From: a virus | IMG/VR virus record: IMGVR_UViG_3300045988_142509 | Reading direction: 5' to 3' (one strand) | Length of the DNA stretch: 49,561 nucleotides | In this document: one piece after another, positions 1 through 49,561 of the stretch | Layout of the letters: every line of letters begins with the position of its first letter | Numbering within the stretch: position 1 is the first letter of the stretch | The notes under the pieces: generated by a model | Database searches by the model: none | Told to the model about the DNA's origin: nothing | What the model saw: the letters and a program-made list of their open reading frames with translations, nothing else | Made by a program: the position numbers and the translations under genes

Positions 1-940
1 CGGACTAATGTCTTCAACTGATAAAACTAAGTTGGACGGAATTGAAGCTGGTGCTAACAACTATACCTACACTCTTCCAACAGCAACAGCAACTACATTA
101 GGTGGTGTTACTATTGGAGATAACATCACTACAACAGGTTCTAAAATCAGCATTACAAAAGGAAACGTTACTAAAGCTTTAGGTTATACACCAAGTGCAA
201 CAGATACGAAATATGATGTTGCTACACCAAGTAAATCCGGACTAATGTCTTCAACTGATAAAACTAAGTTGGACGGAATTGAAGCTGGTGCTAACAACTA
301 TACCTACACTCTTCCAACAGCAACAGCAACTACATTAGGTGGTGTTACTATTGGAGATAACATCACTACAACAGGTTCTAAAATCAGCATTACAAAAGGA
401 AACGTTACTAAAGCTTTAGGTTATACACCAAGTGCAACAGATACGAAATATGATGTTGCTACACCAAGTAAATCCGGACTAATGTCTTCAACTGATAAAA
501 CTAAGTTGGATAGTCTGATTTATGCTTATCCAGTTGGAAGTGTCTACATAAGCATTAGCTCTAACTTTAATCCGAATACATCATTCGGTGGTACATGGGA
601 AAGATTTGGACAAGGACGAACTTTAATCGGTGAAGGTACTGGAAGTGATGGTAGTACAAGTATGACTTTTACTGCCGATGCCACCGGTGGAACATACGCC
701 GAAACCCTTACTACTTATCAGATACCAAGCCATAATCACATAGTACCTTTGATGAGAACATCTAACGAAGCAAGTGGCTTCGGTTTAACTAAAGCATCGC
801 CTTTCATTAACCGAGTTATTGTTTCCGGGGATGATAATAATGACTTGCGAAGAACACAAAGCACTTATACTGGTAGAGGCTCACCACACAATAATGTACA
901 ACCTTATATCACTGTATACTTTTGGAAACGCACAGCATAA
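1..940 (+). CDS. Tail fibre / receptor-binding protein, 3' portion. The same ORF begins at 48963 and runs across the window junction.
   Basis: Frame is open from base 2 (..SGLMSSTDK). It contains 79-aa tandem repeats (237 bp, copies start at 200 and 437). The C-terminus (LIGEGTGSDGS..YQIPSHNHIV) resembles a phage tail-collar domain motif. Confidence 0.6.
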   Translation, partial: GLMSSTDKTKLDGIEAGANNYTYTLPTATATTLGGVTIGDNITTTGSKISITKGNVTKALGYTPSATDTKYDVATPSKSGLMSSTDKTKLDGIEAGANNYTYTLPTATATTLGGVTIGDNITTTGSKISITKGNVTKALGYTPSATDTKYDVATPSKSGLMSSTDKTKLDSLIYAYPVGSVYISISSNFNPNTSFGGTWERFGQGRTLIGEGTGSDGSTSMTFTADATGGTYAETLTTYQIPSHNHIVPLMRTSNEASGFGLTKASPFINRVIVSGDDNNDLRRTQSTYTGRGSPHNNVQPYITVYFWKRTA

Positions 941-952
941 GGGGGAAACAAA

Positions 953-1165
953 ATGGAACAACTAACAAGTAAACAATGGTGGTATGCTTCTTTGACAAGA
1001 GCATTAAAAACAGTATGTCAGACACTAGTGGCAATGATTGGAACTAGCACAATGATTCAGCAAGTGGATTGGAAAATGGTCTTGTCTAGTGCAGTACTAT
1101 CAGGCATTTTATCAATCTTAACAAGCTTAGGTGGTTTACCAGAAGTAGATAACCAAAAAGGATAA
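953..1165 (+). CDS. Holin (small two-TM protein, pneumococcal Dp-1 / phage_holin_5-like)
   Basis: 70 aa with a hydrophobic core ALKTVCQTLVAMIGTS..LSSAVLSGILSILTSL. RBS GGGGGAAAC. Sits immediately upstream of the endolysin. Confidence 0.6.
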   Translation: MEQLTSKQWWYASLTRALKTVCQTLVAMIGTSTMIQQVDWKMVLSSAVLSGILSILTSLGGLPEVDNQKG

Positions 1166-1168
1166 TAT

Positions 1169-1561
1169 ATGCAAGGTATTAAGTTTGTATTTGACCTACA
1201 ACAGGTGATTGGATTTTGTGCGTTGATTACAGGCATTTGGGGTGTTTGGAAGATTGTGAAAGAAATCAAGAAACCGTCTAACGATTTGCACGATTTAGTA
1301 GAACGTCATGATTATTTACTTAAAAAAGACAATCAAAGATTGGAAAAACTAGAATCGGATAGTCTACAGATAGTATCAGAAACAGAATCACATGATGATG
1401 ATATCAAGGAAATCATTAAAAGCCTTAAAGATGCCGAAGAAACAAACAAAATCGTTTTAAAATCCCTATTTGTGATTATCAACCACGATATCACAAACAA
1501 TGGAATAGACAAATTGAAAGAAACGCTGAACGAACTTAACTCGTATTTAGTTGAAAAATAA
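1169..1561 (+). CDS. Lysis-cassette membrane / coiled-coil protein (second holin-like or XhlA-like accessory)
   Basis: N-terminal TM segment FCALITGIWGVWKIV followed by a charged coiled coil. Lies between holin and lysin. Confidence 0.35.
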   Translation: MQGIKFVFDLQQVIGFCALITGIWGVWKIVKEIKKPSNDLHDLVERHDYLLKKDNQRLEKLESDSLQIVSETESHDDDIKEIIKSLKDAEETNKIVLKSLFVIINHDITNNGIDKLKETLNELNSYLVEK

Positions 1562-1575
1562 AGGGGGATAGAAAA

Positions 1576-3351
1576 ATGGCAAGTTTAAGTAGTTGGTGGA
1601 GTTACGCAACAGGAAACGAATTTAACAGCAGAGGAGAAATTGATAATTGCGGAGTCGTACAAGGTTATTATCCTTTTGCAGGTCAGTGCGTAAGTCTTAT
1701 CCAAGGTTACATGAAATACAATGGTTGCACTGTATGCCCACGTGGTAATGCAATTGATTGGTGGAGAAACTTTAATTCTAATGGATTGAGTCAATACTTT
1801 ACTAAACAATCATCACCACAAAATGGGGATGTAGTAGTAACTAATGCAGACCCTAATTATGGTCATATCGGAATCTATAAAGACGGTCAGTTGCTACAGC
1901 AAAATTACGCAAATTATCCGTATGCAAGATTTTTACCTTTGAGTGTCAGTGGAAGTCCATACGGATACCTCAGACCGAAATTTTTATCTAGCTACAGTGA
2001 CAGTCAATTAATCAATGAACACGCTTATGCAACACTTAAGTTTGATGTACAAAAGCGTAGAGATACACCTACAGGATTAGCCGTAGAAACGCTTAAAGCA
2101 GGTCGCAAGCTCGAATATACGCAGAAGTGGGTAGGTGACGGTCATAGATATATCTCGTGGGTAGAACATCAAGCAGATGGTCATAGCTACAGATACTTTG
2201 TTGCTGTCAATGGAAACGAACAAGGCACAGAGCCTTGGGCAACTTTTGAACCGCTTGAACAGAAAGTAGATTTGACCGAAGAACATGGTTGGGCTAAAGC
2301 TAAAGTAGACCAAATTAATATCCGTAAAGGTTCAGTCGATGGTCAGTCTGTAGGATTAGTTAACAGTGGTGATGTTATCGAGTATCAATATAAATGTGTC
2401 ACAGATTCTCATAGATATATCGTCAAGAAAAACGACGGAGAAATGCTCTATATTGCTTGTTCTCCAACACCTAACCGAAGTACTGAATGGTTCGATTTTT
2501 ACGCCGAGAACCCCGTTAAAACGGACGACAGCACGAATAAAGATGATAAGCCAAGTGATAAGCCTAATGATAAACCAGATAAAGGCACTATCGACATGAG
2601 CAACGTCAAACATTGGGGTGTTGATATCTCGGAACATAATGCCAAAGACTTGGATTTAACACAATGGGATTTTGTTATTATCCGTGCATCTTGGGGTACA
2701 AATACAGACAAGTACTTTAGATATTTTGTTGATGTGTGCGAAAAGAATAAAATCCCATTTGGGGTGTATCACTACTCTTACGCAATTGATAAAGAATCTA
2801 GTGATGCAGAAACACAATACTTTTTAGATACTATAAAAGGATTGAATCCACCACTTGGTGTTTGGTTTGATATGGAAGATGCAGATGGTTATAAAAAGAA
2901 AAAAGGTGTTTTAGATAAGGAACACGTGTTAGAATTTACCAAAAACTTTTGTAGCAAAGTAAAAGCAGAGGGATACTATACAGGTATCTATGCAAGCACA
3001 TGGTGGTTTGATAATTGGTTGAACGAGGGATTAGATGATTATGACAAGTGGGTAGCCGAATGGGGTGCTAATGATGGATACTATAACAGCGATACTTCCA
3101 ATCGAGGTACAATCCATCAATACACGTCTATAGATACTAAAACAGGTACAAATATTGATAAAAACGCAATGTATGTAGACTTTGACCACTACAAAGTTGA
3201 TAAACCAAGCGACAAGCCTAACGATGATAAACCTAGTGATAATCCTAGTGATAGTAATAATAATAGTGAACTTAATAATACATTAAAAGAAACTAACGGA
3301 TTGTTAAAAACTATTATCAAATTTATTAAAAAGATTTTCAATCTTAAATAA
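1576..3351 (+). CDS. Endolysin: N-terminal CHAP, two central SH3b(SH3_5)-like wall-binding repeats, C-terminal GH25 muramidase
   Basis: CHAP Cys/His signature (NCGVVQGYYPFAGQCVSLIQGY ... NYGHIGIY). Repeats HRYISWVEHQADGHSYRYFV and SHRYIVKKNDGEMLYIA. GH25 motifs WGVDISEHN..FVIIRASWG..GVYHYSY..WFDMED. D/K/P-rich linkers. RBS AAGGGGGA. Confidence 0.85.
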   Translation: MASLSSWWSYATGNEFNSRGEIDNCGVVQGYYPFAGQCVSLIQGYMKYNGCTVCPRGNAIDWWRNFNSNGLSQYFTKQSSPQNGDVVVTNADPNYGHIGIYKDGQLLQQNYANYPYARFLPLSVSGSPYGYLRPKFLSSYSDSQLINEHAYATLKFDVQKRRDTPTGLAVETLKAGRKLEYTQKWVGDGHRYISWVEHQADGHSYRYFVAVNGNEQGTEPWATFEPLEQKVDLTEEHGWAKAKVDQINIRKGSVDGQSVGLVNSGDVIEYQYKCVTDSHRYIVKKNDGEMLYIACSPTPNRSTEWFDFYAENPVKTDDSTNKDDKPSDKPNDKPDKGTIDMSNVKHWGVDISEHNAKDLDLTQWDFVIIRASWGTNTDKYFRYFVDVCEKNKIPFGVYHYSYAIDKESSDAETQYFLDTIKGLNPPLGVWFDMEDADGYKKKKGVLDKEHVLEFTKNFCSKVKAEGYYTGIYASTWWFDNWLNEGLDDYDKWVAEWGANDGYYNSDTSNRGTIHQYTSIDTKTGTNIDKNAMYVDFDHYKVDKPSDKPNDDKPSDNPSDSNNNSELNNTLKETNGLLKTIIKFIKKIFNLK

Positions 3352-3356
3352 AAAGC

Positions 3357-3384
3357 AAAGCCTACGATTATGTAGGCTTTTTTT
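3357..3384 (+). terminator. Rho-independent terminator after the endolysin
   Basis: 9-bp stem AAAGCCTAC/GTAGGCTTT, 6-nt loop, then T7. Confidence 0.65.
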
Positions 3385-3400
3385 ATGGATTTGACTCAAA

Positions 3401-3612
3401 ATTTAAAAAATCACTATATATTTTATTAAGTATTTTATTTATTAGTATTTTGTTTATTAGTATTTATTTGTGGCTGATTTTCCGTGCACCGAACTTCCGT
3501 GCACCGATTTTCCGTCCACGGTAATTTGCCATACGGTTTCTCATAATTGAAAAAATCACTATATATTATTAAGTATTTTATTTATTAGTATATTGATTTG
3601 TTAGTATATTTA
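3401..3612. repeat. Composite repeat. Direct repeats of about 65 bp (3401-3468 and 3545-3612) flank an inverted copy (3443-3546) of the rep-gene iteron block at 10954-11058.
   Basis: The reverse complement of 3443-3546 matches 10954-11058 essentially base for base. That segment holds three 15-bp iterons ACGGAA(A/G)(A/T)TCGGTGC-like plus AATACTAATAAA repeats. Confidence 0.8.
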
Positions 3613-3711
3613 TATACGTCCCAATTTTCTATATCTTAATTTTTAAGATATAGGTTTTGAAGATATAGGTTTTTGGTAAGAAGAAAACAAAAAATCTACT
3701 TTGTTTGTGTA

Positions 3712-3740
3712 TTGCCTAATATACGTTATTTTGGTATAAT
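3712..3740 (+). promoter_or_regulatory. Strong sigma-A promoter with extended -10 (TTGCCT - 17 nt - TGgTATAAT)
   Basis: -35 TTGCCT at 3712-3717, TG at 3732-3733, -10 TATAAT at 3735-3740. No ORF lies downstream. Confidence 0.6.
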
Positions 3741-3746
3741 TCACTG

Positions 3747-4292
3747 GTAAACAACAAATGAACTCAGTGATAAACCGTGTGCAACATGGCTGAGAAACTT
3801 CGTTAGTGTTGTGGAATGTCCAAGGATACTTGGTCTGAAAGCAAAGTCATAGGTGCGAACTTATGACATAGGTGTAACGAACTGAAACATGAAGTTGTGC
3901 ATAGTACTAGACAGGCTAAGGTCACTTAGGTATCGTCAGCGTAATAGACGCTACAGTGTAGAAGAATCCAAGTAAGGCATGATGTGGGAGCTTATGTAAA
4001 CCTTGGAATCCCAACAAGCTGATTAGCCTTGATGTTGTGAAAGCAACTATAAGATACCGAGTAAGTGCCACTGCGGAATGGCTAAGAAAGTTTAATTGTA
4101 ACCTAATGGAATCGTATGATTCTGTTTATATTCCCTAAGCCAGTTGGTGGTGTAGGACAATCCTACCTATGATAAACGTCTACAATTAGCAAAGAATCGC
4201 TATCTTTGTTAGGGATTGTAGGTACATGGTTGCCGAATAAGTTAACCATAGTATGTGTATGTGGAGACACGCAAACGTTGTTTATTATTTTT
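3747..4292 (+). ncRNA. Large structured non-coding RNA candidate (ROOL/GOLLD-class ornate phage RNA). 3' end uncertain; read-through to the terminator at 4570 is possible.
   Basis: About 550 nt with no ORF over 60 aa in any frame. Visibly GC-enriched against an AT-rich background. Many local hairpins (GTCATAGG..TTATGAC, ATGGTTGCCGAATAAGTTAACCAT, TAGGACAATCCTA) and long-range complements (CCCTAAGCC ... GTTAGGGATT). Sits in the lysin-integrase accessory slot downstream of a strong promoter. Confidence 0.45.
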
Positions 4293-4535
4293 TAGGTGTC
4301 AAACCTAGTTTACTTTGCATTCTTTGGAAAAGTACATTGAGCAATCAATGTATTTTTTTATTGCTTTGTTTGTGTACCTATACTAGTATTAATTTGTAGG
4401 AACAATATTTATAATAATATGTCTCTAAAATCTATAACTCTCTAACCATTACTAACATAACATTGAATTTCACTTATTATTGTTTCTACAGATTTTCCTA
4501 TGCTAAGATACCTCACTTAGTTAATTTCATTTTAA

Positions 4536-4570
4536 ACCATTAAGAACTTGCTGAACTTAGTGGTTTTTTT
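4536..4570 (+). terminator. Rho-independent terminator in ORF-free DNA
   Basis: AACCATTAAG..CTTAGTGGTT 10-bp stem with one G-U pair, then T7. Confidence 0.5.
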
Positions 4571-4943
4571 ATGTTTTACTTTTCCTATAAATGTGGTATT
4601 CTTTAAAAGACTTAAGATTAAGTATTTGGCTTAGGTCGACGTTTCGAAAATTGCATTTGTTTGGGGAAAAGGGATTGTGATTGGCAATCTCTTTTTTCTT
4701 TATATGAAATAAATAAGTGCTATAATAAAGATAATGTTGGACATACTATTGATTTACGTAGCAACGGTTTTGACACGAGCCGAATGTTATCGTTAATTCG
4801 CTCATTGGAGTGATTGATAATAAAAGTCTTATAAAAATAAACTAGTCTTATATACTTTCGAGTATATTTGGAAGTTTACGTATATAAGAACCCGACGAGA
4901 TTTAGCCGTTGGAGTGTCAGGTAGCAATAAATGTCCACACAAT

Positions 4944-4965
4944 GGCTCGTAAGCGAGCCTTTTTT
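4944..4965 (+). terminator. Rho-independent terminator in ORF-free DNA
   Basis: GGCTCG TAAG CGAGCC then T6. Possible extended -10 TGcTATAAT at 4718-4726 upstream. Confidence 0.5.
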
Positions 4966-5079
4966 CTTTGCTTACTTTAAATGTGTACTTTTTAGTGTAT
5001 ACTAAAAAAGAGTTAGTACGTGAAGAATACTCCGCTTTTGGTTTCTTTTTTTCCATGTTTTTTTGATACTAAAAGTTTT

Positions 5080-5109
5080 TTGCATTGATTTTTGTTTGTC
5101 ATATATAAT
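5080..5109 (+). promoter_or_regulatory. Sigma-A promoter TTGCAT - 18 nt - TATAAT
   Basis: -35 at 5080-5085, -10 at 5104-5109. Followed about 70 nt later by a terminator and then int. Confidence 0.45.
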
Positions 5110-5115
5110 TTACTC

Positions 5116-5181
5116 CTCTAAAGATAAAGACTACGTGCTAACTCCACTCGTGCTTTCCCATGCAGATTTGCATGGGTTTTT
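5116..5181 (+). ncRNA. Candidate 65-nt sRNA, or terminating leader/attenuator, immediately upstream of int
   Basis: Bracketed by the 5080 promoter and the 5157-5181 terminator. CU-rich anti-SD-like motifs CUCCUC and CUCCAC. No ORF. Confidence 0.3.
5157..5181 (+). terminator. Rho-independent terminator
   Basis: CCCATGCA GATT TGCATGGG 8-bp stem then T5. Confidence 0.6.
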
Positions 5182-5252
5182 ATTTAGATGTATGATTGAT
5201 ATGTATCGTATGATACACTCCGATTTTGACAGGTAGCACGGATTGGAGAAAC

Positions 5253-6371
5253 ATGGCAATACGTAAAAGGAAAAATAAAAGTGGAATTGTGTATGAAGTA
5301 TACATATCGTACACAAAGGATGGTATTAAAAGAAGATATCAAAAGAGTGGATTTAAAACTAAAGAAAAAGCATTAGATTTTGAAGAAAAAAAGATTTTTG
5401 AATTACTGGAAAAAAGAGAATTAAAAAACGAAAGTGAACTTACTCTAAATGCAATATGGGATGAATTTTTAGAAACAAACGAACAAAAATACAGCAAGAA
5501 TACTTTGTATAATACAAAAAAAGATAAAAGATATCTGAATCCAAATTATGATAAGTATTGCAATACTGATTGTGTGATTGGAAACATGAATATAAAAGAT
5601 ATTGATTATCGTATCTTGCAGAATTTTTTTAATTCAAGGTCGTGCAAAGGCATTGAAACTAACAAAAGCATTAAAAAATCATTAAACAGGGTTTATGAAT
5701 ATGCTTTAAAAGTTGGATATGTGGATAAAAACCCGATACAGTGGATAAATGTAAGTGGTGTAGAAAATAAGCATGATAAAACGGATATATCTGATTATGA
5801 TTTATATATCCTTTTAGATAAGCTGCATAACGATAATACACACAAGTCTATGTGTTATTACATAGCTATACAAATTGCACTTAATAGTGGTTTGAGAAGA
5901 GAAGAAGTGTTGGCATTAAACAAGAATGACATAGATTTTGAAAATAACATTATTAATGTGAATAAAGTTTTAGTAACTAAAGGATTAAAGAAAAAAGAAT
6001 TCTATACTACAACTAAGATGAAAAGTGCAAAATCAAAAGCAATTCTTCCGTTATCCAAAAAATTAAAAACAGTTTTGATTGATTGGTTTGAAATGAACAG
6101 TCATGATATCGTTGTTTGTGATAAAAATGGAATGCATGTTAACCCAGATTCTATGTGTAATTATTTACGCAAACTTTCAAAAAAGCTTGGAATACATTTT
6201 ACTTTCCACGAATTAAGACACACATATGGAACTAGGTTGGTTTCTAGCGGATTAGAATTGGCTATGGTAAGGGAACTGATGCGACATGATTCAATCAACA
6301 CTACTTTAAAATTTTATAACCATATAAATTTAGAAAAAAAGAAAAAAGCAATTGATAGCGTTTTTGGTTAG
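5253..6371 (+). CDS. int: Tyrosine integrase (phage integrase family site-specific recombinase)
   Basis: C-terminal catalytic signature HELRHTYGTRLV...LMRHDSINTTLKFY (R..H-x-x-R...Y). RBS GGAGAA before ATG 5253. The track ORF starts at an upstream TTG at 5226 with no SD. Adjacent to the att core. Confidence 0.85.
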   Translation: MAIRKRKNKSGIVYEVYISYTKDGIKRRYQKSGFKTKEKALDFEEKKIFELLEKRELKNESELTLNAIWDEFLETNEQKYSKNTLYNTKKDKRYLNPNYDKYCNTDCVIGNMNIKDIDYRILQNFFNSRSCKGIETNKSIKKSLNRVYEYALKVGYVDKNPIQWINVSGVENKHDKTDISDYDLYILLDKLHNDNTHKSMCYYIAIQIALNSGLRREEVLALNKNDIDFENNIINVNKVLVTKGLKKKEFYTTTKMKSAKSKAILPLSKKLKTVLIDWFEMNSHDIVVCDKNGMHVNPDSMCNYLRKLSKKLGIHFTFHELRHTYGTRLVSSGLELAMVRELMRHDSINTTLKFYNHINLEKKKKAIDSVFG

Positions 6372-6381
6372 AGATAAAAAA

Positions 6382-6413
6382 AGACGTTATCGAAAAGAAT
6401 AACGTCTGTTTTT
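6382..6413 (+). terminator. Rho-independent terminator after int
   Basis: GACGTTAT cgaaaaga ATAACGTC then TGTTTTT. Confidence 0.65.
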
Positions 6414-6417
6414 AGCT

Positions 6418-6460
6418 TGGCGTCCTGGGAGGGATTCGAACCCCCGACCGATGTGCGCCA
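6418..6460 (-). other. attP core: 3' terminal ~43 nt of a tRNA gene (T-arm GGGGG-TTCGAAT-CCCTC, acceptor 3' strand, discriminator G, CCA)
   Basis: Reverse complement reads ..GGTCGGGGGTTCGAATCCCTCCCAGGACGCCA. No complementary 5' half upstream, so this is an integration-site fragment rather than a complete tRNA. Confidence 0.6.
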
Positions 6461-6605
6461 TATTTAATGTGCTATGTTATGTTAAAATCGGTTTTAATAG
6501 GCTTTTTAGCCTATATACAAGCGTTTATAAGTTGATGTGCATAAATACTTATGTTTTGTGTATTTACGCTCTAAAGGCTTAAAAACGCTTGTTTTTTAGT
6601 GTGTC

Positions 6606-6848
6606 TTATAATGTGTCGTCATACACCCCTATTTTATCAACTAGATATTGTAGGGGTACTTTATAATATTCACTTAATTCTAAAGCTTCTGTTAATGTCA
6701 ATCCTTTACGTCCGTGTTCTTTTTCATAAAGCCAATTGCGACTGTATCCAAGTTCGTTGGATACTGTTTTAGCACTTTTGTATCCAAGTTGTTTTCTTAA
6801 ATTTCTTAATGCTTCACCCTGTTTATCATACTTACCCATCACAATCAC
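6606..6848 (-). CDS. XRE-family HTH DNA-binding protein (second repressor-like gene in the leftward operon)
   Basis: 80 aa. HTH segment SAKTVSNELGYSRNWLYEKEHG. Overlaps the upstream gene by 17 nt. Confidence 0.55.
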   Translation of the reverse strand: MIVMGKYDKQGEALRNLRKQLGYKSAKTVSNELGYSRNWLYEKEHGRKGLTLTEALELSEYYKVPLQYLVDKIGVYDDTL

Positions 6849-7092
6849 CTATCACATCAAACGCAATAGCAAATTCATTCAATGATGCACCATAAAATTT
6901 AAACAGCTTTATCGCATACTCTAAACGTACATCACAAAAGCCTAATTCTATGTTTGATACATAACTCGGTTGCATACCTATTTTCCTAGAAACGTCTTCG
7001 GCAGAATATCCTTTTTTATACTTTTTTCTTATGTATCTTAAAGCCTTACCTTGCCTAATCAAAGTCTGTTTAGATATTGTTTTCTTTGCCAT
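6832..7092 (-). CDS. CI-like XRE-family HTH repressor (short, no peptidase domain)
   Basis: 86 aa. HTH YSAEDVSRKIGMQPSYVSNIELG. Divergent from cro. RBS AAAGGAAG. Confidence 0.6.
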   Translation of the reverse strand: MAKKTISKQTLIRQGKALRYIRKKYKKGYSAEDVSRKIGMQPSYVSNIELGFCDVRLEYAIKLFKFYGASLNEFAIAFDVIGDCDG

Positions 7093-7253
7093 GCTTTAAC
7101 ACTTCCTTTCTTTAATTAAATTTTATATCAAGTACACAAAAAAGCAAACATATTATATGTAAATAGCTAATTTATTTATTAAATTTAATTAATATTTTTG
7201 TTGCATAAAGTACACAAAGGGTGTAATATGTAAGTATAGAAAAGGAGAAAGAT
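7093..7253. promoter_or_regulatory. Lysis/lysogeny switch: divergent promoters with two copies of the operator-like 12-mer AAGTACACAAAG
   Basis: Rightward TTGCAT(7201-7206) - 17 nt - TgTAATAT(7222-7229) with AAGTACACAAAG (7208-7219) in the spacer. Second copy AGTACACAAA at 7131-7140 just downstream of a leftward TATAAT. Confidence 0.55.
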
Positions 7254-7475
7254 ATGGTGAAAAAAAATAAAATCACATTAGCAGAAGCGATGGATTGTAG
7301 TGGATTAAAAACTGAATTCATAGCAAAAAATGTCGGGGTATCACGTCAAACAATTTATAACTACAAACATGGACACGTTGATATTCCATACTCTAGACTT
7401 GTAAAGTTGTGCAAAATTTTGGGGGTGGCTGTAACAAGCATTGACTATAATTACACAAACAAAGTAGATGGCTAG
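7254..7475 (+). CDS. Cro-like HTH regulator
   Basis: 73 aa. HTH KTEFIAKNVGVSRQTIYNYKHG. RBS AAGGAGAAAG. First rightward gene. Confidence 0.6.
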   Translation: MVKKNKITLAEAMDCSGLKTEFIAKNVGVSRQTIYNYKHGHVDIPYSRLVKLCKILGVAVTSIDYNYTNKVDG

Positions 7476-7893
7476 TTATAAAAACGCTGAAGATTATGGG
7501 TATAAGCACAGAAACAGAGCTAAACAACTAATCTGTTTTGATTCTTTAGCACATATGACAAAGCGTGGTCTGCTTAGCCCCATTGACATTGACGGATTTT
7601 ATGAAGAAGATGAATTGTACATTTTTTACGAAGCAAAGTACAAGGATGCGCCAATGCCAAAAGGTCAAAGGTTAGCACTTGAACATGTGTGTGATTGCGT
7701 TACTCATGATGATTCAGTCGGAATCGTTATTTTGTGTCAACATGACTATGATGTAAATGAAGACGTAGACTTGGGAAATAGCATTGTTAGAAAGTATTAC
7801 TATAAAAAACAATGGTATGTTCCTAAAGATAAAATGACAACTAAAGAAATGACAACTTGGTTGTTAAATACAAAAAATTACAAAAAGTGTTGA
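7468..7893 (+). CDS. Hypothetical early protein
   Basis: 141 aa ORF translationally coupled to cro (overlap ATGGCTAG). No recognisable motif. Confidence 0.4.
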   Translation: MASYKNAEDYGYKHRNRAKQLICFDSLAHMTKRGLLSPIDIDGFYEEDELYIFYEAKYKDAPMPKGQRLALEHVCDCVTHDDSVGIVILCQHDYDVNEDVDLGNSIVRKYYYKKQWYVPKDKMTTKEMTTWLLNTKNYKKC

Positions 7894-7932
7894 CAAAGTA
7901 TATGCAACGCATATAATAAGAAGTGTAAAGAG
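7890..7932 (+). promoter_or_regulatory. Promoter cassette copy 1: TTGACA - 16 nt - TATAAT plus conserved leader AAGAAGTGTAAAGAG
   Basis: -35 at 7890-7895, -10 at 7912-7917, leader at 7918-7932. Near-identical cassettes at 18177 and 20699. Confidence 0.55.
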
Positions 7933-7965
7933 ACAGAAGTTAATAAACTTTTGGGAGGTAAAGAT

Positions 7966-8307
7966 ATGAACTTTTTTAATATTTTTGACACCGGAATTAA
8001 TTATGTGGTTCGCCCGAATACGGATGAAGAGTTAAAGGAGTATGTACTACCAATCACTTGTTATATGTATGATGAGTGTGTTGATAAGTATGGATTTGAC
8101 AGTATTGAAGTAGAAGTCCATGTAAGTGCCGAAGATGAAGATGATTTAGAATACGCATTTGAAAGCTCTTATCGTGGACGTGGATTTGCAAACTTTCTTA
8201 GTGATGCAAGGTACACAAGTAACGGAGAAAAAGTAAAGAATTGGAAAGAAATTCAATATGACGTTGCTGATTACGAGTTGAATATTGAGGATGCATACAC
8301 ATGCTAG
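7966..8307 (+). CDS. Hypothetical acidic protein
   Basis: RBS GGGAGGTAAAG before ATG 7966. The track start at 7951 lies inside the RBS. Confidence 0.45.
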   Translation: MNFFNIFDTGINYVVRPNTDEELKEYVLPITCYMYDECVDKYGFDSIEVEVHVSAEDEDDLEYAFESSYRGRGFANFLSDARYTSNGEKVKNWKEIQYDVADYELNIEDAYTC

Positions 8308-8501
8308 ATTATGATATCTTCTCGGTTTGTGAAAGAAACTTTGAAAAAAATGAAAAAATAGAACAAGAAAAAATCAAAGTGCAAATTGAGAAAAAAAGAA
8401 GAGAAGAAAGAAACAATTGGATTATGTTGATGGTAATGAGTTTCTTTCTAGGAGCGCTATTTATGCTTGGATACCAATTCATCCAAATTACACAAAGATA
8501 G
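8301..8501 (+). CDS. Small protein with lysine-rich N-terminus and C-terminal TM segment (uncertain)
   Basis: 66 aa. WIMLMVMSFFLGALFMLGY. Overlaps the start of the ERF gene frame. Confidence 0.25.
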   Translation: MLDYDIFSVCERNFEKNEKIEQEKIKVQIEKKRREERNNWIMLMVMSFFLGALFMLGYQFIQITQR

Positions 8502-8512
8502 GAGATAAAAAT

Positions 8513-9250
8513 ATGGAAAACGAAACAAAAAAATTTGAAGAAAAAATTGAAAAAATGAGTATTTACGAAAAACTTTCACACATTCAATGTGAATTGAAAG
8601 CTCCAAAAAACTTGTACAACAAGTTTGGAAAATACTATTACAGAAATGCCGAAACGATTTTGGAATCGGCAAAGCCTATCTGTCAAAAGTATCATACAAG
8701 TTTGATTGTAAATGATGAAATCGTCTTTGTAGAGGGAAGATTTTATGTAAAAGCTATTGCAAAACTTTGTGATTGGAAAGGCTACAGTATTTCTGCTTCT
8801 GCTTATGCTAGAGAAGAAGAAAAGAAAACAGGTATGGATGGTTCTCAACTCACGGGTTCATGTAGTTCATACGCTCGTAAATATGCATTGAATGGGTTGT
8901 TTAACATTGACGATACAAAAGATGCTGATACGGATGAACAGTATGAAGAAAACAATGCTAGAACTAATAGCCAAACAAAAGTAACTAAGCGACAAAAAAA
9001 GGTTGCACAATCGCAAGATGACCCAAAAGCTATTGAGGGATTGTTTACAATTATTGCAAAACAACAATCTGAATTGATGGGCATTGGAGTTGATTTTAGA
9101 GAAGACAAAAATGTCATTGATTTTGTAAAAGAAAAAGCTAAAGTTGAAACTTTAAATTTGGGTGAAACAAATTATTGGAACTATGACAACTTAACACGTT
9201 TGAAAAATGTGTATGGTGCGATTTTATTAAAGAAAGGTAAAGGTATGTAA
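8513..9250 (+). CDS. erf: ERF-family single-strand annealing protein (recombinase)
   Basis: Motifs KFGKYYYRNAETILESAKP, GRFYVKA, KKTGMDGSQLTGSCSSYARKYALNGLFNIDDTKD typical of Erf. RBS GGAGATAAAA before ATG 8513. Confidence 0.7.
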   Translation: MENETKKFEEKIEKMSIYEKLSHIQCELKAPKNLYNKFGKYYYRNAETILESAKPICQKYHTSLIVNDEIVFVEGRFYVKAIAKLCDWKGYSISASAYAREEEKKTGMDGSQLTGSCSSYARKYALNGLFNIDDTKDADTDEQYEENNARTNSQTKVTKRQKKVAQSQDDPKAIEGLFTIIAKQQSELMGIGVDFREDKNVIDFVKEKAKVETLNLGETNYWNYDNLTRLKNVYGAILLKKGKGM

Positions 9251-9252
9251 AA

Positions 9253-9573
9253 ATGGCAAACTTAGTAAAAAAAGAAAATAACCAATTATTGATTCAGCAA
9301 GAAGTGGTAGAAAAGCTGAAAGAATTCAAACGTCAAAAGAGCGAAATAAAAAAATATGAAGACGATTTAAAAGCAGCACTTATCAAAGCAATGAAAGAAA
9401 GTGGTGTTAAATCGTTTGAAAATGATGACATCAAAATTTCGTATATCGAGCCAACCGTTCGCTATAAGGACGATGTAGATATCTCTAAACTTAAATCGGA
9501 TGGATTATACAGCTGTTATTGCACTGAAACAGAAATTCCGGTCAAAGAAAGTGTAAGGATTACAGTGCGATAA
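9253..9573 (+). CDS. Hypothetical protein (coiled-coil N-terminus)
   Basis: 106 aa ORF abutting erf and the next gene. Confidence 0.4.
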   Translation: MANLVKKENNQLLIQQEVVEKLKEFKRQKSEIKKYEDDLKAALIKAMKESGVKSFENDDIKISYIEPTVRYKDDVDISKLKSDGLYSCYCTETEIPVKESVRITVR

Positions 9574-10253
9574 TGCCAAAGCTATATAAACGAGGCAATG
9601 CTTATGTTTTAAACGGACTACAAATTAAAATGAGTGATTCTCTTCTATTGGACAGTGGAGAATCGCTTGAAGTAGACGTTAACATTGTTGATAAAAGGCA
9701 CATAACACAAAATCAACGTAAGTTTATTTTTCTATTATGTAAAGATTTGTCTGATTATACAGGAGAAAATAAGGAACTTATTCGAGCTACTGTGCAAAAA
9801 TCCTATGAAGACACAAAGAAAATATGTCACACATCTTTGATGGACTATAGTGAAACAGAAGCTTCTGAATTGATTGATTGTATTATCGAGTTCGGCATAA
9901 GAATTGGTTGTCCAAATGTTGCTCGCTGTTTGGAAAACGGATACACATTCAGCGAAAAACAAACGTATTCTATGATATTGTCTAGGACCTGTTGTATTTG
10001 CGGAAGAGCAGGAGCAGACATACACCACTATGACCAAATTGGTACTAAAGGAAACCGAGAAAAAATTAGTCATATCGGGCTTAGGGTTCTTCCGCTATGT
10101 AGATATCATCATACTTTATTTCACAACATTGGTAAGTTGGAGTGGGATAAAAAATTTCACACGACACCATGCAAGGTTGATGAAAAAATCGAGTGGTTTA
10201 TAAAAAAAGGAGTTTTAAAAGAATTTGACGAAGATATTGAAGATAACAATTAA
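9573..10253 (+). CDS. HNH-motif nuclease-like protein
   Basis: CCICGRAGADIHHYDQIG...ISHIGLRVLPLCRYHHTLFHNIG gives a CxxC..HH..H..C..HH pattern. Confidence 0.45.
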   Translation: MPKLYKRGNAYVLNGLQIKMSDSLLLDSGESLEVDVNIVDKRHITQNQRKFIFLLCKDLSDYTGENKELIRATVQKSYEDTKKICHTSLMDYSETEASELIDCIIEFGIRIGCPNVARCLENGYTFSEKQTYSMILSRTCCICGRAGADIHHYDQIGTKGNREKISHIGLRVLPLCRYHHTLFHNIGKLEWDKKFHTTPCKVDEKIEWFIKKGVLKEFDEDIEDNN

Positions 10254-10626
10254 TGGTAATCCTGTAACCAAAAAAAACAGTCAAGAAATACGTTTTAAGA
10301 ATTGGCGAAAGCGTACAGGTCCATTTATCGTTCCTAGCGCCATTTATAGAGCGTATGAGATAGATTTTTGCGAACAATGTATAAATAGTCATGTTGTACC
10401 AAACGAGCCTATAAACGAGCCTATAGAGGTCACATGTCTATACTACAGAAAGACACGTATTAGATGTGACCTAACGAATCTTTTGGAATGTACAGATGAT
10501 TGCTTGGTAAAAGCTAACATCATTAAAGATGATAACTTTAAAATAATTGTCAGTCACGATGGAAGCAGAGTACTTTTTGATAAAGAAAACCCACGAGTTG
10601 AAATAGTCATAAAATTATTAAATTAA
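10225..10626 (+). CDS. rusA: RusA-family Holliday-junction resolvase
   Basis: ITINGNPVTKKN (G.P..K.R) and a C-terminal DLTNLLECTDDCLVKANIIKDD acidic catalytic motif. Exact start uncertain because of overlap. Confidence 0.6.
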   Translation: MTKILKITINGNPVTKKNSQEIRFKNWRKRTGPFIVPSAIYRAYEIDFCEQCINSHVVPNEPINEPIEVTCLYYRKTRIRCDLTNLLECTDDCLVKANIIKDDNFKIIVSHDGSRVLFDKENPRVEIVIKLLN

Positions 10627-10628
10627 AT

Positions 10629-10657
10629 GTTGCATATGGTACACAAATATTGTAGAA
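10629..10657 (+). promoter_or_regulatory. Promoter TTGCAT - 17 nt - TAGAAT with operator-like GGTACACAAAT in the spacer (same layout as the cro promoter)
   Basis: -35 at 10629-10634, -10 at 10652-10657, motif at 10638-10648. Upstream of the replisome organizer. Confidence 0.45.
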
Positions 10658-10678
10658 TAAAAGCACAAGGAGAATAGC

Positions 10679-11440
10679 ATGTCAGTGATTAGAGTAAATA
10701 ACACTAAAGGATTTACAGTGATGAGCAATTATCACTTTCAAGATAAAGGAATCTCACTAAAAGCAAAAGGACTTCTTGGTTTGATGCTTTCTTTACCTAG
10801 CAATTGGGATTATTCGATAAACGGATTAGTTGCGATTGTAAAGGAAAATAAAGCAGCAGTTCAATCCGCACTTAAAGAACTTGAAGAACATAAGTATTTA
10901 AAACGTACAAGAGTTCAAGACGAAACAGGAAGATTCGATTACGTCTACGATATTTATGAGAAACCGTATGGCAAATTACCGTGGACGGAAAATCGGTGCA
11001 CGGAAGTTCGGTGCACGGAAAATCAGCCACAAATAAATACTAATAAACAAAATACTAAAGAATTAAATACTAATAAAGAAAAAACTATAAAAAAAGAAAG
11101 TATTGATTCAGTTATCCACAATTACACAGACAGTGAAGAACTAGTTAGTGCTTTGTTGGATTTTAAAGAAATGCGTAAAGCACTGAAAAAACCGCTAACG
11201 CCAAGAGCAATGAAACAATGCTTAAAAAAACTTGATGGATTAAATGAAGAGTCCAAGGTTAAAGTAGTGCTTCAATCGGTAGAACATGGATGGCTGACAT
11301 TTTATGAATTGAAAGATATAAAGTCGTTTACTAAAAACGGAACAACAGTTCCGCAATGGTACACAAAAACCGAACAACATGCAGCTAGTGATGAATTGAA
11401 AGATGAAGTAGAAGATATGCTTAGAAATCTAGGAGGTTAA
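10679..11440 (+). CDS. Replisome organizer / DnaD-like replication initiator with ori iterons in the inter-domain linker
   Basis: N-terminal winged-helix-like FTVMSNYHFQDKGISLKAKGLLGLMLSLPSNWDYSINGL. Low-complexity linker TENRCTEVRCTENQPQINTNKQNTKELNTNKEK encoded by the iterons. C-terminus LTPRAMKQCLKKL...SVEHGWL. RBS AAGGAGAA. Confidence 0.65.
   Translation: MSVIRVNNTKGFTVMSNYHFQDKGISLKAKGLLGLMLSLPSNWDYSINGLVAIVKENKAAVQSALKELEEHKYLKRTRVQDETGRFDYVYDIYEKPYGKLPWTENRCTEVRCTENQPQINTNKQNTKELNTNKEKTIKKESIDSVIHNYTDSEELVSALLDFKEMRKALKKPLTPRAMKQCLKKLDGLNEESKVKVVLQSVEHGWLTFYELKDIKSFTKNGTTVPQWYTKTEQHAASDELKDEVEDMLRNLGG
10954..11058. repeat. Putative phage origin: three 15-bp iterons (10985-11028) plus AT-rich AATACTAATAAA repeats, inside the rep ORF
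   Basis: ACGGAAAATCGGTGC / ACGGAAGTTCGGTGC / ACGGAAAATCAGCC. An inverted duplicate lies at 3443-3546. Confidence 0.6.
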
Positions 11441-11444
11441 AAGC

Positions 11445-11726
11445 ATGATATTAAAAGATTTATTGCCATGTATGGATTATCACAGTGTAAGCATTTATGC
11501 AGATAAAAAACAAGATAGAATTTTTATTGGAACTATTCATTTGAAAAATTATAAAATGTTTGTCAATGAAAACATTTTACAGAGTGAAGTTGTTTCAATT
11601 CTTGATGGAGAAATTACAATTGATATTAAACAAAGAGTCCAAAGTCAAAGCGGTTTAGATACAGAAAACCATTCGGATATCGAAAAAACTAAAGTGTGCT
11701 ATGGTAAATGTCAAAGTGTTGTGTAA
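11445..11726 (+). CDS. Hypothetical protein
   Basis: 93 aa ORF. RBS GGAGG. Confidence 0.4.
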   Translation: MILKDLLPCMDYHSVSIYADKKQDRIFIGTIHLKNYKMFVNENILQSEVVSILDGEITIDIKQRVQSQSGLDTENHSDIEKTKVCYGKCQSVV

Positions 11727-11812
11727 AGCGTCAAAGTACTATAGCAAGAAAAGTGATAAGGATATAGCAATGATAGAACGACTAGTTAACAAAGAAATTA
11801 AAAAGGTGGAAA

Positions 11813-12067
11813 ATGGTAGATATTAAAACGTTTAGACAGTTTTTAAAAGAATATGGTACGAAAATTAAACCAATCCACAAGATGCCAGTGTCAAAGTGGA
11901 CCAAGCTTAGCAATGGCTTATGGGTAACACCATTTAAGCGTTTCGGAATGGCTGAGCTTGATGAGCTTTGCGTTTGCATTACTGACAATACAAGTGAAAC
12001 CTTTTTGGATGAAATGATTAAAAAATATCGTGTAGAGAAAGGAAAGATGGTAGAAAATGAAAGGTAG
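11813..12067 (+). CDS. Hypothetical protein
   Basis: 84 aa ORF. RBS AAAAGGTGGAAA. Confidence 0.4.
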   Translation: MVDIKTFRQFLKEYGTKIKPIHKMPVSKWTKLSNGLWVTPFKRFGMAELDELCVCITDNTSETFLDEMIKKYRVEKGKMVENER

Positions 12068-12692
12068 AGAAATGTTTGAGGAATTAGGTTTTAAATTATC
12101 AACAACGAATGAATGGCAATCTACATTCTTACATGCAGATAACAAGGGTCAATTGTTTGTAGGTTTTCATAACACTGATAAATCTGTGACAGTGGATTAT
12201 TTCGTTCAACGTGGTGGTCCTATTCAAGAACGCAATCAGTCAAAGCTTTCAATGAATTTGTTAAGTGCAATTTATAAATATTGCAAAGAATTAGGATGGA
12301 TTGAAGAAGAAAAGAAAGAAATAAAACAAGAAACAAATTTAGACCATTACAAAGATGATATAGCAGAACTCTTTATTGATAAATTAGCTCTAGTTGATGG
12401 AAAGCCTGAAAGATGCAAGCGCGTAATAATTTGCGACAATTGTGATTTATATGAAAAATGCAATGAATATAAGGCTCAAGAGGAATTGAGAAAGTGGCTT
12501 AAACAACCATACAAAAAGCCAGCATGCAAATTAACTCAGTTTGAATATGATTTGTTACAAAACTACAATGGTAGATTAAGGTTTATAAATATGAATACTT
12601 TATACTGTATGAAAGAAAAAGGGTATTTTAAAGGAATTGATGAGAATGAAACAGTTGGAGATATTCTAGCAAATTGTGAGGTAATAAAATAA
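12057..12692 (+). CDS. Paralog family member A: module 1 (MFEELG..ELGWI) fused to module 2 (Cys-rich, ..TQFEYDL..KGYF..DILANCEVI)
   Basis: Alignable with 12910-13107 and 13609-13854 (module 1) and 13098-13625 (module 2). Shares the 26-bp DNA identity GATATTCTAGCAAATTGTGAGGTAAT. Confidence 0.5.
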   Translation: MKGREMFEELGFKLSTTNEWQSTFLHADNKGQLFVGFHNTDKSVTVDYFVQRGGPIQERNQSKLSMNLLSAIYKYCKELGWIEEEKKEIKQETNLDHYKDDIAELFIDKLALVDGKPERCKRVIICDNCDLYEKCNEYKAQEELRKWLKQPYKKPACKLTQFEYDLLQNYNGRLRFINMNTLYCMKEKGYFKGIDENETVGDILANCEVIK

Positions 12693-12734
12693 TGCGTAAA
12701 GCTAGATTAATTTATTTAACTGAGGAGCAAGAAA

Positions 12735-12932
12735 ATGAAAAATAAGCACGCAGATAGATGGGAAGAATTACGCCAAAAAAATTCACTTCTAGCAAGAGAA
12801 TATTTAAGTATTTACACTACTATGGAGATAGCTCAAAAGCATTTTATTAATTTTAAAAAAGAGTGTGAAAAGTGGCTAGATAACATTTATAAGTATGGAG
12901 TGAAAGAAAATGAAAGCAGAAGAAATGTTTGA
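12735..12932 (+). CDS. Hypothetical small protein
   Basis: 65 aa. RBS GAGGAG. Confidence 0.4.
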   Translation: MKNKHADRWEELRQKNSLLAREYLSIYTTMEIAQKHFINFKKECEKWLDNIYKYGVKENESRRNV

Positions 12933-13107
12933 AGAGTGTGGTTATATAAAAAAAGAAAATGCATACGCAATTGAGTACTCCCGTTCTAGTGAAGACTATA
13001 TTTATTTTTATAAAGGAAAAAAAATAATCGGAATTGGCGATTACACAATAAAAGTGAATATACTTGTAGCGATTAATAAGCAGTGTGAAGAGTTAGGGTG
13101 GATTTAA
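12910..13107 (+). CDS. Paralog family: stand-alone module 1
   Basis: MKAEEMFEECGY...INKQCEELGWI parallels the N-terminus of 12057. Confidence 0.45.
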   Translation: MKAEEMFEECGYIKKENAYAIEYSRSSEDYIYFYKGKKIIGIGDYTIKVNILVAINKQCEELGWI

Positions 13108-13625
13108 TGGCAACAAAAGAAAATTATGAAAATGCAATAATGAGAATGTACAATTTTAGTATATCATCAGACTATCCAGCGGAAATAAAAGAACAATTTT
13201 ATCAAGATTTGGATTTTGTAGCTAAATTAGTGGATGAGCATTTTGAAGAAAAGAAAGAAACAAATTTAGAACATTATTATGATGATTTGTTAAAAGAAGG
13301 ATTCATTGATTTTGGCGTTGTGAATGGAAAAATTGAGTCGTGTCCATTTATATCATGTGAAGAATGTGAATTTGAAAGTGGCAATTGTAACAAAGATAGA
13401 ATCACATGGTTGACAAGTAAATGCAAAAATAGGAAACACAAATTTACACAATTTGAATATGACTTAATAGATACATACAGAGGTAGTAGAGAAATATGTA
13501 AATTTCATAATTGTTATCAATTAAGAAGATTGAAAAAAAAAGGATATTTCAATGATGTAGATAAAAACGAATCAATTAAAGATATTCTAGCAAATTGTGA
13601 GGTAATCAATGATGGAAACTGCTAG
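13098..13625 (+). CDS. Paralog family: module 2 (Cys-rich) with a novel N-terminus
   Basis: ETNLEHYYDDLL..C..C..C..KFTQFEYDLIDTY..KGYFNDVDKNESIKDILANCEVI parallels the C-terminal half of 12057. Confidence 0.5.
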   Translation: MDLMATKENYENAIMRMYNFSISSDYPAEIKEQFYQDLDFVAKLVDEHFEEKKETNLEHYYDDLLKEGFIDFGVVNGKIESCPFISCEECEFESGNCNKDRITWLTSKCKNRKHKFTQFEYDLIDTYRGSREICKFHNCYQLRRLKKKGYFNDVDKNESIKDILANCEVINDGNC

Positions 13626-13854
13626 AGAAATGTTTAACAAATTAGGATATACAAGAAAATTAGATTCAGAAAAATTAATATATACCAAAATACTAAAATA
13701 TACATTTAATTATTGTTTTGAAATCACGTTTGATTTACTAAAAAAAGAAGTTGAATTTTTTGATGACTTTGAAGATTATACGATAAATAATGCTTTGTTA
13801 AAAGCTATATATAAACAAGCAAAAGAATTAGGTTGGCTAAGTGTGACTCTATGA
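13609..13854 (+). CDS. Paralog family: stand-alone module 1 (third copy)
   Basis: MMETAREMFNKLGY...IYKQAKELGWL. Confidence 0.45.
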   Translation: MMETAREMFNKLGYTRKLDSEKLIYTKILKYTFNYCFEITFDLLKKEVEFFDDFEDYTINNALLKAIYKQAKELGWLSVTL

Positions 13855-13911
13855 ATTAAAAAGCACACGGAAAGATGGGAAGAATAGCACAAATGAGGAG
13901 GATGATTTTTA

Positions 13912-14274
13912 ATGGGAGATTTTGTTCAAATGTCACTAGAAAGATATGATTCGTTAAAGGTTAGTAACGATAGCTTAAAAAGACAGCAAATAGCACAACA
14001 AGAAACATATAGTAATTATGTTGCACAAACCCAAAAAGAAATAAATTATTTGAAAGAAAAAATAGAGCAGTATAAGCAATACATTTTAGGACGTAATTGT
14101 ACATTGTTAAATGTTAATGATTATTCACTAGAATACTATTTGAATATAAATTCATGGAATTATGCAATTAATTACAAAGATGACTTATTAAAGCTAGGCT
14201 TTACAAAACAAGAAATGGATGAGTTTATATCCAATGAATATAAAAAAGCAGTAAAAGAGAAAGAATTGCAGTAG
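13912..14274 (+). CDS. Hypothetical coiled-coil protein
   Basis: 120 aa. RBS GAGGAGGA. Confidence 0.4.
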   Translation: MGDFVQMSLERYDSLKVSNDSLKRQQIAQQETYSNYVAQTQKEINYLKEKIEQYKQYILGRNCTLLNVNDYSLEYYLNINSWNYAINYKDDLLKLGFTKQEMDEFISNEYKKAVKEKELQ

Positions 14275-14309
14275 AAACAAGCACATTATTTTAGAAAGAG
14301 GAAAGAACC

Positions 14310-14480
14310 ATGACAACATATTATTTTAACGCAGAAGCAATTGCATACATTAAAGGCAAAGTAAAAGCAGATTCTAAAGAACAGGCTAAGCGAAAAGTAA
14401 GATATGGAGAGTATGATTTGCTATCAACTCAACTTAGTGGAATGTGCAGTGACGTTGAAATTACGAAAATAGAAGATTAA
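14310..14480 (+). CDS. Hypothetical small protein (56 aa; not in ORF track)
   Basis: ATG 14310 preceded by AGAGGAAAG. MTTYYFNAEAIAYIKGK...EITKIED. Fills the gap before 14496. Confidence 0.35.
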   Translation: MTTYYFNAEAIAYIKGKVKADSKEQAKRKVRYGEYDLLSTQLSGMCSDVEITKIED

Positions 14481-14495
14481 GGAGGGAAAAGAAAT

Positions 14496-14876
14496 ATGAG
14501 TGGTGGAAGTCATAACTATATATCAAGTACGATAAACGGTGCATTGTTTGGATATTATATAAGCTCTCATTACGAAAATGTTTGTGATGCGGAAAATGCT
14601 AGAATTGCAAGAAACTTGAATCCGATGCATGATAGAGAACTATCTGAACTCATGGCAGATGTAATATGCTTGCTATATGGCTTGGAATGGTTAGATTCAT
14701 GTGATATCGGAGAAGAAACATATAAAGAGTGTGTGAACAAATTCAAGGCAAAGTGGATGCATAGAAAAGAAAATGATAGATTGAATAGCTATGCAGAAGA
14801 TTTAAAAATCTATTATGAAGAATTAGTGGAAGAATTAAAAAGCTATTATGAAGAATTAGTGGAAGAATTAAAATGA
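14496..14876 (+). CDS. Hypothetical protein with C-terminal tandem repeat YYEELVEELK x2
   Basis: 31-bp direct DNA repeat at 14810-14875. RBS AAGGAGGGAAAAG. Confidence 0.4.
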   Translation: MSGGSHNYISSTINGALFGYYISSHYENVCDAENARIARNLNPMHDRELSELMADVICLLYGLEWLDSCDIGEETYKECVNKFKAKWMHRKENDRLNSYAEDLKIYYEELVEELKSYYEELVEELK

Positions 14877-14882
14877 AATAAA

Positions 14883-15134
14883 ATGCTAAATACAAATATT
14901 AATCAAAAATCAGAATTTCATTCTGTAAGTGGTTTGATGTGTAAATCACATCCAAAATCTATTATTTGTAAAACAAAAGAAAATCCTTACTTGTTAGATA
15001 TGGATAATCCAAGGACAACTAACGAATATGGTACAGAAGTTGTTGTTCTACAAGCAATGATTTTGGAAAATGGATTTTTAATTGAATATGTTCCAAAGAG
15101 TGTATATGAGGAGGGTTTAAATGAACAAAATTGA
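14883..15134 (+). CDS. Hypothetical protein
   Basis: 83 aa ORF. Confidence 0.35.
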   Translation: MLNTNINQKSEFHSVSGLMCKSHPKSIICKTKENPYLLDMDNPRTTNEYGTEVVVLQAMILENGFLIEYVPKSVYEEGLNEQN

Positions 15135-15363
15135 TGAATTAATCTGCACATATCAAGGACGAATCGAAACAGAAACCAAACTTATAAATATTGAATTTAA
15201 AGAAATGAAAAAAATACTGAATCGAGATATTCTTTTTGAAACAGAAGATACAGCAGATAAATGCATTCATTTATCTAAACAGATTTATAAAAGAGGAAAC
15301 CACATTATAATTATGGAACATTTTATGAATGAATTGAAATCGTTAAAGGAGAAAGAAAAATGA
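15121..15363 (+). CDS. Hypothetical protein
   Basis: 80 aa ORF. RBS GAGGAGGG. Confidence 0.4.
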   Translation: MNKIDELICTYQGRIETETKLINIEFKEMKKILNRDILFETEDTADKCIHLSKQIYKRGNHIIIMEHFMNELKSLKEKEK

Positions 15364-15758
15364 TAGATGAAAAAGTATTGCTTCAATCTAGACCAGAAGC
15401 ATTGAACGATAAAATGAATATGGATTTACAGAATCAAAAAGGTGGGTACAACAATGGATGGAATGATTGTTTATTCACGTTTATTGACATTATTAAAAAG
15501 CAGCCAAAAGTCGGTGAATTAATTCAAAGCAATCCAACAACAAATGAAAGAATTGGGGTGGATTTAAGGAACTGTATGAAAAATAGTGATATAGAAGTGG
15601 ATATGACATACACACAAGCTTTTGAAAAGATAAAAATGCTTTTAAAAGAAAAGTGCATGGATACGATGTTTTTTGGAAATGGAACATATTGTGCTATCGG
15701 ACTAGTGGAAAAGGCTTGTATGATGGAAGATGAAAGGAATAAAGATGAAAGCGATTAA
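15360..15758 (+). CDS. Hypothetical protein
   Basis: 132 aa ORF. RBS AAGGAGAAAG. Confidence 0.4.
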   Translation: MIDEKVLLQSRPEALNDKMNMDLQNQKGGYNNGWNDCLFTFIDIIKKQPKVGELIQSNPTTNERIGVDLRNCMKNSDIEVDMTYTQAFEKIKMLLKEKCMDTMFFGNGTYCAIGLVEKACMMEDERNKDESD

Positions 15759-15864
15759 AGATATAGCTTTAGTGGTATTGATTTTAGCAAGTTGTTATAT
15801 GTGTCATGAATGGGCTTGGCAATATGGGCTATTGATGATACCGGGTTTCTTGTTTTTTGAATAG
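15745..15864 (+). CDS. Small hydrophobic membrane peptide (39 aa; not in ORF track)
   Basis: MKAIKDIALVVLILASCYMCHEWAWQYGLLMIPGFLFFE. RBS AAGGAATAAAG. Confidence 0.3.
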   Translation: MKAIKDIALVVLILASCYMCHEWAWQYGLLMIPGFLFFE

Positions 15865-16066
15865 ATATATGATTAGTATTAATTTAATTTATATAGTTGT
15901 AATTGGCTTTATAATCGTTTTCACGATTATTTGCTTAATAGTAGATAAAGTATGCTATAAAACAACATATATGGAAACCGAAGAACATGCTAGAAACGCA
16001 CGAATTAGGCAAGAAAGAATTAGTCGAAAGCAAAGTAAGGAAGTAGAAAATGACGAATGGATTTAA
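15857..16066 (+). CDS. Small membrane protein
   Basis: 69 aa. TM segment LIYIVVIGFIIVFTIICLIV followed by a charged tail. Confidence 0.35.
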   Translation: MNRYMISINLIYIVVIGFIIVFTIICLIVDKVCYKTTYMETEEHARNARIRQERISRKQSKEVENDEWI

Positions 16067-16214
16067 TGAATTAGTCGAATCATTAGAATGGTTAAAAACC
16101 ATGGCACTTAGATACTCGGAAAACAGGATGTTTGAGTATCAAGTGAAAACAGAACAAGCTTATAAAGTATTAAAAGAATTTTTAGAAAAGGTAGGAAAAG
16201 AAAATGTTAAATAG
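16050..16214 (+). CDS. Hypothetical small protein (54 aa; not in ORF track)
   Basis: ATG 16050 after AAGGAAG. Overlaps the SSB start by 11 nt. Confidence 0.3.
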   Translation: MTNGFNELVESLEWLKTMALRYSENRMFEYQVKTEQAYKVLKEFLEKVGKENVK

Positions 16215-16674
16215 CGTATGTTTGATTGGAAGACTTACAAAAGATTTAGAACTTAGACAAACACAAAGCGGTAATTGTTATGTAGGATTTACACTAGCTG
16301 TTAGACGTAATTTTGTAAAAGATGGACAACCAGAATCTGATTTTATCAACTGTGTGGCTTGGGGAAAAACAGCGGAAACGATGTGTAATTACTTGTTCAA
16401 AGGTTCATTGATTGGGGTTGATGGACGTATTCAAACAAGAAATTATGACAATCAACAAGGACAACGTGTCTATGTTACAGAAGTAAACGTACAAAATTTT
16501 CACTTTTTAGAAAGCAAAGGTACACATAAAGAGTATGAAAATACGCAACAGCCACAAAAACAGGAATATCAAGGTACACAACAAGCGACAACAAAGTATG
16601 ATGGAGTACGAACATTTGGTAGAGAAGAGTATAACGAACCTATCGATATCAAAGATAGCGACTTACCCTTTTAA
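16204..16674 (+). CDS. ssb: Single-stranded DNA-binding protein (OB fold, acidic C-terminal tail ..DSDLPF)
   Basis: LIGRLTKDLELRQTQSGNCYVGFTLAV..CVAWGKTAE..GSLIGVDGRIQTRNY. Q-rich linker. Terminal DLPF. Confidence 0.8.
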   Translation: MLNSVCLIGRLTKDLELRQTQSGNCYVGFTLAVRRNFVKDGQPESDFINCVAWGKTAETMCNYLFKGSLIGVDGRIQTRNYDNQQGQRVYVTEVNVQNFHFLESKGTHKEYENTQQPQKQEYQGTQQATTKYDGVRTFGREEYNEPIDIKDSDLPF

Positions 16675-16694
16675 AAATATTTTTAGGAATTTAT

Positions 16695-17048
16695 ATGTGG
16701 TCAAGGATTGAATATGAAAGCTTAAAACGTGGGGATGTTGTACACACAAAATTGTTCCACTCGGACGTAGATAAAAGGACGTTTGAGTGCGAACTTGTGC
16801 GTAAAGTTAAAGACAATTGGATTGTAGTAGAATTAAAAGGATTCAGAAACGAATTTTTAATGTCGAGGTTTGAGTACGAAGAATGTAAAATTGATGATTA
16901 TTATTTTAAACGTAGAATTGAAGAGCAACAGACGTATATAGACTATTATACAAAATGTTTGAAAAAGCATTTAGATGCAAGAACGGAGTTAGAAAGCAAA
17001 CAATTATGGATGAAAAATGTAGAAGCGAACTTACAGAAAAAATCTTAG
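16695..17048 (+). CDS. Hypothetical protein
   Basis: 117 aa ORF. Confidence 0.4.
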   Translation: MWSRIEYESLKRGDVVHTKLFHSDVDKRTFECELVRKVKDNWIVVELKGFRNEFLMSRFEYEECKIDDYYFKRRIEEQQTYIDYYTKCLKKHLDARTELESKQLWMKNVEANLQKKS

Positions 17049-17326
17049 ATAAAATCAAGTGTATCGTAGATAATTCTGACCAAGAGGAACAGAAATTGAA
17101 ATTTTTCGAGGAATGCGGAGAACTTTTTGTGGAGTTAACACACGATACAACATATGATAAATTGTTGGATGAATTCAGTGATTTGATGGTCATGTATATC
17201 CAAATGGTGATGTACAAAGGTATTAAAGCAGATGATATTTTAAAACGCATGAATTTTAAAGCCGATAGACAAGTTATTAGGATGATTAAAGCTGGAAAAA
17301 TTGAAAGCGATGAGGGATGGTTTTAA
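17006..17326 (+). CDS. MazG-like nucleotide pyrophosphohydrolase (putative)
   Basis: EECGELFVELTH...LLDEFSDLMVMYIQM resembles the MazG EExGE / D..D(L/V) helices. Start assigned at ATG 17006; the track start at 16955 overlaps the upstream ORF. Confidence 0.35.
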   Translation: MDEKCRSELTEKILDKIKCIVDNSDQEEQKLKFFEECGELFVELTHDTTYDKLLDEFSDLMVMYIQMVMYKGIKADDILKRMNFKADRQVIRMIKAGKIESDEGWF

Positions 17327-17520
17327 AAATGGATATTGTGAGTTTTATTTTAGGTGTTTGTGTGATGTATCTAGTACAAAAAGTTTATGCGTTATATAAA
17401 ATATATAAATTAAACATTGCTTTAAATATGGCTGGCATTGATTTAAAAGACGTGTCTAGATATGTAAACGAAAAAGCAAATTATAATGTTATTAATATGA
17501 ATGATAAGGAAGACGATTGA
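17317..17520 (+). CDS. Small membrane protein
   Basis: 67 aa. TM segment IVSFILGVCVMYLV. Confidence 0.35.
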   Translation: MVLKMDIVSFILGVCVMYLVQKVYALYKIYKLNIALNMAGIDLKDVSRYVNEKANYNVINMNDKEDD

Positions 17521-17729
17521 TGAAAATTGAAGACGGATTTGATAGCAGAAGAAGACGATTCAAAGCAAAATGGGAGTGTAAGTGTAAAAATGTAGAGTTC
17601 AAAACAGCAGACCCAAGCGATAAAAAGCTTTATGATTTTGTGCAAAATCGGAAATATGAAAAACTCGGATATACTTCTTTTCAAAACTATGTAAAAAAGA
17701 AAATTGAAGAAGATTTGAAAAAGGTGTAA
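17517..17729 (+). CDS. Hypothetical protein
   Basis: 70 aa ORF. Confidence 0.35.
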   Translation: MMKIEDGFDSRRRRFKAKWECKCKNVEFKTADPSDKKLYDFVQNRKYEKLGYTSFQNYVKKKIEEDLKKV

Positions 17730-17760
17730 TATATAAAGTGCATATATAGGAGTAAAAAAT

Positions 17761-17958
17761 ATGACAAATGAAGTGAAGACCCCATTATGCCAACGTCAAG
17801 CCAATTTAAAGTACAGTAAGAAAAACCGAATCAATAAAAGTTTGACCTTGAACAAAAAGTATGACATGGATATCATACATTGGCTTGATAGTATGGATAA
17901 TGCTACAGGTTATCTAAAAGAGCTTATAAGAAAGGATATAAAAAAGCATGGAGTATAA
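17761..17958 (+). CDS. Putative ribbon-helix-helix DNA-binding protein (paralog 1)
   Basis: KSLTLNKKYDMDIIHWLDS..GYLKELIRKDI fits a beta-strand plus two helices. Paralogous to 17948-18139. Confidence 0.4.
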   Translation: MTNEVKTPLCQRQANLKYSKKNRINKSLTLNKKYDMDIIHWLDSMDNATGYLKELIRKDIKKHGV

Positions 17959-18139
17959 AACAACAGAAGCACAAAGACGTGCTATATACAAATACAATAA
18001 AAAAATGCAGCGTAATATTACGTTAAGTTTAAACCGCAAAACAGATGCTGATATTATAGTTTTTTTGGAAAATAAGGAAAGCATAGGAGGATACATAAAA
18101 AGCTTGATAAGAAAAGATATGGATAAAGCTAAAAAATAA
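17948..18139 (+). CDS. Putative ribbon-helix-helix DNA-binding protein (paralog 2)
   Basis: ITLSLNRKTDADIIVFLEN..GGYIKSLIRKDM. Tandem duplicate of the preceding gene. Confidence 0.4.
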   Translation: MEYKTTEAQRRAIYKYNKKMQRNITLSLNRKTDADIIVFLENKESIGGYIKSLIRKDMDKAKK

Positions 18140-18176
18140 GGCTTTATCCTTTTTTTTAAAAAATATACATTTATTA

Positions 18177-18219
18177 TTGACTTTATGTAAGCGATGATTA
18201 TAATAAGAAATGTAAAGAG
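18177..18219 (+). promoter_or_regulatory. Promoter cassette copy 2: TTGACT - 16 nt - TATAAT plus leader AAGAAATGTAAAGAG
   Basis: -35 at 18177-18182, -10 at 18199-18204. The upstream ACATTTATTATTGAC is also shared with copy 3. Confidence 0.55.
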
Positions 18220-18234
18220 AAAGAGGAACAAGAA

Positions 18235-18417
18235 ATGAAAAAGACAGACGCAAAGGAAATCGCAAGAGATATTTTACAAGACGTAATTGCAGTAGCTTAT
18301 TACAGAATAGATGAAGATAGCTACTCAGAAGAAGAACAAGATTTAATCAGTGAATGCTTAGCCAAAGAAGCAGAGAGAATGTTAAAGCTTGTAAATAGAG
18401 AATACATTACATATTAG
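18235..18417 (+). CDS. Hypothetical acidic protein
   Basis: 60 aa. RBS GAGGAACAAG. Confidence 0.35.
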   Translation: MKKTDAKEIARDILQDVIAVAYYRIDEDSYSEEEQDLISECLAKEAERMLKLVNREYITY

Positions 18418-18447
18418 AATGTAAAGAGGAAAGGAAGATAAAAGAAC

Positions 18448-18669
18448 ATGCAGATTTTAAGAGGAACAAAACGGGAGATTACTTTAATGGAGTGGGATGA
18501 GAAATTAAGAAAAGCGGAAAAAAGGTTAGCGTATAGCAAAAAGTGCTTTGAGCTTTATGGTGATAGCGATTATAAACAATGGATTGCAGAAGACGAAGAA
18601 AAAGTAAGGGAAATCAAAAAGCATATTGCGGAAGTGATTGAGTTTATGGACGCACATAATATTAAATAA
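18448..18669 (+). CDS. Hypothetical protein
   Basis: 73 aa. RBS GGAAAGGAAG. Confidence 0.4.
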   Translation: MQILRGTKREITLMEWDEKLRKAEKRLAYSKKCFELYGDSDYKQWIAEDEEKVREIKKHIAEVIEFMDAHNIK

Positions 18670-18720
18670 AAAAATTGGCTTAAAAAAGGTTAAGAATATG
18701 ACACATGAAGGACTGACAAC

Positions 18721-19134
18721 ATGAAAAGTACAACAATAGAACTTACAAAGGAAGAGGCAAGAGTTATTTACTTAGCATTAAGACATTATGAAATATCTAA
18801 AATTGGCACACCATCTCCATTAGAGCAAGAATGGGATAAAATAGCAAGTAAACTTACTGATTATGATGGAAAAGTATATAAAGCCTGGAAAGAAACACAA
18901 AATGAGGAAAAAATGTATAAAGAACAGAAAGACGTAACAAGTCGATATTTAAGTATGATAGATGGATTCTCTTGTGATTTTAGGTGTGCGCTTGAAAAAG
19001 GTTCTACATATAACTTAGCTACTTTAGATGCGCTAATTGCAGCTGAAGACGTAGACTTGCTTGAAGATATTAATAAATTATGTGAATTAGCTTTCAATCT
19101 AAGACATGGCAAATGCAAAATTATAGAGATTTAG
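18721..19134 (+). CDS. Hypothetical protein
   Basis: 137 aa ORF. Confidence 0.4.
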   Translation: MKSTTIELTKEEARVIYLALRHYEISKIGTPSPLEQEWDKIASKLTDYDGKVYKAWKETQNEEKMYKEQKDVTSRYLSMIDGFSCDFRCALEKGSTYNLATLDALIAAEDVDLLEDINKLCELAFNLRHGKCKIIEI

Positions 19135-19201
19135 TATAGTTGTTAGGTAATAAATGAGTGAGAATAGCATCATGCAGATGGTTAAGGATAGGTAACAAAT
19201 A

Positions 19202-19378
19202 ATGGAAAAAGACAGACACGAATTAGACGTAGAAAGTTATACAGAAGAAGAACTTGTATTGAATACCATAGCTAATTACATCAATTACTATGATGCGATA
19301 GAGAATGAGTGTAAAAACAATACGGAGTACACACTCAAAGATTTAGTTGATGATATAAGGAATTTGATATACCAATAA
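19202..19378 (+). CDS. Hypothetical small acidic protein (58 aa; not in ORF track)
   Basis: ATG 19202. MEKDRHELDVESYTEEELVLNTIANYINYY... Last ORF before the 1.3-kb ORF-free region. Confidence 0.3.
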   Translation: MEKDRHELDVESYTEEELVLNTIANYINYYDAIENECKNNTEYTLKDLVDDIRNLIYQ

Positions 19379-19544
19379 AAAAAGATGGAAACAAAAAAAT
19401 GTAAAGAAAGTAGACATAATGTCTATGGGTAAAGTGTTTCCATCTGTAAGCATTATAAGGCACTTTCTTGTATATGTAAATGGGAAGTTAATTGATTAAG
19501 TGGTGGTGTTAATGCTACCGCTTTTTTAATGCCCCATACAGGTA

Positions 19545-19660
19545 CAATAGACCCCCTACGATTACAATATACCCCCTACAATAGCAATAGCCCCCTTGGA
19601 ACGCAATAGCCCCCTACAATCGCAATAGAGTAGCCCCTTTGAACGCAATAGGAAAACCTA
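19545..19660. repeat. Iteron-like array: five to six copies of CAATAG(A)CCCCCT-like units at about 19-bp spacing
   Basis: GACCCCCTACG, ATACCCCCTACAATAG, CAATAGCCCCCTTGG, CAATAGCCCCCTACAAT, AGTAGCCCCTTTG. C5 runs are otherwise rare in this genome. Confidence 0.6.
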
Positions 19661-20410
19661 AGTAAATGCCTAGGAACTGTTATTTGAGTGTAACAAGCCA
19701 TGCAGACTATGTAGTAGCTGTATGTATATAGGCTTGTTTGATAAAAAAGTAGACTGCCAAAACAAACAACAATAACAATATAAATATATATAAGATAGAT
19801 ACAAGATATAAGACTATAATAGTATATTAGCATAAACAACATACCTATAAGACAATGAATACAGGTATAACTACATAAAGTAAGCAAGTGTAAAAGATAA
19901 GTGTATATATGATTCCAGACGATAAATACACGTTTCTACAGGAACTTAATTAAACAATAATAAGAATGATGAACATCAATTAATACGCATAAATAAAGGC
20001 TTAAACACTTACATATATATAAATTAGGCATATGCACTACTTTGATAAAAAAGAAGACTGACTATTACAGAAACTATATATATGTGTGTATATAAACAAT
20101 TATGACTTATATGCTATATATACACGCTTTTTAAGCTTGTACGGAAAGATAGTAACAAGATAGTAATATTAGTGCTATTTGGGGTGAAATAACGCTAAAA
20201 ACGGCTGAAAATGGCTTGAAATGAGGGAAATGAACGAAAAATGAACGAAAAAAGCAGTTGTACACGAAAAAAACTGTAAAAAAACGAAAAAAAATTTAGT
20301 TGTACTTCAAACAAACTGTATACGGAGCGTGAACAAAGTGTCGGTTTTTCTCGGGGGTAAGACAAAAAGGGAAGACAAAGTTGTTCACGGATTGTGAACA
20401 AACACCAAAT

Positions 20411-20624
20411 TTTAGCATGTGAGAAATATATGATTACTAGCATGATAGAATCATATGAAAATTAGCATGTTATGAGATGGCAAAAATTAGCATGCGAAAA
20501 TGTTAGCATGCGATAAAGTAGAGAATATTAGCATGCGATAAAATAGATAAACTTCACATGCTAGAAAACAAAGAATATTAGCATGCTAAAGAATAAAGAA
20601 TACTAGCATGCTAAAAATGGTGAA
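20411..20624. repeat. Array of nine TTAGCATGC sites (several are perfect palindromes TTAGCATGCTAA), mostly 25 bp apart
   Basis: Sites at 20411, 20437, 20462, 20487, 20503, 20528, 20556 (inverted), 20578, 20613. Directly upstream of promoter cassette copy 3. Confidence 0.65.
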
Positions 20625-20698
20625 AATATCACAAGCGAATTGCTTATATATAATATAGGTATAAAAAAAAGAAAATGAAAAAAAGTACACATTTATTA

Positions 20699-20741
20699 TT
20701 GACAATCTATATGCAATGCGTATAATAAGAAGTGTAAAGAG
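20699..20741 (+). promoter_or_regulatory. Promoter cassette copy 3: TTGACA - 16 nt - TATAAT plus leader AAGAAGTGTAAAGAG
   Basis: -35 at 20699-20704, -10 at 20721-20726, leader at 20727-20741. Followed by hairpin TAGCCCAAAAGAAAGGGCTA and RBS GGGGG. Confidence 0.55.
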
Positions 20742-20775
20742 GTTAGCCCAAAAGAAAGGGCTAGGGGGTACTAAT

Positions 20776-21207
20776 ATGAAACAAATTAAACTAACGAGAG
20801 GTGAATTAAAAAGACTATTGCTCGCCTATTCGAACGTAGGTGGATTGAACATTGAACGGATTATGGTAGTTTGCCAAGATTTGAACCATGCCGACGATGA
20901 CGACCTGCTGGAAATTTACAACGCTTTTTGTAGATATCTAAAGGTAAGTGGGTTGCGTATTTATCGTATGGATAATTTTCATTTGATGGATTTTAGAGAT
21001 GCCGTTGAAGCTAAGCGCTTGTCTGAGAATGTAGACTTAGACGACCGCTATTATGCGATTGAATTGAGCGGATATTGCGGGTATAAATCGTTCAATGATT
21101 TGCGTTGTTTTCTCGAGTATCGTATGTTTTTAAATTTGCAAAACATCAACGACATGCTTGAATATGCGTTTGACGAGACGATTTATGAGGGTGAAGAAGA
21201 TGAATAG
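20776..21207 (+). CDS. Hypothetical protein, possibly DNA-binding (N-terminus KLTRGELKRLLLAYSNVGGLN is HTH-like)
   Basis: ATG 20776 after AGGGGGTACTAAT. The track start at 20716 would include the promoter leader. Confidence 0.4.
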   Translation: MKQIKLTRGELKRLLLAYSNVGGLNIERIMVVCQDLNHADDDDLLEIYNAFCRYLKVSGLRIYRMDNFHLMDFRDAVEAKRLSENVDLDDRYYAIELSGYCGYKSFNDLRCFLEYRMFLNLQNINDMLEYAFDETIYEGEEDE

Positions 21208-21260
21208 AATCGTAAAAAGTTGGGAGCTCAAAGCAACCAGACAAAATGGGAGTATCTGAT

Positions 21261-21491
21261 ATGAAAAAAAAGCTAAACGGTACGTATTATTTATTTGATT
21301 GCATGGACGGTGCAATCGGTGACCAGTTATTAACGCTCGAACAGTTAAAAGAAAAAATGACATGGTCTAACGTAACGTATACGGAGAAAGACGCAAAACG
21401 CATCGCAATGGACTATGAAGCAACTTTGTACAGGTACGAATACATAGATGGAGAAATAAAAGAAAGAAAAATGCTTTACGAAGCATGGTAG
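21261..21491 (+). CDS. Hypothetical protein
   Basis: RBS GGGAG before ATG 21261 (track start 21246). Confidence 0.4.
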   Translation: MKKKLNGTYYLFDCMDGAIGDQLLTLEQLKEKMTWSNVTYTEKDAKRIAMDYEATLYRYEYIDGEIKERKMLYEAW

Positions 21492-21500
21492 GTGATTGAA

Positions 21501-21707
21501 ATGACTGAAAAAGAGTTTAACTTAATAAAAGAAGAAATAAACGAGCGCATAAAGTTTGACGACATAGGCCCAGCTGTAAGACTAGTAACGTTGTATAACC
21601 GTCATGAATTAATTAATAATAGAGTTATGGAACGATTATTCAATTGCCTTAGAAATGGTATTTATGTTACGTGTAGTATGTATGATGAATTAAAAGAAAT
21701 GGAGTAA
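21501..21707 (+). CDS. Hypothetical protein
   Basis: ATG 21501 after AGGTGATTGAA (track start is GTG 21492). Confidence 0.4.
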   Translation: MTEKEFNLIKEEINERIKFDDIGPAVRLVTLYNRHELINNRVMERLFNCLRNGIYVTCSMYDELKEME

Positions 21708-21855
21708 AAGAAGATGAGTAGGGTTGGATATCGGTTAGCTATGATTTATTTAGCAAGCGTGGCTATCCAGGTATTACAAAATATGTTAGCACATATTGCT
21801 TGACCATATGCGGTGCATATGGTATTATAAGTATAGATAAAGAGAGGTAAAGGAT

Positions 21856-22413
21856 ATGAAACTAGATAATATTTATGATGTTTTGAAAAAGAATATGTCA
21901 AAGGAATGTAGCGTTCTTTACTTGGGTAGCTGTATTAAAAATAGCGAATCTTGTTCAGAGCTTTACGAAAAATGTAAAGACTATGATGAATTCGAAAAAC
22001 GTGTGCTAAATAAGGAATGCGATTCAAACGTCGTGTATGCCTTAATATCGATGTTTGGTAATGATTGTGATTATCATTGGTATCGAATTCGTGATTTATT
22101 CGGTTGCCGCTGCTTTAAAACTTATTCGGATGCAGGTAGTCTACTGGTTGGCAATGAGAACTTTCAAGTGCTAATTCCAAACGGAATAGGCGATGGTACA
22201 ACTCGCGTTGCTATCTTTAAAAAAGACGATGATGTATTTCATGGATTGATTGAGCTAATGTTTGACCGCAAACATGGACCATCGCTTAATGGTAAGTTCA
22301 ATATCTATTCGTATGACTGCGACAATCCGGCAGTAGATGAACCTTGTAAGACATTAGATGGTAGATACTTCACATACTATTACGATGGATTCATCGCTTT
22401 CGTTGAGTACTAA
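21856..22413 (+). CDS. Hypothetical Cys-rich protein
   Basis: 185 aa with many Cys. RBS GAGAGGTAAAGG. Confidence 0.4.
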   Translation: MKLDNIYDVLKKNMSKECSVLYLGSCIKNSESCSELYEKCKDYDEFEKRVLNKECDSNVVYALISMFGNDCDYHWYRIRDLFGCRCFKTYSDAGSLLVGNENFQVLIPNGIGDGTTRVAIFKKDDDVFHGLIELMFDRKHGPSLNGKFNIYSYDCDNPAVDEPCKTLDGRYFTYYYDGFIAFVEY

Positions 22414-22427
22414 TAGAGGTTAACAAT

Positions 22428-22544
22428 ATGATATCTTTATTTATCGTATCGACAGCACTATCAACAATGGGGTTCGTTAGCGTGCTAATAGTCATGCCAA
22501 TAGTTCTAATTTATGAAATTTTAAAAATAATTTTGAAAAAGTGA
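22428..22544 (+). CDS. Small hydrophobic membrane peptide (38 aa; not in ORF track)
   Basis: MISLFIVSTALSTMGFVSVLIVMPIVLIYEILKIILKK. RBS AGAGG. Confidence 0.3.
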   Translation: MISLFIVSTALSTMGFVSVLIVMPIVLIYEILKIILKK

Positions 22545-22668
22545 AAATCGCAACAGGTTTTCACTTGCCTTTATATACGCTCTCCCCCTCCACCAAACAC
22601 CCACCATCTTCATACCCTACGCAACGCCACAAAATCATGATATAATAAAAAAACAAGGAGAGTAAAAA

Positions 22669-23262
22669 ATGTTAAGCAAAATCAAAGAGAATAATAAAGT
22701 CTATACACGTGTAACTAAATTACCTCGAAAAGTATGGTATACAGAACACCAATACAATGGTTCCATTGGGGAATTAAACACACTAAGTAAACCAGTATCT
22801 ATCGACCCAGTTCCTGTTCCTAACGAAGATAATTGTATTACATATGATGAATTTGGAAACAAGGTAACACTTGATTATGGAAGTGCTAAACCATGTCAAT
22901 TCAACTTCTATCGTATCGAATGGGAAGATATTGACGTTACTGATGAGGACCTACAAGAAGAATATGAAAAAGAAAAGTACTATGGTCTTGTAGAATCTAC
23001 CACACGGTATGAATATGTATTCACAGACATTATCATTGCTTATGATAAAGATAAGTTTGATAATGATGTACTAGAAACAAGCAAAACCATAGAAGAAGAA
23101 TATTGTGTTGAAAATATAGATGAAGTTCTTAAGAAAGTATCCAAAGAAATTGAAGATACGAGAAAAAGTATTATTGAAGAGTATAAACAAGGAAAACTTT
23201 CTTCTGAAAGCTACAGCGCATATTTTTATGAAATTTGGAATACTATAATGAATTCAATATAA
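22669..23262 (+). CDS. Hypothetical acidic protein
   Basis: 197 aa. RBS AAGGAGAG. Preceded by a C-rich tract and TGaTATAAT. Confidence 0.45.
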   Translation: MLSKIKENNKVYTRVTKLPRKVWYTEHQYNGSIGELNTLSKPVSIDPVPVPNEDNCITYDEFGNKVTLDYGSAKPCQFNFYRIEWEDIDVTDEDLQEEYEKEKYYGLVESTTRYEYVFTDIIIAYDKDKFDNDVLETSKTIEEEYCVENIDEVLKKVSKEIEDTRKSIIEEYKQGKLSSESYSAYFYEIWNTIMNSI

Positions 23263-23388
23263 GAATGACCCCCCTATAGATTGAAAAAAATAAATTTATA
23301 TTCAAATTGGCTCGTTAGAAAAAAACGAGCCTTTGTCATTTTACAAAGCCCAAAGTACACAAAGAACGTGATATATTAATACAAAGGG

Positions 23389-23907
23389 GTGGTTTTTATA
23401 ACAAAGAAAAAGGAAAAGAGAAGAACTACAGTCGGGTATACATATTGCAGTAAGCAAAACGAGATTAAAATCCTTAAAGAATGGGAAAATAACGGACACG
23501 TAATGGTTAAAGCCGTTTTAAGTGTGTTCCCACATTACCAATATAATTCTGCTGTAGCTCTAGGAAATGTAATAATTAAAAAAAACAGAGAAAGAATCAA
23601 GGAATACCAAGAATCAGAAGAAGAAATGTATCAACAGCAGATAAGCAATATCCAAGAAAGAAGATTGTGGCTAGATAGTATCCGTAAGAATGAAGATTTA
23701 AATGTTTCTGATAGAATCAATGCTTTGAAAGAATTGAATCGAATGGATGGAATCGGAAAAGAAAACAATGTCTTTAATGTGACAAATGTAGAAAATCTAA
23801 GTATTGAAGATAAAACTACAGCCTTTTTGGAAAACGCTGAAAGAATGTTACTTGAATCTCATAAAAATGATAATGTCATTGAAACGGAAGTTGTAGAACA
23901 TGAGTAG
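23389..23907 (+). CDS. terS: Terminase small subunit (putative)
   Basis: Lies immediately upstream of and overlapping TerL. N-terminal ..VGYTYCSKQNE and C-terminal SDRINALKELNRMDGIG resemble TerS (AGYS / DRIKA.ELLGK) motifs. GTG start is uncertain. Confidence 0.5.
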   Translation: MVFITKKKEKRRTTVGYTYCSKQNEIKILKEWENNGHVMVKAVLSVFPHYQYNSAVALGNVIIKKNRERIKEYQESEEEMYQQQISNIQERRLWLDSIRKNEDLNVSDRINALKELNRMDGIGKENNVFNVTNVENLSIEDKTTAFLENAERMLLESHKNDNVIETEVVEHE

Positions 23908-25528
23908 TCCACAAGAGCGTACATTAGCTTTATGCGAAAGTGCCACACCACACAATAAGCTTAAAACGTGGTTTAGAGGATATATTCCAGAGCATTACAA
24001 GAGATTGAATATTGATATGGACGAAGCTAGAGAACTAGCTTTAAAAGGCGTTGCCGTGGTCAATGCAAGCTTTGGTGAGATGACATATTTCACACAATCT
24101 CTTATCGTTGGCGCATGTTTGTTCAGTAAGTATAAGACAATCACAATCGTAACCACTTCACAATATGGAAAATCATGGACCATTTCCATGGTTGCTATAC
24201 TTTTGGCAAAATTGCAAAAAAAAGACGTAAATATAGTGGCCGGTAAAGATGATATTACTAAAGTCATAATGAAAAATGTACTAAGTCATCTTCAAAACGC
24301 AGATGATTCAATTAAGAAATCACTTTTGGAATACAGAGATAAGATTGATAAATTGAATTCAAGTGTAACAAAAGAAAGTCTGTCGTTTGTTTCTGGTGGT
24401 TCTATCAGTAGTGGTACGTTGGGTTCTACATCTAGCGACCATAAGAAGAGTTCATCCGCTATTGGTCGTGGTGGTGTTTATATTCATGATGAAGCAAGTC
24501 TTACAAGTGATGATGCATTTGCTGAAATTGGTAGACGTGACTTCTCAAACGTAGATGGTGAAAGAGAATTGCTTGTGCAGATATCTAACCCCCATCAAAA
24601 AGGTCAATTTTATGATAAATTGGTAGAAGAAAATCCGCCAAAAGACTCATTGATTATTTGGATGGATGTTAGAACAGTTCTAGAAGAAGGTCGTATTCCT
24701 AGTATAGAACGTGTGAAAGAATCTGACTTCTTTAAAAATGATTCCACATGTCAAAGATATTTCTTGTGTGAACTTGAAACAGATGGTGATACATCCATGT
24801 TCAAGAACATCCAATACAAAGATATTGATAGTCTGATGGAATTACAAGGATTTAAATGGTTTATCGGGCTTGATAGTGCTTATAAAGGTAAAGATAGTAT
24901 CATTCTAACTCTTACAGGTATTAATGATATGGGTCAAGTATTGGTTGCGGACATGTATGAAATGAACAAAGGCAAAAAATGGATTGATGGTGTTACAAGT
25001 GAAGACATCATAAAGTCTGTTTTAAAGGTCGTAGACCAATTTGGTGTGCGTATGATATGTGTGGACGTTGGATATGGTGTTTGGCTTGTTGAGGGGCTTG
25101 CAAAGCACTCCTATGCCCATGGATTCCGTGTTGTCGGAATAAACTTTGGAGCAGGTACAACTCCCGACAGAAAAAAGATGAGTCATTTCTCTGCTAAGTA
25201 CGGAAGTAATATGCGTGCTGAATTACACCTCGATTTACAAGAGCTGATGACTAGCAGAAAGATATGGTTTACAACACCTATTGCCAAGATTCTAGCACCA
25301 CAGATGGTTGCAGTGCGTAGCATAAACAAAAGCGGTGGAAAAATTGGTATAATACCTAAGGATGAGATAAAACATATCATAAAACATTCACCCGATGAAT
25401 TAGATAGTACGCTTTTATCTATCCATGCACTTTTGTTATATATATTAAATGTAGGCAATGATTTACCTGTTTATGATAAAAATTACACAAACAAAGTAGA
25501 TAATCCTAATGAAAAGGAGCAGCATTAA
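23900..25528 (+). CDS. terL: Terminase large subunit (ATPase plus RNaseH-like nuclease)
   Basis: Walker A-like TSQYGKSWTISMV, Walker B VYIHDEASL, nuclease-domain WFIGLDSAYKGKDSIILTL. Confidence 0.8.
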   Translation: MSSPQERTLALCESATPHNKLKTWFRGYIPEHYKRLNIDMDEARELALKGVAVVNASFGEMTYFTQSLIVGACLFSKYKTITIVTTSQYGKSWTISMVAILLAKLQKKDVNIVAGKDDITKVIMKNVLSHLQNADDSIKKSLLEYRDKIDKLNSSVTKESLSFVSGGSISSGTLGSTSSDHKKSSSAIGRGGVYIHDEASLTSDDAFAEIGRRDFSNVDGERELLVQISNPHQKGQFYDKLVEENPPKDSLIIWMDVRTVLEEGRIPSIERVKESDFFKNDSTCQRYFLCELETDGDTSMFKNIQYKDIDSLMELQGFKWFIGLDSAYKGKDSIILTLTGINDMGQVLVADMYEMNKGKKWIDGVTSEDIIKSVLKVVDQFGVRMICVDVGYGVWLVEGLAKHSYAHGFRVVGINFGAGTTPDRKKMSHFSAKYGSNMRAELHLDLQELMTSRKIWFTTPIAKILAPQMVAVRSINKSGGKIGIIPKDEIKHIIKHSPDELDSTLLSIHALLLYILNVGNDLPVYDKNYTNKVDNPNEKEQH

Positions 25529-27065
25529 TTTGAGTAGAAGAAGAAAAAAGAAGATTGCTACAAAGAAAATGTCTTATAAATACAACAAGAAACAGCACAA
25601 TCCAAAGCAGATAAGTAAGGATTTTACCGACCTCGACTTGCTAGACAACTTAACAAAGTGCAAAGAGGGTTGTGGTGTAGGTTTTTCAAAGACATTTGAT
25701 GATGATGTAGAACAACTAGAATGGCTGATTGCGAATCTTCCTACACTTCCATATGTAGAAAGACAATATATCAACAACTTGTTCTCTAATGGACTTACAA
25801 CAGGTGATTATGAGGGTGATAAAGTACTGAAAAACTTTATGTACAAGCAAAATGCCAAAGGAATCACCAATTATGAGACATTGCAACAAGCTGTTATCCA
25901 TGCTAAAGAATATGGAAAATGTGGTTTGCGTTGGTTATCGGATGAAGATGGTTGGATTTTGGTTCCACATGACCACTATGTATCCATTACACAAGATGAT
26001 GAACAATATCTAGGATTCAAACGTACTGTAGCTTATGCAATAAGCACGAATGAAGACGTTGCTATTAATATGACACAGTCTATTGAACTAGATAAAGCTG
26101 AATTCTTGGAAAATGGACGTTTGATTAGTACAAGCAAAGATATCGTTGTGGTCTTACCGGAAGATTTTGTGAACCTACGTAATAAACCTATTAATGAAAA
26201 TGGTGAATCTGTCTTATTGAAAGATAAACAGCGTTTAACATTGCTTGCAAGCGTTTATACACGTTTAAACTACGATATCAAATATGACGGACCTGGTCGT
26301 ATCATCTTTTGGTTAAAAGACGATATATTCAACGGTGGTGCTGTAGACCTTTCATCTAGCCAATTGATTGATAACTCTATTGCTTCACAAAAAAGCAGAC
26401 AAGAACAAGCAATTAATGAATTGCAAGAACTAGGAAATAAAATCAAGTACAGTACTTCTGATGAAGTAGTTCTTGCTTCAAGTATGTTCGATAAAAACAT
26501 AGAACACTTGCCACGTGTTACTAAAGGTACTGAATTCTTTGATTGGTTGAATAAAGAGGGCTCTATTTTAGCTCAAAACTTTGGTATCACACCAGAACTT
26601 ATTGGTCTAGGTGATGTAAGTGGTAACGTTTCAATGGAAAAAATCATTGATAACGCTATGCAAAACAATATCGTTCCGGAACGTGAAAAGATTGCAACAC
26701 AATTTAGTTATTCTCTTTCTTATCATCTTGGTGTCGAGAAAGTTTTCTTTGATAAATACGAATTACAACAACAGATTGATGATTCTTCTGAACGCTTTAA
26801 AAATTCAGAATCAGTACAATTCTTGATGAACGTAAAAGATGAAAATGGTGTTCGAGATGAAAAGTGTGTCGAAACAGCATATGCGATTTTAGATAGCATG
26901 ATGCAGAAACTTGGTGCATATCAACCCGACAAGTCTTATGAAACTTCAAGAGAAAAGTATAACAGAATCAAAGAAGACGAAAAAAAGCAAGAAGATAAAG
27001 AAAAAGAAGATAAAAAATCCACAAGTAAGCTGAAAAGCGTACTTAAAAAGATGGTATTTGAATAA
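25509..27065 (+). CDS. Portal protein (putative)
   Basis: 518-aa ORF directly after TerL, with an acidic C-terminus. True start is probably TTG 25530, which follows AAGGAG. Confidence 0.55.
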   Translation: MKRSSINLSRRRKKKIATKKMSYKYNKKQHNPKQISKDFTDLDLLDNLTKCKEGCGVGFSKTFDDDVEQLEWLIANLPTLPYVERQYINNLFSNGLTTGDYEGDKVLKNFMYKQNAKGITNYETLQQAVIHAKEYGKCGLRWLSDEDGWILVPHDHYVSITQDDEQYLGFKRTVAYAISTNEDVAINMTQSIELDKAEFLENGRLISTSKDIVVVLPEDFVNLRNKPINENGESVLLKDKQRLTLLASVYTRLNYDIKYDGPGRIIFWLKDDIFNGGAVDLSSSQLIDNSIASQKSRQEQAINELQELGNKIKYSTSDEVVLASSMFDKNIEHLPRVTKGTEFFDWLNKEGSILAQNFGITPELIGLGDVSGNVSMEKIIDNAMQNNIVPEREKIATQFSYSLSYHLGVEKVFFDKYELQQQIDDSSERFKNSESVQFLMNVKDENGVRDEKCVETAYAILDSMMQKLGAYQPDKSYETSREKYNRIKEDEKKQEDKEKEDKKSTSKLKSVLKKMVFE

Positions 27066-27079
27066 AAAGGAGAAAAATT

Positions 27080-27613
27080 ATGGATTATTTAGAAGAAGCT
27101 TTAAAAGCAACAGAAGCAGTGCCTTTTGCCACTATTGATGGTGAAAATGTTTATGATTTTCAAGAAGCGCAAAAACTCAACAGACGTGAATTGATGAAAG
27201 AAAAAATTCAAGGGCGCAAGGTAAAGTTTGATGAAAGACCATTGAATCCAGATGGAGTAAGTTATGCTCGCTCTCGTTCTGAAAATATTTGTGTGAATCC
27301 GGAAATCTTCACTAAAAATGTTTACCGAATCACTAAATATGGCAATAAGAAAGCACTTGAATTTGTTGTTGACTATCGAGCTATCAAAGGAAAAGACAGC
27401 AACAATGTGTATCTTAAGAATATTCCGACATATATCGTTGGTAAAGTTGATGAAAATTATAAGCTTTTAGCTAAAGGCAGTGTAAGTGATACCGAATTCG
27501 TAAACAAGTTCAATGATTCACTGTCTATTGATGATATGGTAATTATTTTAAAGGCTATTCAAGAAGACGAAAACAGCGTTAATGAACAAAAATCGTTAAA
27601 AACCCTGTTATAA
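27080..27613 (+). CDS. Head-morphogenesis / minor head protein (putative)
   Basis: Called from position between portal and protease. RBS AAGGAGAAAAA. Confidence 0.35.
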   Translation: MDYLEEALKATEAVPFATIDGENVYDFQEAQKLNRRELMKEKIQGRKVKFDERPLNPDGVSYARSRSENICVNPEIFTKNVYRITKYGNKKALEFVVDYRAIKGKDSNNVYLKNIPTYIVGKVDENYKLLAKGSVSDTEFVNKFNDSLSIDDMVIILKAIQEDENSVNEQKSLKTLL

Positions 27614-27713
27614 ATGCGAAAATATGGACATTTTTTGTTACTAAAGCTCAATTTTTGAGTTTTTAGTATAAATATTGCCCGAAAGGGTGCAGTTATGAAA
27701 GGAGCATGAAGAA

Positions 27714-27995
27714 ATGGCTGTAAAGACTGTAAAAAGAAGTTTTACTACGAAAGTTACGTTTTCAACACAATCGGGGTTGACACCTATCACATTAAGTGGT
27801 GATGATGCAGAAAATTTCTATTCTGCTTGGATGAACGGACATTATGAACGCCCATTCGTGTTTGAAAAAACAGTTGAAGAAGTAACAACTACTGTTTCTG
27901 TTAAATTACAAGACGTTGTAATGGTAGAAAAAACTGCTACGACAGCAACAGAAGACCAAACATTGGGTAAATGTAAAGACCCCGATAAGGAGTAA
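27714..27995 (+). CDS. Hypothetical structural-module protein
   Basis: 93 aa. RBS AAGGAG. Confidence 0.4.
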   Translation: MAVKTVKRSFTTKVTFSTQSGLTPITLSGDDAENFYSAWMNGHYERPFVFEKTVEEVTTTVSVKLQDVVMVEKTATTATEDQTLGKCKDPDKE

Positions 27996-28122
27996 TTTAT
28001 GGAAGAACCTATTTACTTTGAATCGGAAAAAGAAAGATTAGCCTATTTACGTGGTAAAAACAAAAAGGTGGACGTAGTTCCAATCGAAGACAAAAAGTCG
28101 AAAGAAAAGAAAGTGAAAAAGA

Positions 28123-28437
28123 ATGTCAAATAAAACATTTAAACTACAAAATTGCTTTGAGATGAATCAAGAAGTCGTATATCCGCAAAAAAATAAAGGA
28201 TATCTGTCTTGGGTGCGTTCAACTTTCCAAATTAACAAGAATTATGATGTGGAAGACTTTGACAGCGAGGCTTTGCGATATTTAAAAGCAAAAACTGTTC
28301 GTTATAGCTACAATCAACAAGCTGAAGACATGCTAAAAGCATTGGGAATTGATTATGAAATTACTATGTGTAAATCATGTGGCGGACGAACTAAAAAGTT
28401 AGTGTTTAAGATGTTCGATTTTTCAAACGGTGAATAG
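28123..28437 (+). CDS. Hypothetical protein with C-terminal CxxC (CKSCGG)
   Basis: 104 aa ORF. Confidence 0.35.
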   Translation: MSNKTFKLQNCFEMNQEVVYPQKNKGYLSWVRSTFQINKNYDVEDFDSEALRYLKAKTVRYSYNQQAEDMLKALGIDYEITMCKSCGGRTKKLVFKMFDFSNGE

Positions 28438-29475
28438 ATGAAATTACCTACTATTTTTTCTTGGATTAACCAAGATATAGAATCACGTAAAGAGGAAAAA
28501 GAAAAGTTTGACGAAATGTTAGCTTTGTCAAACAAAAGCAAGCCTAAACGTATCTTCTTAAATACTTCTGTTCAAAAAGGTGAAAAGGTACGTTTGCTTG
28601 ACGAAGGTAAGAATATTGCAAAAGACTTTATTATTCCAAAAGGTACTATCAAGTCTTATTATGATTCATTGCCCGATGATTATGTAGGGTATATCAATAT
28701 CGGTCATTTTGATGTATGTGAATTCCCATTAATTTTAGGATATTGGGAAAAATCAGATTTAGAAATCGTACCAACAAAAGATGGTAGAGTCGGTTTGAAT
28801 TGTACACCACATTTTGACGGAAATAACCCGTTTGTACAATATCTATCAACATCAAACATTCCATTGAGTGTAAGTGTTGAAATGAAAGCCGAATATGATT
28901 GGGAGAAAACAGAAGTTATGCAAACTGATGTATACTCAAAAATCTTTATAGGAGGTTTCTCGGTCGTAGGGAATCCGGCCAATGCAAGTTCTACCGATTT
29001 ACATATGAGCAAAGGAGAAAATATGAGCATTTTTAGTAAATTGCTATCTTCTTATTCTGACGAAGAACAATCTAAAGAAGTAGAAGTAGAAACAGAAAAA
29101 GATGAAACTGTTGAAAACACTTCTGAAGACGTTCAAGAAGAAAAAGCAGAAGAATCTGTTGAAGAAGAAGCTAAAGAAGATGAAGAAAAAGTAGAAGAAA
29201 ATGCAGAAGATATTGAATTGTCTAAAGAGTATGAAGCTTTAGAACAATTACTCAAAGATAAAGACACTCAAATTGCTGAATTAACCAAAAAAGTAAATGA
29301 ATACAGCAATAATGAAGCGAATTTGAACAGTCAATTAGAACAATTGGCGGAACAAAACAAACAATTAAATACTTCCATGAGTGAATCTTTCGAAAAATTA
29401 AATGCGTTATTAAAAAAATCTTCTGTAAGTACAGTTAAAGAAAGCAAAAAACAATCTGATGCTGTATTTGGATAA
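28438..29475 (+). CDS. Prohead protease (HK97 gp4-like, S78) fused to an acidic coiled-coil scaffolding domain
   Basis: N-terminal part has YINIGHFD and GGFSVVGNPANASS (compare EVSLV..PAN). C-terminal 150 aa are E/K-rich coiled coil (EEEAKEDEEKVEENAEDIE...). Confidence 0.55.
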   Translation: MKLPTIFSWINQDIESRKEEKEKFDEMLALSNKSKPKRIFLNTSVQKGEKVRLLDEGKNIAKDFIIPKGTIKSYYDSLPDDYVGYINIGHFDVCEFPLILGYWEKSDLEIVPTKDGRVGLNCTPHFDGNNPFVQYLSTSNIPLSVSVEMKAEYDWEKTEVMQTDVYSKIFIGGFSVVGNPANASSTDLHMSKGENMSIFSKLLSSYSDEEQSKEVEVETEKDETVENTSEDVQEEKAEESVEEEAKEDEEKVEENAEDIELSKEYEALEQLLKDKDTQIAELTKKVNEYSNNEANLNSQLEQLAEQNKQLNTSMSESFEKLNALLKKSSVSTVKESKKQSDAVFG

Positions 29476-29493
29476 GAAAGGGGAATAGACTAA

Positions 29494-30642
29494 ATGTTTA
29501 ACTTATCACAAACAGAATTATCAAATCGTTCAATTGATATGGGAAATGTGATTCAATTGAGTAACATTGGTGAATTTGGTATTGGTAAAGATTATTCCAA
29601 AAACAAAGAAGCTAATGCGTTCCAAAATATTTTCCCATTTTTCAATTGGTTAGCACAAACAAATCAATCTTTGATGGCAAAATCAGCTTTCAACAACGGA
29701 AGTTTACAAATCACAAAAGACCATGATGGAAACTTCCAAGTAACATTGCCTTACAAATGGGGTACTACTTATCCCGAATCAACAACAGGTGAATGCTGCT
29801 GGATTGCACCGGATTTAGCAAAATGCGGAGCTAATGCACCATTCAACTTGTTATGTATGAAAGAATGTCAAAATGTAATGGAAAAATTCTTATATGACAA
29901 AGAGCGTTTTCAACGAAATGATATGATTTCTTACTATATGCGACAAGGTGAAACTTACAATGATGCAAAAATGCGTTTTGTAAAAGACTTTATGGCATTC
30001 TTCACGATTCGTAACTTGATTTTAGGTACTAGTGATACAACTACTGATACATTAAAGAAATTCCATGGTGTTATGGAAGTTATGGAAGGTGCTGACGTTA
30101 TCAAAATCTTAGGTACTAATATCTTAGGTGCTTTTGATGAGATTCGTTGTCGTTCTTCTGTTATCGGAGAGGGTTCAGACGTTGTATTCGTATGTCACCC
30201 ATTAGTAATGGATGGAATCCGTTCGGTTATCACGAAAGGACAAAATGGAGAATATCCAGAGGGTTGGTCACGTGATGGTGATGAAATTACATTCCGTGGT
30301 CACAAATTTATTGAAGATAAATTGATTCCTGTAGACGTTACAGCGGGAAATGGTGAAGTATGGATGTGTGATGGAGATGCATTAGGTGAATTATTAATCA
30401 CAACTCCACGTCCAGAAGATGAATATGTATTCGAGTCAGATACTCACGGAAAGACTCCAACAGAGGGTTGCGGAAATATCTGTACTTATATGTATAACGC
30501 AGGACTTGCATTTACTTCTGACCCTAATAAACTTGCTGTAATTACTAAGGTTCCAATGAGTGCTAACTGCTTAGGTTCTAAGTTAGATGGATTGGATTAT
30601 GTAATTACACCTGAAACAATCGTTCCAATCTTGACTGACTAA
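29494..30642 (+). CDS. Major capsid protein (putative)
   Basis: 382 aa directly after the protease/scaffold. RBS AAAGGGGAA. Confidence 0.55.
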   Translation: MFNLSQTELSNRSIDMGNVIQLSNIGEFGIGKDYSKNKEANAFQNIFPFFNWLAQTNQSLMAKSAFNNGSLQITKDHDGNFQVTLPYKWGTTYPESTTGECCWIAPDLAKCGANAPFNLLCMKECQNVMEKFLYDKERFQRNDMISYYMRQGETYNDAKMRFVKDFMAFFTIRNLILGTSDTTTDTLKKFHGVMEVMEGADVIKILGTNILGAFDEIRCRSSVIGEGSDVVFVCHPLVMDGIRSVITKGQNGEYPEGWSRDGDEITFRGHKFIEDKLIPVDVTAGNGEVWMCDGDALGELLITTPRPEDEYVFESDTHGKTPTEGCGNICTYMYNAGLAFTSDPNKLAVITKVPMSANCLGSKLDGLDYVITPETIVPILTD

Positions 30643-31382
30643 TGGAACTATACGAACCTATCATTCAGCAACTAAAAGATTATTGTGATTGCTTAAAAGA
30701 TAAGGATTTAAAAGACACAGATAAATTTGCTAAGAATGTTGAACAACTAATCAACCTTATTTCAACATTGACTTGTTGGAAACGTGGTGATGAGGTTTGC
30801 GAAACATTCTTAATGCAAACTCGTGTTGAATATATTGATGTATCCTTAATTTCAAGATGCTGTCGATGTGACAATGGAATCATGAATACCGAATTGTTCT
30901 ATGATTTAGTTCAACCGGATTCAATCAAAATCCAATTAAAGATTCGAGATGGTATCCATATCAAATATATTGATATTGATAACTCACATTTTGAATATGA
31001 CGTTACAACAAATGAATTATGGATTGATTTATCCGATTATCTTTTAACAGGTGAATGTAGTTGCGAAAAAGTAGAAAAACTAATTGTCACGTATGACGCA
31101 GGGTTTGAACAAATACCAGAATGTTTGTTACCGGTCTTTTGTGATTATTTACAGTATGTAATTGAAATGAACAGGTGTGAATGTAGCACGTGTGATACAT
31201 GCAACAGCACAGAAGATTACGAAGATGCAGAAAAGGACTTGATTGTAAACCTTGACAATACAGACGAGCAATTAAATACATATATTGCTGTAAGAAGAAA
31301 TATTGTAAAGACATATGCAAGACAATTAGAAATAATTTCTCTATGTGGTAGACATAGAAGATTTTTAGGAATGGTTGTATGA
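30642..31382 (+). CDS. Cys-rich head-completion / connector-region protein (putative)
   Basis: 246 aa with about 20 Cys in CxC / CxxC clusters. Confidence 0.35.
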   Translation: MELYEPIIQQLKDYCDCLKDKDLKDTDKFAKNVEQLINLISTLTCWKRGDEVCETFLMQTRVEYIDVSLISRCCRCDNGIMNTELFYDLVQPDSIKIQLKIRDGIHIKYIDIDNSHFEYDVTTNELWIDLSDYLLTGECSCEKVEKLIVTYDAGFEQIPECLLPVFCDYLQYVIEMNRCECSTCDTCNSTEDYEDAEKDLIVNLDNTDEQLNTYIAVRRNIVKTYARQLEIISLCGRHRRFLGMVV

Positions 31383-31627
31383 AAATTAAATACACAGGTA
31401 TAGAAGAAACAAGACCAAAATCTAGTGGTTGTCCTGTATGCGGTGCCCGTGTCGTTAGAAAGCGTACAGTGCAATTCACACGTTCATTCAAAGTTCCAAG
31501 TGGAAAATCTATTACTTTTAGAATCGGACATCCTCAAGAAGTTTCGAAAGAAGATGGAGAATATTTAAAAAACTTCTCTTATCAAGTTGGTAAGTACACT
31601 GTTTATCCTTTCGTTGAGGTTAAGTAA
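31379..31627 (+). CDS. Small head-tail joining protein with CxxC (CPVCG)
   Basis: 82 aa. Confidence 0.35.
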   Translation: MKIKYTGIEETRPKSSGCPVCGARVVRKRTVQFTRSFKVPSGKSITFRIGHPQEVSKEDGEYLKNFSYQVGKYTVYPFVEVK

Positions 31628-32052
31628 TGGCTTATGTAAAGGTTGGAAACCGAGTAGGTACAATCGGTCTTGAAAAAAAGATAAACTCCATTGCACAAAG
31701 AAAAAGTCATGAAATCGGCACACAGATGAAAAATCTATGTATAGCAAAATGTCCTGTAGACACAGGAACACTTAGAAAGGCTATTCGTTTGAAAAGTAAC
31801 GGAAAATATGAAGTCCAAGTGTTCATAGATAAATCAATTGCCCCACACGCTAAATATGTTTTGGGTGGACATGGAACTATTTATCCAGTTAGGGCAAAGC
31901 ATCTAAAATTCAAACCAAAAGGTTCGGACAGATATGTATATGCAAAGAAAGTAAAACCTGTTAAGCCTAATAATTTCATGCATGAAGCACTTATGGAAGT
32001 TAAAGCTAGAAGAAATACAAAATCTAAAGGAACTTATAATCCTAATATCTAG
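31627..32052 (+). CDS. HK97 gp10-like head-tail / tail-completion protein
   Basis: CPVDTGTLRKAIRLK...YVLGGHGTIYPVRAKHLKF matches the gp10 family pattern (TG.LR.SI ... YA..VE.G). Confidence 0.5.
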   Translation: MAYVKVGNRVGTIGLEKKINSIAQRKSHEIGTQMKNLCIAKCPVDTGTLRKAIRLKSNGKYEVQVFIDKSIAPHAKYVLGGHGTIYPVRAKHLKFKPKGSDRYVYAKKVKPVKPNNFMHEALMEVKARRNTKSKGTYNPNI

Positions 32053-32067
32053 GAAAAGGAGAATATA

Positions 32068-32229
32068 ATGGCTGAAAATAAAGCAGAAGTAAAAAAAGCT
32101 GCAAAACCTAAAGTTGATGTAGATGCTTTTATCGCACGTAAAATGAATGTATTAAATATGGTTGGTACAGCTAAAGCAAATCGTGCAATGGATAGAGTCA
32201 TTGCAAAAAATAAAGGGGGATTAGCGTAA
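32068..32229 (+). CDS. Hypothetical small protein (53 aa; not in ORF track)
   Basis: ATG 32068 after AGGAAAAGGAGAATATA. Stop overlaps the next start (TAATG). Confidence 0.35.
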   Translation: MAENKAEVKKAAKPKVDVDAFIARKMNVLNMVGTAKANRAMDRVIAKNKGGLA

Positions 32230-33611
32230 TGTCAAACTGTTCTAATATGGAAATTGCTAATCTGATTCAAACTTCAAAATTAGATAAATATACGGAAGTT
32301 GATTTTACCGCAATGCAAGATATTGAAGCTTGTGCAAAAATCAACACAAAACATTTCATTGAAACACATGGAAACATTACATCTTATAGTTCGTTGAATA
32401 CTCCACAAGATTTATTTAACATTTGTGAAACTTTCGGATGTAAAAACACAGGTACTCGTACAATCCTTGGAGAATTAAAAGAAAGTAAATCTGTTGCTAG
32501 TGGAAAATTTAGTTCAATTTCTGATTCAACTAAATATTTTGCAGGTGTTGTTTCTTATTATGTATTCTTGCCAAAAGAAGGTACTTATACTATTGATACA
32601 ACTATCTCTGATTTAAAAGATGATAAACAGCAAAACGCCGATAAGTACACAAAGACTGTAGTAGCAAATCACGGAGGATTTTATCCAGTATCTGTTGAAT
32701 TAGCAATTGCACCAACTGCTGATGTAGGTGATGGATGGACAGCTACAACAAATGGTGTGGTTATCAATATTGAAATTGCAACTGAATCTGAAACAGCGTT
32801 ATCTGTTGGTATTTCTTCAATTTCTTTGTTTGATTCAATCGAAGATTTAGAAGGTAATGATGCAATTAAATTATCTTGTTTAGCATCTATTGATGGAAAT
32901 GATAGTTTCACAGCGTTAGCTGAAGCTTGTTTAGCGGCTCAATTAGACGATAGTACGCTTGAATTGACACGTGATATTGCATTCAAGAAATACTCTCCAA
33001 ACGCTTGGAAATTGCACCCTATGGCTCGAAAAATTGATGTAGACGGTGGATTCTACATGATTACAAAGAATTTCGTAGTCGAAAAAGACCCTGATAACGA
33101 AAAACAAGGTCGTATCCATCTACAAGACCATTTCATTGATGAATGTGGTTATGTATATGCTTCTTTGGATGATACTTGCAACATTACAGACGCATTGTTG
33201 AAACGTATCAACAGTCCAAACCGTATGACATTAGATGAACGTCAATTCCAAGTTATCAATACAGAACAAAACCCTGATGCTGATGTAGTTGGTTCTTATC
33301 TGTATGTTGATGCAAGTTTGGTAGGAAAAACATTAAAAGTTTCTTATCCAAAAACAGCTGATGCCAGTGAACAAATCGTGTATGATGCAAAATCAATCAA
33401 TAAGAAGCGTTATAAAGTCACATGGCCAGAAAAGAAAAGTGATGGAACAATGCTTATCAACCAACTTAATAATGTGTTGATTACAGCATTCCCAATGGAT
33501 TTAAATACCGATAACTCAAGCGAAAAAACATTGTCTGTATCTGTCCAACCAGATTCTCAAGGTATTTATATCCGACAAACAATTATCAATAGAGAAGCAG
33601 GACTTCTATAG
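32229..33611 (+). CDS. Major tail protein (putative; 460 aa, probably with C-terminal decoration domains)
   Basis: Position before the chaperone/tape-measure pair. RBS AAAGGGGGATTAG. Confidence 0.45.
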   Translation: MSNCSNMEIANLIQTSKLDKYTEVDFTAMQDIEACAKINTKHFIETHGNITSYSSLNTPQDLFNICETFGCKNTGTRTILGELKESKSVASGKFSSISDSTKYFAGVVSYYVFLPKEGTYTIDTTISDLKDDKQQNADKYTKTVVANHGGFYPVSVELAIAPTADVGDGWTATTNGVVINIEIATESETALSVGISSISLFDSIEDLEGNDAIKLSCLASIDGNDSFTALAEACLAAQLDDSTLELTRDIAFKKYSPNAWKLHPMARKIDVDGGFYMITKNFVVEKDPDNEKQGRIHLQDHFIDECGYVYASLDDTCNITDALLKRINSPNRMTLDERQFQVINTEQNPDADVVGSYLYVDASLVGKTLKVSYPKTADASEQIVYDAKSINKKRYKVTWPEKKSDGTMLINQLNNVLITAFPMDLNTDNSSEKTLSVSVQPDSQGIYIRQTIINREAGLL

Positions 33612-33641
33612 TCCACTTCTCTAATATAGGAGGTAACAAAA

Positions 33642-34304
33642 ATGAGTCAAAAATTCACAGTTGACGATATTAAAGGCTATAACGAGCAAGCAATTACACC
33701 ATCACAAGTGGTAGAAATGCATAAAGTAGTTGAAAAAGCTAGAGATAGTGAAAAACCATTCTTGGTTAACAATAATGACCAATTAAGTATTATTGGAGAC
33801 CCAAACGATACAGAAAAAGAAACTATTTCTTCAATCAAAATGAGATTCTGTTTTGGAAAAGATGAGTTTGAAAAGATTCCCGAAGACGCACAAGTTGTAG
33901 GAAATAAGGTGTATTTGACACGGGAATTTAAAGACGTTGAAATCAATCCAAACGATTGCTTAAGAAGTGGTTATTCTTTAATGAAATTAATGCCGTTCTT
34001 TCACGATGTTGACAAGTTAACGGAAAAAATGAATAAAAAGATTGCTAGTATCGACAAGAATGATACGAATTATCGAAAGAAAGTTGATGATATCACAAAC
34101 GATTATGGTGTAGAAGTCATTCGACTTATTGCATGGTCCAATGATGATGTAAGAAAAGCATTAAATGAATTCGTTGCTTCAGTACTTGGTATTGATGATA
34201 CTTTGAAAGACAAAATGGATTCGTATTATGTGTTTACTTGTTTCTATCAAATCATTGATAAGAACCCTAATATCCTAAATGAATTTGAAGTACTTTTTGG
34301 ATAA
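33642..34304 (+). CDS. Tail assembly chaperone (gpG-like)
   Basis: Immediately upstream of the tape measure. The -1 frame stays open from its last codons into 34385-34612. Confidence 0.5.
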   Translation: MSQKFTVDDIKGYNEQAITPSQVVEMHKVVEKARDSEKPFLVNNNDQLSIIGDPNDTEKETISSIKMRFCFGKDEFEKIPEDAQVVGNKVYLTREFKDVEINPNDCLRSGYSLMKLMPFFHDVDKLTEKMNKKIASIDKNDTNYRKKVDDITNDYGVEVIRLIAWSNDDVRKALNEFVASVLGIDDTLKDKMDSYYVFTCFYQIIDKNPNILNEFEVLFG

Positions 34305-34612
34305 TCGCTAAGAAAGAAAAAAACGAAGAATGTTCTGTCGATTCTTCAACAAAATTCTTAGCGGATATTAATATATACTCTCAAATGGCTTATTTTGTTG
34401 CCAAAAAGTTACATTTACGCCCCAATGAGATTCTAAACCATTGGGGCATTTCTGAATTAATTGTTACGTATGGAATATATGCCAATGAAGACAGTCAAAA
34501 GAATTTTTATGAAGTCCAAGAATATAACAAGACTTCTAAGAAAAAAATGCAATTGCCTAAAATGTATGCAGTTAAATTCTATCGTAGCAAAAAAGAATTT
34601 AAGGGGGATTAA
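34289..34612 (+). CDS. T-extension of the tail chaperone, reached by a -1 frameshift at CTTTTTGG (34293-34300), giving a gpGT-like fusion of about 324 aa
   Basis: The -1 frame is open from 34289 to the stop at 34612. No SD before ATG 34385. T5 run at the overlap. Confidence 0.4.
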   Translation, partial: STFWIIAKKEKNEECSVDSSTKFLADINIYSQMAYFVAKKLHLRPNEILNHWGISELIVTYGIYANEDSQKNFYEVQEYNKTSKKKMQLPKMYAVKFYRSKKEFKGD

Positions 34613-34615
34613 TAC

Positions 34616-37600
34616 ATGCAAAATGCTGATGAAGTCTATACTTTAGCGGTTGAAATAATTGCAGAGAATGCAATAAAATCCTCGAAAGAAGTCGAAAAAT
34701 GCTTAAAAAGTGTTGATAAAGTCATTGATAACATCAACAAGAAAAGAATAAAGGTTGATAGTGATATATCTTCTCTTCAAGCTTCTAAAAAAGAAATCGA
34801 GCAGATTCAGAAAAAGATAGAAGCACTACAATCTAAAAAACTATCCCTTTTTACAAACAAAAGTCTAGATAATAATGCAGTACAAAAGCAAATCAAAGAT
34901 ATAGACAATGAAATATCTAAATTACAAGCAAAAACTGTAAAGCTGTCTGTAGTTGATAAAGATTTACAAGATGCACAAAGTAACGCTAAAAAACTTAATA
35001 CAGATATGTCAAAACTAAATGAAGTGAAGCCTAATCTTCAAGTTAAGTACGATAGCGTTAAAAGAGCAGAAGATTCAATTACAAGTTTAATGAAAAAGTC
35101 AAGAGAATTGCGTTCCTTTGGTAGCAATTTAATGACTTTAGGAAATCAACTTTCTACTGTTGTAACAAACAATGGTAATAACTTTATCGGTAGAATATCT
35201 GACTTTTTAACGAAGACAGTTCTGTTTAATGGTGCTAGTCAAGTTGTAAATGCAAGTATCAATCAATTAACGGACGGATTATCACAAGCTGTAACACGTT
35301 ATGACCAATTAAATGTGTCTAGACGTACAATGGATGCATTAGGTGTATCAACACAGCAAACAGCTAAAGCACAAAAAGAATTAAGTGATAGTATCGAGGG
35401 ATTGCCTACAAAATTAAATGATGCGTTATCTATGGTTACTAAGTTTACATCTATCAACCATGATATAGAACGCTCATCGAAATTGTTTGAAGCTATCAAT
35501 AATGGTGTATTAGCTTTTGGCGGTAGTTCCGAAGACGTAAATAACGTAGTTGAACAATATTCTCAAATCATGGGTTCTAAGATGGATGCAAGAACATTAC
35601 TATCGTTTGAGAACTCGAACTTTACTCCTGTACTTACAGCTATTGCAAAAAAGATGGGAATGACATTTTCTGAATTCCGTGAAAAATTTACAGGACCATC
35701 TCCTACGATATCTTTAAAGCAGTTTGAAGACGCTTTAATTGAACTGAATGAGAATGGTGGCGGTGGACTAAAAAAACTGTCTGACATGGCTAAACAGACG
35801 TCACAGACAATTGGGAATGGGCTTAACTTGATTAAGATTCGTATTGGAAAATCGGGTGCCGATTTTATCGCAACGATTGACAAGATGGTAAAGAAAGCTA
35901 CAGGTTTAAACATCTATCAAAATATATATGATTTTACAGAAGTCATGATGAAAAAGATTCAAGACTTTTCTAAATATGTTGCTTCACATCAAGATGACAT
36001 CCTAAATTTTATTTCAGAACTAAAAGGCGAATTTTCAGAATTCGGAAATATGTTTGGAAAATTTGATGCAGATAAATTCTTTAAAGGAATAGGTGACATC
36101 ATCAAGGAATCTATTGCTTTTGGAAAAGATTTTATAGGAGTAATAGATAAGATTGTTGGACCATTATTCTCGTTAGTAGGTAATGGTGATAAGATTCTTG
36201 GATTTTTAAAAATCATGTTAAGATTCAAAGAAGTCGGATTGGCATTTGGAGTTGTTGGAAAGCAAATCAAACTGTTTGGAACAATATCAGGAACGTTCGG
36301 TCAAATATATAAATATGCTACAGGATTTAGTAGCAGCATAAAAGGATTGAATCTGTATGCTAATACGATTGGAAAACTGACTTCTAAGTTCGGAGGATTG
36401 AACGCAAAAATAAAAGAATACATTGCACAATCTACAATCGTACAGAAAATAAAGAATCTAAGTCCTTTTAAAAAAATGGTTGACACTTCAACTAATACTA
36501 CTACAGTCGAAGCACCAAAACCTGTAGAAACATTAAAGAATTCTTCCATTAATATGCGTAATGCTCAAGCGAAAATGTATAAAAATTTCGGAACAGCAAG
36601 TATGATGCTTGCAAGTAGTGGTTCTATGGTTCTTTTAGCTAAAGGATTAGAGGAATTCAATGATGCCACCCAAGGTATGAATTTCGCTGAAATAGCTGGA
36701 AGAGTAGCAGGACTTGGAATTGCTGTAACAGCTATAGGTCAATTAAACAATTTATTAAGTACACTTGCCAATTCCGCTTGGAGGGTAAATTGGAAAAACC
36801 AATTAGCTTCAGCGGTGTCAATGTTTGCAAGTGGTGGTAGTGTTTGGTTGCTTGCAAAATCATTACAAGAAGTAGCAAAAATAGATTTAAATGGTATTTG
36901 GGATAAACTAAAAACTTTAGGCGAAGTATTTGTTGCTGTTCAAGGTATGACTACTGCATGGGGAATGATTGGTGCTGGAGTGACTCCTGTATTAATCGGA
37001 AACTTAATTGGTCTAGGGGATTTATTTGCTACAGGTGGTGCTATCTATTCCATGGCAAAAGGTTTAAGCGAATTAAATAAGATGCCATTAAAGATTGATA
37101 ATGTGCAAAAGAAACTAAAAATGATGATGGAAGTTGCAGATACACTTAACACAGGCGGACATTTCAAACAAGCATTAGATGGATTGTTTGCAAAAGCCGA
37201 CTATTCTGCTAAAGGCACACAGCTAGAGTTCATTATCAAATTCGCTGAATCATTAGAAAAGATAAAAGATATTGATATTGACAAGGATATTAAAAAGAGT
37301 TTAAAAGAAAAGCTTTCTAACATTAAAGATATCTTGTCTGAATTCAACGGAAAAGAATTCTTTGGAAAAGATGAAGATAATATCATAAATGCAGAGAATA
37401 GAGGTAACACAAAGACACTTGGTGAACTTATTTCTTCAATGGTTAAAGTTGCCACATCATTAAAAGAACTTGATGGATTGCAATTAAGCAGTCAAAACAT
37501 AGCACAATACAAGCAGAAATTATTATCGTTAAGAGATATTTTATCTGTACTTACTTTTAGAACAGAAGATGGTGAGAAAGATACTTCGTCTTTCAACTAT

Positions 37601-39337
37601 ATAGCCAAGAAGATAGGAAGTACATCAGATAGTTATCAAGGCATTTCTACAGCAGTTCAAGGATTGATTACATCAGTAGACAATATCAATCAATTTAATG
37701 AAAAATTAAAAGGTGTTTCAAACTTAGATTCATTTAATGAGAATATAGAAATTTTACAAAAAGCGTTGCAACCATTAATGAGTAGTGGTAAAGACGATAA
37801 AGGAATGGCTGGAACAGCTAAAAATATTTCTAAACAAAAATACACAAAATTAAAGGAACAAGTAGAAGCTGTAAAAGAAACAATCTCTTCTTTAGCGGAA
37901 GTAGCAGGAACACAATTTGATACAAATTTGATGGTATCTCAATTAAACGATTTAAATACAGCTATTGATACAATTAATGGTTTTGGAACAAAGAAAGTAA
38001 AATCTATTAATAAAGTTGATTTTGGTGGGTTGAGCGACAGAGTCGGCTCGATAAAAGAAGCATTAGCATCTTTATCGGAGATTGCCAACACACAATTTAA
38101 TATCGGTGATGAAAGCCAAGGATTCATAGCCCAAATGAATAGCATAAGAACTGCTATGGATAAAATCAATGAATTGGTTGGAGCTAAATTTACTTCTACA
38201 GATAAAGATGGAAATACATCCGAAAAAGGATTGATAAGCTCTGTAAATAAAGGAAAATTCGGAAAGATGCAACAACAAGTCAGCTTTATCCAACAAACAT
38301 TGACTGACTTAGTGACTGTATCTACTACTCAATTTGATGTAAATGCGTTTGGTCAAAAGATTGATGCGATTAGGGATTGTTTAAATAAAATTAAAGGATT
38401 GAGTGAAGAATTCAAGCCAACAGATGGAAATGCCAATCCATTCCAATCGTTTACAGATACGATAAAAAATCTAGTTTCTCAATTAATAACTTTAAGTGCT
38501 GACTTTATTCAAACAGGTGAATCTCTTGGAACAAGTTTAATGACAGGGTTTACAGATGATTCTGTAAAAGAAACATTGAATAATGGAATGTTACTTCTTG
38601 TTACTTCTGTAGGAACAAACCAATCTGTTATCAGTGCATTTAAAAACGTAGGTAAAACGCTTGGAGATAACATGTGTAAAGGCTTGACTTCGGATGGTGG
38701 ATTCACACATACAAAAGTTAAGAGTGCTATTACCAACGCTTTAGGAACATTCCCAAGATTAGGACATGCTTGTGGTGTATCAATTGGAAATAACATTGCA
38801 AGTGGTGTACAGAGTGCTTTAGACAGTAGTAATATTTCATTCACTGTAAAAGCAAAAGTACACAAATCGGGCGGTGGTGTTGTTTCAAATTCGGGTAGCA
38901 AAGGTAGTAAATCAAGTAGTGGTGCTGGATACAATCTTGCTAACTTGTTTAACAAAGCATTAAAAACTTTATTTAAAGCAAAAGGCGGTCCTGTATATCG
39001 TGCAGATGGTGGTGTGTTAACCGCATTTGTACCTCGTGGAACAGACACTATACCTGCTATGTTGACACAAGGCGAATATGTAATAAGAAAATCTTCTGTT
39101 AACAAATACGGAACTGACTTCTTAGACGTTATCAATTCGGGAAAACTTGAAAATTGGTTCTATACTTTGACAAGGCAGTATGCTAATGGAAATAACGTGT
39201 CAAAAGTATATAACATCAATAACAACAATACGATTAACAACTACGACAACAGACAAGTAAGTATCAACTCTAAAACAACTCATGGTGGTGATGGATATGT
39301 TAAAGCTAAAAGATTTATGGGGGCTATTGCGGTATGA
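34616..39337 (+). CDS. Tape measure protein
   Basis: 1573 aa. Coiled-coil N-terminus, G/A/hydrophobic central repeats, largest ORF in the tail module. RBS AAGGGGGA. Confidence 0.85.
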   Translation: MQNADEVYTLAVEIIAENAIKSSKEVEKCLKSVDKVIDNINKKRIKVDSDISSLQASKKEIEQIQKKIEALQSKKLSLFTNKSLDNNAVQKQIKDIDNEISKLQAKTVKLSVVDKDLQDAQSNAKKLNTDMSKLNEVKPNLQVKYDSVKRAEDSITSLMKKSRELRSFGSNLMTLGNQLSTVVTNNGNNFIGRISDFLTKTVLFNGASQVVNASINQLTDGLSQAVTRYDQLNVSRRTMDALGVSTQQTAKAQKELSDSIEGLPTKLNDALSMVTKFTSINHDIERSSKLFEAINNGVLAFGGSSEDVNNVVEQYSQIMGSKMDARTLLSFENSNFTPVLTAIAKKMGMTFSEFREKFTGPSPTISLKQFEDALIELNENGGGGLKKLSDMAKQTSQTIGNGLNLIKIRIGKSGADFIATIDKMVKKATGLNIYQNIYDFTEVMMKKIQDFSKYVASHQDDILNFISELKGEFSEFGNMFGKFDADKFFKGIGDIIKESIAFGKDFIGVIDKIVGPLFSLVGNGDKILGFLKIMLRFKEVGLAFGVVGKQIKLFGTISGTFGQIYKYATGFSSSIKGLNLYANTIGKLTSKFGGLNAKIKEYIAQSTIVQKIKNLSPFKKMVDTSTNTTTVEAPKPVETLKNSSINMRNAQAKMYKNFGTASMMLASSGSMVLLAKGLEEFNDATQGMNFAEIAGRVAGLGIAVTAIGQLNNLLSTLANSAWRVNWKNQLASAVSMFASGGSVWLLAKSLQEVAKIDLNGIWDKLKTLGEVFVAVQGMTTAWGMIGAGVTPVLIGNLIGLGDLFATGGAIYSMAKGLSELNKMPLKIDNVQKKLKMMMEVADTLNTGGHFKQALDGLFAKADYSAKGTQLEFIIKFAESLEKIKDIDIDKDIKKSLKEKLSNIKDILSEFNGKEFFGKDEDNIINAENRGNTKTLGELISSMVKVATSLKELDGLQLSSQNIAQYKQKLLSLRDILSVLTFRTEDGEKDTSSFNYIAKKIGSTSDSYQGISTAVQGLITSVDNINQFNEKLKGVSNLDSFNENIEILQKALQPLMSSGKDDKGMAGTAKNISKQKYTKLKEQVEAVKETISSLAEVAGTQFDTNLMVSQLNDLNTAIDTINGFGTKKVKSINKVDFGGLSDRVGSIKEALASLSEIANTQFNIGDESQGFIAQMNSIRTAMDKINELVGAKFTSTDKDGNTSEKGLISSVNKGKFGKMQQQVSFIQQTLTDLVTVSTTQFDVNAFGQKIDAIRDCLNKIKGLSEEFKPTDGNANPFQSFTDTIKNLVSQLITLSADFIQTGESLGTSLMTGFTDDSVKETLNNGMLLLVTSVGTNQSVISAFKNVGKTLGDNMCKGLTSDGGFTHTKVKSAITNALGTFPRLGHACGVSIGNNIASGVQSALDSSNISFTVKAKVHKSGGGVVSNSGSKGSKSSSGAGYNLANLFNKALKTLFKAKGGPVYRADGGVLTAFVPRGTDTIPAMLTQGEYVIRKSSVNKYGTDFLDVINSGKLENWFYTLTRQYANGNNVSKVYNINNNNTINNYDNRQVSINSKTTHGGDGYVKAKRFMGAIAV

Positions 39338-40413
39338 TGTGTGATTACGAATTTAGCCCTTACCGACAATACGTACAATTTAATGATTTAATTTTTGAAT
39401 CGGAAGAAATGCTGCAAAAAGCAGAAACTTCTATTTCAACTAAAGTCAATACAACATCATTGTCATATATTCATGGAGATTATGTGCCTTTTAAAAGCGA
39501 ATCTATGCTTTTAGAGGCACAAGACGTCTCTATGACACTTAAGTTTGATTATCGTTTATATCGTAGAGAAGATAGAAGATATATCGGAAGATGGGCAAGC
39601 ATGAATCTTTTAAAGCAAGGTAAACTATGGTCCATAAAAGATGGAATATTGATGTGGGCGTATGCTTATGTTGATTCAATGAGTGAAAGCTATGAAAAAT
39701 ATGTCAATTCATTTTCTATTGATGTTTCTTTCAAACTTTATGAGGGAATATGGCATTTTGCTGACCCGTTAACAACTTTCATCATTCCGTATGATACTTG
39801 TAATATCATGGATTGTTTGGATTTTGATGATGATTATGATTCTTGTGTAAGCTGTTGTGTTGATTGTCTTAAGGGAAACGATGATACATGTTCATGTGCT
39901 TGCGATTGTGATTTAAAAGAAGATTATTCATTGTGTTCATGGGATAAGAACAAATTATTTCATGGGTTCTTAAATTGTGGACATTCTTTTAAAATCGTTA
40001 TAGATTGTGCAAAAGGAAACGAACTTTATGGTGACAAGACCAAAGGAATAAAGCTTTGTAAAGAAGATTATTGTGATTCTATGATTGCAAAAATAATCAC
40101 ATCACGTACAGTACTTCCTACAACGTCTTTAGAGGTCATTGTAAGCGGAAAATGGCAAGACCCTATTATTGATATTAATGGAAATAAAATGCAGATACAT
40201 GGCGATTATGATGGAATTCTTAGAATTGATAAAAGTGGTGAAGTGCATTACTCATGTAGTGAATGTTCGGAAGAAGAAGACATTCCAATTGGAAATATCA
40301 AAGCCGACTCTTTAGGCTTTGTTATAAACAACGGTCAAAACAGAATCGTTATATCGGGTTCATGTTGCAAGATGGGGTGTGCATGGATAAAAGTTGATGA
40401 AATAAGCAACTAG
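39334..40413 (+). CDS. Distal tail / baseplate protein (putative, Cys-rich)
   Basis: First ORF after the tape measure. Unusual CxC clusters (CVSCCVDCLKG..CSCACDCDLKEDYSLC). Confidence 0.4.
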   Translation: MMCDYEFSPYRQYVQFNDLIFESEEMLQKAETSISTKVNTTSLSYIHGDYVPFKSESMLLEAQDVSMTLKFDYRLYRREDRRYIGRWASMNLLKQGKLWSIKDGILMWAYAYVDSMSESYEKYVNSFSIDVSFKLYEGIWHFADPLTTFIIPYDTCNIMDCLDFDDDYDSCVSCCVDCLKGNDDTCSCACDCDLKEDYSLCSWDKNKLFHGFLNCGHSFKIVIDCAKGNELYGDKTKGIKLCKEDYCDSMIAKIITSRTVLPTTSLEVIVSGKWQDPIIDINGNKMQIHGDYDGILRIDKSGEVHYSCSECSEEEDIPIGNIKADSLGFVINNGQNRIVISGSCCKMGCAWIKVDEISN

Positions 40414-40423
40414 AAAGGTTTTT

Positions 40424-41305
40424 ATGGGTGCAGAAACAAATAATACTGTTACTGATGTAACAAAAGAAAAAAGAATCTATTGCACGACATGTGGAGACTT
40501 GCAAGAAAACTCTAGTGAGTTTTACACAAATGGAGTAACTGACAATGTGTGCAGTAGTTTAGAAGATGGTCAAGGATTTAATTCAGATAATGATGATGAT
40601 AATTGTTCGGCATTGCATAAAGCTGACGATTGTCTTATTAACAAGCTTGTAAAAAAGATTCCAAGTTATAGAAGTTGTGATTGGAAAGAGTTCATGAAAG
40701 ATTTTGGTGCAAACCAATATAATATTAATGAAGCTTTTATTTGTACTTTATGTGGGCTTGAAGCACGTATGTTTACATCGAATTTAGAAATTGATACGAC
40801 ATACAGTATACATCAAGCGACACCCGAATTATCTGTTTCAATCGACCGAAAAGGAAATTTCGTTTACAAATATTCAGATTGGAATGGCTCTACTAAAGTA
40901 GCTAGTGGAATCATCACAGGATATATTGATTACTGTATGAAACGTAATAAAAATGATGAAGCTGTATATCAAATTAGTTCCGTAACTATAAGCAAGTACA
41001 AGTACACAACAACAGGAGAAAGCTATGGTGGAACATATCCAACTATTAGTATCAAGATTCCAACAGCAAATGGTACAGAAGTATATAGACGTACAACGAA
41101 CGAATCTTTTGAAGAAGACGTAAATAAAACGGTTGCTGTAGACATCAAAGGAAAAGTTGCCCCTGGAGCTGAAACGGATTGGTTACAATTCTTCTATCTT
41201 TACGATGATTGGGTAAAAGATGATGAAATCACTTTAATGGCAAAATTCAAAAATAACAACAAAATGGCAATGCCTATCTGTAGTGATATGCCTGATGTTG
41301 ATTAA
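40424..41305 (+). CDS. Baseplate protein with N-terminal Cys-motif domain (paralogous to the N-terminus of 41324)
   Basis: C..C..L...F...G.TD..C.SL...DDCLI..V..IPSY.SCD is shared with 41324-41953. Confidence 0.4.
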   Translation: MGAETNNTVTDVTKEKRIYCTTCGDLQENSSEFYTNGVTDNVCSSLEDGQGFNSDNDDDNCSALHKADDCLINKLVKKIPSYRSCDWKEFMKDFGANQYNINEAFICTLCGLEARMFTSNLEIDTTYSIHQATPELSVSIDRKGNFVYKYSDWNGSTKVASGIITGYIDYCMKRNKNDEAVYQISSVTISKYKYTTTGESYGGTYPTISIKIPTANGTEVYRRTTNESFEEDVNKTVAVDIKGKVAPGAETDWLQFFYLYDDWVKDDEITLMAKFKNNNKMAMPICSDMPDVD

Positions 41306-41323
41306 TAGAAACGAGGTCAATTT

Positions 41324-41953
41324 ATGTCAATAATCACAGATAAAGATGTATGTAATTCTTGTGAACAATTGGAAAAATACAATTTTGACTTTGTTCAAAA
41401 AGGTATTACAGATGATATGCGTGCAAGCCTTAAAAAAGATAAAGGCTTGAAAGAATCAAATGGATTTAATAACTGTAAAGATTTAAACGATATGAACGAC
41501 TGTTTAATTGGCGGAATGGTAGAACGAATTCCATCGTATAACAGTTGTGATTTAGATAGTGCATTAATGGAATCGCTGAATAATATCATGCAAATGTTAG
41601 ATGCAATTATCAGTGGCGATTGCGGTCAATGGGAAAATATTTGGGAAATTTGGGATGAAATAAACAAAATCAAACAACGCTTGGATGATGTTGAAAGACG
41701 TTTGAATACACGTTTGGATACTCTAGAAGAAACGACAGGTCAAATTAATAGTGCTTTATCCAAGTTGCTACAAAATCTAGCTGACAGTGGTGCATGGAAT
41801 CATACAGACGGGAATATCTTCGATGGATATCTGAATGCGAACAGAAATATTGCTACAGGTAATATCAACTTGTTTGGTGGAACACAAGATGGTTCGTCTT
41901 TTATCCGTACTAATAACGGAGAGACCGAGAACGATTTAGTTGGTGGTGTCTAA
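41324..41953 (+). CDS. Baseplate protein (paralogous N-domain, coiled-coil C-terminus)
   Basis: See the preceding entry. Confidence 0.4.
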   Translation: MSIITDKDVCNSCEQLEKYNFDFVQKGITDDMRASLKKDKGLKESNGFNNCKDLNDMNDCLIGGMVERIPSYNSCDLDSALMESLNNIMQMLDAIISGDCGQWENIWEIWDEINKIKQRLDDVERRLNTRLDTLEETTGQINSALSKLLQNLADSGAWNHTDGNIFDGYLNANRNIATGNINLFGGTQDGSSFIRTNNGETENDLVGGV

Positions 41954-42669
41954 TGGCATGGCTAGATTTTTGGGGTGGATACTTGCATGATGGTACATAC
42001 AACAATGTTGTGTTGTTGGGTTCTCCTAACAGCACAGGACCATTTTCTTCCAATCTGAATCAAGCTCATAATGCAGGATATGGGTATGGTATCAATTTCA
42101 GTCAAAATAATAATGGTTCAGTACATACGAAAATCAATTTAGTCGGGTTTGCTTTAGATTCTAATGGACATGTTTTGTATGGACAGCATTATGTTAGATT
42201 TGGCGGAACATACAACTATATCTTGAATATTCAAACTTCAAATGATAATCAAAAGTCTTGGAAGACAATATTCAACAGACAGATTTTCAGTCACGGAGAT
42301 TCATGGAACTTATGTTATGGAAGTTATTGGACTGATGTTGCACAGCATTCACAATACGAATGTGATATCAATATTGAAGAAAATGCTACGCATGTAAAGG
42401 TGTGTTTAACAGGTGAAAGACCGACCGATAAAATGTCTGTTATCTATACTATCGAACAAGTCATTCAAGATTATCGACCATGGGCAGTTCGCAAAGGTGG
42501 TAAATTCTTGACTTGTAACCGAAATACAGGATTCACTCGAATCCGTAAGAATGGTAGTTGGCAAGATATCAAGAAAATGACCGAAGGCGGTCAGACGAAC
42601 AAAGGTACATCCCGTATCAGACATAGCAGCAATTGGGTTGGTCAAAGAAAAGTAGGTGAATTATATTGA
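41953..42669 (+). CDS. Baseplate / tail protein
   Basis: 238 aa. Overlapping start/stop codons typical of the tail module. Confidence 0.4.
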   Translation: MAWLDFWGGYLHDGTYNNVVLLGSPNSTGPFSSNLNQAHNAGYGYGINFSQNNNGSVHTKINLVGFALDSNGHVLYGQHYVRFGGTYNYILNIQTSNDNQKSWKTIFNRQIFSHGDSWNLCYGSYWTDVAQHSQYECDINIEENATHVKVCLTGERPTDKMSVIYTIEQVIQDYRPWAVRKGGKFLTCNRNTGFTRIRKNGSWQDIKKMTEGGQTNKGTSRIRHSSNWVGQRKVGELY

Positions 42670-45026
42670 ATACTCCATGGTTTGAAATTTTAACAGAAGA
42701 TGAAAAACCTATTAAAAGGTTTCAATGCTTTTTATCTGACCCGATTGAAATTAATTACGAATTGATGGAAGTTCCATCTATTTCATTGACACTTCCTATG
42801 GAATTTTACGAATATCTTTATTTAGGAAGAAAAAAGATGAGACTTCACTTTGGAGATATTTCAATTCTAACTGTAGTTGATGGAATAGACACAAATACAG
42901 AAAATCAAACTATTGATGTTACTCTTAATCACGCTATCAAGACTTGGAACTATAAACAATGTTCTACAAACCTAGCTATTAAATTTAAAACTTTTTATGA
43001 ACTATATACAGACGAAAGTTACAAGAAAGAATTCATATATGAAGATGGATGGAATCTGAATTTTGACGAAGATACTAAGAAAGAAATTATTGATTATGTG
43101 TACAGTCGTTTGGGTAAGCTTGATGTGCTTACTCAAACTTGCGAGTACACACCCGAATCATTTTGGAGAATTTGTTTAAGTGAAGAAAAAAGGATAGATA
43201 TTGGAAAGTTTGGAGAAGACACTCCGTATTTCCTATCTAAATTACCGAGTGGCAAAAGAAACATCCAATTGCTTTCAGAACCAACCATTAGAGAAGACTA
43301 TTCGAGTGTAATTAATCAAGCAACTGTATACTCTGAAAAGAATGATGGTGGTGTTACATCTTTAAGTTTAAGAGAAGTATATAACAATAAAGAGTTACAG
43401 ATTGATGGTTTTCCTGTTGTTATCATCGCAAATAATATCAATAACGAACGTGACTATGATTATGGTGATAATCCTAAGATTGCACCAAACGAACAATTAG
43501 AGTATGCGGTATTGGACCAAGAATCAATCGCTATTGAAAGTGGCATTTTTATGGAAGGAAGTTTTGCTTTCAACGACTTATCACCATTTACAACCGAAGA
43601 AGCTACAGAAGATGCCGATGCCGTAAGTGTTGATTGGATTGTGCCAACCGAGCAACGCTATCTTACAGAAGATGAAATGTATAACAACTTTCATGCTTTT
43701 TATCAGTATTTCAAAGGAAAGTGGTCAGACAACGCTATCAGTGCTATATGTGGTGTAATGGCGGTAGAATCAACAGGAAACCCTAATATATGGCAAGGAT
43801 TAGACCCTAATTCAAACCCAATAAATAGAGAGGGATTTGGATTGTTGCAATGGACTCCATATACGAATATCACAAATTGGCTTAATTCTAAAGGGTATCA
43901 AGTAGAACAATATGGATTAGCTGAATGCAAGAAAATCGAAGAGGAATGGACACAAAACGCTACGAATGGTCCATGGATACCTACAACAACATATAATTGC
44001 ACTTTTAATGAATGGTCACAATTTACAGATAAAGATATGAGTTGGATGGTTTTATGCTATCTAGCAGACTATGGTCGTGGTGATACTTCAATAAACTTGC
44101 AATATCAACACAGAATTGATGTTGCTAACACTGTATTAAGCAAAATACAAAACGAATGGAAATCAGAAGATAGCGGAAGTAAAAAAGATACTGACGATAA
44201 TACTTCCGAAAGCACAGGAACATACAATCCACAAAACGTAATAAATACATATGATGGAAAATCTATAGATGTAGATGGCTTTCCACCTAATGCACCATAT
44301 CAATGCGTTGACTTATGGAGAAAAGTAATGATGGATTACGGGAACGATATCGGAATCATTACAGGAGATGGATATGCTTATAACATATGGAACATGGACT
44401 ACAGTGCAAAGATGATGAAAATAAGTGCTGATGAAACACCTATATTTGGTGATTGGGCGGTATTTGGTATTGGTGGCCAGACTCCATATTCACATATTGC
44501 AATGGTCGTGCAAGATAACGAGGACGGAACAATAAGTATTTTCGGTCAAAACCAAGGTGCTTCTTATTGTAATATTGTCATATTATCTAGTAGTTCTATT
44601 TTAGGCTATTGGAGATTCAAACCCGAATATTGGGATAAGAACGCTGGCGGATATAAAGATATTGGTGGAGAACCAAACGACAAAACAAATAAAGTTATTT
44701 CAGACGAAGATAGAATTTACGCTTCCAAAACTGTTTATGATGCGGTAGTTAAGAAATTGAAAAACGCAAGAAGAACATACGCTATCGAAGTAACAACAAC
44801 TGAATTGCCAAAAGATTTAGAAGTTGGAATGAAAATACGATTGATGTATGATAATTCAATTTATAAGTTGGAACATTGTGGAAACTATATGAAAAAGATG
44901 CTTACTTTAAATAATGATTTTTATATAACAAAACTCGGAAGAAAATTCTATGGTGATGGTTCACAAACAGGAACTCTAACTCTAGAAAAATTTGTTAAAA
45001 TAGATAGAGAGGTACACAAAGAATGA
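42666..45026 (+). CDS. Tail-associated lysin (Tal) carrying lysozyme-like and CHAP peptidoglycan-hydrolase domains
   Basis: ISAICGVMAVESTGNPNIW..GFGLLQWTPYTN is lysozyme/transglycosylase-like. YQCVDLWRKV...GDWAVFG..HIAMV has the CHAP Cys/His signature. Confidence 0.55.
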   Translation: MNTPWFEILTEDEKPIKRFQCFLSDPIEINYELMEVPSISLTLPMEFYEYLYLGRKKMRLHFGDISILTVVDGIDTNTENQTIDVTLNHAIKTWNYKQCSTNLAIKFKTFYELYTDESYKKEFIYEDGWNLNFDEDTKKEIIDYVYSRLGKLDVLTQTCEYTPESFWRICLSEEKRIDIGKFGEDTPYFLSKLPSGKRNIQLLSEPTIREDYSSVINQATVYSEKNDGGVTSLSLREVYNNKELQIDGFPVVIIANNINNERDYDYGDNPKIAPNEQLEYAVLDQESIAIESGIFMEGSFAFNDLSPFTTEEATEDADAVSVDWIVPTEQRYLTEDEMYNNFHAFYQYFKGKWSDNAISAICGVMAVESTGNPNIWQGLDPNSNPINREGFGLLQWTPYTNITNWLNSKGYQVEQYGLAECKKIEEEWTQNATNGPWIPTTTYNCTFNEWSQFTDKDMSWMVLCYLADYGRGDTSINLQYQHRIDVANTVLSKIQNEWKSEDSGSKKDTDDNTSESTGTYNPQNVINTYDGKSIDVDGFPPNAPYQCVDLWRKVMMDYGNDIGIITGDGYAYNIWNMDYSAKMMKISADETPIFGDWAVFGIGGQTPYSHIAMVVQDNEDGTISIFGQNQGASYCNIVILSSSSILGYWRFKPEYWDKNAGGYKDIGGEPNDKTNKVISDEDRIYASKTVYDAVVKKLKNARRTYAIEVTTTELPKDLEVGMKIRLMYDNSIYKLEHCGNYMKKMLTLNNDFYITKLGRKFYGDGSQTGTLTLEKFVKIDREVHKE

Positions 45027-45535
45027 GTAATATTTCTATCGAACAAGCGTTGGAAGTTTTGGCAGAACATGCTTATATTCAAAGAAAATACAGGCATAAT
45101 GAACTTTTTCAAAGAAGAAATACTATGGTTGAACAGGTCGGTGTCGAGTACACAGCTATAGGCGGTGGACAGACTCCTGCTGTTGTACATATTCCTATTT
45201 CATATGATTTTATTTCTTTTTCACGTTGGGATTTTAAAATCATAATTTCTCCTAATGGTGATACACCGCCAAGCAAAATGCAGATGTTTATCGAGGGTAT
45301 AGATATTACACCTTATTTTAAGGCTCAATACCATGGTTGGTGGTGTAATGGATATGGAATGTTTCCAAATAGAAAAATGTCTAACTATGACGTACTAAAG
45401 GCTACTGAATTTATGTCTAAAAAAGAAGCGGACAAGATTTTAGATGCAGGATATAAGACGATTGAAATGTTTGGAGATAAACCATTTTCTATGACATTGG
45501 TACATAACATTAAATACAACCACTCAAACTTATGA
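45023..45535 (+). CDS. Tail / baseplate protein
   Basis: 170 aa, translationally coupled to the preceding gene. Confidence 0.4.
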   Translation: MSNISIEQALEVLAEHAYIQRKYRHNELFQRRNTMVEQVGVEYTAIGGGQTPAVVHIPISYDFISFSRWDFKIIISPNGDTPPSKMQMFIEGIDITPYFKAQYHGWWCNGYGMFPNRKMSNYDVLKATEFMSKKEADKILDAGYKTIEMFGDKPFSMTLVHNIKYNHSNL

Positions 45536-45747
45536 TTACAAAATATACGCCAAGTTTGGTTCGTATGGAAAAACATATGAAAGAACATCCGAACGACTAC
45601 CAAACTAAAATACAATATCTAATCACCCGAAGTAAGCATTGGGATAAAGAAAGAAAAATAAAACGTGATATGGAATGTAAAACAGTACATTACTATTTAG
45701 ATTTAGCGAAAAAGGAGAAGCAAAATGAAAAATATCCACTCAAGTGA
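45532..45747 (+). CDS. Hypothetical small protein
   Basis: 71 aa ORF. Confidence 0.35.
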   Translation: MITKYTPSLVRMEKHMKEHPNDYQTKIQYLITRSKHWDKERKIKRDMECKTVHYYLDLAKKEKQNEKYPLK

Positions 45748-46210
45748 CGGAATGGCAGAAGATTTGATTCGTTCTTTTACACAGATTGCAAGTGCTGAAT
45801 TGCACGTGAAAACTTTGCTAGAAAAGCGTATCTCTGAATTGGAAAATGGCATGGTAAAAGAAAACGATACCGAAGACCATATCAATGAAATTGATTCTTT
45901 GGAAGAAGAACTAGAAACATATGCAGATATCAGAAGAAAAGAAATGTTAAAACTTTATGAACTCTATGGAAACAATGGAGATAAGGAACAATGGTGCTTG
46001 GTAAAACATTTAAGCATGGCTATGTATACAGTGTTTGAATCATATCAAGCAAGCAATAAAGATGAAGAATTGCTTACTTTATACTTACGTATCAATAAGC
46101 AATTCATCAAAGTTTTAACTAAATTCTTGGGTGTAGAAATTACAGAATGTGCTTCTTGTTTTTCCGATATCTTAAAGGCAGGTGAAAGTAATGAAACCAA
46201 CAGTCTGTAA
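45725..46210 (+). CDS. Hypothetical tail-module protein
   Basis: 161 aa ORF. RBS AAGGAGAAG. Confidence 0.4.
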   Translation: MKNIHSSDGMAEDLIRSFTQIASAELHVKTLLEKRISELENGMVKENDTEDHINEIDSLEEELETYADIRRKEMLKLYELYGNNGDKEQWCLVKHLSMAMYTVFESYQASNKDEELLTLYLRINKQFIKVLTKFLGVEITECASCFSDILKAGESNETNSL

Positions 46211-48251
46211 TGATAAGTTAAAAGTTATTATCCCCGTTGATACAGAAGATTGTGAATTTTGGCTAGTACCTGTCAAAGATAAGGCAAGTATTACAAATAT
46301 GGATAGAAACCATGCTTGGATTACACCTGATAATGTCTTGTATGTCTTTGACGGAAAGGAACTAGTTAGTATCAACGACCCCAATACACTAAAAGTAAAG
46401 TGGGGTAATGTGGTAGGAAATATTGCAGAACAACATGACTTGTACGATATCCTTTTAAAAACAATTTGGGTTGTCAAACAAAACGGAAGTGCATTGGATT
46501 TTGACAGTGAAAATCATGCTGTAAATGTCAATGTTCCTATCATGACAATCAAAGTCAATGGTGTGAAACAGGACCCCAAAAACTACGAAGTCAACATTGA
46601 TTTAAGTGAGTACGCAAAAAAAAGTGAATTACCAAAGAAACTTAGTGAATTGACGAATGATACGAACTTTATAAGCCAAGAACAATTTGATTCTCAAATT
46701 CCTATAAAATCTATTTCCTATAATGGGAAGACGTTAACTCCCGATTCCAATAAAAATGTAGATATCAAGTTTAAACTTAGTGATTATATTTCTGCTCAAT
46801 TAAATCTAAAACGAGATGGAAAGATATATCAGACAGCTGTGTGGAACTATGACGTAAATCCAACTAGTCTAGGCGAAAAACTATCAAGTAATAAAAACTT
46901 GGTATGTGAACCGTGTACAGCCACTGTTGAAGGACGTGACGATTACGCAGACATCCCTTTATTCCAATGGTGGAATTGTAACTATGTAAGAGAGGATGAT
47001 GGTTTTGCAATTCCTACAGCTATGGAAGGTGATAGCAACTATGGAACTACAGGCAATAAAGACGTTGGTGTTCTAAGAATGACTTTTTGGTACTCTGTTG
47101 AACCATGTGAAAATGGCAACAAGACAGTGTTTACTATATCAGACAGTCCTCATGATGGACTACAGCCATGGGAACAAGCTGTGCGAAAAGATGGTACAGT
47201 CATGCCTTACTTTATCAACTCTAAATATATCAGTGGTATTGCTAGTGATGGAAAACTAAGAAGTCAGCCAAACTTACCGCCTAAAGACTTTATGTCGTAT
47301 AACAATATGCATGAACTGTACCAACAAAAAGGCAAAGGATATTATGGTGCAAGTATCAGAAAGTATAGTTTAGCTATCATTGATACAGTTATTAAATATG
47401 GTACAAAAAATACACAAAACTTGTTAGGTGCATGTTCCGCATACAATTGGCAATACGAATCAAGTATCAAGAGTTCCGATAAATTAGAACACAACGGCTT
47501 AGCTTACTTCCCACTTACAAATGAACAAGCTGAAAGCGTCGTTATCGGAAGTGGTGTATGTGTAGGATATACATCATACGGAGGTCGGAGCCGTGAACAT
47601 GACAGTATGCGTGCTTATGGAAATGGTAAGAGTGTAAAGGTATTGGATATCTTTACGATTGATGCCGATAACAAAGGAATCTTGCTTGATACAGCACCTT
47701 TCCAAACCGCAGACGTTGGAAGTGAAGAAGTGTACATGTCTAGCTACCTTTGGTTCAGTGGAAGTACAGATGAAGTCATTGGACATCATGACGGTGCTGT
47801 AGTTATTGACCAAAAACATCCAACTAGAATAAATGGTGTTGAATACTTTGTGGGTGGAGATGTTATCTCATCAGATTGCGTAATTACACTAGGTGATAAC
47901 AATCTAAAAACAGTGTATGTTGCCAATCGTGAAATAATCATGAGCGGTGACGATAGCTTTCAGTCGGAATTTGAAAGTACCTATCAAAGAGTCGGAAGCT
48001 TTACAGCAAGAACCGGATATGTCGGAGATGTAGCCTTTAACAAAGGTGTGCATTATATCACCAATACAGACGCAATGTCATCAACGGGATACGGAGACGT
48101 ATTTTCAGAAAATCAAACCGGCAATCCAGATTACGGAGTACGTGGTATGCTACTAGGTGGTGGATTTGCGAATAAGATTTTTCTTGGACTCGCTCGTTTG
48201 TCACTAATTGAGCTTTATGAAATATATTCTACTTTCCTTTCGTCCGACTAG
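46182..48251 (+). CDS. Large tail fibre / baseplate upper protein
   Basis: 689 aa ORF in the distal tail module. Confidence 0.45.
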   Translation: MKVMKPTVCNDKLKVIIPVDTEDCEFWLVPVKDKASITNMDRNHAWITPDNVLYVFDGKELVSINDPNTLKVKWGNVVGNIAEQHDLYDILLKTIWVVKQNGSALDFDSENHAVNVNVPIMTIKVNGVKQDPKNYEVNIDLSEYAKKSELPKKLSELTNDTNFISQEQFDSQIPIKSISYNGKTLTPDSNKNVDIKFKLSDYISAQLNLKRDGKIYQTAVWNYDVNPTSLGEKLSSNKNLVCEPCTATVEGRDDYADIPLFQWWNCNYVREDDGFAIPTAMEGDSNYGTTGNKDVGVLRMTFWYSVEPCENGNKTVFTISDSPHDGLQPWEQAVRKDGTVMPYFINSKYISGIASDGKLRSQPNLPPKDFMSYNNMHELYQQKGKGYYGASIRKYSLAIIDTVIKYGTKNTQNLLGACSAYNWQYESSIKSSDKLEHNGLAYFPLTNEQAESVVIGSGVCVGYTSYGGRSREHDSMRAYGNGKSVKVLDIFTIDADNKGILLDTAPFQTADVGSEEVYMSSYLWFSGSTDEVIGHHDGAVVIDQKHPTRINGVEYFVGGDVISSDCVITLGDNNLKTVYVANREIIMSGDDSFQSEFESTYQRVGSFTARTGYVGDVAFNKGVHYITNTDAMSSTGYGDVFSENQTGNPDYGVRGMLLGGGFANKIFLGLARLSLIELYEIYSTFLSSD

Positions 48252-48523
48252 ATATTCTGTAGGGAGTCAGTCGGATATGCATGAAAGATGGACATACGTA
48301 AATACTATGAATCCATAGACCGACAGAAACTACTTGTATGTCTCGAAAACGTATCGGCAACGAATTACTCATGCGGTTGATAGAAACGCCTATGAACACG
48401 TTTAAAACAAGCCTTATCAAGTAGTTGCTTACAATGGAATAACAATACATTCAGACTCCTATAAATTTCATACCAAATACAACATTAACGCTTTGACACA
48501 TAAAGATAGGAAGGTGATATCAA

Positions 48524-48958
48524 ATGAAAACATACAGCAATATGAAAATGCCATCTTATGATGTGCGATTGATTGATGATTATTACTATGTGTATCTGTA
48601 CTTGAATGAAAAAGAAGAAGAACAACCTGTTATGGATGTTTCTACTGAATCAGATGAAAAACATACAGTATACTCATACGATTATCACGAATTTAAGGAA
48701 CATAAAGACAATATTGATATTGAAGACTTGAAAGCACACCCGAACAATTATATCGAATACATCCCATTGGCAGACCGAGAAGAAATCAATCTTGCCTCGG
48801 ATAAGCTGAACTTGTTTGCGGAAGTCATTAATGTGGAAGACAAACCTACAGATGAAGAGGGAAATGTCGTTTCTTTGAAAGACGGATACAAATGGGTACA
48901 GAAATGTGTGTTTGTAAAAAATAAGCCTGTCATCCAATGGAAACAAGAAAAGGAGTGA
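48524..48958 (+). CDS. Hypothetical acidic protein (fibre chaperone or accessory?)
   Basis: 144 aa. RBS AGGAAGGTGA. Confidence 0.35.
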   Translation: MKTYSNMKMPSYDVRLIDDYYYVYLYLNEKEEEQPVMDVSTESDEKHTVYSYDYHEFKEHKDNIDIEDLKAHPNNYIEYIPLADREEINLASDKLNLFAEVINVEDKPTDEEGNVVSLKDGYKWVQKCVFVKNKPVIQWKQEKE

Positions 48959-48962
48959 TAAC

Positions 48963-49561
48963 ATGGCATGTGAAAAATATAAATCCTATCAGAAACCCGA
49001 AAATTTAAAACATAAGCTACATTTTACAGGTTCGTCTACTGTATCTTATGACGGGTCGAATGATGTTACTGTAAATATTCCAAGCAGTGGTGATGCCACT
49101 AATGGTTCGTTGCTGATTAAAGCAGACAGCAATGACTATATATCGTTTGACGGTGGTGAAAATAAGAGTGTTAACTTGCGTAGTGGTAGCAATGTAAGAA
49201 TTGATAAAGCTACTACAGGTGGTGAAAACTTGGATTTGACTATCAACGCAACAGATACGAAATATGATGTTGCTACACCAAGTAAATCCGGACTAATGTC
49301 TTCAACTGATAAAACTAAGTTGGACGGAATTGAAGCTGGTGCTAACAACTATACCTACACTCTTCCAACAGCAACAGCAACTACATTAGGTGGTGTTACT
49401 ATTGGAGATAACATCACTACAACAGGTTCTAAAATCAGCATTACAAAAGGAAACGTTACTAAAGCTTTAGGTTATACACCAAGTGCAACAGATACGAAAT
49501 ATGATGTTGCTACACCAAGTAAATCCGGACTAATGTCTTCAACTGATAAAACTAAGTTGGA
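48963..49561 (+). CDS. Tail fibre / receptor-binding protein, 5' portion (continues into 1-940)
   Basis: ATG 48963 after AAAGGAG. Frame is open to the window end and contiguous with base 2 onward when the 36-bp terminal overlap is merged. Confidence 0.6.
   Translation, partial: MACEKYKSYQKPENLKHKLHFTGSSTVSYDGSNDVTVNIPSSGDATNGSLLIKADSNDYISFDGGENKSVNLRSGSNVRIDKATTGGENLDLTINATDTKYDVATPSKSGLMSSTDKTKLDGIEAGANNYTYTLPTATATTLGGVTIGDNITTTGSKISITKGNVTKALGYTPSATDTKYDVATPSKSGLMSSTDKTKL
49251..49561. repeat. 237-bp tandem repeat in the tail-fibre gene. Copies start at 49251, 49488 (this one continues across the junction to base 199), 200 and 437; the last, at 437, is partial.
   Basis: Units are base-for-base identical. 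Window bases 1-36 equal 49526-49561. Confidence 0.85.

Follow-up and report, generated by a model that had tools for sequence, protein, structure and literature searches.

The protein encoded at positions 1576..3351 of a viral DNA of 49,561 nucleotides (IMG/VR record IMGVR_UViG_3300045988_142509; this whole stretch is referred to as the window) is an endolysin whose core enzyme is ordinary; its real point of interest is the C-terminal tail, a disordered acidic linker followed by a cationic amphipathic helix, which is both conserved and portable. Because this tail is kept in nearly all relatives examined and recurs on unrelated lysins, it probably has a role that has yet to be reported for phages of bacteria with a single membrane. 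Our favored reading, in which we place about even confidence, is that the protein is a canonical holin-dependent endolysin with the tail as a tethered membrane-binding helix. The gene, its neighbors and the segments of its product are as follows.

953..1165, + strand: holin of the Phage_r1t_holin family, gene 1 of the lysis cassette (Pfam PF16945, E 1.1e-13; PHROG 443 'holin')
1169..1561, + strand: 130-aa protein; N-terminal segment hydrophobic, C-terminal region acidic and helical-looking (PHROG 1009, unknown function)
1576..3351, + strand: endolysin gene, 591 aa plus stop codon (ORF, Pfam, PHROGs, homologues, AF2, Foldseek)
1576..1989, + strand: predicted CHAP peptidase domain, residues 1-138 (Pfam CHAP, Foldseek, conserved catalytic residues)
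2002..2259, + strand: predicted SH3b repeat 1, residues 143-228 (internal repeat, profile matches, Foldseek)
2269..2511, + strand: predicted SH3b repeat 2, residues 232-312 (internal repeat, profile matches, Foldseek)
2512..2595, + strand: disordered linker 1, PVKTDDSTNKDDKPSDKPNDKPDKGTID (AF2 pLDDT <50 over residues 315-338)
2596..3198, + strand: predicted GH25 muramidase domain, residues 341-541 (Pfam, PDB sequence matches, Foldseek, invariant acidic residues)
3199..3276, + strand: disordered acidic linker 2, DKPSDKPNDDKPSDNPSDSNNNSELN (net charge -4; AF2 pLDDT <50 over residues 544-577)
3277..3348, + strand: cationic amphipathic helix, NTLKETNGLLKTIIKFIKKIFNLK, residues 568-591 (net charge +5; AF2 helix, hydrophobic moment)
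3357..3380, + strand: intrinsic-terminator-like hairpin with a T-run, end of the late/lysis operon

The layout of the protein is thus CHAP, two SH3b repeats, a disordered linker, GH25, a disordered acidic linker and a cationic amphipathic helix, and the AF2 model likewise contains four confident domains, two disordered linkers (residues 315-338 and 544-577; pLDDT <50) and a terminal helix. Pfam, AF2, Foldseek and an SH3b profile agree on the identities and order (CHAP, two SH3b, GH25) that a sequence-only reading had proposed, and Pfam, AF2 and Foldseek also place the catalytic domains at both ends with the wall-binding repeats mid-protein, as that reading had it. Its description of the order as unusual does not hold, however, as the layout is standard within a large family; 1,249 database proteins match the endolysin, more than 100 of them over its full length, and the family is plentiful in public gut metagenomes, with up to 2,414 sequences in a single 90%-identity cluster. 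The domain check in Pfam that had been suggested recovered both catalytic domains, i.e., CHAP (PF05257, residues 31-101; 39 bits, cutoff 26) and Glyco_hydro_25 (PF01183, residues 350-520; 69.4 bits, cutoff 27), but not the repeats, for which SH3_5 (PF08460) scored 15.4 bits, below its cutoff of 22.

Assignment of the N-terminal domain as a CHAP cysteine peptidase/amidase, with predicted activity, is well supported. Foldseek matched this domain to the CHAP lysins Ly7917 (5d74), PlyGRCS (8h1i) and PlyPy (5udm) with probability 1.0, and the catalytic residues are Cys38 (nt 1687-1689, within GQCVSL) and His97 (nt 1864-1866, within YGHIGIY). His97 is kept in 61 of 62 aligned relatives; the Cys38 column holds Cys in 42 of the 62 and is conserved within each N-terminal subtype, with other subtypes placing the Cys in a shifted motif (e.g., PNCFTYA or FQCWDGY). 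An apparent loss of the cysteine in 13 relatives was rejected as an alignment artefact, the N-terminal subtypes having been swapped.

The middle repeats can be classed as SH3b wall-binding domains, with binding predicted from sequence and model. Their internal alignment gave a local score of 80 vs 25 +/- 5 in shuffles, and a profile built from both repeats matched the SH3b domains of Ly7917/PlySs2-type lysins and PlySb (E 2.9e-6) and of PlyPy (2e-4). In relatives, 8 of 22 repeats matched SH3_5 at E up to 0.1 (best E 4.6e-7), and many full-length relatives carry a precomputed PF08460 match. Foldseek of the AF2 model paired the repeats with lysostaphin (5leo, TM 0.70), ALE-1, phage 2638A and PlySb (TM 0.76), target TM-scores against SH3b folds being 0.65-0.76. 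The repeats are followed by linker 1, which contains a 12-nt DKPS/DKPN repeat that is also found in linker 2.

The second enzyme is likewise well supported as a GH25 muramidase with predicted activity. Sequence matches in the PDB were 4jz5 and 4ff5, and Foldseek matched the domain to LytC, Ply40, CTP1L and PlyB, with target TM-scores of 0.67-0.76 for the barrel against Ply40 (4jz5), 2wag, PlyB (2nw0) and phiSM101 (4kru); the endolysin also matched PHROG 291 'endolysin' at E 1.8e-34. Four acidic residues, D350 (nt 2623-2625), D432 (2869-2871), E434 (2875-2877) and D528 (3157-3159), which we take to be the equivalents of Cpl-1 D10, D92, E94 and D182, are invariant in 62 of 62 sequences. An internal start at Met341, giving a GH25-only or binding-only product, was rejected, as the upstream AAGG motif is weak and Met341 occurs in only 2 of 62 relatives.

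A pair of catalytic domains with binding domains between them is already known from lambdaSa2, PlySK1249 and PlyCYU, holin-dependent lysins of Gram-positive phages that share with the present protein terminal catalytic and central wall-binding domains (PMC9371310, PMC12442389, PMC8144678). By contrast, lambdaSa2-type lysins and PlySK1249 consist of Amidase_5 plus glucosaminidase or of amidase, LysM and CHAP, as opposed to CHAP, SH3b and GH25 here, and lambdaSa2 and PlyCYU carry two central Cpl-7/CW_7 repeats (PMC9371310, PMC12442389, PMC8144678); the resemblance is one of layout, not homology. No tethered C-terminal amphipathic helix on lambdaSa2-type lysins or PlySK1249 was reported in the literature found. 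Streptococcal lysins of the B30 / PlyGBS type are organized as CHAP, GH25 and a single C-terminal SH3b and are not known to have a terminal helix; the present endolysin shares the three domain families and differs in their order, and no member of that group was recovered as a full-length match, the GenBank phage search having matched the GH25 third alone. PlySs2/Ly7917 and PlyPy (PDB 5d74, 5udm, 9kz1) match the fold of the N-terminal half (CHAP plus SH3b) but end after one SH3b, without a second repeat, GH25 or tail.

With regard to its genetic context, the endolysin ORF starts at an ATG with AAAGGGGGA just upstream, and its N-terminus has no hydrophobic segment; the maximum Kyte-Doolittle 19-residue hydropathy (KD19) is 0.73 in the first 60 residues, indicating neither a signal peptide nor a SAR segment. 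Having no signal sequence, the protein should fold in the cytoplasm and cross to the wall once the r1t-type holin (maximum KD19 1.82) opens the membrane. With neither export signal and with a holin gene adjoining, it is a canonical holin-dependent endolysin. The 130-aa protein is possibly a second holin or a lysis regulator; in 25 of 44 viral contigs a homologue precedes the lysin by no more than 2 kb, as it does in relatives L001, L003, L007 and L082, and the order holin, 130-aa ORF, lysin recurs in L082, L003 and L007.

The phage is temperate, and its host is most likely of the Holdemanella/Absicoccus type, an indirect assignment based on the full-length homologues, which come mostly from prophages in Holdemanella and Absicoccus genomes; Absicoccus intestinalis has three such lysins. 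The host taxonomy of some relatives' MAGs (L003, L007) disagrees with this assignment. Both genera belong to what we take to be monoderm Erysipelotrichaceae. A megablast search of GenBank phages with the gene and a 24 kb structural region gave no match at all, and thus no close cultured relative; tblastn matches among the same phages were limited to the GH25 third of the endolysin, with identities of 39% or below.

Both C-terminal features that had been noticed in the sequence, a D/K/P/S/N-rich linker and a cationic amphipathic helix, are borne out, the protein ending in ...NGLLKTIIKFIKKIFNLK, a segment that AF2 models as a helix, that has the top hydrophobic moments of the protein and that carries a net charge of +5. 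Linker 2 is 26 residues long here and 21-66 residues (median 37) in 78 parsable non-redundant relatives, in which it is rich in D, K, E, N, S and P and shows no sequence conservation. AF2 places the helix at residues 568-589 with low confidence (pLDDT 50-59). Ranked by hydrophobic moment, the top six 18-residue windows of the endolysin (0.57-0.66) all fall in the tail, and the maximum of 0.66 exceeds the 99.9th percentile (0.58) of a background made up of windows outside the tails in 121 family proteins. The helix is also the sole cationic segment of a protein with a net charge of -16. The tail has hydrophobic moments of 0.56-0.71, a mean hydrophobicity of about 0.2 and 53-60% hydrophobic residues, values that resemble those of delta-lysin, PSM-alpha3, magainin and the PBP5 anchor and differ from those of a GCN4-type coiled coil. 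The alignment preserves hydrophobic and polar classes at the level of single columns, with a periodicity of 100-102 degrees; hydrophobic residues make up 90% or more of ten columns, and a single Lys column, at 90% Lys/Arg, lies above 65%. Charge is less uniform, with three of 121 tails net negative and many just +2.

Of the 120 best homologues, 117 keep the tail, at identities as low as 37%, which points to selection on it. It is retained across at least four different N-terminal peptidase subtypes and where Amidase_2 replaces GH25 (relatives L138 and L160), and it also occurs on an unrelated NlpC/P60-plus-beta-domain lysin beside a holin in a phi29-like podovirus (L171); the closest relatives of that lysin have a different C-terminal half without the tail. 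Carriers were sought with back-translated DNA patterns, the tail by itself being judged too short and low-complexity to yield significant database matches. Tail-bearing lysins furthermore co-occur with three unrelated holin families (r1t; Phage_holin_1 plus Phage_holin_4_1; and Phage_holin_4_1 alone). The tail hence appears, from its distribution, to be an independent module that is portable across lysin architectures. A GH25 extension or auto-inhibitor was rejected as an explanation of the helix because this linker and helix follow Amidase_2 and NlpC/P60-plus-beta-domain lysins too. The tail is not a general trait of Erysipelotrichaceae GH25 proteins either, being absent from chromosomal GH25 proteins of Faecalitalea, Erysipelothrix and Solobacterium; cultured podophages of Clostridium innocuum, another member of this family, have GH25 lysins without it, so that it is not a general requirement for lysis in Erysipelotrichaceae. 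Three GH25 lysins from Oscillospiraceae MAGs (L034, L070, L079) have other tails, coiled-coil-like by eye, and no binding domain. Literature searches on lysins of Gram-positive phages found none described with a C-terminal amphipathic helix, such tails being reported only for lysins of Gram-negative phages, and nothing relevant on Holdemanella phage lysins.

We infer a membrane-binding role for the tail because its physical chemistry (moment, hydrophobicity, polarity and charge) fits a surface-seeking helix. The helix would act as an in-plane, peripheral anchor on the anionic cytoplasmic membrane, concentrating an otherwise acidic lysin at the membrane beside the holin ahead of lysis and, following release, keeping that lysin at the membrane-proximal wall; the helix may also contribute to membrane destabilization. 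The acidic linker 2 would provide flexible spacing and might shield the cationic face as long as the lysin is soluble. The C-terminal amphipathic helix of E. coli PBP5 is a membrane anchor and offers a parallel. PBP5 is a membrane-attached, peptidoglycan-active enzyme (PMC2909392) that needs this attachment for correct localization; the hydrophobicity and moment of its anchor are comparable. PBP5 differs, however, in being a Sec-exported housekeeping carboxypeptidase of a diderm with no homology to the endolysin, for which the membrane role is deduced from the helix.

A parallel in phages is provided by Gram-negative phage lysins with AMP-like C-terminal helices (e.g., Pae87; PMC8223927, PMC11929351), whose amphipathic and cationic character the present helix shares (moment 0.66, charge +5) and by analogy with which membrane activity of the endolysin helix is plausible. 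Such helices are a trait of single-domain Gram-negative phage lysins, in which they act on the outer membrane (PMC8223927), and in most descriptions form a subdomain of the lysin proper (PMC8223927, PMC11929351). By contrast, the present endolysin has a multi-domain layout and an inferred monoderm host, and its helix stands apart on a disordered tether of 21-66 residues; as read from its sequence, it would thus not belong with the single-domain lysins of diderm-host phages. Among engineered proteins, Art-240 is a fusion of lambdaSa2lys to a polycationic peptide that raised its activity (PMC5075790). It likewise combines a two-enzyme Gram-positive lysin with central binding domains and an added cationic peptide, but that peptide is engineered, and polycationic rather than amphipathic, whereas the tail described here is natural.

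A stronger form of the membrane reading, which we hold only tentatively, is that the tail is an unrecognized, portable, membrane-active 'lytic peptide' module carried by lysins of phages that infect monoderm gut bacteria, adding a third activity to peptidase and muramidase. The tail might rupture the protoplast membrane after the wall is cut or, alternatively, might keep the enzyme on the energized membrane for as long as the holin leaves the membrane potential intact; the latter, if true, would make it a peripheral analogue, at the C-terminus, of SAR-type regulation. Either version would represent a natural equivalent of engineered peptide-lysin fusions.

The wide Leu/Ile face with its a/d/e-type pattern could, as far as the column profile can be read, equally reflect self-association into a bundle, and the main rival, somewhat doubtful in our assessment, is that the C-terminal helix is an oligomerization element whose Leu/Ile-rich face forms a three- to six-helix bundle. 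An oligomerized lysin would bring several SH3b pairs and catalytic domains together per particle, with higher wall avidity and local activity. Hydrophobic residues at a/d/e-type (plus g/b) positions over about three heptads are consistent with this, as is portability across catalytic domains, which fits oligomerization as well as it fits membrane binding, and the Oscillospiraceae GH25 lysins end in different tails that look coiled-coil-like. Multimerization matters in Gram-positive lysins such as PlyCYU (PMC12442389), and the PDB title of the Foldseek match CTP1L (5a6s) refers to activity regulated by a secondary translation product. On the other hand, a polar face made up of lysines only (+2 to +6) would be self-repelling in parallel bundles, the helix is far more hydrophobic (53-60%, mean about 0.2) than a classical coiled coil, and the near-terminal Phe-Lys and overall composition resemble membrane-interface helices; the 100-102 degree peak does not separate 3.6 from 3.5 residues per turn. 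Membrane binding and oligomerization are in any case compatible, not mutually exclusive; lytic peptides also self-associate, via the same hydrophobic face.

We consider it unlikely that the tail is an electrostatic wall-affinity patch, i.e., a natural 'artilysin' in which lysines offset the negative charge of the protein and bind anionic teichoic acids and the hydrophobic face is incidental. That the helix is the sole cationic segment of a protein of net charge -16 would suit this explanation, particularly as net negative charge is reported to impede the approach of Gram-positive lysins to the wall (PMC8223927) and a polycationic tag raised both the activity and the salt tolerance of lambdaSa2lys (PMC5075790). 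It is the hydrophobic face that is most conserved, however, with ten columns at 90% or above and one Lys column above 65%, and many tails have a charge of only +2 or, in three cases, below zero; in addition, the neighboring acidic linker 2 cancels the charge of the helix, and wall binding is already supplied by two SH3b domains.

Less likely still is that the tail docks onto the holin or the 130-aa membrane protein of the phage and so would couple lysin release to hole formation. The lysin always adjoins membrane lysis proteins, tail-bearing lysins follow homologues of the 130-aa ORF within 2 kb in those 25 of 44 viral contigs, and the acidic C-terminal region of the latter could pair with the cationic helix; a specific protein partner is nevertheless improbable given that three unrelated holin families accompany tail-bearing lysins and that holin_4_1 occurs without a homologue of the 130-aa ORF in 12 of 44 contigs. 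A transmembrane anchor or holin fusion was rejected, as the maximum KD19 is 0.37 in the tail of the endolysin and 0.37-1.46 across tails vs 1.82 in the holin, the helix has 4-6 lysines, and a natural holin-endolysin fusion has its holin at the N-terminus, with a true transmembrane helix (PMC9527704).

Engineers attach membrane-active or cationic peptides to lysins manually, and a natural, conserved and modular version in monoderm-host phages would, if the membrane reading is true, represent the same solution reached by evolution and supply ready-made linker and helix parts to lysin engineering. Lysins of this family could also be used to target gut bacteria of the Holdemanella/Absicoccus type. 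In current surveys, a C-terminal amphipathic element counts as a characteristic of lysins from Gram-negative phages (PMC8223927); the tail described here raises the question of whether the membrane serves to position or regulate some of the lysins of Gram-positive phages.

The lysin gene ends a standard lysis cassette in a window that looks like the circularly permuted genome of a temperate phage; no close relative of the window was found among GenBank phages, and a near-identical contig from a public sequencing run (L082) shares its gene order and encodes a lysin that is 97% identical. The features concerned are as follows.

8..940 (+), Gp10_C-type tail fibre, first in gene order before the lysin
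953..1165, Phage_r1t_holin, after the tail fibre
1169..1561 (+), 130-aa ORF (PHROG 1009); a single hydrophobic segment at the N-terminal end, C-terminal region acidic
1576..3351 (+), lysin, 591 aa (PHROGs label: endolysin)
Lysin residues 31-101, CHAP (Pfam, 39 bits against a cutoff of 26)
Lysin residues 350-520, Glyco_hydro_25 (Pfam, 69.4 bits against a cutoff of 27)
3357-3380, terminator-like hairpin downstream of the lysin
3739-4290 (+), full-length ROOL RNA (Rfam RF03087; 212 bits against a gathering score of 99, E 1e-46)
5226..6371, integrase

The lysin begins at an ATG with AAAGGGGGA before it and has no N-terminal hydrophobic segment, and its release is therefore expected to depend on a holin. 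No other gene is linked as often as the 130-aa ORF to lysins bearing the C-terminal tail described below; homologues lie less than 2 kb upstream of the lysin, beside varying first membrane proteins, in 25 of the 44 viral contigs whose upstream sequence was long enough, and the ORF at the equivalent position in a related locus (L004) shows a weak XhlA match (E 0.0065). In two related Holdemanella and Absicoccus loci, host-type elements (a T-box leader at L001 8257-8454 and a THF riboswitch at L002 8796-8894) lie 2.5-3 kb downstream of the lysin, which suggests that the cassette sits at the prophage end in these genomes.

The hairpin is followed by about 1.9 kb with few ORFs, beyond which lies the integrase, and it is in this gap that the ROOL RNA is found, its first base being the end of a promoter-like site (3712-3740) with a TG-extended -10 box. 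We know of no established function for ROOL RNAs. They have been reported as homo-oligomeric, cage-like complexes (PMC12286853, PMC5737381). The L082 phage carries the RNA at 3433-3984; a check of ten further related loci did not find it. The stretch that separates the lysin terminator from the ROOL promoter contains four AT-rich tandem arrays, all short (3422-3674; periods 15-16 nt, 2.3-3.2 copies), which may serve as binding sites or belong to the attachment region. Within the tail-fibre gene, a perfect 237-bp tandem repeat (1-510, +; 2.2 copies, 100% identity) codes for 79-aa units that match a head-fibre-like repeat (Phage_head_fibr) ahead of the Gp10_C domain; as the array begins at base 1, it may continue across the window ends.

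With regard to the lysin itself, the core enzyme belongs to the CHAP and GH25 families, with GH25 residues D350, D432, E434, and D528 invariant in 62 of 62 sequences, CHAP His97 kept in 61 of 62, and Cys38 conserved inside each N-terminal subtype. The SH3b assignment stands at the level of profile and fold, the Pfam score for SH3_5 (15.4 bits) being under the cutoff of 22. Residues ~143-228 and ~232-312 form a genuine internal repeat (score 80 against 25 +/- 5 for shuffles), and a profile built from both repeats of 11 family members matched the SH3b domains of Ly7917/PlySs2-type, PlySb, and PlyPy lysins (E 2.9e-6 to 2e-4). An AlphaFold2 model (input alignment of 62 sequences; mean pLDDT 82.7) predicts four folded domains, disordered linkers at 315-338 and 544-577, and a terminal helix at 568-589; Foldseek against the PDB found all three domain types again (GH25: LytC, Ply40, CTP1L, and PlyB; CHAP: Ly7917, PlyGRCS, and PlyPy; SH3b: lysostaphin 5leo, TM 0.70, ALE-1, 2638A, and PlySb). 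The sequence-only reading, an endolysin with CHAP, two SH3b, and GH25 domains and a C-terminal helix, is thus borne out, at the coordinates it gave, by Pfam, repeat profile, predicted structure, and Foldseek, as well as by the moment and charge of the tail.

That reading also called the domain order unusual, which did not hold. Among 5.8 billion proteins searched, 1,249 matched, and more than 100 of the best 120 matches share the layout at full length (about 590 aa); certain 90%-identity clusters of the family contain from hundreds up to 2,414 sequences. A layout with two catalytic domains around central binding domains has moreover been described for lambdaSa2, PlySK1249, and PlyCYU (PMC9371310, PMC12442389, PMC8144678). 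The order is thus the norm for the lineage and a known layout, and only the combination of CHAP, SH3b, and GH25 in the given order is uncharacterised. Full-length homologues in reference genomes come from Holdemanella MAGs and three separate Absicoccus intestinalis loci, and one database member, from Absicoccus porci, is annotated 'GH25 family lysozyme'; GC content in the window is 29-37%. Literature searches returned no account of Holdemanella or Absicoccus phage lysins.

By contrast, the C-terminal helix is more interesting than could be told from the lysin alone, as it is conserved and passes from one lysin architecture to another. The lysin ends in NTLKETNGLLKTIIKFIKKIFNLK, and the proposed cationic amphipathic helix is real: when the 18-residue windows of the protein are ranked by amphipathicity, the top six all fall in the tail (hydrophobic moments 0.57-0.66; the 99.9th percentile of windows elsewhere in 121 family proteins is 0.58), and the tail, at +5 in a protein of -16, is its only cationic segment. 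The last 22 residues carry a net charge of +2 to +6 in 115 of the 121 proteins. Linker and helix are recognisable at the C-terminus of 117 of the best 120 of the 1,249 homologues, the exceptions being one fragment and two truncated or frameshifted sequences. Column by column over 72 non-redundant tails, hydrophobic residues make up 90% or more of ten helix positions, and Lys/Arg makes up 90% of one Lys position; 61 tails have a Phe near the end, and hydrophobicity periodicity peaks at 100-102 degrees. The acidic linker varies in length (21 to 66 residues, median 37, among the 78 non-redundant relatives amenable to parsing) and is conserved in composition only (D 18%, K 16%, E 12%, N 10%, S 10%, P 7%); in the lysin, a common 12-nt DKPS/DKPN repeat builds both linkers.

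At least four N-terminal Cys/His peptidase subtypes precede one common SH3b-SH3b-GH25-linker-helix chassis. A back-translated DNA pattern for the helix, run on IMG/VR, matched 83 stretches, of which 55 were at GH25 lysin ends and about 20 in random short ORFs; three more were lysins with the family SH3b repeats and without GH25 (L138, L160, and the truncated L093), Pfam placing Amidase_2 at residues 361-488 of the L138 ORF instead. Their linker and helix closely match those of GH25-type members (e.g., ...KINVNGINRIIALILKILKKVSKLFK). A second pattern, for the ...LLKKLLSxFGK variant, found further family members and a 279-282-aa NlpC/P60 lysin (L171, L178) that ends in an acidic linker and LLHAINTLIELLKKFLSIFGKK.

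L138 4618-6273 (-), Amidase_2-type lysin with the family SH3b pair and linker/helix tail
L160 594-2231 (-), Amidase_2-type lysin with the family SH3b pair and linker/helix tail
L171 5719-6567 (+), NlpC/P60 lysin with a small beta domain and acidic linker/amphipathic tail

The C-terminal sequence common to Amidase_2-type and GH25-type lysins appears to start at the 'SNP' opening linker 2, which suggests that the linkers serve as recombination joints. The L171 contig (29% GC) is a phi29-like podovirus, as its Gp16 packaging ATPase shows; the gene immediately after its lysin is a Phage_lysozyme2 (tail lysozyme). The closest relatives of this lysin, 65-74% identical in the catalytic domain, have another C-terminal half, by eye a PG_binding_1-type domain, and lack the tail. 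The tail was also absent from the other Erysipelotrichaceae GH25 proteins and Clostridium innocuum podophage lysins checked. Short GH25 proteins (250-290 aa) of Oscillospiraceae, Ruminococcaceae, and Zongyangia genomes (L034 295-1170, L070 3959-4729, L079 4037-4795), with no recognisable binding domain, bear different, E/K/Q-rich helical tails, coiled-coil-like by eye, and may represent a separate instance of a GH25 lysin that ends in a helix.

The tail is thus a module of its own and under selection; it is strongly amphipathic, with lysines along one face, and its polarity is too high for a transmembrane segment (KD19 0.37-1.46; holin, 1.82). Surveys treat AMP-like C-terminal regions as a trait of single-domain lysins of Gram-negative phages, acting on the outer membrane (PMC8223927, PMC11929351), and literature searches found no multi-domain lysin from a phage of a monoderm host described as carrying a tethered C-terminal amphipathic helix; a natural holin-endolysin fusion differs in that its holin is N-terminal and has a true transmembrane helix (PMC9527704).

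We infer that the tail most likely binds the surface of the anionic cytoplasmic membrane. Its values (hydrophobic moment 0.56-0.71, mean hydrophobicity about 0.2, hydrophobic fraction 53-60%) group with delta-lysin, PSM-alpha3, magainin, and the PBP5 anchor and not with a GCN4-type coiled coil, a comparison that supports membrane binding as a lead rather than as a test. The PBP5 anchor is a C-terminal amphipathic helix. Escherichia coli PBP5 is a peptidoglycan enzyme whose correct localisation is reported to require membrane attachment (PMC2909392), and by analogy it offers a precedent for the membrane reading of the tail. The tether also favours this reading, as its 21-66 flexible residues would allow the helix to remain on the lipid surface with the catalytic and SH3b domains extended to the wall. 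The charge of the acidic linker about cancels that of the helix. Cationic peptides have anionic pro-pieces, and the resemblance likewise counts for membrane binding.

The main rival is that the Leu/Ile face self-associates into a bundle, as an a/d/e-type pattern would allow and as multimerisation of other Gram-positive lysins illustrates (PMC12442389); the tail could both self-associate and bind the membrane. An element that gives wall affinity by charge alone would be consistent with the Art-240 precedent (PMC5075790) but leaves the best-conserved part, the hydrophobic face, unexplained. Finally, specific docking to the holin is unlikely because tail-bearing lysins, which are not tied to one holin, occur with r1t, with Phage_holin_1 plus Phage_holin_4_1, or with Phage_holin_4_1 alone (directly upstream in L171 and L178); upstream of the lysin, 23 of the 44 contigs carry L001-type membrane ORFs (a 138-aa ORF plus the 130-aa ORF homologue), 12 holin_4_1, two only the 130-aa homologue, and seven none of these.

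If the tail binds the membrane, possible consequences are that the lysin would be pre-concentrated beside the holin, would be retained on cell debris after lysis, or may aid membrane rupture.

Follow-up and report, generated by a model that had tools for sequence, protein, structure and literature searches.

A divergent ROOL RNA in a tRNA-free cassette of a temperate gut phage

Introduction

The ROOL RNA family was described by Weinberg et al. 2017 (PMC5737381), and its members are often found near tRNA genes (PMC5737381, PMC12286853). ROOL RNAs fold free of protein and assemble into hollow dihedral homo-octamers, or hexamers in the case of L. salivarius ROOL; the cage measures about 28 nm across, persists at nanomolar concentration and encloses the linker (PMC12286853, PMC12990946, PMC12515178). 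Cryo-EM structures have been solved for three ROOLs (env-120, E. faecalis and L. salivarius), and in the solved structures the linker is disordered within the cage (PMC12286853, PMC12990946). In L. salivarius the RNA reaches roughly the level of 16S rRNA, and it is non-essential. It has been proposed that the cages encapsulate tRNA, ribosomes or other cargo (PMC12286853, PMC12990946, PMC12515178).

GOLLD (RF01998) is a comparable RNA, large and ornate, which phages and prophages carry, in many cases close to tRNAs. Like ROOL, it assembles into a cage made of RNA alone with a linker inside (PMC12286853), but it is about 800 nt long, and its sequence and fold are unrelated to those of ROOL.

The subject of this work is a window of 49,561 nt, the whole stretch of DNA that was analysed, and in particular the slot between its lysin and integrase genes. 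How does this locus compare with described cargo units? Phage ‘moron’ cassettes are autonomous promoter-gene-terminator units that temperate phages carry between their lysis genes and their attachment sites. The locus resembles them in its position, in the terminator that follows the lysin, in having a sigma-70-type promoter and a terminator of its own, and in a GC content distinct from that of its flanks. It differs in cargo, which is a large non-coding RNA, whereas that of a moron is a protein-coding gene. There is little doubt that positions ~3746-4292 of the plus strand constitute a ROOL non-coding RNA gene, present as an autonomous moron-type cassette of an uncultured temperate gut Bacillota phage. 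The RNA is a new, divergent member of the already described ROOL family, in an atypical, tRNA-free setting.

Identity of the RNA gene

The whole window was scanned with Rfam 15 at gathering thresholds, and ROOL was the sole family above them. The match to ROOL (RF03087) scores 212.1 bits (E 1.2e-46), over double the gathering score of 99.1, and takes in model positions 1-574 of 574, non-truncated. A second, permissive scan of 3300-7300 (E <= 1) gave nothing credible besides ROOL. The copy is 552 nt long; the mean for the family is 581.

3739-4290, plus strand: ROOL RNA, full length, by the Rfam covariance model; RNA body probably ~3746-4292

The initial annotation had pointed to a GC-enriched structured RNA with no open reading frame over 60 aa, and on all three counts it was right. 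The longest open reading frame overlapping 3712-4300, in any frame, is 49 aa, in keeping with the non-coding nature of ROOL. The GC content of 3739-4290 is 0.399, in the top 2.3% of all 552-nt windows (0.334 ± 0.030), and the intergenic DNA on the two sides has values of 0.256 and 0.304. The unconstrained fold of the stretch has a minimum free energy of -152.6 kcal/mol (z = -3.06).

The likeness to ROOL extends to the consensus secondary structure, pseudoknot, kissing loop, variable linker, lack of open reading frames and phage location, all of which match, and the core motifs AAUAGACGC, GCCUUGA, GAAUA and UCGCU are present. The differences are equally distinct. The copy is very divergent from other viral copies, the best blastn match being 71 nt at 80% among the matches listed, and neither its 7-bp pseudoknot (UCCCUAA/UUAGGGA) nor its kissing loop (UGGGA/UCCCA) recurs in that form among the matches listed. 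It also stands alone, as a promoter-terminator cassette between the lysin and the integrase of a temperate phage.

Secondary structure and covariation

The Rfam consensus structure, with helices P1 to P19, was projected onto the window via the cmscan alignment. Of 145 scorable consensus pairs, 116 are canonical, as against 56.6 ± 5.8 in 1000 shuffles, where the maximum was 77. Mismatches are concentrated in two helices, 3904-3922/4232-4254 and P17 (4178-4186/4215-4223), both of low posterior probability and both placed 1 nt out of register by the covariance-model alignment. With two 1-nt register corrections, 132 of 133 modelled pairs are canonical. The sole leftover mismatch, G3910.A4248, is a G-C pair in all four close relatives described below; since their 4248 A>C change turns G.A into G-C, the corrected register is supported. 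The main structural parts are:

3745-3755, plus strand: 5' strand of closing helix P1, partner 4277-4287; covariance-model alignment and unconstrained minimum free energy fold agree
3924-4066, plus strand: conserved core domain with AAUAGACGC, a short P7 hairpin, P8, GCCUUGA and a GAAA-capped hairpin
4128-4240, plus strand: 3' domain P15-P18 with L18 loop UCGCU (4197-4201) and GAAUA (4235-4239)

Do the helices of other viral ROOLs covary on this structure? A sample of at least 120 viral ROOL loci was drawn from IMG/VR by an exact-pattern scan for the core motif, AATAGACGC, 7-13 nt, GAANAATCC. A blastn comparison of the window ROOL with these motif-selected loci gave short core matches only, none of them close. 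Covariance models were then seeded from the window ROOL and near-identical relatives alone, with the structure taken from the window; these models span single domains, up to 143 nt. The first single-lineage model found 7 loci, and after one iteration (R2) there were 89 among the matches listed.

3924-4066, core (model R3): 90 other loci among the matches listed; 95.7% of cells paired, 68.9% when shuffled, 33-45% in slid controls; both sides changed in 32 of 36 pairs
4128-4240, 3' domain (model R2, one iteration): 89 other loci among the matches listed; 84% of cells paired, 68.9% when shuffled, 30-48% in slid controls; both sides changed in 22 of 23 pairs

The fraction paired is inflated in both models because the alignments are fitted to the model's structure, but the counts of compensated pairs and the slid controls still provide convincing support for the ROOL fold. 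For core and 3' domain alike, the observed covariation values were reached by 0 of 500 shuffles. Thus homologues with covarying pairs, which the initial annotation had named as a test of its proposal, do exist: the helices of about 90 related viral loci, among the matches listed, covary on the structure of the window ROOL.

Tertiary contacts and linker

The contacts that lie outside the helices are as follows, together with the linker.

4132-4138 and 4209-4215, plus strand: pseudoknot, UCCCUAA with UUAGGGA
3985-3989, plus strand: L8 loop UGGGA, one strand of the kissing loop, partner UCCCA at 4009-4013
4009-4013, plus strand: J8/6 segment UCCCA, partner of the L8 loop
4067-4131, plus strand: variable linker, aligned at low posterior to the model's unstructured insert

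A long-range pairing of CCCTAAGCC with GTTAGGGATT had been noticed earlier from the letters of the sequence. The pairing is real, and it is the ROOL pseudoknot: it aligns to the family pseudoknot in which the linker's 3' flank pairs with the internal loop J17/18. The family consensus is UCUGA/UCAGA, with the variants UCCGA/UCGGA, GCUGAA/UUCAGC and AUCUGA/UCAGAU among the matches listed; relative to consensus, three of five pairs in the window copy are doubly compensated.

The L8 and J8/6 strands are complementary and correspond to the kissing loop that cryo-EM identifies as a conserved inter-subunit bridge (B4) of the ROOL cage (PMC12286853). Across 59 distinct ROOL sequences, among the matches listed, the pair takes 19 forms, e.g. 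UGAGA/UCUCA, UGGCA/UGCCA and GUGACA/UGUCAC. The mean length of its Watson-Crick helix, again among the matches listed, is 4.58, compared with 3.49 ± 0.12 when loops and junctions are permuted. The L18 loop of the window, UCGCU, is the majority form in the family; its self-complementary core is just 2 bp.

Promoter and terminators

The signals that bracket the RNA gene on either side are:

3357-3380, both strands: bidirectional terminator hairpin, 10-bp stem and T-run, closing the holin-lysin operon
3712-3740, plus strand: predicted extended -10 promoter of sigma-70 type, TTGCCT-17-TGgTATAAT, 10 of 12 hexamer matches plus TG
4328-4362 (stem 4328-4357), plus strand: terminator-like hairpin and U-run, dG -12 kcal/mol, z -4.88
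4534-4573, plus strand: second terminator-like hairpin and U7, dG -10.6, z -2.9

The promoter had been called in the initial annotation and was recovered as described there. Its predicted start (~3746-3748) coincides with the 5' strand of ROOL helix P1. It is among the two best sites of its region, and both hexamers are invariant in the ~97%-identical relatives (L121-L124). This AT-rich region has 11 promoter-like sites where 9.9 are expected, which is no enrichment, and thus the motif by itself is weak proof. The terminator at 3357-3380 would isolate the ROOL unit, shielding it from late transcription.

Where does the transcript end? The first convincing terminator had been placed at 4536-4570, but a nearer hairpin exists at 4328-4362. 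It is conserved in the relatives and was missed by a consensus scan because its stem has fewer than three G-C pairs. The 3' end is ambiguous between a U6 run at 4287-4292, right after P1, and the hairpins at 4328-4362 and 4534-4573; the ROOL transcription unit probably extends as far as the first of these hairpins.

The phage and its relatives

The window represents a temperate phage. Its first and last 273 nt are identical, which suggests a closed genome of ~49.3 kb, apparently complete. The gene order is holin, lysin, ROOL, integrase and then a tRNA-derived attP, and the location of the RNA between lysin and integrase, proposed at the outset, therefore stands.

953-1165: r1t-type holin; a baseplate or fibre protein is also on the lysin side
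1576-3351, plus strand: endolysin with CHAP and GH25 domains, left border of the slot
5226-6371, plus strand: tyrosine integrase (PF00589, 2e-26) with an arm-binding domain, right border of the slot

Other phage genes include divergent cI-like and Cro-like HTH genes, an ERF recombinase, RusA, a replication initiator, terminase, portal and tail genes. The closest relatives of the integrase are in human-gut MAGs: UMGS1585, 98% identical over the N-terminal 212 aa, and Massilimicrobiota, 46%. ROOL, the whole slot and a 158-nt element described below have no DNA match among INPHARED phages or PLSDB plasmids, and Lactococcus phage proteins share at most 24% identity with the large terminase; hence there is no cultured relative or annotation for this phage.

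A duplicated ori-like block and other repeats are found near the ROOL slot. A 13-nt direct repeat around the cassette, CTTTGTTTGTGTA, was considered as an insertion scar or target-site duplication. This was rejected because the repeat has four copies in the genome and the upstream copy is mutated in two relatives.

Four ~97%-identical phages keep the RNA; in these IMG/VR contigs, whose lysins are 94-97% identical, ROOL occupies the same slot. A MAG contig (L133; 4.3 kb, coverage 1.9, rearranged order) was left out of synteny because it may be chimeric. Nine of 12 paired-site substitutions in the close relatives keep pairing, and in L122 a double change, A3766-U3791 to G-C, preserves the pair. 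The linker varies at 10 of 65 positions (15%) between the ~97%-identical relatives, compared with 22 of 483 (4.6%) elsewhere. It thus evolves about three times faster than the rest of ROOL in these four phages.

Could the ROOL copy nonetheless be a decaying remnant, gained by recombination and no longer expressed or assembling? Its usual tRNA partners are missing and its flanks are recombinogenic, with the duplicated ori-like block, the mobile 158-nt element and the 13-mer recurring at both borders. Yet the RNA is full length, with all but one of its modelled pairs intact and invariant promoter hexamers, and both pseudoknot and kissing loop are maintained with compensatory changes. In the relatives, substitutions avoid or preserve paired sites and the linker drifts, which is the signature of purifying selection on ROOL. 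A non-functional remnant is therefore very improbable, and a ROOL gene under selection is the preferred reading.

The attachment site and tRNA genes

Beyond the integrase lies the following sequence.

6382-6406: bidirectional terminator after the attP core
6418-6460, minus strand: candidate attP core, the 3' part of a tRNA (T-arm GGUUCGAAUCC, acceptor strand, CCA)

The minus strand, ~45 nt past the integrase stop, reads ...GGUCGGGGGUUCGAAUCCCUCCCAGGACGCCA, and a 22-mer of the core is identical to part of tRNA-Met(cat) in L094. It is plausible that this tRNA 3' part is the attP core. A weak Rfam match raised tmRNA as the integration target, and this was rejected; the sequence is a tRNA 3' end, unlike tmRNA.

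Might the structured stretch instead be a cis-acting leader or regulator of the integrase, or structured attachment-site DNA? It is upstream of int on the same strand, with repeats upstream, and attP regions are often AT-rich, repeat-rich and free of open reading frames. Terminator-like hairpins, however, stand between ROOL and int, at 4328-4362 and 4534-4573 and again, before the integrase, at 4944-4959 and 5157-5176. The tRNA-derived attP core is downstream of int, and the ~90 homologues, among the matches listed, are elsewhere, mostly in tRNA arrays without an integrase. A role as leader or attachment site is accordingly even less probable than decay, and the stretch is best read as a ROOL gene with its own transcription unit.

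The tRNA setting of this gene is unusual. ARAGORN detected no tRNA or tmRNA gene in the 49,561-nt window, and the sole tRNA trace near ROOL is the 3' fragment in the attP core, 2.1 kb away. The earlier remark on tRNA context thus holds for a tRNA-derived att site and fails for tRNA genes nearby. In the sampled loci, tRNA genes are near ROOL in 55 of 60, among the matches listed, usually flanking it on the same strand. As the literature describes the association only as frequent (‘often’), the absence of tRNA genes does not exclude membership of the family. This locus shows that ROOL can persist without co-encoded tRNAs, and so a tRNA-centred functional model is unsupported in cis here.

Other large structured RNAs

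The class first proposed for the stretch was ROOL or GOLLD; the former stands, and GOLLD does not. That the stretch is another large structured RNA (GOLLD, OLE, HEARO/omega RNA or raiA) or a new ROOL-like class was a fair question when the initial annotation left the family unassigned, all candidates being large, ORF-free and GC-enriched and GOLLD also occurring in phage and tRNA contexts (PMC5737381), but it is the least probable reading and effectively refuted by the Rfam scans: GOLLD, OLE, HEARO and raiA have no match at gathering score in the whole window or at E <= 1 in 3300-7300, and ROOL has all its model positions matched, together with family-specific tertiary pairings and compensatory changes.

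A second RNA element in the slot

Comparison with the relatives exposed a unit of ~158 nt at 4763-4920, which in the window has a promoter-like site on one side and a strong terminator on the other. L121 and L123 have it ~30 nt past the ROOL 3' end, ahead of the terminator. It is absent from L122, and relative to the empty site in that phage the window shows a 6-nt duplication, GTAGCA. The MAG contig L133 has at least four copies. A minus-strand open reading frame here (4829-5056, 75 aa) is probably no gene: it is without a Pfam or PHROG match, and in relatives it is broken up, depending on whether they carry the mobile element.

The element has no Rfam family match. One of its 21-mers has exact matches in 38 IMG/VR stretches, which come from many samples, and 29 distinct copies align at 89% identity. 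The fold consists of five helices and a pseudoknot between a hairpin loop and the 3' tail (UGACAC with GUGUCA), with a minimum free energy z-score of -3.05. Of the cells, 98.6% are paired (shuffles 91.7%, slid controls 34-45%), and both sides have changed in 20 of 52 pairs (10.4 ± 1.6 in shuffles). The unit is probably an undescribed phage small RNA or mobile RNA element.

How is it related to ROOL? Wherever tRNAs and ROOL lie nearby, the element shares their strand, and it often heads tRNA/ROOL islands, also in unrelated large phages; the ROOL core is present in 8 of the 38 stretches that carry it. In a family of phages of >100 kb it lies ~130 nt upstream of an array of six tRNAs, ROOL and four tRNAs. 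RNAduplex comparisons with shuffles give no support to base pairing of the 158-nt RNA with the ROOL linker: p = 0.24 for the window, and L017 is just marginal (p = 0.03). A functional link between element and ROOL is only a possibility. That ROOL works in this phage lineage without any phage tRNA and in partnership with the 158-nt RNA, which could be a natural 3' extension of the cage RNA in the sister phages L121 and L123, seems rather unlikely. If the RNAs were coupled, the element might, for instance, be cargo, take part in assembly or processing, or act as the antitermination leader of structured-RNA operons, and a small tRNA-free temperate phage would then offer a minimal system for what ROOL cages do. 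This unclassified neighbour may be a more novel object than the ROOL copy itself.

Discussion

How might the window ROOL work? By its signals, the RNA would be transcribed from its own promoter, end at its own terminator and be expressed from the prophage. The transcript is predicted to fold with closing helix P1, multi-way junctions, the conserved core, a variable internal linker and the pseudoknot between linker flank and J17-18. By analogy with the solved structures, it would self-assemble without protein into a hollow homo-oligomeric cage, in which the L8/J8-6 kissing loop and the L18 loop would make contacts between subunits and the linker would face the interior. We infer transcription from its own promoter and the same assembly because the fold and contact motifs are retained. 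The cage would be an octamer, or a hexamer as in some members, since the family varies in this respect (PMC12990946). As a working guess, the RNA might act as a compartment or decoy to which cellular RNA or RNP binds or in which it is sheltered, to the benefit of phage or lysogen.

Very few natural RNAs are known to form a cage free of protein, and ROOL is among them. The window ROOL adds no new principle to this, but it is a useful specimen, being divergent, intact and part of a compact temperate phage of ~49 kb. A cassette with its own promoter and terminator suggests possible expression of ROOL from the prophage. The naturally compensated variants of two tertiary/quaternary contacts are usable for assembly experiments. 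Finally, the tRNA-free cassette separates ROOL from its usual tRNA arrays, which argues that phage tRNAs are not required in cis.

Repeated sequences around the ROOL gene

The promoter-terminator unit of the phage RNA gene ROOL is set among repeats, as listed here.

Repeats near ROOL and their distant copies
3395-3620: AT-rich duplicated block; inverted copy at 10954-11077
3646-3673 (+): AGATATAGGTTTT, two exact tandem copies, spacing 15 nt
3699-3711 and 4364-4376 (+): exact 13-mer CTTTGTTTGTGTA, two of four copies
7452-7464 and 25484-25496 (-): the other two copies of the 13-mer

The block, which contains three 15-nt tandem TTCCGTGCACCGA repeats, lies a short way upstream of the ROOL promoter, and 125 nt of it are repeated, inverted and at 96.8% identity, within the replication-initiator gene (10679-11440). 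This recurrence resembles an ori/iteron segment that is present a second time. The copy number of the block differs between close relatives of the phage, with one unit in L122 and extra in L124. The AGATATAGGTTTT pair precedes the ROOL -35 hexamer by ~40-65 nt, has no further exact copies in the genome and could serve as a binding site for a regulator. The ROOL unit itself is flanked by the plus-strand copies of the 13-mer; its four exact occurrences stand against an expectation of 0.29, and none of 100 shuffled sequences gave as many. A simple target-site duplication was considered for the 13-mer and rejected.

Candidate attachment site, lysogeny region and window ends

Features of these regions
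6382-6406: terminator, beside the candidate attP core
6418-6460 (-): tRNA 3' part (T-arm, acceptor strand, CCA), candidate attP core
1-510 and 49248-49561: ~237-nt tandem repeats, inside a fibre or baseplate gene

The tRNA 3' part is found immediately downstream of the integrase gene, and a 22-mer of it is identical to a piece of tRNA-Met(cat) in the compared sequence L094. As candidate attP core, it implies integration into a tRNA gene. Compared with window 5566-7005, L124 (IMGVR_UViG_3300045988_150968) has an integrase without its 3' half, no 80-aa regulator ORF and little of the cI-like repressor gene, and it retains ROOL. L124 may represent a lysogeny-defective deletion derivative with ROOL still present. 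The two ends of the window are identical over exactly 273 nt, consistent with a circularly closed assembly, and the fibre gene there is variable in repeat length.

A conserved RNA-like element downstream of ROOL

The element and its frame
4699-4726 (+): second extended -10 promoter-like site, TTTATA-16-TGcTATAAT
4763-4920 (+): ~158-nt RNA-like element; conserved, covarying and pseudoknotted
4944-4959 (+): strong terminator

The promoter-like site and the terminator bound a short plus-strand unit, which in the window phage holds the 158-nt element; the L122 counterpart of this frame is ~70 nt only, and the element is missing there. Copies are also present in L017, L019, L093, L121, L123, L124, L133 (a possibly chimeric MAG contig) and L136-L170, and 38 viral-contig stretches carry it. 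No Rfam family corresponds to it. Near-identical phages differ in where the element sits. Across its occurrences it frequently heads tRNA arrays, and tRNAs and ROOL share its orientation. What might it represent? One possibility is a phage small RNA that has escaped description; another is a mobile RNA element.
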